A DNA stretch of 64,000 bases from NCBI GenBank assembly GCA_024679065.1, contig JAGIQG010000013.1, positions 15,376,001 to 15,440,000 of the forward strand, in the 5' to 3' direction. The DNA comes from Sphyrna mokarran (Eukaryota). Position numbers and translations under genes: made by a program. Positions 1-64,000 of the stretch are shown one piece after another. The notes under the pieces were generated by a model. That model did not search any database, had not been told where the DNA came from, and saw nothing but the letters and a program-made list of their open reading frames with translations. Position 1 is the first letter of the stretch. The number at the start of each line of letters is the position of its first letter.

Positions 1-1217
1 TTTAAATCTTTCCCCGCTCACCTTAAAACTATGTCCTCTTGTTTCCAATTCCCCTTCCCTGGGAAAAAGAGTATGGGGTGAATTCTCCTATTTCGCTCGC
101 CACGGGAATCGTAGCAAGCAAGGGGCAGACCATAAACAGATCCGTTCAGACAGCTGAAGGCAAGACCATTTGTGTGGTTGAAAGAGAGTGTGAAGATTTA
201 ATGAGGGTCACAAGATTGGGGGGAGGTTTAAAGACAGAGATTTCAAAACAAGGATGATAAGTTTAGATCTGAAGTTTTGGGAGAACCACCAAGGCCAATA
301 TAGGTATGATAGGTGAAGGAGACCTGGTATAGGACAGGATATGGGCAGCAGAACATGAGGAAGTGAAATGAATAGCGGGTAGAAGATAAGAAGCTAGACA
401 GGAGAGCACTGAAGTAGTCAAGTCTGGAAGTGGCAAAGGTACAAATGTGAGAGAATTTCTTTTATGTTAAAACGGTTCCTGGTAAAGGGTCAAGTGGATC
501 AGCCACCTGACTTAGCAAGTGCTCACAATTCACCGTATTAATTCAGACTATTCATTGGAAAAAGAATCCATCAGCACACTTAAACACCTTTAATAACATA
601 TAACGAATCGAACTAATCAAACTCATGCCCTATCATCGAACATCCATGGGTTTACATTTTAGCGAGTGTGTAAAAATTGTTTGTTGGCCACACAGTAGTT
701 TAGCAGAAAATACAGGTGCAACAATAAGGATAAAAGTAGACTGCCTGAGAATTTTTTTTTATTCATTCATAAGACATAGGTTTTACTGGCTGGGCCATCA
801 TTTATTGGCAGTTTCCCTTGAACTGAATGGTTTGCTAGGCCATTTCAGAGAACAGGTGAAAGTCAACCACATTGCTGTGGATTTGGAGTCACATGTAGAC
901 TAAACCAGGTGAGGACGGCAGATTCCCCTTCTAAAAGACCAGGTGGGTTTTTCTGACAATCGGCAATTGTTTCATGGTCATCAGTAGATTCTTAATTCCA
1001 AATTGTTTTATTTTATTGAATTCAAATTCCACCATCTGTCATGGTGGGATTCCCCAGAGCATTAGCAGAGTTTTTGGATTAATAGTCTATAGCAATAATA
1101 CCACTAGGCCATAGCCTCTCCCAGGTACTGACCACATAAATCTTTTAGCTGTGATAAATCTTCATCGCCACCATCTTGAGAGACAGGGTAATTTGACAGA
1201 GTGGATCATTTATCTTT

Positions 1218-1452
1218 AAGAGCAGGGGAGTTTCTCCCCGGTGTCTTGGCCAATATTTATCTCTCATTCAAAATCACAAAAACAGATTATCTGGCCACTA
1301 GCGCATTGCTACTTGTGGAACTTGCTGTGCACAAATTGGCAGCCACATTTCCTACACTGCCACACTTCAGAAGCACTTCATTGGTTGGAAGGCACTTTGT
1401 GCTTTGCCCTGAGGTTGTGAAAGGAACAATTATAAAATAAAGTTCTTCTTTA
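1218..1452 (+). mobile_element. DeuSINE (SacSINE1/AmnSINE1-like) fragment
   Basis: AGAGCAGGGGAGTTTCTCCCCGGTGTCTTGGCCAATATTTATC Deu-domain end plus tail. Other fragments at ~13890-14290, ~32340-32590 and ~42455-42690. Confidence 0.65.
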
Positions 1453-1856
1453 TAAATCTGTATTAAACAGAACAAAAAAGAGATGGATTCTAGAAAGGGA
1501 TGGCTTTCTGACCCTCGAGATTACAGCCCTGAAGGGGGCACTGAAGGAAGGTAATGTTGCAGAGGTTGGCAAGTAGGTTGGCATGGTGCTAAACATGATA
1601 TCTGGATCGTGCTTTAAAACTCCGCGGAAGGTTGACAGCCCCGGAGGTAGGGTTGTGTGGTTGGGGTGCCGGTGAGAAGGTGAGGAAAGAGATTGGCGAA
1701 TCATCAAGTAAAGCAGAATAAGATGACTTATATCCTCCCCACAATGTTCACATGGAGCAAGGTCTAGTTCAGCTGATACCACTGGACACTCTGGTAACAC
1801 AGAGGGGACTGTGGAATTGCAGGTGGGGGTGCGGGGGAGTGGCGTGTTTCGTCCCA

Positions 1857-1862
1857 TTTATT
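1857..1862 (-). promoter_or_regulatory. Candidate polyadenylation signal AATAAA for the IGSF5-like gene
   Basis: First minus-strand AATAAA that I found after the stop codon, about 375 nt downstream. No transcript evidence. Confidence 0.3.
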
Positions 1863-2235
1863 GACACGGAGGTTCAAGGGCAATTTAAATAAATAACACT
1901 CCAAAGAACACAAAGTAATATGAAACAGCTTTCCCTTCATTTGGAACAAAATACCCGTGGGATAGAATAGAAATCCCCAACCTTGTGTTTAATTTCATTT
2001 GTATCAAATTGCCTCAGTCCACCCAGCTTTGATCAATTGCATGCAGCCTGCAACTCAAACCCCTTCCTACAATCAATCTTTTTCCCATTAAGGAATGACT
2101 CTTGCTGTCAGAGACTCTTCAAACGCAGCAGGTTTGCCAGGAGTTATGATTTCTAATGCAAGGAAACCAGAGTACAGAAACTAGATGGAGCCATAAAATA
2201 TACAAAGTCCTCCAGGGCACACGCAGTCCATCTGG

Positions 2236-2346
2236 TCAAACTGCAGTCACGTGTCTGGTTTTCCGTGGATAAGTTGGCATGTTCACCACGTATTGATTGA
2301 TCACTACGTTCTGGCTTCCATGGTTGCTGGCTGGAACCGTTGGCGT
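2236..2346 (-). CDS. IGSF5: IGSF5-like last coding exon (...YPRKTRHVTAV*), class I PDZ-binding motif
   Basis: Acceptor tcttttctctgctttgaacAG, phase 0. Ends T-A-V-stop, like the C-terminal T-x-V motif of IGSF5/JAM4. Confidence 0.82.
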   Translation of the reverse strand, partial: TPTVPASNHGSQNVVINQYVVNMPTYPRKTRHVTAV

Positions 2347-2679
2347 CTGTTCAAAGCAGAGAAAAGACATGGGTAAATCCAAGCCAGAGCTCACACAGAC
2401 TGATCAACATTTACAGGTTAATTTTCTCAAGTACAAACCCACTTGTCCCAGAGAAGGAGCACTGAATTGATACTAGGGTGATAGGGCTGCCTGCTGGGGC
2501 AGCACAATGGTTCAGTGGTTAGTATTGCAGCCTGGCTGCACCAGGCACCCAGGTTCAATACCAAGCTTGGGTCACTGTCTGTGCGGAGTCTGCATACTCT
2601 CCCCATGTCTGTGTGAGTTTCCTCTGAGTGCTCCAATTTTCTTCCACAATCCAAAAGATGTGCTGGTTACGTGCACTGA

Positions 2680-2960
2680 CCACAACCTCCACCTACGAGG
2701 CTGATTTAAGAGTCCTGTGGACCCGGACCCCAAGATTCTTCTGCTCCTCAACACTGCTAAGAGTCCTACACTTGATATTGTATCCCTTCATCCCATTGGA
2801 CTTGCCAAAATGAACTACTACACATTTATCCACATTGAAGTCCATCTGCCACTTCTTCGCCCAGTCTTGCATCCCATCTATATCTCTTCTGACATCCCTC
2901 CAGACTATCCACAACACCACCAACCTTCGTGTTGTTGGCAAACTTGCTAACCCATTGAGG
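2680..2960 (-). mobile_element. CR1 LINE internal fragment
   Basis: DWAKKWQMDFNVDKCVVVHFG...EQKNLGV; same subfamily as the 52461 copy. Confidence 0.85.
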
Positions 2961-3213
2961 TACATAGAATACTCGGCATTGATAAAGCAAATGTGAACCA
3001 AATGTTCCCCTTCTAGAAGAGTCTAAGGGAGGGGGTCATAGACTGGTCCTCAGTCAGCCCCTGCTGTGGTCTTCTAACACAGGCTTTCCCTTGAATTTGC
3101 CAGGCTGGAAATGGAGAGAAAGGTTAATGAGATACTGTTATCAAATTTGGCACGACTGCTTCCTGGTATTTCAGTTTGCCCACTCGTAGGCATATGTCCT
3201 GCTCCCTTCTACA

Positions 3214-3237
3214 CCCCCCCCCCCCCCCCCCACCCAC

Positions 3238-3287
<50 letters not shown>
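3214..3287. repeat. Poly-C run followed by a (CA)n microsatellite
   Basis: Directly visible. Confidence 0.95.
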
Positions 3288-3289
<2 letters not shown>

Positions 3290-6200
3290 TGTCAGGGTCA
3301 TCTGCGCAGTAGTTTAACAGCCCAAAGGCCAACATGAAAAATGCAAGAACCATTATTGACTAGTCCATATTGCAGCAAGAGCTACATTTAAGGTAATTAG
3401 TAAAACACCCAAGGGTGCCATTAGGACAATATATTACACTTTATGATCAGGAATGCACTGCCCAAAAGAATAGTGGAAATGAGCTGAACTGCTGCAGTCT
3501 GTGTGATGTAGGTACACCTACTGTGCTATTAGGAGGGAGTTCCAGAGTTTTGACTCAGCAATAGTGAAGGAACGGCTGAAGTATTTCCAAGAAAGGGATG
3601 GCGTGTGACTTGGAGGGTAACCTGCAGTTGGTGATGTTCCAATGTATCTGCTGCTCTTGTGCAGTGAGAAGTTTGGAAGACACTGCCAAAGGAGCCATGG
3701 TGACTAATGAATCTTGGGTGGCAGCTACTGTGCGCTATTGTTGAAGGGGTGGAACGTTTAAGGTGGTGGATGGATGTCAAGCAAGCAGTTTGCCTTAACC
3801 TGGATTGTGTTGAATATTGCATCACACTCGTGTCTTGTGCCTTGTAGATGTTGGGCAGCCTTTGGGAAGTCAGGAGGTGAGTTAATCACAGCAGAATCCC
3901 AGCTCTGGCCTGCTTTTGCAGCAAAGTTATTTATATGGCTGGTCTAGTTCAGTTTCTGCACCAGTTGTGATTCTTCAGGCTGCCTGTTAGTTTAAATGAT
4001 AGCAGTGCGCAGCTCAGTGTTAATGGCACTGCTGCATATCTCAATATGAGCCCCAGGTTCTTGCAAGGCTAGCACATTAAGTTCAAAGATGTGTGGGTTA
4101 GGTGGATTTGCTATGCTAAATTGCCCCTTAGTGTCAAGGGGACTAGACAGGGTAAGCTGCATCCAACCTTGGTTCGATGATACTGAATACTGCCAGAAGT
4201 TCTGGGCACCACATTATTTAAATGATATAGAAGCACTGGTGAGGGTGCAGAAAGGATTTACAATAGCAGTAGCAGGAATGCCTGTTACGCATATCATGAA
4301 AGTTGGGTTCCTGCTCTTTTGAAGCACAAATATTGATTGGTGACCTATTGGAGGTATTTGAAATTATAAAAGGTTTTTAACAGAGTGCATATAGAGTGAA
4401 TGCTTCAGTCATGAGGAAGAGCATAACTAGAAACCTTCCAGAAAAAACTTCTTTACTCAAAGGGTGTAGAGAGCGTGGAACTCGATAACACATTGAGTAG
4501 TTGAAGTGAAGAGCATAAATGCAAGAGGAAACTGGACAAGCAGATGAAGGAGAAGAGGTAAATGATTACAAAGAAAAATTTAGATGAGAGAAGGTGTTAA
4601 GGAGGTTCGATTTGCAGCATGCCAGCATGAAAATTCATCACATGCATTCCTCTCCCTGTTGAGTGTGCATTTTAATAGCAATATAAAACTCACAATCTTT
4701 CTACAAGCTCGGGCAGATCAGGAGAAATGAAGAAGCATTAGGTGAAAGTAGCTACTGATCCCTTTAAATAGCTCTGGTGATGTACTGGATAAAAGCTTTG
4801 ACAAACAGTCATCTGGACGCAAAATGTCAACTCTTTTCTCTCCTTACAGATGCTGCCAGACCTCCTGAGATTTTCCTGCATTTTCTCTTTTGGTTTCTGG
4901 TTGTGGACTATCCTTCCTGTATGCATATTCAACCTTGCCAGGTTAAGAGAGAACATTGACTAGAGTAGCAAAGGTGAAAATGGCAGTTTCCTGTCAAATT
5001 AAAATAATACAAACTGACCATACAGCCAGCTAACTCTACACTTCCAGCGCGTATCGAAATAAGTGCAATAAGGCTTTTGTCTCAACTATCCTGAGATAAC
5101 ATTCCTCCTCAATTCCCAGATCATTCCAACAATTACTTTAAGCCTTTTTATTGATTATTAACCTCTCTGTGGGGAAATTGGTCTTTCCTATCCAATCTAC
5201 CTAGACGCCTCATAATTTTAAACACCTTAATTAAACTTGCAACATTCTCTGTTTCAAGATAAACAGCGCCAGTCTTTAAGCATAGAAATATTTTCAAGCC
5301 CCAGCAACATCTTTGCAAATCTCCACTGTATTGTCTCACATCTCCCTGTAATTTTCTTTATTCATTTAGACATTTTATAAATTTATTACTGTCACAAGTA
5401 GGCTTACATTGATACTGCCATTGTTACTGTGAAAATTCCTTAGTCGCCACACTCCAGCTTGGGTTACACTGAGATAGGATTTGGCATGGTCAATTCAAAT
5501 GCCACCATCTGCCGTGGCGGGATTCGAACTCGGATCTCCAGAGCATTAGCTGCATTTCTGGATTAATAGTCTCAATGATAATCCCAATAGGTCTCCCCTA
5601 ATCATTCATATACTGCAACCATCTCTGCTTCTTTTGAAATTGGCTCTAAGCTATATCTGGACAGAAACATTGGACAGAATTGAACTCACAAACACTGCAA
5701 ACAATAATCTGATATACAAGTGAGAGTATATCTTTGACTTAGAGTGGCATATTCCATTGGTGCCTGAACCCTGGTTTCTCTCCCAAGTTTAAAAATGGTG
5801 AAACCTTCCAGTAAATTAGCACCAGCCCATTCACTGCATATCACAATTCTTACGTGGGCTTTAACAGAAAAATCACACATCACATTGAGTGATGGATATT
5901 TTCTTATTTTAAAACGAAACTAACCACACTTCCAAGTGCCCAGCATGAAGTATTTAAGAGGAGAGTCAAATATGGCAAATAGCGCAAAACTAAACTACAA
6001 GAAGAAAATGCTGAAAATAGCAGGCCTAGCAGTATCTGTAGAGAGAGAAACAGTCAATGCTTCCAGTCCACACTCTGCACTTGTTCTGAGGCCAGGTCAC
6101 TGACCTCTGCTCCTCCATGCATGGATGGTGCCAGGCAAATGCAGACTTTCCAGCACCTACTGTTTCTATTGGAGTAAACAATTCTCAACAAAAAACCCAG

Positions 6201-6595
6201 CAACAGCTGCCTGAGGTCTAGATTGGCACAATATTAAACATGCATTAAAAAAAATAATAATTAAGGTATTAATAAATCATAAACAACATGAAGGGCCAAA
6301 AAAATGACAAAGTAACAAATTGACTTTTTTTTATGACTAATTAATAAAAATGACCATTAAAAAGTGTCAAGCAGCAAAGCCAGCTAATAAATCCTTTTTT
6401 GTTTGCCTTTTCACCCAGGGAGGAGAGCTGGAGGGAGACAGATTAGACCCAAGTCATGGCTACCAGGAATGCAGGGGAGGACTGGGGGTTTAGCTAACAC
6501 AAATCTCATGTTTGCTTCTGGTGACACAGGCTCCGAATTAGTCTCAGCTTAGCCTGAATCTACTTCCTCTCCCCAACTCAATTGCAAAAAGTTTG

Positions 6596-6900
6596 AAGTT
6601 TATTTATCAGCATCACAAGCAGGCTTACATTCACACTGCAATGAAATTACTGTGAAAATCCCCTAGTCGCCACACTCCAGCACCTGTTCGGGTACACTGA
6701 GGGAGAATGTTAGATGGCCAATGCACCTAACCAGCACATCTTTTGGACTGTGGGAGGAAACCGGTACATTCGGAGGAAACTCACATAGACACAGGGAAAA
6801 CGTGCAGACTCCACACAAACAGTGACCCAAGGCTGGAATTGAACCTAGGTCCTTGGTGCTGTGAGGCAGCAGTGCCAACCACTGTGTTACCATGCTACCC
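6596..6900 (-). mobile_element. HE1-type V-SINE with the alternative (non-CR1) tail
   Basis: tRNA-like head GGTAACACAGTGGTTGGCACTGCTGCCTCACAGC, V-domain body, tail GTGGCGACTAGGGGATTTTCACAGT...AATAAACTT. The same type occurs at ~17170-17420, ~18980-19258, ~20370-20655, ~24365-24670, ~54395-54696, ~60240-60485 and ~63600-63897. Confidence 0.85.
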
Positions 6901-8599
6901 TAGCTGGGGCCATTTCCAGGATCTAACTCTGTTTGAGACACTGTGGCCAAAACTTTACTGTCTTTTCTGCCATGGGAATCGGACTGGGTGAGGGGCAGAC
7001 AATGGGAAGGTCCATTGGCTTTAACAAAGAACAAAGAACAAAGAACAAAACAGCACGGGAACAGGCCCTTCGGCCCAACGAGCCTGCACCACCACCCCGA
7101 TGTTCCCACCTCTACCCGCCATCCCTGTCCATGTTTGTAGATCTATGGATTAAAAACCAAATTTGAGACAATTTAGGGAGAATTTGTTTTGCCAATTAGC
7201 CTAAGAGCACATCTTTGGGATGTGGGAGGAAACTGGAGCTCCCGGAGAAAACCCACGCAAGCAAGGGGAGAATGCGCAAACTCCCACAGACACAGGCCCA
7301 AATCCATGTATCTGCACAGCACAGTGATAGTCACTGAGCTGTCATGTTGCCCATCAAATGGTCCAGGTCAAGCGTACAACTAACAATGTGAAGCACTAGG
7401 ATACTCTCAAAAAAAATCCAAGGGCAGCCATCTCATGACCCATCACGTGTATGCCCCTTGTTAGACAACAAGGTGGACCAAAGTACCTCTAGGATAAAAA
7501 CAAGTGGGATTTTATGGTTTTGGGATGAGTGAGGCTATATAATTCTGCCTTGTGGCTCAGAAATTAATCTACCCTATAGAACAATATCAAGCAACATGCT
7601 TGGAGAAGAATGTGGCTCATCTCCTGACCGTCTCTTGTAGTTTGTGCAAGAACTTGCTTCAGATTTTTTTTCTCTTTAGTCTCAAAACATTTCCATTCCT
7701 ATTTTTATGTGTAGTACTTTGATAATATGAGTTACACACACGCTGATGACATCAGTACTCGGGGCGGGGAGGGGGGCGGTATAGTTTCCAATCTGGAGCA
7801 GGCAGGAGCAGAAATTCCTCCAAGAACAATGGATCTTTCAATGACACTTCAAATTGTCCATCCTCCCGGTGATGGTTCCCACAGCAGCCGGGACTGGAAA
7901 ATTTATCCCGTGCAATATAATTCAATTTTAAAATCAATTTTAATTATCAAGCTAAATCTTTGTAAATATTTTTAAAAATTCTTTCCTTTCAATTTCTTCC
8001 CATAATTGGAGCCAGATTAATCTATACTTTTTTGGGGGGAAAATGAAGCTAATTTTTCTCCCTTTTAGCAAATTCAAACTCATCAATTGTTTTCAGTTCT
8101 GTACTTCCAACAAATTGGGCTAAAAGAGGATTTTTGTTGTTTTCTTGCAGGAGACGGGATGGTGCTAATCACAACCTTTCTGCATCCACGCAGATTGAAG
8201 TGGAAGAGACCCTGCGATCTTTATCTATGCACTTCATCTGCCTCGTTGGCTCAAGGCAGTTGCAATGCTGCATCCTCTTCATCAGAGCCTCTAAGTGTAG
8301 ACTTTGAACACAGTAGGGGGGAAATGTGGCCAATGCCCAGGAGGAGAAGGCTCACTTGCACAGGGTAGGTCTCCCTAGAAAGAGCCAGTTAGGATGCTCC
8401 TCCCTGGAGCTCCGTTGGATTAAACTTCAGTGTGATTTGTGGGTTAGGCTGTATGCCACCTAATCAGCTTGGATCATGTAGATCAAGCCCAACACAGGAG
8501 GTGAGAGCCCTGTTTTGTCAGCTTGGATCGGGAATGTCCCAAATTGTTGGGACTCTGAATTGGATCTGATTTGATTGGATTGAATTGGAGTAAAGTATA

Positions 8600-8797
8600 A
8601 AAGAAAGTGTTAGCATTGGTGGATATGTAGTATATATTGTATCTGTGTATATGTGTTATAGTTGGATGTGTCAATGCATATGAATGTGTGATATATGTGC
8701 ATGCACTAGTATATATTTTTATGTGATATATGTGTATGTATCTGTATATGTATGTGCGATATATGGGTGCATGTAGGTATATGTGTGGCATATAGGT

Positions 8798-8878
<81 letters not shown>

Positions 8879-8930
8879 TATACGTGCATGCATCAATGTG
8901 TGGTGTATGTGTTTGTGGCCTGTGTTTGTG
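8600..8930. repeat. TA/TG low-complexity tract with a perfect (GT)n at ~8799-8877
   Basis: Directly visible. Confidence 0.95.
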
Positions 8931-11259
8931 TGGAAATGGTAAGTGGCTGGAAGGTTTTAGTTTGGCTGTGAGATATTATTCACAGATGAAATAATCTGCT
9001 CACATGAGGAATTTGTGCATGGGTCGGGTAATGGAGAGGGAGCGGACGCTTATTGAATTGTAACCCAGCAGTAATCAGCATTTTCAGGAGAGAGTTTCTT
9101 ATAAAATATTTACGTATGAATGACACAACATTATTTACTCCCACAATACTGCACCATTTAAAGAAGAACGTCAGACTGAGCTGCAACATGATGGAAGAGA
9201 TTTCAGAAGCTGGCATACCCCTGCCTCCCCACCCACCCAAGCAGCACTTTAATGGCGCGACAATCAGCGGAGTCCACAGGGAATGGGAATTCCACCCGGC
9301 AATGGAGAGGGAAAATCTACTTCTTGGCATTAGCGGCAGGGTGGGAATTTCTGCCTACTTAGCACACGGATCAGGCTGGGAATGAAATACCTCCCTGAGA
9401 TGCAGACCGAGGCACTCAGACCTCTGGACAGAACCCAGGCGACAGCATTAAATGCGGGCTGTTCTGATGTGAGCTGTAAATGATCTTACAAGGGGCTGCA
9501 GTAAGGATAATGTTATCCAACAGTAGATTCAAGGTCACTGAGAAACTGACTTCCAGGTTCCATTTCACTTGTGGCTGTTAATAAGCAATCAAAACCCAGA
9601 GTATGTCATTACATTGTCTAGCTCAGAACTCAGTCCAGTCTCCCGACACAATTCTTTCCAAGGTAGCTTTCATACCTGATCACATTCTAGTGATCCCCAT
9701 CCCACCCCTCCACCCAGCCCATGCACCCGCAGCTTGGAAATGTGCATACCTGAGCATTGGGAGGACAGGAGAAGCTTGGCTGGGCTAGTTGTGTATGCAG
9801 TCAAACATTCATAGAATCTCTACAGTGCAATTTGGCCCAGACGAAACCCACGCTGACACAGGGAGAATGTGTAAACTCCACACAGTCACCTGAAGCTGGA
9901 ATTGAACCCTTGTCCCTGGTGCTGTGAGACAGGAGTTCTGACCACTGTGTTGCCTTGCCGTCCTCTCAGCACCCATAGTCTGAGCTCACTCCTGAGAGGA
10001 CGGCAAGGCGACACAGTGGTCAGCACTCCTGTCTCACAGCGCCAGGCATTGAAGAGAGAGCCATTGACTTGGAATCATACATGAACATGAATCGATGCTT
10101 TCAGGGAACAAAAGATAGACTATTGCAGCACTGATAGGATCCATTCAGCCCATTGTGGCAGTGCTAGCCCATTGAATAAACTATGAGATTAGTTGGACTC
10201 GCCTTTCTTCTCTGTTTTTAATTCTCAAATTGAGTGTTTTTAAGCACCCCCACCCTCCATCAATAGATACTGTTGACAGACATATCCCAGGAAAAATCCA
10301 AACTGCATCATCACTATGGAAACAGTTTGCAACAGAACACTGTATTATCCAAGGTGCCAGAGTTCTTACGAGAATAGATAGAGAAGAGGGTTTGGCACAA
10401 AAACTGGGAGAAGCCCTGTGTGACTCTCCAATATCAATGTCACGCCAAACGTGTAAAGAAGCCAAGGAGCTGCCTGAAGCTCATTACTTAAAAGTTTCTT
10501 TCACATTTGCATATGTGCTTGTTTCTGCTGCAATCATTATGCATCAAGTAATATCCATTTAATTGCATGCATTTATCAAATAGCTTTTTGGATTGCTACT
10601 TTGAATTTTGAATTACTTATCAATTATTTACACATATTGTTGTTAATTTGCAGAGGAAGGTGGGTGGTGGGGGGAGGGGGGGCAGGAGGAAATTCTCTCC
10701 CCAAGCCTCCATCTACCGCCATTGCCTCAATGTCCAACCAAGATTTCCCTCTCCCCTGCCACCCTTGTCAAGATATGCGTGTGATCATCATTCCGTGCCC
10801 ACGGAACATAAATAGCAGTGGAATTAGGAGACTGGAGTCCCAACAGACTTTCTTGCTTTCTGCCCATTTAGGGTGATGCCCCCCCCACACCTTCCCATCC
10901 CCAGGACGATCATATTGAGCTAATGTTAGGCCCTGAAAAGTGGCGATATATCCCCATTAGAAGGAGCCCCATCATGACCTTCTCTTTCAGTGTTCAGCTC
11001 CAACTTGGTCTGATTTGCCCCTCCTTGATCCTTTGCCAGCCCATCTTGCCAACTTTCATTTTATGTTTTCAGGCATACAAATATTGTAACAATTCATTAA
11101 AGTTCAGCCTCTGTGAGTATTAATCCCTTGCCAACTTTCATTTGACATATTCCTTCAGATTCGATCTTGTCATCCTTCTCACATATGATGTTCCGTCACA
11201 TGACATTTGATCACAAGGCATTTACCTACTGTTTGCACATCATGACATTAGTTGAATTG

Positions 11260-11770
11260 GGCAGGCAGTGGCGCAGTGATATTGTTACTGGACTACCAAA
11301 CCATAGAGCCTGGGTAACGCTCTGGAGAGCCGAATTCAAATACCACCATGGCAGATATTGAAATTTGAATTCAATAAAAATCTGGAATTAAAAGTCTAAT
11401 GATGGCCATTGTGGAGAGTGTTTAAAAAAAATCTGTCTGGTTCACTAATGTCCTTCAAGGTAGGAAATCAGCCATCATTACCTGTTCTGGCCTACACGTA
11501 ACTCTAACCCACATGAATATGGTTGACTCTTAACTGTCCTCTGAAATGGCCTTGCAAGCCATTTGCTGGCATTCTATTGCACAAACCTGCCGTGGAATCG
11601 GAGCGGGCAAGGGACGGACAATGGGAAGATTTGTTGACCTTGGGCAGGATTTTACGGTCTCGGGTCAAGCAAGGCTGTAAAATCCCACCATTCGGTTCAA
11701 AGGCAATTAAGGATGGGCAATAAATGATGGACCAGCCAGTGACACCCACATCCCCTGAAAGAATGATAAC
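11260..11770 (+). mobile_element. Second tRNA-derived SINE family (with a nested GC-rich element at ~11568-11690)
   Basis: Head GGCAGTGGCGCAGTG..., body GAATTCAATAAAAATCTGGAATT...GGTTCACTAATGTCC, LINE-shared tail. Other copies at ~760-1120 (-), ~15245-15865, ~19860-20245, ~39785-40130, ~45537-45895, ~48950-49255 and ~51185-51575 (-). Confidence 0.8.
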
Positions 11771-14700
11771 AAAAAAGAATGTGAATATCTACAAGCCCTG
11801 AATAAAATGTTAGCTTTTTTTTAATATCAAAGGATTAATAATTTATAAAACAGAGAAAGAGCAGCAAGACTTAAGGATAAGTAATGTTGAAATAAAAATA
11901 TTTCTGTAATATTTATTCAGCATCGATGTCTGAAGGAACATGAAATAAATACCTCTGTTCAACAAAACCATCAATGCCACTAACTTCCAAACGAAAGTTT
12001 TCATACAGTTTGATGACTTTTTATAACACACAGTAACTTACAAGAACAATAAAATGAAAATCAAACCTAATTAATCACTGACTCCCACACGCCATCACTG
12101 CAACCCAGCATCAGGGCAGTTAGACTCAGCCCTCAGAGAGAAGATCAAAGCTGCTAGATTCCCATTAAGCACATTATACAAGACAGCACATCAGAGACGC
12201 ACAGTGGCTCTCCCTCCCTCTTTCTAGACAGCATTTCTTTCACCCTCCCCAAACGTGTGGATGTTTTTCTTTCATTTTATCTTCCCCAGTTTCTCTTCCC
12301 CTCTCACACTCTCCCTGCCCCAGTTTGCATCTGTGTCTTTCCTTCTCATTCTCTTCTTTCCCTCACCAGGGGAATCCCTACTCTCACCTCTCCACAGAGA
12401 TGCCCAACACCTCCCCCCCCACCCCCCCACTCTTCTCTCTTTCCATCCTTCCCCAACAATTGGGAAGTTCTTACTTCTCATTTAGTATCTTTAATGGGCA
12501 CTAGTAACAATACAGGGAAGGGACAGATACTCATGGTGGCGCAGTAGTTAGCACTGCTGCCTCACAGCGCCAGGGACTAGGTTCGGTTCCTGCTTTGGGA
12601 ACTTAAACTCAAGTATGATCCCGCTGAAACATGAAAAGCGAATTACCGCAGAGACCAGTTCTGTTGCTGTTTTGATTGTAAATGAGCAAGTCTGTACCCA
12701 CAGAAAGGAACATAAAAACGAGAGTGCGCACCGTGCGTATTTGGAATTAAAGCATGAAGGCCAGAAATATCCCTAATTCACATTTGGTTCACATTTTATC
12801 TGGTACAGTGGTTAGCACTGCTGGCTCACAGCATGAGAGATTCGAGTTTGATTCCCAGCTTGGGTCACTGTCTGTGTGGAGTCCTCACATTCTCCCCGTC
12901 TCCGCATGGGTTTCCTCCAAAGATGTGCGGGTTAGGCGGATTGGCAATGCTAAATTGCCCCTTAGTGTAAGGGGGACTAACTAGGATATATACATGGGAT
13001 TATGGGGATAGGGCCGGGTGAGATTGTGGTTGATGCAGACTCGATGAGTTGAATGGCCTCCTTCTGCACTATATGATTCTATGATTCCTGCTCTATGCTG
13101 AGGGAGTTGTTCTGAATATAGCTATCTATAGTATAAGCCTCCACTCCTATACAGAGCTGGAGTAGAGAAACAATGAGCAGTATTCCCACTCCACTCCGTA
13201 TTCCAATTGGCCCTCTCCTGGACCGTGTTTCCTTGCTTGGAAAGAAGTGGGCTTAGTCTCAATAGTTGTCCTTCCCACAGGTACTCTGGTCTCATTTCTC
13301 CATCTGGTCAAATGCCCAAACAGGAAAATGGCCAAACATGGTTTGCAACTGAGGAAGAGTATGCTGGTCTCCGTTTCTGAGCTTATCAGTTGAATAACAG
13401 GGGGATAGTTATCCACAGCTAGAACACCAGTCATTGGCAGCTTATTGTTTGTACATTCATGTTCTAACACCTTAGATTTGAGCTATGTATTGGGCAAGAA
13501 AACCAGGTTACGCTGCCACTGTTCACATACACACACGTGTTATCGGCCAGTTGGGGGAGAATTGGCAAACAACCAAACATGGTGTCACAGTGATCTCAGG
13601 AGAGGAAGGGAGAAACACAACAGATAATATTTCAAATGGTGTGATGCCTGCAATCACTTCTGAATTGGTTTCTGAGCAGTTGCAGCAGCATTGATATCAC
13701 AAGCCGCAATCTTTTCCTGGATATTTTAGGCAGTTTTGATTCTGTACTTAGAACGTTGTGTTTGACATGTGAAACCTTGCAATCTGGACAAATGCAAAAT
13801 CTATCATACAAAGATGTTCCCCAGGGCTCCCTGATAGTACCCTCCTTTCCACCTCTGTCATTTCACAGATTTCCAGCCCAATGCACCATCAGGTCTGAGG
13901 AAGTGCTGCACTGTTGGAGTTCTTTTGGATAAGAAGTTAAATCATTCCCTGTCTGCCCTCTGAGGTAGATATAAAGGATCCCAGAACATTACTCAAAGAA
14001 TGGAGGAGTCAAGGGTGGGACGAGGGGTGTTCTCGCTAATGTCCAATCCTTCAGAAACAGATTATCAATCATCATTACATTGCTGATTCTGGGAACTTGC
14101 TGTAATAAATTAGCTGACATGATTGTGACATTTTTTTAACTTGGGTGTGAGCATTGCTGGCAAAGCCAGCATTTGTTGCCCATTCCTTATGGTTTTTGAG
14201 GTGGTAACTGCACTTCAGCAGTGTGTCATTAGCTGTAAAACATTTGAGACATACTGTGGTCAAGAAGAAAGCTTTATAAATGCAAGTCATCTCTCTATTC
14301 CCACTAAACTGCTCATCATCTAACTTCCCTTCCAACATGCAATGTTTTCTGATCATTTCAACAATTCTCTCTTCTTAGCTACTGGTCCCCCCCCTACTCT
14401 GAACACCAAATTAGCTGCCATCAACTCCTCCTCAAAAAATCACAACCTTTAACTCTTCCATATTTGCAAGCTACTGCCACATCTTTAACTTGCATCCCTT
14501 TCCAAAGTACTCGAACATCCAAAGATCCTTAGACAGCACCTACCAAACCCAGACCACTTTCATCTAGAAGGACAAGGGCAGCAGATAGGTGGGAACATCA
14601 CCACCTGGAAGTTAACCTCCAAGCCACTCACCATCCTAATTTGGAAACATATCGCCGTTTCTTGGCAGGTGCTTGGTCAAAATCCTGGAATTTCCTCCCT

Positions 14701-28630: not shown

Positions 28631-28816
28631 ATAATCTGCAAGCTTTCGACTTTCGTCTTTGTCAGGCAAATGCAGACCAGAACACTGCATTTGCCTGACG
28701 AAGACGAAAGTCGAAAGCTCGCAGATTTACTATCAAATAAATCGGTTGGATTTAAAATTGGTGTTGCCAGACTCTTACTGAGTTTACCCCAGTCCAACGC
28801 CGGCATCTCTACATCA
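28631..28816. mobile_element. Miniature palindromic PLE derivative (terminal repeat only)
   Basis: Two inverted hammerhead-containing arms. The tail TGAGTTTACCCCAGTCCAACGCCGGCATCTCTACATCA is identical to the tail of the 2.7-kb element. Possible 6-bp TSD AAATCG. Confidence 0.85.
28689..28726 (+). ncRNA. Minimal hammerhead ribozyme motif
   Basis: ATTTGC-CTGACGA-A-GAC(GAAA)GTC-GAAA-GCTC-GCAGAT. Stem II differs in sequence from the 37426 copy but still pairs. Confidence 0.8.
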
Positions 28817-29345
28817 GAAATCGGAAATGGCAGAGCAACTGGGAGGCTCATTTTAAGAGGAAATGGGCTTGGAAGAGGCATTATGGAGGGAAGGTTGAAG
28901 AAAAAGAAAGAGGAGAAGGATGTCAATGGCTTGCACATTGAAGGGAGTTATTGAAAAATTAAAAGGTTTAATGGAGGTCACAGACAGTGAGAACTGAGAA
29001 CACCGGACACCCTTCGAAAGCCCTGGATGGATGCCTCCTGGGTATCTGTCTGATGCTCTTCCTTCTTTTAGGGTGCGTAAGGGCCTCTCCCTGATTCCCT
29101 GAGGTGAATCTGTACTTGGAGGGAGGTCAGGATGTGTTCTTCTGCTCTTACCAAGACACTGCAGAAGTTCACCCATAGCTAGAGCAACATTTCTCCAGCA
29201 TAAACTATACATTTCGTTTCTCCATGGCATCTGCCATCTTTCTGTAGGGACTTCGACATACTCGTATATCAGAGTCATAATATCAAAGAGAATGTGAACA
29301 GACTCTTCTGTCCCTGACATATCTGTCCTGTATCTCTTTAATAAC

Positions 29346-29481
29346 CATGATGTGGAGATGCCAGCGTTGGACTGGGGTATGCACAGTAAGGAGTCTCACA
29401 ACACCAGATTAAAGTCAACCAGGTTAAAATCCTATCAAATAAACCTGTTGGATTTTAACCTGATGCTGTGTGACTTCTTAC
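29346..29481. mobile_element. Miniature palindromic PLE derivative
   Basis: Same tail and arm-end sequences; too short to retain the ribozyme. TSD TCTCTTT(A/G)ATAA at 29333-29344 and 29482-29493. Confidence 0.75.
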
Positions 29482-30099
29482 TCTCTTTGATAATCCAGCA
29501 TCTTCATCATGACTACTTCCAGTGGTTCATCACTTAGTTCTGACTTAGCAGAGGCCTGCTAAGCCTCTCCAGCAGTCCCCTGAGGACCAGGGACTTAGGC
29601 CATCGCTGCCTCCTCCTGCTGTGGACATGTGTCCATGAAGCGACTACCAGAGTGTGAGCCCAAGCCTAGACTATGACCCATCAAGGTGTAGGTCTCTGGA
29701 TTGGTGAGGGTGCAGGTGAATACTATGATAACTGTACACGTGTGAAGTTGTTGTCCTTGTCCTCCTCCAGGCTGTGCTAGGTGAGTCTAGATGAGTCTAG
29801 GTGTGAGGGTTTCTCCACCCTCCTCCTGCTGGCACCCAGAATGGAGAATGGAGAGAATAATTCTGGTCTTTGATGGTCGAATATGGCACTTATCAATCAT
29901 CTTAATTTTCCGAGGTTTTCTGGATTTTGCATGGTTTATCAGTCAGGATTTGGGGGAAGCTGATCTCACTATTGGCACTGACCCGGTCACTGAACCTCCC
30001 TTGTCAGCTCTAGCCTAGCCAGTGACACCCACGGCCCATGACAGGAACACAAAATGAATGGCGATGTGAGTTTGGAGGATACAAGGTACACATATCCTT

Positions 30100-30292
30100 A
30101 TGCATTGCTGAGATCATTCACCCATTTCCTGCTGAGTAGGGTGGTCCTCTTCTGGACCTGCAGATGCCGACTATCTCGGTCTTCCCTTCCCCCAGCAGGC
30201 TAGTCAGTCGGGTGGGCCTCCTGCAGCCATTCCTGAAGAAGAGAATGTCCCACCTTTCCTGATGCTCCAGAGATGAAGTGGGGAGTTGCGAC
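30100..30292 (-). pseudogene. Degenerate Myb/SANT-like DNA-binding domain (PIF/Harbinger-type ORF remnant)
   Basis: Frameshifted translation SLE..ERWDILF..NG.RRP...KRT...RKWVNDL resembles transposon-associated Myb/SANT-like domains. Confidence 0.45.
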
Positions 30293-30957
30293 TTATTGCC
30301 TTCTCCTGCTCATCCTCCTTACAGAGCCCTGGCACCATTCATTGAGGCCTGTTTGAGTGCCTTTTAAGTACGATGCCCAAATAAACAGAGGAACTTCTGA
30401 CTTTCTGTCCATCTTGAGACAAGACATGGATGCGAACCATGCATGGTTAATTAATGAGGTGGGCAACACACAACAGTGCATAAAAGCTCTCCACATTCTA
30501 CACAGGCATCATTCTGGACTTTCTGACTTTGTCACAGAACGTAAGGCAAAGGGATCATTCCATCTTGGAAATCTTCAAGCAAAGCACACATGATTTATCT
30601 CTGTTCTGTCCATCACCCAATTTGTAGATTCTCTGCCTCTCACATAACACTTGCAAAGTAAATAGTGGCATTCCTACCTCGATAAGATTCTGTTTGCTGG
30701 ATACATAGAGAGTAACTTTTTTTACACACTTCATCACTCACCTTGCAGCATCCACCTGAGGAGGTGGCATCAATTTTTTTGCCTCGAAAGCGATTTGGTA
30801 CTAATACGTTTAAAGATATCTATCTAAATTGGAATTGAACAGCTATACCCAATTAGCAGCAATGCAAAAATGCCCAAAAACAATGTAGGAGATTGTGGAA
30901 CGACACAAAAGAAATTTCCATATATTAGTGCATACAGACATGCATTTGAATACCTAC

Positions 30958-31070
30958 TTGGGGAAAGCTGGTAATCATTCACACTTTCTGTGGACATTCC
31001 GAAGTTCTCCAGCCCGGAGCTTTTCAGATCATTCCCAGTTGCTTCAAAAGATTTCTTCCTTGATATTTTT
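30958..31070 (-). CDS. IGSF5: IGSF5-like exon 6, cytoplasmic (KISRKKSFEATGNDLKSSGLENFGMSTESVNDYQLSP)
   Basis: Polypyrimidine + AG at 31071-31072; open only in phase 2. The G-x-EN-x-G motif matches human IGSF5 (GNENSG). Donor A|GTAGGT is the best candidate but less certain. Confidence 0.75.
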
Positions 31071-33622
31071 CTTCAGAGTGACAAGAAAAGATGAAAATGG
31101 AGAGCAGGTTATATACAAAAGAAAAATCCACATAGTGCTACACAGCTGGTCGAATGGCTGAGAGTGAATAACAGGCTATTGTTTGTTCAGTGGTAGAAGG
31201 GATATTGTCCCCACATTAAAATTATAGCTTGAGTGAGGAAGGCTCAATGAGTTGAAACGCATTGGAAGATTTTCTGCACAATACCACAAGCATGAACAAA
31301 ATAGGCACCCAATCCATCTTTTTTGCAATGAATTAATTACACAGTTATTTGGAATATGAAGCCAGAAGTGGGCCCAACTGGCCTATGCCAGTGTTTATGC
31401 TGCACATGAGACTCCTTTCATCCTACTTCAATCTCTCCCTCAGGTGCTTATCTGGTTAAATACAGCTCTATAATTCATCTCAACCATTGCCTGGGATGAT
31501 AAGTTCCACATTTTCACTGCTCTTAATGTGAAGAAGTTTCTCCTGAATTCCCTATTTGACTTACTCAGAATCCTACTGTGCAGAGGTAGGCCATTCAGCC
31601 CATTGAGTCTGCACAGGCTGTCCAACAGAGCATTCCACCCAGACCCTAACAAAGTAGCCCTACATAATCACCCACTAATCCCCCTAACCTACACATTTTA
31701 GGGTACTAAGGGACAATTTAGCACAGCCAATCCACCTAACCTGCCCATCTTTCAGACTGTGGGGGAGAACCGGAGCACCCAGAGGAAACCCACACAGACA
31801 CAGGGAGAATGTGCAGACTCCACACAGACAGTAACCCAAGGCCAGAATCGAACCTGGGTCCCTGGAGGTTTGAGGCAGCAGCATTAATCACCACCCATAG
31901 TGACATAGTGGTTAATGCTATCTTACAATAATGAATCCTTGTTTCAGTCTCCCCTAAAATTGGAAATATTTTCTCAATGCCTACATCATTTTAAAGACCT
32001 GTATTCTTTGGTCATCCCTTCTAAATTGAAGTGAGGATAGAACCTCTGAGAACATTGCTAACTGAAGCAAGCTGACACTTCTATTCAGCCTGATGACTGC
32101 TAAGTTTTTGCTTTTTCTTACTTGCACATTTCAGCATTGATACTCCTATTACAACCTTAATTGTACAGAATTCTTCTTACTTGATTTCCAAAAAGCAGAC
32201 TTCACCCAGAATGCTTGGATGAGGCTACAACATGAGCAAATGAAAACTAACCAGCAGAAGCAATCCCGTAATCAATAGACCAGCTCAAAGCTTTGTAGAC
32301 CTGTCACATTCAGTTGTGAATGGTGGTGGACAATAAAGCAACTAACAAGGAGAGGGAGTTCTGTTCTGGTGGCTAATCCAGTGGACAACAGTGACTCTAT
32401 GACACCATTCGAAAGGGTACACAGTGATCTCCTGAGCCAACATTCATCCCTCAATTAATGCAACAGTAAGCAGTACAAGCTGACTATTTATCTCATTCAT
32501 GTTTGTGGGACTTGATTGATGTTCCATTTTCTTTCAAGACAAACATTACTCTTTCAAATAGATTTCATTGTGGAAAATGTCTTGAGATATTTAGCTACCA
32601 AAACACAGAGGGTCATGATTCTGTTGAATTCAAGTGTTTCCCTCTGGCGTTGGTAGTATCTAGTGGATGAGATTCTCGTCTCTGCCAACGGTGCACTGCC
32701 ATCTGGCACCCTGGCACCCTGGCCTGGAGCATAGGTCCCTGAAGGGGGACCATCCTGCTAACTGTATTACAATTAGTGAGTTTACATTATTTTGGAGGTC
32801 TACAGAATGAGTCAGGTCCATTGACATCCAGCGGGAATCACAGTCCTTGGCCAACACCCCATTCAATGGGGCATTGGGATTCCCACAACCTTCTGGTGGA
32901 GCTGGAAAACCTCACGCCTCTCCTTACCCCAAGATTTTCAGCAGATTTCTGTTGAAGTTTGAAGGTAAGATTGTATGGTGTCAGGTATCAATTTCTTCTT
33001 ATTTTTGGATTTATGTTGAATAGTTCCTTTTTTCCCTAATGTTCTCCCCTTCTTTCCCAATATGGTTGATTTATTCTGGGGTTCAGTGTAAAAAATAGTT
33101 GTCTCCGTTCAGTAGCTTTTCCAACTGCCTATTTTCATTGACCAGTCTACGTAGAGTGAGTTTTAATGGGCCTCAGCTTGAGCCTGAACCTATTCCCACT
33201 TAACATTCACTTGTGTGCCTTCCAACAGGAGTTATTGCACAGTGATGAGGAACAGGAACACTGAGTGAATTTTCCCCCCCCCCCCCCTTGCTGATATCAG
33301 TAGAATCATAGAATCTATGCATAATGAGGCCATTCAGCCCATCGAATCTGCACTGACCACAATCCCACCCAAGCCCTATTCCCATAATCTGACTCATTTA
33401 CCCTTGCTAATCCCCCTGACACTAAGGGTCAATTTAACATGGCCAGTGCATCTAACCTGCATATCTTTGGTAATAGGCTATCTACTGACTAAGAACATCA
33501 AACTAAGTACAGAATCTGGGCCCTATCGTTCAACAAGATACTGGACAATCAGGAGAGTGAAACATTGACCGCTCTATGAGTAAACATACAGTACTGTAAA
33601 AAAACTAATTGTAGGTATTTAC

Positions 33623-33647
33623 CTTAACTCATTCTGATAACTGGATT
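33623..33647 (-). CDS. IGSF5: IGSF5-like exon 5, 25-nt micro-exon (ESSYQNELR)
   Basis: Strong acceptor ctttcttttcctcctAG and donor AG|GTAAAT. It converts phase 1 to phase 2, exactly as needed to keep the next exon open. Confidence 0.8.
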
Positions 33648-34176
33648 CTAGGAGGAAAAGAAAGAGTTAAAGAATATTAATAATTTAATTAAAAATGAAA
33701 ATCTCCTTTTGTTTTGAAGATAACATCCTAATTTATCAGTTTGCTTGTTATTTCATCATGTACCTTTTTATTCCAACATAAAGCAGTATCTTAACAGTAT
33801 CTGTGTCCAATTGTAACAACTGAAGGAGTGGGAATTTATCAGGTGTTACATCTCGGTGAAGGGCCAACACAGACCGTGCAAGGGACGTTCAAAACTGAAG
33901 GGATATGATAAATCATGGTAAGGTGATTACAAGTTTTGCTTTGATTAATCTATACCAACTTGCCAATTGGCAATAAAGGAGGTAAGGAGTTTGAGTGTTT
34001 TGGGAAATGTGTTTCAGTTGAAAACTGTACAATGAGTTTTAAAAGGCAAACTACTGTCTTAAAATAAAGCTTCCAGGACATGTAATGGACTCAGTGTTCT
34101 GCACCAACTGTACTTCAATCAATTTTGATCCATCATAGTTAACCTCGATCACCAGCTTATGTGTTCCTTGACTTAC

Positions 34177-34520
34177 AGTGGCACAGTGGTTAGCACTGTT
34201 GGCTCTCAGCACCAGGGACCTGGGTTTGATTCCCAGCTTGGGAAGTCATTGGCTGTGTGGAATTTGCATGTTCTCCCCGTGTCGGCATAGGCTTCCTCCA
34301 AGTACTCAGTTTTCTCCCACATTCCAAAGATGTGTGGATTAGGTGCATTGGCCATGCTAAATTATCCCTTAGTGTCCTGGGATGTGTAGGTCAGAGGATT
34401 ACCAGGATAAATAGATGTGCTTACAAGGGTAGGGCCTGGGTGGGATTGTTGTTGGTGCAGACTCGATGGGACAAATGGCCTCCTTCTGCACTATAAGGTT
34501 TCTATGATTTCTATGACTCT
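34177..34520 (+). mobile_element. HE1-type V-SINE with CR1-derived tail
   Basis: Head GTGGCACAGTGGTTAGCACTG, tail GGCCTCCTTCTGCACT...(TTCTATGA)n. The same type occurs at ~12803-13087, ~15483-15765, ~16505-16860, ~18400-18677, ~22240-22525, ~26075-26380, ~31567-31890, ~39120-39508, ~41065-41383 and ~58545-58790. Confidence 0.85.
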
Positions 34521-34907
34521 ATGGTTCATTTGAATGCAAACCATGTAGTCATCCAGAACAAAGGGAGCACAGATTTAAGGTATATCTGAAAGTATCGAAT
34601 TAAGAGTTAGCCACTTGGCCCTGGGACCTGCTCTACCACTCAGGAAGAGTATGGCTGATCTGATTATAACCACAACTTCGCCTTCCAGCCTATAATTTTT
34701 TACTCTGTTGTTTATTCAGAGTCAATCTACCTTTGCCATAAAGATAATTAAAGACTCTGAATCAAGTACCTTTTCAGGAAGAGAATTCCAAAGACTCGCT
34801 CCACCCAGAGAAAACAAATCCTTGTCTCTGCCCTAAGTGTTGGCCCCTTATTTTTAGTAAAGTTTTACAACACCAATTTTAAATCCAACCAATTTATTTG
34901 ATAGTAA

Positions 34908-34947
34908 ATTCGCGAGCTTTCGACTTTATAGCCTTCCTCAGGCAAAT
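34908..34947 (-). ncRNA. Minimal hammerhead ribozyme motif (left PLE arm; sense to the host pre-mRNA)
   Basis: Reverse complement of the 37426-37465 motif, with stem II loop ATAA; core intact. Confidence 0.78.
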
Positions 34948-35161
34948 GCAGTGTTCTGGTCTGCAATAGCACTCATATCCACACAGACAGTCAGAGATTG
35001 CTGATTAGAATGCGAATCCTTACATCTAACCTGCTATTCAAGTGTTAAAGTGGCTAACAATGTGTGTGAAGGGAATCCTGAGCATTGGTTAGAGAATTGT
35101 GTATTTTCTCCAGACAGCACAGTAAGTGAGGTTTTTTGCTAACCCAGGCAAGTTACGGGGG

Positions 35162-36348
35162 TTACAGATAGTGTGTCATGAAGCCAAGATCCCTATTAAG
35201 ACCGTCCTCATGTGTGCGGAACTTGGCTATCAGTCTCTGCTCAGCGACTCTGCGCTGTCGTGTGTCACGAAGGCCCCCTTGAAGAACATTTACCCGCAGG
35301 TTGGAGGCCGAATGCCCATGACTGCTGAAGTGTTCGCCCACAGGAAGGGAACTGTTTTGCCTGGTGATTGTTGAGCGATGCTCATTCATCCGCTGTCGTA
35401 GTGTCTGCATGGTCTCCCCAATGTACCATGCTTCGGGACATCCTTTCTTGCAACGTATTAGGTAGGCAACGTTGGCCGAGTTGCAAGAGTATGTACCGTG
35501 TACCTGGTGAATGGTATCCTCACGTTTGATGATGTCGTCCATGTCTATGATCTGGCATGTCTTGCAGAGGTTGCTGTGGCAGGGTTGTGTGGTATTGTGG
35601 TCACTGTTCTCCTGAAGGTTGGGTAGTTTGCTGCAAACAATGATCTGTTTGAGGTTGTGCGGTTGTCTGAAAGCAAGAAGTGGGGGGGGGTGGGGATGGC
35701 CCTAGCGAGATGTTCATCGTCATCAATGACATGTTGAAGACTCCGGAGAAGATGTCATAGCTTCTCTGCTCCGGGGAAGTATTGGACAACAAAGGGTACT
35801 CTGTCCACCGTGTCCCGTGTTCGTCTTCTGAGGAGGTCAGTGAGGTTTATCGCTGTTGCACGTCGGAACTGTCGATTGATGAGTCAAGCGCCATATCCTG
35901 TTCTCACAAGGGCATCCTTCAGCTTCTGGAGGTGTCTGTCACGATCCCCCTCATCTGAGCAAATTCTGTGTATATGGAGGGTTTGTCCATAGGGAGTGGC
36001 TTGTTTAACGTGTCTAGGGTGGAAGCTGGAGAAGTGGAGCATTGTGAGGTTGTCTGTCGGTTTTCGGTACAGTGAGGTGCTGAGGTGACCGTCCTTGATG
36101 GAGATGCGTGTGTCCAAGAATGCAACTGATTCTGGAGAATAGTCCATGGTGAGTCTGATGGTGGGATGGAACTTGTTGATATCATCATACAGTTGTTTCA
36201 ATGATTGTTCACCATGAGTCCAAAGGAAAAAGATGTCATCAATGTATCTAGTATATAACCTTGGTTGAAGATCTCGTGTGGTGAAGAAGTCTTGTTCGAA
36301 CTTGTGCATGAAGATGTTGGCATACTGAGGTGCAAATTTGGTCCCCAT
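35162..36348 (-). pseudogene. PLE polyprotein fragment: RT C-terminal half, linker and GIY-YIG endonuclease
   Basis: RT motifs MGTKFAPQYANIFM, RYIDD, FLD, YRKPTD and SFHP; endonuclease NVAYLIRC...WYIGET...RMNEHR...GLN. Broken by stops (e.g. 35884) and a frameshift in the G-run near 35682-35690. Confidence 0.9.
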
Positions 36349-36354
36349 GGCTGT

Positions 36355-37210
36355 CTTGGATGTCTCGGCGCTCTACACTAACATCCCCCATGACGATGGT
36401 ATTGCTGCAACTGCCTCAGTACTCAATGCCAACAACTGCCAGTTTCCAGATGCAATTTTACAACTCATCCGCTTCATCTTGGACCACAATGTCTTCACCT
36501 TCAACAATCAGCTTTTCATCCAGACACATGGAACAGCCATGGGGACCAAATTTGCACACAGGACACGGTGGACAGAGTACCCTTTGTTGTCCAGTGCTTC
36601 CCCGGAGCGGAGAAGCTACGACATCTTCTCTGGAGTCTTCAACATGTCATTGATGACGATGAACATCTCACTAGGGCCATCCCCACCCCCCCACTTCTTG
36701 CTTTCAGACAACCGCACAACCTCAAACAGATCATTGTTCACAGCAAACTACCCAACCTTCAGGAGAACAGTGACCACAATACCACACAACCCTGCCACAG
36801 CAACCTCTGCAAGACATGCCAGATCATAGACGTGGACGACATCATCAAACGTGAGGATACCATTCACCAGGTACACGGTACATACTCTTGCAACTCGGCC
36901 AACGTTGTCTACCTAATACGTTGCAAGAAAGGATGTCCCGAAGCATGGTACATTGGGGAGACCATGCAGACACTACGACAGCGGATGAATGAGCATCGCT
37001 CAACAATCACCAGGCAAAACAGTTCCCTTCCTGTGGGCGAACACTTCAGCAGTCATGGACATTTGGCCTCCAACCTGCGGGTAAATGTTCTTCAAGGGGG
37101 CCTCGTGACACACGACAGCGCAGAGTTGCTGAGCAGAGACTGATAGCCAAGTTCCGCACACACGAGGACGGTCTTAACAGGGATCTTGGCTTCATGACAC
37201 ACTATCTGTA
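36355..37210 (+). pseudogene. PLE polyprotein fragment: RT motif A-B segment fused by internal deletion to linker and GIY-YIG
   Basis: LDVSALYTNIPH...GTAMGTKFA then jumps to DRVPFVV...VYLIRC...WYIGET. It lacks the YIDD segment and has a 1-nt frameshift near 37100. Confidence 0.9.
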
Positions 37211-37425
37211 ACCCCCGTAACTTGCCTGGGTTAGCAAAAAACCTCACTTACTGTGCTGTCTGGAGAAAATACACAATTCTCTAACCAATGCTCAGGATTC
37301 CCTTCACACACATTGTTAGCCACTTTAACACTTGAATAGCAGGTTAGATGTAAGGATTCGCATTCTAATCAGCAATCTATGACTGTCTGTGTGGATATGA
37401 GTGCTATTGCAGACCAGAACACTGC

Positions 37426-37465
37426 ATTTGCCTGAGGAAGGCTGTAAAGTCGAAAGCTCGCGAAT
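37426..37465 (+). ncRNA. Minimal type I hammerhead ribozyme motif in the PLE terminal repeat
   Basis: ATTTGC-CTGAGGA-A-GGCT(GTAA)AGTC-GAAA-GCTC-GCGAAT: intact CUGANGA/GAAA core, 6-bp stem I, GNRA-capped stem II and palindromic AGCT stem III. Confidence 0.8.
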
Positions 37466-37859
37466 TTACTATCAAATAAATTGGTTGGATTTAAAATTGG
37501 TGTTGTAAAACTTTATTGAGTTTACCCCAGTCCAACGCCGGCATCTCTACATCATGACCCTTATTTTTATACAGTGATCCCCTAATTCTATATTCTCCCA
37601 TAAACGACAGTCAGCGTAAATCCTTTCCACAGTCACCCTGTCGAGACCCCTCAGGCTCTTACATATTTCAATCAGGTTGCCTCTTATTCTTCTAAACTCC
37701 ACAGATACAAGCCTAGCCCAGAATGGCATGAACCTGATTACATCAGCGGTGAGGGGTGGCAATTATTGGAAATGGTGACCTGGCTGGTCATCTCATGGCC
37801 AAAGAATGTGGGCTCAAGGCCCTGCCGTTTGCGTCATCCTCGCCACTTGCCTTCCCATC

Positions 37860-39785
37860 TATGTCATCCAAAAACTTGGCGACACTACATTCACTTCCCT
37901 TGTGTAGGTCATTAGTACATATTATAAATAATTGTGGCCCCAGCACTGATCCCTGTGGCACTCCACTAGTTAAAGATTGCCATCCTAAAAATGCACTTCT
38001 TATTTTTAACTCTCTGTCTTCTATCAGTTAACCAATCCTCTATCCATGCCAATATAGTACCCCACAACACCCATGGGTTCTTATTTATTAAATAGCCTTT
38101 TATGTGGTACCTCATTAGATGCTTTTTGGAAATTCAAATATATTAAACCTCTTTATTTATCCTGCTTGTTACCACCTCAAATAACTTTGACACATTTGTC
38201 AGGCATGATTTCCTCTGCATGAAACCATGCTGACTTTGCTTGATTATATCATGCATTTCTAAATGCTCTGTTATTACATCCTTTATAATGGACTCTAACA
38301 TTTTCCCTATGACTCAGACTTCTTTTCTCCAAGGAAACCAGTCCCGTCCTTTCCAATCTGTCCTCATAATTATAGCTATTACCTCTGGAATTGTTATTGT
38401 GAATCTCCTCTATACTCTTTCTACTGCTTTCATATCCTTCCTCAAGTGTTCAGAACTGGATGCTGTTCTCGAGATAAGGCCTAACTAGTGCCTTATAGAA
38501 GTTTAACATGATCTCCTTATTCTTGTGCCGCTATTAATAAAACCTTAGGTACCATTTGTTTTCATAACCGTTCTCTGAACATGCCTTACCATCTTCAATT
38601 ACTTATTACTTAATCTCTGTTCCTAGTCCTCCAATCAACTATGAAATATATGGCCTCTTTATATTCTTTCAGTCAAAATGAGTCACCCTCCAACTTTCTG
38701 CATTGAACTTTGTCTGCTACTTGTCTGCCAACCCAACCCAACATGTTTATTTCCTTTTGAATGACGTTCAAAACTGCCCTCATCACAGTTAATACCATTT
38801 CTAATCATCGTATCATCTACAACTTTTGAGAAAATGTTCTGAGAACCATAGCCCAGGTCATTAATCTGTATCAGGAAGAGCAAGGTCTCAACACTGACCC
38901 CTGGGGAACTCTACTACAAACCTTCATCCAATCTGAAGAACTTCCATTTATCACTACATCTTGTTTCCTGTCACTCAGACAATTCCTCATCCAAGTGCCA
39001 ATTTTTCTTTTTATTACATCTCCTAGAATTTTGCTCACAAGTCTGTTGTGTGACACTGTATCAAATGCCTTTTGAAAATCCATTTATACCACATCAACAG
39101 TGTTTGCCTTATCAATATTAGAATCATAGAACTTCTAAGGTGCAGACGGAGGCTATTTGGCCCATCGGATCGGCACCAACAACAATCCCACCCAGGCCCT
39201 ATCCTTGTAATCCCCCTAACATTAAGGGGCAATCGCACCCAAACTTGTTCCCCATAACTCCAAGTATTTACCCAATTAATCCCCCTAACTTGCATATCTT
39301 GGGACATTAAGGCCCAATTTAATATGGCCAATCCATCAAATCTGCACATCTTTGGAGTGTGGGAGGAAACCGGAGCATCCAGAGGAAACCCACGCAGATG
39401 TAGGGAGAATGTGCAAACTCCACACAGTCAATCCCCTGAAGCCAGAGTCAAACCTGGGTCCCTGGCACTATGAGGCAGCAATGCTAACCACTGTGCCACC
39501 ATGCTGCCTGACATGTTCTCTGTTATCTCCTCAAAAATTTTCAGCAAATTAGTTAAACATGACTTTCCCTGAATGAATCCATGCTGGCCTTCCTTAATTA
39601 TCCTGAATTTGCCTAAGTGACAACTGATTTTATCACGAGCTATCAGTTCCAGAAGTTTTCCCAGCACTGAAGTCAAACTGACTGATCTGCAGCCACCGGC
39701 TGCAGCGTGTTCTGAGCAAGTATGTAATATTCCCAATCCTCCAGTCCCCTGGCACCACCCCTGTGTTTAAGGAAGATTGGTAAAT
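37860..39785 (-). mobile_element. Old, fragmented CR1 LINE RT pieces with a nested SINE
   Basis: SVSLTSVLGKLLE, QHGFIQGKSCLTNLL, DFQKAFDTVSH, VPQGSVL and KVVDDT motifs. Confidence 0.8.
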
Positions 39786-40430
39786 GGGGAGGCGATGGCC
39801 TAATAATATTTTCACTCGACTGTTCATCCAGGTAGTCTACTAATGTTCTGAGGAGCAGCAGGTTGTGGAGTTTGAATTCAATAAAAAAAATCTGAAATTT
39901 AGAATCTACTGATCACTATGGAACCATTGTCGATTGTAGGAAAAATCCATCTGGTTCACTAATGTCTTTAGAAAGGGAAACCATCATCCTTATGTGGTCT
40001 GGCCTACATATGGCTCCAGAACCACAGCAATGTGGTTGACTCTCAACTGCTATCAAAGGGCAACTAGGCATGGGCAATAAATACTGGCCAGCCGGTGATG
40101 TCTCCAAGTCCCATAAATGAATGAAAAAACCTCACCTTATCAATTTTAAATAAAAATTGCCTTTGTACTAGTAATTGTGAGCTGTAGTACAGCAAATACT
40201 GAAACAACCATCAGCTGGGGAATTTGAGCAACGAACATTTCCTTTTCGCATGAGTATCACCGTATGATTATACTACATCAAAGCATGCTCCAATCCACTG
40301 GGCACATTTACCTTGGAGATTGAATATTACAAATTTAAGGCAGCATGGTGCAAACAAAGAACAATAAAAAAATTGCAAATAAACAAATGCGTCAGTATTT
40401 GAAGGATTAATTTACAAAACAGGTACTGAC

Positions 40431-40550
40431 CGGGGTGTTTCTTTCGTTTTATGCAGCATATGACGATGATGATGATGAGTATCAGAAGTAGAATAAACCC
40501 AACAATAGGCACCACAATAGCAGCAGCCAACCAGGCCCGATCTTGACTGG
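40431..40550 (-). CDS. IGSF5: IGSF5-like exon 4, transmembrane helix
   Basis: SQDRAWLAAAIVVPIVGFILLLILIIIIVICCIKRKKHP: hydrophobic helix, Cys pair and basic stop-transfer residues. Acceptor ctttgcAG, donor G|GTCAGT; 120 nt, phase 1-1. Confidence 0.9.
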
Positions 40551-43500
40551 CTGCAAAGTCAAATCAGGGAATTAGTCACTAGCTGACATCCCGAGCACAC
40601 AACCTATTTCTGATATGCAGTGTTTGGACATGCTGATAAGAAGCTATGAGGCTTGGGTTCAAAAACACCAGAGTGAAGTCAAGGTCAAGACATTCCCTCC
40701 CTATCTCACCTGAAGGTGTTGACTGTAGCTGGGATAGAGGTTCCAAAGGCACTTTCTTTGCTCACCCAAGCGTCTAACTTTTTATGTGAACTTATTTGAC
40801 TTTGAGGTTGTAAAGACTGAGACTTCGATCACCCAGTATCTTCATCCATGCATTTGAATAAATGGTATTAGCAATTAGCTGACCATCTCGTCCTAAGGGG
40901 ATTAAGGTCAATCATACACGTCCCCTCTTCCCCTCACCCGTCATTACACATCTGAACTCACCACAGACCATAATTTTAATGCCTAAAATCCCTTGTCCTT
41001 TTTCACGTAACTAACAAGAATTCTATTACTGCAGAATCATTGTAACATATTCCTGTTTAGAGTTCATAGAATCGTATAGTGCAAAAGGAGACCATTTGGC
41101 TCACTGAGTCTACACCACCACATTCCCACCCAGGCCCTGTCCCCATAACCCCAGGCATTTAGCCTAGCTAGTCCCCATGACAATAAGGGGAAGTTTAGCA
41201 TGGCCAATCCACCTAACATGCACATCTTTGGATTGTGGGAGGAAACTGAAGAACTTGGAGGAAACCCACACATACATGGGAAGAATGTGCAAACTCCACT
41301 CAGACAGTGACCCAAGCCAGCAATCAAACCCGGGTCCCTGCTGCTGTGAAGCAGCAATGCCAACCACTGTGGCACCACGCTGCCATGATCTAAAAAGTAA
41401 TAGAAGACATCAGAATTCTACAATAAAAGCAAAATACTGCAGACGTTCTTTACATTTTCGACGTTAGAATAGTGGTTACAGTTGAAAAATATTTCACCAG
41501 CTCTCCTGAGGTTGCTAAGTACCATAGAAATACGAGTCTTTTTGTTGTTTTATGATATAATTGTCACAAAATATTACACTCCTGACATTATTTTCTCAGC
41601 ATAATGTTCTGCAATATTTGTGTGACGTCAGGTGGTCATATAATGTAAGGAGATTTGCAAGATTCTACTAACCATTGATGTATCAACATTTCTTACTTTG
41701 TAACACTTTCATTTTTGAGTCCAAAGTTTGTCACTCTAGGACTTGAACGTGAGAAATGTAGCTGATACATCAGTACAGTCCTGTTACGGATACTGTCAAT
41801 GTGTTAAATAAAGACTCATCTGCCATCTCATTGATCTTGCTCTTGCTCTGGCTCTTGCAACTCCAAAGAGTTGTAAACAAAGTCCAGTCCATCACGCAAA
41901 GCAGCCTCCCATCTATTGACTCTGTCTACATTTTTCGCTGCTTCAGAAAAGCAGCCAGCATAATCAAGGACCCTACTTACCCTGGACATACTGTCTTCCA
42001 CCTTATTCCGTCTGGAAAAAGATACAAAAGTCTGAGACCACGTACCAACCAATTCTCTTCCATCTTCTTAATAGGAATTAGGATTATAGATAAGCCTAGT
42101 AGGTATGGATATGATACAGCGCAACTTATGGGCTGAAGGGCCTGTTTGTGCTGTAGTTTTTCTATGATTCTAAGATTCTATGATTCTTCCGTCAGGAAAA
42201 AGACACAGAAGTCTGAGGCCACATACCAACCAACTCAAAAACAGTTTCTTCCCAGCTGCCATCAGACTTTTGAACAGACCTACCTCATATTAAGTTGATC
42301 TTTCTCTTCACCCTAGCTATGAATGTAACACTACATTCTCCACTCTCCTTTCCTTCTCTATGCATGGTTTGCTTTGTGTGTAAAGTGTGCAAGAAACAAT
42401 AATTTTGACCATCTAATATTACATGTGACAGTAATAAATCAAATCAAAAATATAAAAGATCCCATTCTCACATTGCCCTGGCCAATATTTATCTCTCAAT
42501 CAATAACACCATGAATAAATTAACTGGCTATTATCAAACTACTACCTGTGGGAGCTTCCTGTTCACAAATTAGATGCCTTATTTCTCATATCGCAACCAA
42601 ACTAATCTTCAAAAGGTCCCTGTTTGACTGTGAAGCAATTTGGGACAGCCTGTGGTTATGAAAGGTACTTTATAAATGTAGGTATTTCTTTTAAACTTTA
42701 CCATCCTTTTATTTACGTGTCTGTCAAAGCAAATGATAGCACCAGCAATTTTTAAAAATTGTTCATTGACTCGCACCTTCTTTTCTTACATTCTCACGAG
42801 TGTTGACAAGTTTTGATCAATTTGATATGATGTTGATGTTCTCACCGCCAGCCACTGCTGTTATTATTATCCATATCATGTGGAATATTGTACAGGTTCT
42901 GACAGTCCACACTGGTTACCTTAAATATTGACCCATAAGTAACCTTTGTTTTGGGAACCCAAATTTGTCAGAAGATTAGCAAAGAATTGTTGTACACCAG
43001 TAATCAGTTTGAGAAGTGGAGAATGTGTAATAAAGATTAATTCTGAAAGATTGGGGTCTTCAATGTTACAGAACTTGTTTGTATACCAGAAAAGAAAATC
43101 ATTGAAAAGCATCCAGTCCACTAAATACTGAATTCATGGAGTGTTGTTTTAGCAGTGATGAGGAACTGATTGAGGTGATAAATTCAACAGGGAGCTGGAT
43201 AGATATTTGGTGAGGGAGGGTAGTTGAGAATGCTTTAAGACTGAGGTGAAGAAAAATTGTGAATTGTGTGGAATTCACTATCATAGAAAGTAGTTAAAGC
43301 CAAAACGTTTTGTGATTGTGAGAAGAAATTAGATATTACTTTTAAGGCTAAAGGAATCCAAGGGATATATGGGGCGGTGGGGGGGGAGTGGGACCAGAAT
43401 ATCGAATTTGGTGATCAGCCACGATCAAAGTAAATATTGGAGCAGGCTCAAAGGGCCAAATGGCCTACTCCTGCTTCTAGTTTCTAGGTTTCTATGTTTA

Positions 43501-43946
43501 GGTGGGCTGGGACTAGTCTTTTTCAGTCTTGTATGTTCCCTTTTGCCTCAGTTAACCCTAGTGGCTTCTGGTAATGCAGCGAAGTCTAATAAATTGTACC
43601 AAAGGTCTAAAACATAACATATAAGGAGAGTTCAAAATCTGGGCATTAAACATCTCAAATCTACTAGAAACCAAAGTCTTTTTTCTACAAACATGCAGTT
43701 TTCTTCATAATTCTCCATAAATAACCCAGTTAATACTTCCCTTCAGGTCATGTGACATTATAACAGCCTGAATACTGCCCTGTCATGTGATTAGGCATCA
43801 TAATTACTCCAAAGTAACCTATCCACTATGAATACTCCCAAGGTTCAAATGAAGCTTCTCTATGTAGTCCTCTTAGTCCCTAAAAGTGCAGGCACAGGAG
43901 CTGGCTTTGGGATTGGAGAAGTGCTCATCCATCTTTCCAGGAGGAT

Positions 43947-44156
43947 TGTAATAGTTCCTCAGAGGCAGAAGTCCCTTCATCAAAATCCCTTTATTTACAA
44001 GTCTGACAACAGCATATAGAACGCTTTCAACTAGCAATGTACACTCAGAATCCCAGAAGAACTGATATGCCTGGTTAAGTACACAGCAAGAGGTTTCTTG
44101 ATAGGTTGTTCATATTCCAACAGGCCCACATCAATTGCCTGATTAAAGTTATCACA
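43947..44156 (-). mobile_element. Probable solo LTR
   Basis: 210 bp bounded by TGTAATA...TATCACA, flanked by AGGAT/AGGAC, with a minus-strand AATAAA near 43990. Confidence 0.5.
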
Positions 44157-44445
44157 AGGACAATCCTCTTTTGATAGCCCTGCAGGGCCTGAGGGCCGAC
44201 AGCAAATTTGGCCGTGGGTGGAATCACACCTGAGATAATACCCTGCCCTCATCTGACACTAGCATGTGCACTTCAACAGAAATCAAAAAGAAAATTCAAT
44301 ACCTTTCCCTTCCTCGGCCTGGGGGCAACCAAGACCAATGATAATGGCAATCTCACCACCATTAATCAAATTCCTCATTTTCCAAAGACAATCTGGAGAT
44401 GATCCTGTTTGACATGGTTCAATTTCACAGAACTAACCTTTATCT

Positions 44446-44644
44446 ATGAGGTGGAGGTGCTGGTGTTAGACTGGGATGGGTACAGTCAGAAATCTCACAA
44501 TACCAGGTTAAAGCCCAACAGGTTTATTAGGAATCACGAGCCTTCATCAGGTGGCTCAGCTGATGAAGAAGCAGTGCTCTGGAAGCTGAAGATTCCAAAT
44601 AAACCCATTGGACTTTAACCTACTGTTGTGAGACTTCTTACTGT
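44446..44644. mobile_element. Miniature palindromic PLE derivative
   Basis: Inverted arms with CTGATGAAG core remnants on both strands and the tail on the left. Candidate TSD TTTATCT at 44439-44445 and 44649-44655. Confidence 0.75.
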
Positions 44645-44756
44645 AAAATTTATCTTGTGAGGGAATCCTCATACAGCCTTGGGTGAATATGTAGCTTGAC
44701 ATTGTGATTAATCAGCAAGCATCAACAAGCCTAAAGTTACTTCCATCCATACTTAC

Positions 44757-45056
44757 GCGGTTTCACAGTGATGTAAAGTTCAGCAGTTTTAGGCTGAGGA
44801 AGTGCCTTTATATTGGCCAGGCATCTAACTTCAGCATTGGCACTAAGTGTAAGATTTAATGTGCTGATGGCATTGTAGAGATGTTCAGAAGCTGGTTGAA
44901 AAGTGCTGGTGTACATGTTTGAAAGCACACTTGTTTGATTTTTTGTCCAGGTGATAGTCGGGGAAGGGTTCCACCCGTTTGCCTTACAGACAATATCTGT
45001 GCTACGGTTTGTCACCACAGATGAAATCTTGTTCTCAAAATATACAGTTCCGGCAA
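44757..45056 (-). CDS. IGSF5: IGSF5-like exon 3, second Ig domain
   Basis: VAGTVYF...IVCKANGWNPSPTITW...YNAISTLNLT...VRCLA shows the Ig C-W-C pattern. Acceptor ctgccacAG, donor C|GTAAGT; 300 nt, phase 1-1. Confidence 0.92.
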
Positions 45057-46139
45057 CTGTGGCAGAATAAAAGCAGAAGGTTAGTTTCATCAGAGGTAAA
45101 ATTGACAGTTATATTTCTGAACATTCTTTAAATAGGAACTATTCTGAAAATAGCTGAAGTGCTTTTTTTGTCCTTTGTTATCACTTCCTTTGCATCATAC
45201 AAAACACCCTCCCATCCATTGACTCTGCCTACACTCCCCAAAGCCTCGGAAAAGCAGCCAGCATAATCAAGGGCACCGATCATCCCACACATTCTCTCTT
45301 CCAGCTCCTTTCATCGGAAAAAAGACACAAAAGTCTGAAGTCAGAAACCAACTGACTCAAAAACAACTTCCTCCCTGCTGCCGTCAGACTTTTGAATGGA
45401 CCTACCTTACATTAAGTGGATCTTTCTCTACGCCCTAGTTATGACTGTAACACTACATTCTGCACCCTCTCCTTTCCTTTTCCCCTGTGTACTCTATGTA
45501 CACAATGTCTGTATGGCTCTCAAGGAACAATATTTAGCAGGCAATTGCCTAGTGGCATTATCATTAGGCTGTTAATCTAGAAACTCAACTAATGTTCTGG
45601 GGACCCTGGTTCAAATTCCACCATATAAGGTGATGGAATTTGAATTCAATTAAAAACATGCGGAAGTATCTACTGATGACTATGAAACCATTGTTGATTG
45701 GTGGAAAAATCCATCTGGTTCACTAATGAGCTTTAGGGAAGGAAGTTTGCCATCCTTACCTGAACTGGTCTACATGTGACTCCAGAGCCACAGCGATGTG
45801 ATTGATTCTCAACAACCCTCCATGGACAAGTAGAAATGGGCAATAAATGCTGGCCCAGACAGTGATGCCCATGACCCACGAACGAATAAAAAAAAACTTT
45901 GCACTGTATCCCAATTTATGTGACAATCATAAATTGAATCAAATCCTTGCTGTCAAACCTATTTTTTTAATCAACCAACTTAGAGATGTGAGAGTGTACA
46001 CTCTATTGATCCTTCTCAGAATGTGGGCATCACTAACAAGACTGGCCTTATTACCCATCGCCAACTATTTTGAGAAGGTGGGAGGCTTGTTACTTGAAAT
46101 GCTGGTAGCGTTTGGTCTGACTAGCTATACTTGATCACA

Positions 46140-46620
46140 TCAGACATGGCATAAACGTTCTGGAGAAAATACTGAGGAGATTTACAAGAATGTTGCCAGG
46201 ACCTGAAAATTGGATATGTGGAAAGATTACTGAGGCTGGGGTTATTTTATTTGAAAAGGAGGCTGAGGGTGACCTGATAGAAGGGTCACGATAGAGTTGT
46301 CAGGGATCCCTGATTTCCCCAAGCAAAGAGGTCAGTTATCACGGGGCACAGACATAAGATGAAAGGGTTAGAGAAGACATGAGGAAAAATTTATTCACAC
46401 AGAGAGTAGTGGGTGATTAGAATTTGCTGTCTGTGATTTGTTGTGATAAGACAGATATCTTCAATCTTTTAAAAGATACTTGGATCTGCATGTAAAGTGC
46501 TATAACCAGCAAGGCTATGGATAGGGTTCTGGAAAATGGGATTTGATTGAATAGTTAGATTTTTAAAACATTTTTTTGGCCAGTGCAGACATAATGGTCT
46601 GAATGGCCTCCTTCCATGCT
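46140..46620 (+). mobile_element. Degenerate CR1 LINE 3' fragment
   Basis: GAGATTTACAAGAATGTTGCCAGG and GAGGGTGACCTGATAGA motifs plus a CR1-type 3' end. A similar old fragment lies at ~4170-4630. Confidence 0.7.
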
Positions 46621-47372
46621 ATACAATTTCTAATGTTTGCTAATCAAAGCGTTAACCACCTAGATGTAGAACTGGAGTCACACATACCCAGACTTGGTAA
46701 GGACAGACTATGTCCTTCCCTCAAAAACATTTGTGAACCAGTTGGGTCGTTACAACAATTCAACAGTTTTATACTCATTTCCAGTAATGCCAGATTTTTA
46801 TTTATTGATTTTTTTCTTAAATTGAATTGAAAGTGTTAATTTGCCATGATGACATTTGAAATCATAAGACAGAGAAGCAGAAGTGTGCAGGTTAGGTGGA
46901 TTGGCCATGCTAAATTGTCCCAAGATGTTCAAGCTAGGGGCAGATTAGTTGGGTAAATACATGGCGTTACAGGGATAAGATACTCTGTCAGAGGGTCGGT
47001 GCAGACTCAATAGGTCGAATGGCCTTCTCCTGTACTGTAGAATTCTATGAAGTAGGCCATTTGGCCCATCATCAAGTTTTCCAGATTATTAGTCCACTGA
47101 CAGAACTCTTGCATTACCTTACCTTCAAGGTTCTGCCCAAACTGCTGAGAACCCAAGGGCAGATCTTACCTGCATACATGCCACGCTCCCACTGCCGTGA
47201 GGTCAGAGAATTTGGTGGCCAGCCAAGTCTCCGTTCACTGCAAGGGGATGGGAAAATCCTTCCAGAATGAAAAGATCCGGCCCCAATTAAGATCATAAGC
47301 TGCAGACAATCAAAGCCATGGCAATGTAGTTCCATGAAAGTGCCATTGAATTGAGGCCTGCTCTTGCAGCAA

Positions 47373-47443
47373 GGTACTTGGCTCATATGGAACTCTATGT
47401 ATATATATATAATATATATAGAGTTCCATATGAGCCAAGTACC
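47373..47443. repeat. Perfect 26-bp inverted repeat around a (TA)n spacer
   Basis: GGTACTTGGCTCATATGGAACTCTAT (47373-47398) and its exact reverse complement (47418-47443). Confidence 0.95.
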
Positions 47444-48059
47444 ATCCTATCAATTTCAATTCAATTCTCACTTTATTATTCTTAAGAAAATTAATTTTGG
47501 GCATATTGCTCATTTATTAAACATGACATGAATGAACGATAACAATTCGAAGAAAGAAAATTACTTTATCATAGAGGTCTAACTTAATTAAAATGTGTAG
47601 TAAAATTTATTCCAGCATATTAAAATTACCAGTCGGTGAATTCCAACCTCAGACATTATAATGTTACTATAAAGAACACAGGAATAGGAGCAGAAGTGGA
47701 CTACACTGCCTTCAAGTCTGCTCTCCACCATCCACACAAACAAGCCTGATTCTGGGCTCCAATACCATTCCCCTCCCCCTCCCAACATCACTTAATTCCC
47801 TGAGACTGAGAATCTGTCTGTCCCAGCCTTAAATGGGTGAGGTTTTCTTGGAAATTGGCAAAGACTGATGGTGGGTGGGAAATGTGATCATGAAGCTGTT
47901 GACAGCAATGGCAGCTTTCTCTGTCGCATAGTCCTGGGAGTCCAGGGATAAGAACCAGGACATTGCGCTGGCAGGGCACCTCCTGCACCCACACTGCCAG
48001 TAACTTTGGCAGCTGAGGATCAGGGCACCATTTTTAAAGTTTGTCCCAGGGTAAAGAGA

Positions 48060-48590
48060 GCAAAGGAGTTCACCTGGCCCAAGCCAGGAATGTGATGGAA
48101 TACTCCCCAGTTGCCCAGATGGATGCAATTCCAACAACACTCAAGAAGCTCAACACCATCCAAGACAAAGCAGCCTGCTTGACTATTACCACATCTATAA
48201 GCATCAACTTCCTCCACCACCAAAGATCAAAAGCAGCAGTTATTTACAAGATGCAACCGCATTGATTCACCAAAGATCCTTAGACAGCACCTTCCAAACG
48301 CACTTACATCTAGAACGACAAGGGCAGCAGATACATGAGAACCCCACCATCTGGAAGTTCCGCTCTAAGTCACTCACTGTCCTGACTTGGAAATATATTG
48401 CCGTTCCTTCGCAGTCACTGGGTCAAAATCCTGGAATTCTTTCCTTAAAAGCATTGTGGGTCAACCCACAGCACACAGATTGCAGCAAAGCAAGAAGGCA
48501 GCTCAGCACCATTCTCTTAAGGGCAGCTAGGGATAGGCAAGAAATGCTGGCCAACCAGTGACACCCATATCCCACAAATGAATTTAAAGA
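48060..48590 (+). mobile_element. LINE 3' end sharing its tail with the second tRNA-SINE family
   Basis: Coding end AQARNVMEYSPVA...LKKLNTIQDKAACL; tail consensus AGGGCAACTAGGGATGGGCAATAAATGCTGGCC. Related copies at ~14520-14835 and ~3480-3960 (minus). Confidence 0.7.
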
Positions 48591-51500
48591 ATCCTCCCAG
48601 CATCCCCCTGGCACTGTCTCCAGCACTACCTGAGCACTGCCTGGGCATAACTCTCTCCCCACCTAATACTTCACTCATCTGACCTTCCCTGGGAGCTCAG
48701 ATCACAAGATCCATGTCTTGGGAATCCAGTCATGATTCACACCGAGGTAGATGGATTTGCTGATGGGGGCAGGCGGGCAGTGGGAGGAAGGATTCAGAAA
48801 AAGAGGTCTGATAATTTTATACTAATATATTCAAATGATGATCCCGACCTTTAATATTGGGGAAATATACCTTTCAGTGACAGGTGAGGAACCAATGGTA
48901 CACTATGTTTACACCAATGTAACACGCGACTTTGTGGTTCTTGCAAAGGCAAGGCAATGACCCAGTGGTATTATCACTAGACGTTTAGACTTTCACAGCA
49001 GATGGTGGAATTTGAATTCAATAAAAAGATTATATGGCATTAAGAGTCTAATGTTGATCATGAAACCATTATCGATTGTCAAAAAACCCCATCTGGTTCA
49101 CTAATGCCCTTTAGGGAAGGAAATCTGGCACCTGGCCTACATGTGACTCCAGAGCCACAGCAATGTGATTGACTTTCAACTGCTCTCTGAACAAGAGCAA
49201 CTAGGGATGGGCAATAAATGATGGCCAGCCAGTGATGTCCATGTCGCAAAAAAAAAGTTTGGTTCCCATTGCCCGAACCCACATAAGGGAATGGAAAATC
49301 TCAGCCAATGCACCTGGGATCCGATTGTCCCATCTTGACGTGCATGTTTTTTGGCGCGTTGGGATGGGAGATGAGCATATCAGCCATTTTGCGGGATTCA
49401 CGCATGCGTTCCTGACGCAAGCGTATCTCCCATTGGTGGATCGCGCTGGAAACTGGCGGGAAGAGAGGTAATTGATTTAAATCTGTTTTTAGTCTTATTT
49501 AAACGTGAGTATCGGGCACGGGGCTGATTTTTCCAGGCTCGATAGCATCTCCCACCCACCAGGAGAATTTCATCCAGCAGGACTTAGAGTCGCTCCCCAC
49601 TTGTGGAGAACTAGCAGGAGACCCCGTCATAGTGAAGGGGGGGACAATCGGGCTCCCCCAGGGGGTTGGGTGGAGGGGATGGTACATCCCAGGGATGGGC
49701 ACCCTGGCAGTGCCAAAAGGGGCAAAATGCCCATGCCCCAAGGCACCTTGGCACTGCCCACCAGGCATCGGATAGTGCCAAGGGGGTGGGGCCTTAAAGC
49801 CTATCTCTTTCACCAAACCTTTTGACAGCTGTCCTAAAATCTCTGTTAGGTTTTGATTGATGTTCCTCCATAGGTTTTTTTTTCCCATGTTCTTGTTGCA
49901 CAATAAAATGGAGCCGGATATCCATCCACCCTCCTGGGCCGTGGATAGTTGTGAATAGAAGGGCAGGTGGAGGGGAGATGAATCAAAATGGCCGACACAG
50001 GATGAAAACACCCCTCAAGCCCTGGGAATGCGTAAAGAATTGGAAACACCACAAAATCGGAGCACACAAGATGAAGATGATGGGAAGGATTGCCTTCACT
50101 TCTATAATTGAATAGCATGAAAAGCTCCAATGATGCATTTCCTCCAGTCTTTCCATTTATCTTTTTAATCCCCTGCCCTGACTCCCAGTCCTTTCATTTC
50201 ATTCTCATCTCATGTTTGTAGTCTCTGATCTTATTAACTGAGAGGGTGGTGTTTGTCAACTCAAAGAGATTCACATTTGGGCTGTGTGATGGTCACAAAT
50301 AAGTCAAAATGGGGCCTGAGATATGAAGCTTGACAGAAAGTCTGTGTGCTCCATTCTCACTTTGAATCTTCCAGATACAAAGCAGCCCTCAGATTCTCAC
50401 CAATATCTGCATTATCAGTTACAAATTGGCTTCCAGATAGTGTAAAAATAAAGTACCCAGGATGACAACTGTAAAAAGAACTAGAGGTGTATTAGAAATC
50501 GTTAAATTAAAAAATTGGCAAATGTTGGAAATTCTCAGCTGATTAGGCAGCATCTGAAGAGAGTTAACCCTCCCCAGCTTTTCCTGCATGTATTTAAACC
50601 CTGTGAGTGGTGGTTTTTCCCCTATCCCCACCTCACTGGGAGCAGGATGCGGGGGCCAAGGCCAGGCAGGAAGGGAGGATTGGGGGAGCGATCTGTAAAG
50701 GAGGCCAATGGTGGAGGAGATCCCTTCCCCTAACTCTCTGGGCTGAGGGCTGAACAAGCTGAGCTCCTATCCAAGAACCACTCCCACCGGGCGTGAAAGA
50801 GAGTTTCCAGTCAATGAACTTTTACCAGAGGGAGGGCAGAAATTTACAGATGGGTTAGAAAGTGTCCAGGGTGGACATCATGCCACCTTCCAATAAGCCC
50901 AAACCTACCTCCTATTTTGCAGAGGCGGGCAAGGACCTGGGCACATCCTTGTCACAATTGAGATCCTTTAATTGTTAACTATTGAGATTTTGAGGACGGG
51001 ACGAGAGGTTCATAGATGGAAACTCACCTCATTCAGCCCGGAGAGTTAGGGGAAGGTTCCCTTCAGTCACTGGTCCCCTTTACAAATCGCCCCTTCCACC
51101 CCTCCCCCAATGCTCCCTGCTGCCAGGCCTTGCCCCCTACACCACCCACCCCCCCAACCCAGCCCCATGTCCTGCTCCCAGTTCTTTTTTTTTATTTATT
51201 CATGGGATTTGGATGATGTTAGCTGAGCCAGTATTTATTACCATTCCCTAGTTGCCCTTCAACTGAGTGGCCTGCTAGGCCATTTCAGAGGGCAGTTGAG
51301 AACCAACCACATTACTGTGGCTCTGGACTCACATGTAGGCCAGACCAGATAAGGATGGCAGGTTTCCTTTCCCTAAAGGGCATTAGTGAACCAGGTGGGT
51401 TTTTCTGATCATCGACAATGGTTTCATGGTCATCAGTAGATTCTTCATTTCAAATTTTTTTTATTGAATTCAAATTCGACCATCTGCTGTGAAGGGATTT

Positions 51501-52460
51501 GAACCCAGGTCCCCAGAATGTGAGCTGAGATGCTGGATTAATAGTCTAATGATAATACCAATAGGGCATCACCTCCCCGGTGACGCAGGGAAAGGGAAAA
51601 ACCCGCCACCTGAAGAGATTAATAGGTCTTATACAAGTTCAGAGGTGGGGAAAGCTGGGGAGGGTAAAGAACAAAATGGAAGCTCTATGATAGGGTCTGA
51701 GGCAGAAGTGATTGAACAGTAAAAGGGATGATGCTGCAATAGAAGATGAGGTTATAATTATAGAATCATATAATTATGATTATATGATTCTATACAGGGA
51801 TAAGTTTTTCACTCAGAGTGGAATCAGCTGCCGTCAGTGGTGGTAGAGGCGAACTCGCTTGGTCTTTTAAAATACTTCTGGATGAGTACATGCGATTTAA
51901 TAGGATTGAGAGTTATAGATAGTTCTATGGCCTGGTAGGTATGGATATAATCGGCACAACTTGTGGGCCGAAGGGTCTGTTTGTGCTGTAGTGTTCTATG
52001 TTCTATGTTCTATATCATATAATTCTGAAAAAGGCCATTCTTCCCATTGTGTCTATGCCAACTCTTTAGGAAATTAACGATTTAATCTATATCCTGTTCT
52101 TATTCTGCAAATAGTTCCTTTTCAATCAAAGGCCTCAGGGCTTTTTCAATGTATGACTCCACCTTAGGAATTTTCCAGTCATGTTGCCCCAAAGCCGGAA
52201 AATCCCAGCCAAGATCAACAGGCCTTTCCATGGTCCGTGTCCTGCCTCTTACAATTCCTAGACAGGAAAATTACCCCCTATGACTCTATTCTCTTTTGAA
52301 CACTGTTATTGAATCTACTTACACCAATCTTTCTGATGGTGAATTTCAGATCAAGACAGCTTGCTGTGCATATTAAAAAAAAAACTCTATGTCACCTCCT
52401 TGTCAATAACTTAAACTACCTCAATAATTTTGCCAATTATCTTAAATGTGTGTCCTATGA

Positions 52461-53252
52461 TCACGCGGATAAATGTGTAGTGGTTCATTTTGGCAGGAAT
52501 AATGGGATGAAGGAGTACAATATAAGGGGTAGGAGTCTTAGCTGTGTTGTAGAGCAGAAGGATCTCGGGGTCCGGATCCATAGGATTCTTAAATCGGCCT
52601 CGCAGGTGGAGGAAGTGGTCAAGAAGGCGTACGGTGTACTGGCCTTCATTAATCGAGGAATTGAGTTTAGGAGTCAGGAGGTAATGATGCAGCTCTATAA
52701 GACCCTTGTCAGACCCAACTTGGAGTATTGTGCGCAGTTCTGGTCGCCTCACTATAGGAAGGATGTAGAGGCTATTGAGAGAGTGCAGAGGAGATTTACA
52801 AGGATGCTGCCTGGATTGGGAGGCAGGCCTTATGAAGATAGGTTGAGGGAGCTGGGACTCTTCTCACTGGAGAGACGTAGGTTGAGAGGCGACCTGATAG
52901 AGGTTTATAAAATGTTGAGAGGAATAGATAGGGTGGACTCTCAGAGACTATTTCCCTGAGCTGAAATGGTCACTACGAGAGGACACAGATTTAAGGTGCA
53001 GGTAAGCAAATACAGAGGGGATGTTAGGGGTAAGTTTTTCACTCAAAGGGTGGTGAGTGAATGGAATCGGCTGCCGTCGGAGGTTGTTGAGACAAACTCG
53101 CTGGGGTCTTTTAAAAGACCTCTGGATGAGTATATGGAAACGAATGGGATAGGAGGTTATAGATAGGTCTGTGGATTGGCAGATGTGATCGGCGCAACTC
53201 ATGGGCCGAAGGGCCTGTTTGTACTGTATTGTTCTATGTTCTATGTTCTATG
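52461..53252 (+). mobile_element. CR1 LINE, 5'-truncated and relatively young
   Basis: ORF2 C-terminus KCVVVHFG...EQKDLGV...LYKTLVRPNLEYCAQFWSP...ERRRLRGDLIEVYK...TRGH; (TTCTATG)n tail. Confidence 0.92.
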
Positions 53253-53360
53253 AACCCTTCATAATTTGAAACACTTCGATCAGAAGTCCCCTCAACATTC
53301 TCCCGGCTTTCCTGTTCTCCCCGCAGTCCCTCGGTTTTTTAATTGGAGAAATACACTGAC

Positions 53361-53675
53361 CTTGCACAAACAAATCTGCCTGTTGATATTCGTCAGTCTG
53401 AATGTTGCACTGCACAGTTGCATTGTTTTTCAAGGTCACAGACCAGATGATGAGTTCTGAAGTAAAAGTATCCCGGGTTGTATAGTTGCGTTGGCCGTAC
53501 TGAGGGTCTGTGATAATTGGTTTTCCTGGCACCACGGTAAGGACAGGTGAGCCATTCATTATCCAGATAATAATAGACCAAGGCTTCCACACCGTACAGT
53601 TGAATGCAGCATCAGAACCAAGCAAAACAAAGGCATTCTTTGGACCTTCTCGGATACTTGTAGATAAACACATAC
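53361..53675 (-). CDS. IGSF5: IGSF5-like exon 2, first Ig domain
   Basis: EGPKNAFVLLGSDAAFNCTV...IIW...PIITD...FTSELII...VQC...ADLFVQ closely resembles human IGSF5 Ig1 ([20 protein letters not shown]...PIITND...FTSEMII). Branch point CTAAT, polypyrimidine tract, AG acceptor, donor AG|GTCAGT; 315 nt, phase 1-1. Confidence 0.92.
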
Positions 53676-53701
53676 CTAAAAAAGGAATAGTGGACATTAG
53701 A

Positions 53702-53796
53702 TGAGTTGTTACAGAGAGTTAACACTTTCAACAAATAAATTTATGTAGCTGTACTTTCAAGTCATCCCATGAGTGTTAACTCTCTGTAACAACTCA
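53702..53796. repeat. Perfect 25-bp inverted repeat with a 45-nt spacer
   Basis: TGAGTTGTTACAGAGAGTTAACACT (53702-53726) and its exact reverse complement (53772-53796). Confidence 0.95.
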
Positions 53797-55369
53797 AATT
53801 TCTTGATTGTAAGGGGAGTTTCTTGATTGGTAAGGGGATCAAAGGTTATGCGGAAAAGGCAGGTGATTGGGAGTTGTGAAACTTATCAGCCATGATTGAA
53901 TGGTGCAGCAGACTTGATGGACCAAATGGCCTAATTCTGTTCCTATATCTTATGGTATATTAAGGATATATCACAGCCAAATTTATGCACTAAAGCGCAA
54001 GGGAGTTAAAATAGAAATACCAGACATTAGTGCTAGGTACTAGTGGGACATTAGTCTTGGCTTCAAAATCCACCTTTGGATACAAGTTATATCTTACGTA
54101 CTGAGTGTTGTCATTATTTATTGTTGTATATATGTTTTTTTTTTATATGTTTACTTATACAAATGTACTAGAGCGAAACAATGGGTGAAAATGTTACTGA
54201 AGGAACAGAATAAGGTTAATTGATTTGAAGTATCCAGTTACCAGCGATATCTATAGCAATGTGTAATGTTTGTAGGCAACATTATACACTTAAGGGTGGT
54301 TTCCATAAGGCATTTTTAATGTCTCTTGCATTTTGGTTTGTAACTAAAATATAATCCAGTTATTGCTATGTGGACCAGCAAATGAAGCTCACCAGGTGGC
54401 ATGGTGGCACACTGGTTAGCACTGTTGTCTCATAACACCAAGGACCGGGATTCAATTCCTGGCTTAGGTCACTGTCTGTACAGAGTCCGTATATTCTCCC
54501 TGTGTCTGTGTGGGTTTCCTCCAGGTGCTCCAGTTTCCTCCCACAGGCCAAAAGACGAATTGGTTAGGTGCAGTGGCCATGCTGAATTCCCCCTCAGTGT
54601 ACCTGAACAGACGCTGGAGTGTGGCGACTAGGGGATTTCAACAGTAACTTCACTGCTGTGTTAGTATAAGTTCACTTGTGATAATAATAAATAAACCTAG
54701 AAGATACTGGAATTCAGACCAAAGACAATATATTGACCTTATTAAAAAAATAAAGACAGTTTTAATTAAACCTGGGAGACACACACAAAGAACAAATAGA
54801 GATCTGATTTGAGGGATTTGTTTATACCTAAAAGTGCCAAAGTCAGAAACGGACATAAAGCCAAAGCTAGGAAAGGACATTGTTACTCCAGCCTGGGGAA
54901 GTGTGACTTGATAAGATACGGAAAGTTGTGCGGAAGAATCCATTCAGTGGACCGACCGCCCGGAAACAGGATCCAGTACACAGATAAGCAGCCAGTGTTG
55001 GACGAATGTACTACTGCTTATTGTATTGATAGTGATTTTCCACATAAAGTTTGTTTCATGTCATTGATATCTAGAGTATAGGGTCCAAGAATTTAGGGAA
55101 AGTTTGGATCCCTGTTAAAGTGTCTTACAGCACTCTGAAACATTATTCCTACTCATGGAGAACACCATGGGGGGCATTTTCCAGCCTTCCTACCTTAGAA
55201 CCAGAAATTTCCACCCAAGGTCAATGGTCCATTAAATTGTCTGAGTGCCCTCCAACCCTCTTGCCCTCCACCTCCCCTCCCCCCACCCCATGACAATTTT
55301 AGTAATGGAAGGAGCAGGGAAATTTGTCCCTACATATAAATGCAAATTACTTCCCCTTTTAAGAATGTA

Positions 55370-57260
55370 AAAACTAGTGCAGGAGTAGGCCATCTGGCCC
55401 CTTGAGCCAGCTCCACCATTCGATAAGATCATGGCTGATCTTTTCATGGACTCTGATCCACTTATCTGTCCGCTCATCAGAATTCTTAATTCTTTTACTG
55501 TTCAAAGATTTACCTATCCTTGCCTTGAAAACATTCAATGCCGTAGCCTCAACTGCTTCACTGGTTAGGGAATTCCACAGATTCACAACCCTTTGTGTGA
55601 AGAAGTTCCTCCTCAACTCTGTCCTAAATCTGCTTCCCCTTATTTTAAGGGCAGACCCCCTAATTCTCGTGGAAATAACTTCTCTGCTTCTATCTTGTCT
55701 ATTTGCTTCATAATCCTATATATTTCTATAAGATCTCCCCTCATTCTTCTGAATTCCAATGAGTACAGCCCCAGTCTACTCAGTCTCTCTTCATATGCCC
55801 ATCTTCTCAGCTCCGGAATCAACCTAGTGAATCTCCTCTGTAACCCCTCCAGTGCCAGTATATCTTTTCTCAAGTAAAGAAACCAAAACTGTACACAACA
55901 CTCCAGGTTTGACCTCACCAGCACTTAATACAGCTGCAACATAACCTCACTGTTTTTAAACTCCATCTCTGTAGTAATAAAAGACAAAATTCCACTTGCC
56001 TGCTTATTATCTGCTGCATCTGCAAACCAACCCCTTGAGATTCCTGCACAAGTACACTCAAGTCCCTCTACACAGCGACATACTACAATTTTTTACCATT
56101 TAAATAATAGTCCATTTTGATGTTATTCCTACTGAAATGGATGACCTCACATTTAGCAATTTTGTACTCCATCTGCCAGACCTTCGCCCACTCATTTAGA
56201 CTATCTATATTCCTTTGCAGACTTCCAGCGTCCACTTACACTTCGGTCTGCCACCCATCTTAGTATCATGTCTGAATTTTGACACACGGCACTTGGTCCC
56301 CAACTCCAAATCATCTATATAAATCGCAAACAAATGGGTCCCAACGCTGGTCTCTGAGACACATCATTAGTTACTGATCACCAACCAAAAAAACATCCAT
56401 TTACCCCCACACTTTGCTTTCTGTTAGTTAACCAATCCTCTATCCTTCTAATACATTACCTGTAACACGGTGCACTTTTATCTAATACAGCAGTCTTTGG
56501 TGCGGTACCTTGTCAAATGCTTTTTAGAAATCTAGATATACCATATCCACAGCTTCCCCGTTGTCTACTGCACATGTAATATTCTCAAAGAATTTCACTA
56601 AATTAGTCAAACATGATCTTCTTTTCATGAACCCTTGCTGCATCTTACCAATGGGACAATTTATAGCCAGATGTCTCGCTATTTCTTCCTTGATAATAGA
56701 TTCAAGCATTTTCCCTACTACAGAAGTTAAACTAACCGGCCTATAGTTACCCACCTTTTGCCTATCTCCTTTTTAAAACAGTGGCGTCACATTTCCAACC
56801 TGCAGGAACTACCTCAGAGTCCAACGAATTTAGGTAAATTACCACTAGTGCATTTGCTATTTCTCCCACCACCTCTTTTACTGCCCTGGGATGCATTCTA
56901 TCAGGACTAGGAGACTTGTTTACCTTTAGCCCCATTAACCTGTCCAACACTACCTCTTTCGTGATAATGATAGTTTCTACGTTCTCACCTGCCATAGCCT
57001 TCCTGTCATCATTTTTGGCAATTATTTGCGTCTTCTACTGTGAAGACCAACACAAAATACTTGTTCAATGCCTCAGCCATTTTCTCATTTCCAGTTATTA
57101 CATCCCCCTTCTCATCCTCCAAAGGACCAATGTTCACTTTAGCCATCTTTTTCTTTTTATATATTTGTAGAAATTTTGCCATGTGTTTTCATATTCTGAG
57201 TTAGTTTACTCTCATAATCCATCTTACTCCTCTTTATAGGTTTTCCCGTAGCTTTGCCTC
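55370..57260 (-). mobile_element. CR1 LINE fragment (RT through 3' end)
   Basis: GNYRPVSLTSVVGKMLESIIK, SCLTNL..FFE, VYLDF, LVRSNLECCVQFW and RGDLIE motifs, with stops and frameshifts. Confidence 0.9.
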
Positions 57261-57319
57261 AGGTAGATCCTTCCACATGCCGAAACAATAGTTAAGAAAA
57301 CCCACCAATGCTTCTGCTT

Positions 57320-57880
57320 TTTTAGGAGGCTAAGAAAATTTGATATGTCTGCTCTGACTCTCACCAATTTTTATAGATATACCATAGAGAGCATCCCTTC
57401 CAGATGTACCATAGCTTAGTATGCCTTCTGTTCTGACCAAGACCACAAGCAACTACAAAGGGTTGTAAACATAACCCAGTCTATCATGCAAACCAGTCTC
57501 CCAGCCATTAACTTTGTCTAAAGTTCCCACTGCTTCAGAAAAGCAGCCAGTATAATCAAGGTTCCCATGCATCCCGGACATACTTTCTTCCACCTTCTTC
57601 CACCAGGAAAAGGATACAAAAATCTGAGATCACATACCAATCAACTCAAGAATAGCTTCTTCTCTGCTGTCATCAGACTTTTAGATGGACCTACCTCATA
57701 TTAAGTTGATCTTCCTCTACACATTAGCTATGACTGTAACACTACTTCCTGCATCCTCTCCTTTCCTTCTCCCCCATGTACTCTATGAATGGTGTGCTTT
57801 GTCTGTATAGTGAGCAAGAAATAATACTTTTCACTGTATACCACCAATACACGTGACAATAATAAATCGCATCAAATCAA
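57320..57880 (+). mobile_element. Rex/Babar-like LINE 3' end
   Basis: LTNFYRYTIESI-like coding end and a GTGACAATAATAAATC(AAATC)n tail. Related copies at ~41860-42450, ~45195-45530 and ~23435-23780 (minus). Confidence 0.65.
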
Positions 57881-58237
57881 GGGAAACAGAAAAATCAGCC
57901 AGCCAAATCTGATGAATGTTCAACGATTTCAATTGGAATTGTACATGTATGGACAAGATTGAACTCATTTCAATTCAAGTGGTACACATGCGAAGAGGAT
58001 TAATCTTGGCATCCCGTTTATATAAGTTGCTGACAATCACTATCTGATGTCACTTCTGAAGAATGGCCATTTAGGAGAGGCATCAGGGGTCTGCTTTTCA
58101 CATTGGAACCGTGCACCAACATGACAAGAGGAAGGAGAGAGAGGATTAGATGGGAGAGCAGGAACATAAACATAGAACGCATTTTCACTATGCTTACACC
58201 TTATTGTAAAATACACACTGGCACATAATTTACTCAC

Positions 58238-58283
58238 CCAAAGATATGCTGAATAACTTCAAAATTGTTCTGACAGTCCCCAT
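58238..58283 (-). CDS. IGSF5: IGSF5-like coding exon 1 (signal peptide, MGTVRTILKLFSISLG)
   Basis: ATG in perfect Kozak context (ACCATGG) and a phase-1 donor G|GTGAGT that joins in frame to the Ig exon at 53675. An acceptor (ctctttcAG) at 58317-58318 implies an upstream non-coding exon. Confidence 0.7.
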
Positions 58284-59780
58284 GGTGTGTAAGAAGTATC
58301 ATCTCAAATGTCGTGGCTGAAAGAGCAATGATCCAGATCATTGAAGGAAACATAATAACAATTTACAATAACACTCAATGTTGATGCTTTTGATTGTCAA
58401 TGCTGGAGGGCTTTGTTGGTAAAATTGCCAACTGTGATTAAATTATTCCTGGAGGTTTCACCACATGACTTGCTCCTCCCATTCCAGCCATTAATTGGCC
58501 AACACATCCAACCTTGTGACAAACTGCTTTCCTACATCAATTCCCATAGAATCCCATAGTATCCCTGCCATGCAGAAGGAGGCCATTCAGCCCACCGAGT
58601 CTGTGCTGACAACAATCCCACCCAAACCCTATCCTAGTAACCTCTTGTATTTACCTTGCTAATCCCCCTCACACTAAGGGGCACTTTAGCACAGCCAATT
58701 CACCTAACCTCACATGTTTGGACTGTGCAAGGAAACCGCAGTACCTGGAGGAAACCCACATCTATATGGGGAGAATGTACAAACTTCAAACAAGACTCAA
58801 CCAATTGGATGATCCAAATTGCCTTTGCCTCCCCTAGTTTTCAATATTTTTATATGTGGGAAAGGGGAATGTTCAAAGAAAGTGACAAAAAAAAGCAACA
58901 TATGTTTATGTCCTGATGATTTTTCTACAGGGTCGCACACAGCAGTGTCTTGGAGCTTCATTGTCAAAGCTCGGAGACTCCAGGACAGTCCTGGAAGGTT
59001 GGCAACCCTAATTGTTGGCCCTTATCCACATGTGAGGATATGGAAGAGGAGTTCATTCCTGCAGGAACAAACCTTACATTAAGAAGATGAATCACGCATC
59101 TCAAAAAGGATAAGTATTGAACACTGCTCATCAGAGTGGGATAGACATGATGGGCTGAACACCCTCTTCTGATTTAGAAATCATTCACTGTGACTCTAAA
59201 TTATGTGTGTTTGTTTCCGCATTCCACAACAAAATTGTGACTTTTTCCTGGATTAGTGTTTGCATGTGCTGAATTACTTTTGTCTCCCTTGAACACAGTT
59301 TTCCTACCATTGTAAATGGCCTAGTAGGCCTGCCTCTGGGGCTGGAGGAAGAGAGGGAGCAGCCAAGGAGATAGGAGAAAAATAGACCAGCCAAGAAAAG
59401 AGGAAGCACTGCACAGAGAAAATATCCACAATTGGCTCTTCATGGAGAATCCTCATACCTTAAATAAAGTCTGGGAATTATTCAGCAGGCAAGGCAACAT
59501 CTGTAGAGGGAGAAGCAGATGTTATGACCAAGAATTAGACCCAACGATGGGGGATTCTCCTCCACTGTTGCGTTATTACAATGATATAATACCTTGGACT
59601 TATTTATCACACCTGATACAAGGCACAAATCACTCTCCAATATCAGCAGTGCCACTTGGAATGATGGATACTGCCCGCAATGTTTCTAGGCCAAACTTGG
59701 GGCCTGCTGCTTGATCTCAGGACACAGATAATGAAAGCTGTGGGGAAGGAATTAATGGAGACGGTGAGGGGTTTAGAAGC

Positions 59781-60027
59781 AAAAAATAAAAATAGAAAAT
59801 GCTGGATTAACTCAGCAGGTCTGGCAGCATTTGTGGAGAGGGAAACAGAGTTAACATTTCAGATCTAAATAAATTGTCCTTTGACAGACTATTCTGTGGA
59901 AGCGTCATTTAAGCTTGAAATGTTAACTTTGTTTCTCTCTCCGTAGATGCTGCTAGATCTGCTGAGGTTCTCAAGATCTACTGCTTTAATTTCAGGTTTC
60001 CAGCATCCGCAGTATTTTGCTTTTGTT
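59781..60027. mobile_element. Palindromic element of a second probable PLE-derived family
   Basis: Arm TGCTGG...CTCAGCAGGTCTGGCAGCAT...GAAACAGAGTTAAC and its inverse, with a one-sided tail and a degenerate flanking direct repeat. Related copies at ~4794-4900, ~6005-6170 and ~60601-60697. Confidence 0.6.
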
Positions 60028-61739
60028 TGAGGGTTGGAAGCGAAGGTGGGACAAAGATACCAGATCCCTGATTGGGCACTGAATTCCTGACCACTAATAT
60101 TCCCCACCCCCACAGGATCATAGGCAAGACCATCAGGCGTTGCTGGGCAACCTTTGTGGGACATGGATGGGCTATGCGAATCCCATTAAATCTCTCAACC
60201 CACCATTAAATTCTGGTGATCTCAGGGACAATGGGGATGGGTGGGTGGCACAGTGGTTAACACTGCTGCCTCACAGTGCCAGGAAAACAGGTCTGATTCC
60301 CACTTGGGTCACTGTCTGTGTAGAGTCTACACATTCTCCCAATGTCTGCGAGGATTTCTACGCTAAATTCTTTCTCAGTGTACCTGAATAGGCACTGAGG
60401 TGTGGCAACTAAGGAATTTTTACAGTAACTTCATTGCAATGTTAATCTAAGCCTACTTGTGTCACTAATAAATAAGCTTTAAAATTGCTCCAAAGTAGAT
60501 TATTTAACAACAATTTGTTGCCAGCAGGTCCCACGTCCAAACTTCCAACCCCAACTTAAAATGGGATGTGATTGCACCAGAGACGGGGCAGAGGAGATTC
60601 AGCTTGATAAAGAGTCATCTGGACTCGAAACGTCAGCTCTTTCCTCTCCTTACAGATGCTGTCAGACTTGCTGAGATTTTCCAGCATTTTCTCTTTTGAT
60701 AACCAGGGGGCACATTTAAGGAGACACAAGGGAAATTGTTTTGATGCAAGGACTGATTAAAATTTAGATGCATTGTCTGGTAGGATGGTGCACATACTCC
60801 AATATGATCGTCCAAAAGAGAATTAGATAAATGTTTAAAGGAGGAAAAAAATGCAGGGATTTGGAGAAAAAGTAGGATAGTGTGACTAATTAATAAATAA
60901 ACTTTAAAAAACTTAAACTCAACTGGATTCCTCTTTGAAAGAGCTGGCACAGACTCAATGGGCTGAGTGGTCTCTTTCTGTGTTGTACTATTCTATGATT
61001 CCAAGGTTGCCTTCACAAACACATGCGCACACACAACAGACTGCTTTCAAAGCTCTACTTGGCACAAGGTGAGGAGTGATTTGTCTTCCTGCACTCACAA
61101 CAACATCACAGATCGCTGAATAGAAACAGCTTAAAGAAGGAAAAAAAAGGGAAATGAAAAGTTTCTGTATATTTGCAATGAAAATGCAACTATCGCAGCA
61201 ATCAGTGATCCTCAAAATATATCTCCGAATTGAACCAGAGAATGAAAAAAATGCTGTTATCAAAAGATTTAAGTTAAGGGGCAGGAGATTTAGTGGGAAT
61301 TTAAGGAAAAATGTTTACATCCAGAGGGTGGTGAGAATTTAGAACTCACTGGTTGAAAGGGGAGTAGACATAGGAATCCTCACAACATTTAAGAAGTACT
61401 TAGATGAAAACTTGAAGTGGGATAGCATACAAGGCTACAGACTAAGTGCTGAAAAATGGAATAAATAGGTGCTTAATGATCGGCACAGACACAAAGGGCT
61501 GAAGGTTCTCTTTTCGTGTTGCAAAATTCTATAACATCCATGAGGATTGGAAAATTATGGTCAATATCTCCACCAATATCCATCCCCACTTCTCTCAGAA
61601 TTCTTGGATACATCTCCTCTGGTCCTGGTGACTTATCAACATTAAGTATGTACAGCTCACCTAATGCCCCTCTTTATCAATGTTAAACCCTTAAAAGTTT
61701 CAATATCCCTCTATTTCATTATGACTTGTAAAACATCTT

Positions 61740-62350
61740 AGACAAAGAAAAAAGAACATTATAGCGCAGGAACAAGCTCTTTGGCCCACCCAACCTGCGC
61801 TGATCATATTGTTCTACCAAGACCAACAGCCTGTGTCCCTCTGTACCCCACCTGCTCATGTGCCTATCCAGATAAATCTTAATCGTTGCTAACATATCTG
61901 CCTCAACTACCTCACTTTGCAGTGCATTCCAGGCATTCTGTGTAAAAAATTTCCCCTGGACATCTCCATTGAACCTTTGCCCCCTTATCTTGTACTGTGC
62001 CCCCTTGTAATTTTCATTTCTGCCCTTGGAAAAAGCTTCAAACTGTTCATCTTTTCTATGCCTCTTATAATTTTATAAACTTCTGTCAGGTCACCCTTCA
62101 GCTTCCATCTTTCCAGAGAGAATAATCCCAGTTCATTCAATCTTTTCTCATGGCTAGTACATTCCATACCAGGCAACATCCTGATAAACCTTTTCCGTAC
62201 TCCCTTTATAGTCTCCTTATCCTTCTGATAGTTTGGTGTCCAGAACTGGACACAGTATTCCAAAAGTTGCCTAACCAATGTTTCATACAACTGTAACATA
62301 ATTTGCTAACTTTTATACTCGAAGCCTTATCTGATAAAGGCGAGCATATC
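61740..62350 (-). mobile_element. CR1 LINE 3' fragment
   Basis: LYETLVRQLLEYCVQFW...GLFSLER...KGDLTEVYK...TRGH. Confidence 0.88.
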
Positions 62351-62511
62351 TTCTATCTTGGTAAAGACATATTCAAAGGACTTAATTAATACACCAGCTA
62401 TGCTCCCCACTTCCATGCATAGATCCCCTTTTAGATCCTAATTAGCCCCAGAATTAGCTAACAGAAAATAGAGGTAAATGGGTCATTTTTGCAATGACAA
62501 ACTGCAACACA

Positions 62512-62642
62512 GGGGGTGGTATTTTATGGCTTTGCTCATCCCAAGACCATAAAATCCTGCTCGAGGTCAATGAACTTTCCATGCTCCGCCCCTTGCCTGC
62601 TCCAACTCCTGTGGTGGGCAAGGGATGGTAAAATTCCAGCCT
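62512..62642. mobile_element. Short GC-rich MITE-like element
   Basis: Imperfect terminal inverted repeats GG..GGTATTTTA / TAAAATTCCAGCC. Related ~110-160 bp copies at ~67-130, ~6943-7020, ~11568-11690, ~47155-47270, ~52160-52275 and ~55170-55330. Confidence 0.55.
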
Positions 62643-62738
62643 TGAAATGCCACAGGAATCAGTGCCATAGCCTCGATTATTTCCAATCTGTACCAATGAC
62701 CTGGATAAGTCACTAAGTTTGCTGATCACACAAAGACA

Positions 62739-62914
62739 AGTAATCTCACAACACCAGATTAAAGCCCATCAGGTTTATTTGGTAGCACGAGCTTCTGGAG
62801 CACTGCCTCTCTGAAAACTCATGCTGCCAAATAAACCTGGTGGACTTTAACTTGATCTTGTGAGACTTCTTACTGTGTCCCCCTGAGTCCAATGCCGGCA
62901 TCTCCTCATCATGG
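62739..62914. mobile_element. Miniature palindromic PLE derivative inserted into a CR1 fragment
   Basis: Inverted arms with the tail on the right. TSD ACACAAAGACA at 62728-62738 and 62915-62925, interrupting the decayed KFADDTK motif of a CR1 RT. Confidence 0.8.
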
Positions 62915-64000
62915 ACACAAAGACAGGTGGGAAAGGAAGAGGAAATTAGAGATTTGGATGGGATAAGTGAGTGGGCAAAAAATTGGTACACAGACCCTGA
63001 GAGGAAACATGACCTTGTCCACTTTGGGAGAGACTACAAAATGTGAAAGTGCAGAGGGATCTGGATGCCCTAATACATGAACCAATAAAGGTTAGTATGC
63101 AGGTGCAACAAGTTACTAGGAAGGCAGCTTGAATGTTGACATTTATTGCAACAGAAATCAAGTATAAAAATAGAGAATTGCCCCTACAGCTGTACAGGGC
63201 CATTATGAAACTGCATCGTTCTTTACAGTAATAAAAATTGAAAATGCTAGATAAATGCAGCAGGCCTGTGGAGATGTTTCCCTATAGCAGGCAAAGGGCA
63301 GACCATGGAAAAAGTCTAGAAAAAAAGTTCCTCCTATTTCAGGTGGAGGTGAAGGGAGTTTTTTTTTTCTCTCAAAGGGCCACTTGTCTCTGGAATTCTC
63401 TTGGCCAGAGAGGCTTGGCGGAGACAGATTTCGATAAACAAGATATCCAAGGTTAAGAGGGGTAGGCAGAAAACTGGAGTTGAGACCACAAACAGATCAG
63501 CCATGATCTTAACGGATGGCAGAGCAGGCTCAAAGGTACAAGGAGCCAACTCCTGCTCCTAAATCTTGTGTTCCTATGTGTTCGCTTCTCCTTGAGATCA
63601 CATTGGCTCAGTGGTTAGCGTAGCTCACAGCGCCAGGAATCCAGGTTCGATTCCCGGCTTGGCTCACAGTCTGTGAGGAATCTGCATGTTCTCTTTGTGT
63701 CTGCATAGGTTTCCTTTGGATGCTCCTGTTTCCTCTCATAGTCCAAAAGATGTCCAGGTTAGGTTGCATTAGCCATGCTAAATTCTTCCTCAGTGTACCC
63801 AAACAGGCACCTGAAAGTGGCTACTAGGGGATTTTCACAGTAACTTCATTACAGTGTTAATGTAACTTTGCTTGTGACACTAACAAATAAACTTTAAGGT
63901 CAACAATTTCAGTCTATAATCTCTGTTCACATTGTTACTCTTCATTTGAGAATTTTTGGGCCACAACTCAGCATTTTTCCATTAACATCACACGGAATCA

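Follow-up and report, generated by a model that had tools for sequence, protein, structure and literature searches.

The hammerhead motif described here lies at 37426–37465 of a 64-kb window, i.e., the whole stretch of DNA that was analyzed. It is part of an insertion of two Penelope-like element (PLE) pieces standing head to head between identical target-site duplications. Three exons on the minus strand lie to the right of this insertion. The features of the insertion and its surroundings are:

34845–34856, plus strand: left target-site duplication, 12 bp
34857–37557, no strand assigned: complete insertion, two PLE pieces truncated at the 5' side and joined head to head (5' to 5')
34857–36354, minus strand: left arm with the C-terminal part of the reverse transcriptase (RT), CX4CX2C linker, GIY-YIG endonuclease and pLTR; short end at +58
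35162–35701, minus strand: frame with linker and GIY-YIG domain (PF01541, E 2e-4, 22 bits, just under the cut-off of 22.6)
35884–36372, minus strand: RT fragment that includes the YIDD motif (PF00078, E 1.3e-4, under the cut-off)
36357–37557, plus strand: right arm with the RT motif A region, linker, endonuclease and pLTR; long end at +99
37212–37553, plus strand: pLTR, the 3' UTR after the stop codon at 37209–37211 and, in tandem copies, also the 5' UTR of the following unit
37518–37557, plus strand: one-sided "tail" of ~40 bp between the short and the long end (a concept found in the accessible text of PMC8557442 and PMC11167929)
37554–37556, plus strand: ATG at the insertion's end, start codon of the ORF in tandem copies, +95 from the cut site
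37558–37569, plus strand: right target-site duplication, the same 12 bp as on the left
40330–40563, minus strand: exon with a transmembrane segment followed by basic residues
44740–45108, minus strand: Ig C2-type exon (PF22705, E 3.4e-10)
53251–53718, minus strand: Ig-domain exon (PF13927, weak)

The exons at 53251–53718, 44740–45108 and 40330–40563 are assigned to one host gene for a type I membrane protein, presumably one that resembles IGSF5/JAM4-type proteins. As this gene lies on the minus strand, the 37426 copy on the plus strand would be antisense to it. The mapped exons cover the Ig domains and the transmembrane segment, so that the PLE insertions may be intronic in this gene. Many dispersed SINE-like repeats were found on both strands, e.g., at 6694–6899, 19060–19465 and 39303–39508, which we take to resemble elasmobranch HE1-type SINEs. 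Near-perfect hairpins at 47373–47443 and 22998–23101 gave matches to miRNA models far below the gathering scores.

The two arms of the insertion form an inverted repeat (34858–35820 versus 36556–37515, 97.8% match), and the right arm carries an internal deletion of ~0.5 kb near 36557. Truncation of both arms at the 5' side, together with the loss of these ~0.5 kb from the right arm, has left the insertion nonfunctional as a coding unit. The linker, CHSNLCKTC, precedes the endonuclease, and the GIY-YIG domain is C-terminal to the RT; a longer RT frame in another genomic copy (L061) passed the PF00078 cut-off with an E value of 1.3e-9. The hammerhead, carried by the right arm, thus belongs to the pLTR of an element with RT and GIY-YIG domains. 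We assign the host to the EN+ PLEs, Neptune type, by the CX4CX2C linker, which fits the CX2-5CxxC form given for the Neptune clade and which Nematis shares. As far as the accessible text of Li et al. (2026, bioRxiv 10.64898/2026.07.22.740005) goes, only Neptune and Poseidon were found in vertebrates. Our literature search found no paper joining Penelope-like elements, Neptune and shark.

At four other loci (L165, L174, L183 and L218), seemingly solo short-end copies carry a tiny inverted long-end piece at their 5' side. These pieces hint at priming from both target strands as a rule in the family. A literature search joining Penelope, twin priming and inverted copies returned off-topic papers only.

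The motif was identified by reading of the sequence and by a descriptor scan. It is composed as follows:

37426–37465, plus strand: minimal type I hammerhead
37426–37431 and 37460–37465, plus strand: stem I (AUUUGC/GCGAAU)
37432–37438, plus strand: core CUGAGGA
37439, plus strand: extra A
37440–37451, plus strand: stem II (GGCU-GUAA-AGUC)
37452–37455, plus strand: GAAA box
37455–37458, plus strand: AGCU palindrome (stem III)
37459, plus strand: C17, with the predicted cut directly after it

This anatomy had been proposed by a sequence-only reading of the DNA, and we confirmed it for both boxes, stems I and II, the extra A, AGCU and C17 at 37459. On re-reading, the description given there for a second copy at 28689–28726 was correct as well. 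The 37426 motif contains the core boxes CUGANGA and GAAA, U16.1-H17 and type I closure in stem I. A stable helix III is absent, and positions 15.2–16.2 are palindromic, with AGCU in three of three window copies. All sequence features that define the published minimal, dimer-type hammerheads of PLE pLTRs were hence found, and the earlier reading was right to place the motif among them, cleavage itself being predicted. The folding energy of the motif was not unusual (MFE z-score about −1). Rfam hammerhead models gave no match at E ≤ 1, and the 12 matches obtained in the window were weak miRNA-like hairpins.

We scanned the 64-kb window with a minimal hammerhead descriptor that demanded both core boxes, at least 3 bp in stem II, at least 4 bp in stem I and a palindrome as stem III. 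It gave exactly three matches, 37426(+), 28689(+) and 34908–34947(−), and no hammerhead of another family passed. In 200 dinucleotide shuffles of the window, the mean number of matches was 0.005 and the maximum one. The further copies and their surroundings are:

28633–28675, minus strand: inverted copy folded back on the 28689 motif, joint hairpin of ~43 bp and −73.5 kcal/mol
28689–28726, plus strand: sister-subfamily hammerhead in a short separate insertion (28670–28815)
34908–34947, minus strand: third hammerhead copy, on the left arm of the 34857–37557 insertion, one loop II base different from the 37426 copy

The third copy was absent from the earlier reading. For the 28.6-kb insertion a target duplication was not found, the best flank match being 6 nt. 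The fold-back junction at 28633–28726 coincides with a small hairpin that the element itself carries immediately 5' of stem I, which suggests snap-back priming. Fold-backs at or near the stem III palindrome also occur in other genomic copies (L192/L193 and L205).

The 2.77-Gb genome contained at least 23,899 matches to a tight core pattern, compared with a single match for the reversed control; a looser core pattern gave 39,288 matches versus 2623 for its control. The family is young and very abundant, and the 37426 motif is one of tens of thousands in the genome. Among the first 100 listed loose matches, counted by eye, stem III was AGCT in 92 and an A followed A9 in 96, stem III and the extra base both being unconstrained in the search. 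The G10.1-C11.1 pair was present in 95 of 99 tight sites, with the C fixed by the search pattern.

Stem pairing was analyzed in the first 100 listed tight matches (first 10 Mb of contig C1), which correspond to 99 distinct sites. Position I.2 was G-C in 59 and A-U in 25 sites, and I.3 was C-G in 29, U-A in 26 and U-G in 21. Stem II varied in a similar manner, with A-U (39), G-C (31) and G-U (23) at II.2 and C-G (66), A-U (14) and G-C (9) at II.3. When the 69 distinct types were shuffled, ignoring relatedness, the observed pairing was reached in 0 of 5000 shuffles for I.2, 1 of 5000 for II.2 and 0 of 5000 for II.3. Pairing at I.3 was no better than in shuffles (52 of 69 types paired, reached by 956 of 5000). 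In 24 sequences hand-picked for diversity, 90.7% of the cells paired versus 81.7% after shuffling, relatedness again being ignored, and 30 cells were both-sided versus 11 in shuffles; the count of four both-sided pairs was reached by 77 of 500 shuffles. We read these patterns as compensatory changes between subfamilies in stems I and II, significant at I.2, II.2 and II.3 and not significant at I.3. The sequence-only reading had claimed structural covariation from the 37426 and 28689 copies. Compensatory changes do occur across subfamilies, but these two copies show only one-sided G-U/A-U swaps and a shorter stem II.

The motif had also been called intact, which is true of its sequence. Its insertion, however, has no same-strand partner, and the arms are 98% complementary across the motif. 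Because the partner in the insertion lies on the opposite strand, a cis dimer is impossible, and within a read-through RNA the motif would be hidden in a long duplex. From this arrangement, the 37426 copy is probably inert at its locus. At 60 genomic loci, a partner within 1.5 kb was inverted in 24, direct in one and absent in 33; in two, no core was found by pattern. ViennaRNA calculations did not favor the active fold, giving −14.9 kcal/mol for the double hammerhead versus −24.7 kcal/mol for an alternative dimer, and the probability of stem I in the pLTR context was 0.01–0.04. When raw RNA reads from four 2026 runs were searched, none was placed on the 3-kb unit, which has no bearing on cleavage either way. 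Contigs of four runs carry family sequence over the motif, where contigs cannot show RNA ends and a DNA origin is possible. One X3 contig spans the cut site, and no GT..AG splice joint is listed in the contigs.

A near-complete pLTR-ORF-pLTR copy (L017/L061) defines a unit of 3018 nt in which the ORF AUG lies at +95 from the cut site. The same pLTR-ORF junction is found in L041, within a 432-nt deleted tandem. On its minus strand (1032–1651), L041 reads pLTR, AUG plus ~28 codons, deletion and pLTR, with two same-strand hammerheads, and it is a natural cis-dimer candidate. As tandem copies run on into an ORF with its AUG at +95, cleavage would set the 5' leader of the unit that follows.

The genomic ends of the 99 sites clustered relative to the cut, with 36 at +50–68, 48 at +88–106, one beyond and 14 elsewhere. 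One long and one shorter end were combined in 33 of 36 inverted pairs, and in 12 of 14 among the pairs not selected for the tail; a flank match of 9–14 nt was shared in 28 of the 36. The window insertion fits this pattern with +99 in the right and +58 in the left arm. The long genomic end is located 95–99 nt past the cut site, and every copy carries 58–99 nt downstream of the cut. A distance of about 100 nt from the 3' end, as given in the earlier reading, therefore holds for the genomic DNA copy; it most likely does not hold for the RNA, as tandem copies continue into the ORF. Most likely, the long genomic end is a reverse-transcription start point rather than an RNA end. Since copies continue 58–99 nt past the cut, their template cannot have been an RNA that stopped there.

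Reverse transcription that began at +58 or +95 on a cut RNA should yield copies whose first base lies at the cut site. We looked for such copies with start patterns from which the normal upstream bases were barred. Of 25,370 cases, 123 started at the cut site (at most ~1.7% after correction), compared with 62 starts at +2 and 53 at −4. At the 5' edge of stem I, there were 196 starts in 17,033. Assuming flat starts, the density per nt was ~0.9% at the cut, ~1.0% at +2, ~0.45% at −4 and ~1.9% at the stem I 5' edge. These patterns hence revealed no peak at the cut site, the density there being no higher than at +2; the counts are crude, as many inspected junctions were fold-backs or internal deletions. 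Homology was lost within 19 nt upstream of the core in 30 of 99 sites, a number raised by old copies that have no near relative in the set. The excess at the stem I 5' edge could reflect a transcription start or RT drop-off. Genomic copies span the cut site uncut. Together with the missing start peak, this agrees with the Poseidon element PAc from Anolis carolinensis, i.e., with uncut RNA as template. According to the accessible text of Frangieh et al. (2024, PMC11167929), PAc uses mainly uncut RNA as substrate, requires protein for cleavage and has a tail that is set by two internal RT starts.

We consider it likely that the motif is the minimal hammerhead of a Neptune-type PLE pLTR, that this copy, lying in a broken insertion, is inert, and that an intact parent would cut weakly, aided by a second copy or an element protein, 94 nt ahead of the next AUG. 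Tandem read-through transcripts would carry two hammerheads ~3 kb apart, whose AGCU palindromes could pair and form stem III. Occasional cleavage would free unit RNAs with a 5'-OH and an AU-rich leader. Downstream of the motif, RT would begin at two end points, for the most part with uncut RNA, and copying from both strands of a 9–14 nt staggered cut may give rise to the inverted, one-tailed insertions.

Alternatively, the fold might be kept for protein binding, with a role in RT/endonuclease recruitment, packaging or an IRES-like function, and cleavage would be incidental or absent. Copies that span the site uncut without a start peak would be expected here too, and Naiad PLEs thrive without canonical hammerheads. 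In the accessible text of PMC11167929, hammerhead mutants left PAc insertion in vitro unaffected; the same text, however, reports that PAc core mutants abolished cleavage and that a double mutant partly restored it. Moreover, the full catalytic consensus is kept across the shark subfamilies, and variation is found where a ribozyme permits it, N7 being C, T, G or A and H17 being C, T or A. We therefore regard a pure binding function as unlikely.

A circular unit RNA, produced by two tandem cuts and ligation and used as RT template, was put forward as a model in the accessible text of PMC4209133. It would explain tandem units, and the deleted tandem L041 with its two same-strand hammerheads exists. 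In this model, copies would span the site though it had been cut, the genomic sequence being restored by ligation, and the lack of a start peak is likewise expected. Against a circular template, neighboring copies are mostly inverted (24 of 60) and tandem in only 1 of 60, and linear uncut RNA suffices in vitro for PAc (PMC11167929, accessible text), which makes this model quite improbable in our view. We give very little credence to the proposal of the sequence-only reading that the cut is a maturation trim of the RNA ~100 nt from its 3' end, for although the long genomic end lies 95–99 nt past the cut site, tandem copies have the ORF AUG at this very point, an RNA trimmed at the cut would lack the 58–99 nt found downstream in every copy, and two genomic ends are as expected of RT start sites.

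The likely reading as a Neptune-type pLTR hammerhead places the motif, judged by its sequence, among the published PLE minimal hammerheads; it is already described in kind, differences are quantitative, and in itself it adds nothing new to them. Cervera and De la Pena (2014, PMC4209133) described minimal hammerheads in the pLTRs of metazoan PLEs, among them Xena, Poseidon and Neptune of fish; in the accessible text, a Schistosoma motif had no activity as a monomer and low activity as a dimer. Our motif shares with these hammerheads the type I topology without an independent helix III, the palindromic 15.2–16.2, the extra base between 9 and 10.1, the G10.1-C11.1 pair and the occurrence in many covarying subfamilies, mostly as solo copies or opposite-strand pairs. 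In contrast, stem II has 3–5 bp here versus 7–8 in Schistosoma, the copy number is at least 23,899 versus ~4000 in coelacanth and ~9000 in Xenopus, and the AUG is located well downstream of the motif. Cartilaginous fish are not named in the accessible text of that paper, and supplements or figures of the cited papers may already list chondrichthyan examples. The window insertion resembles the EN+ PLE insertions of Craig et al. (2021, PMC8557442, accessible text) in its inverted 5'-truncated copy beside the 5' end and its 30–40 bp tail at one end, with no substantive difference; the 12-bp target duplication is clear here.

With PAc (PMC11167929, accessible text), the shark family has in common the hammerhead at the pLTR-ORF junction, copies that span the uncut motif and two preferred genomic ends 30–40 nt apart. 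In PAc, the AUG stands where stem II begins, inside the hammerhead, the cut falls 26 nt into the ORF, and the RT starts also lie within the ORF. By contrast, the shark family has its cut 94 nt ahead of the AUG, its long end at the AUG and a linker of the Neptune type, CX4CX2C. As the PAc AUG lies inside the hammerhead, the hammerhead/AUG geometry is not universal. With cut, RT starts and AUG separated (0, +58, +95), the layout of the shark family is cleaner than that of the anole element for testing an in vivo role. Conceivably, but in our estimate rather doubtfully, the hammerhead acts as a switch, in which uncut tandem RNA would be the RT template and RNA cut 94 nt before the AUG the translated message. 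The leader between cut and AUG is 64% AU and has no upstream AUG, and type I hammerheads in fungal virus 5' UTRs enable cap-independent translation, according to the accessible text of PMC13725137.

In the accessible text of Li et al. (2026, bioRxiv 10.64898/2026.07.22.740005), non-LTR retrozymes, which share the type I hammerhead and PLE pLTR origin, are reported from the only chondrichthyan in the sample. We ruled out a non-LTR retrozyme at 34857–37557, which consists of inverted arms with RT and endonuclease and not of tandem non-coding units. L041 is closer to the non-LTR retrozyme kind than the 37426 locus.
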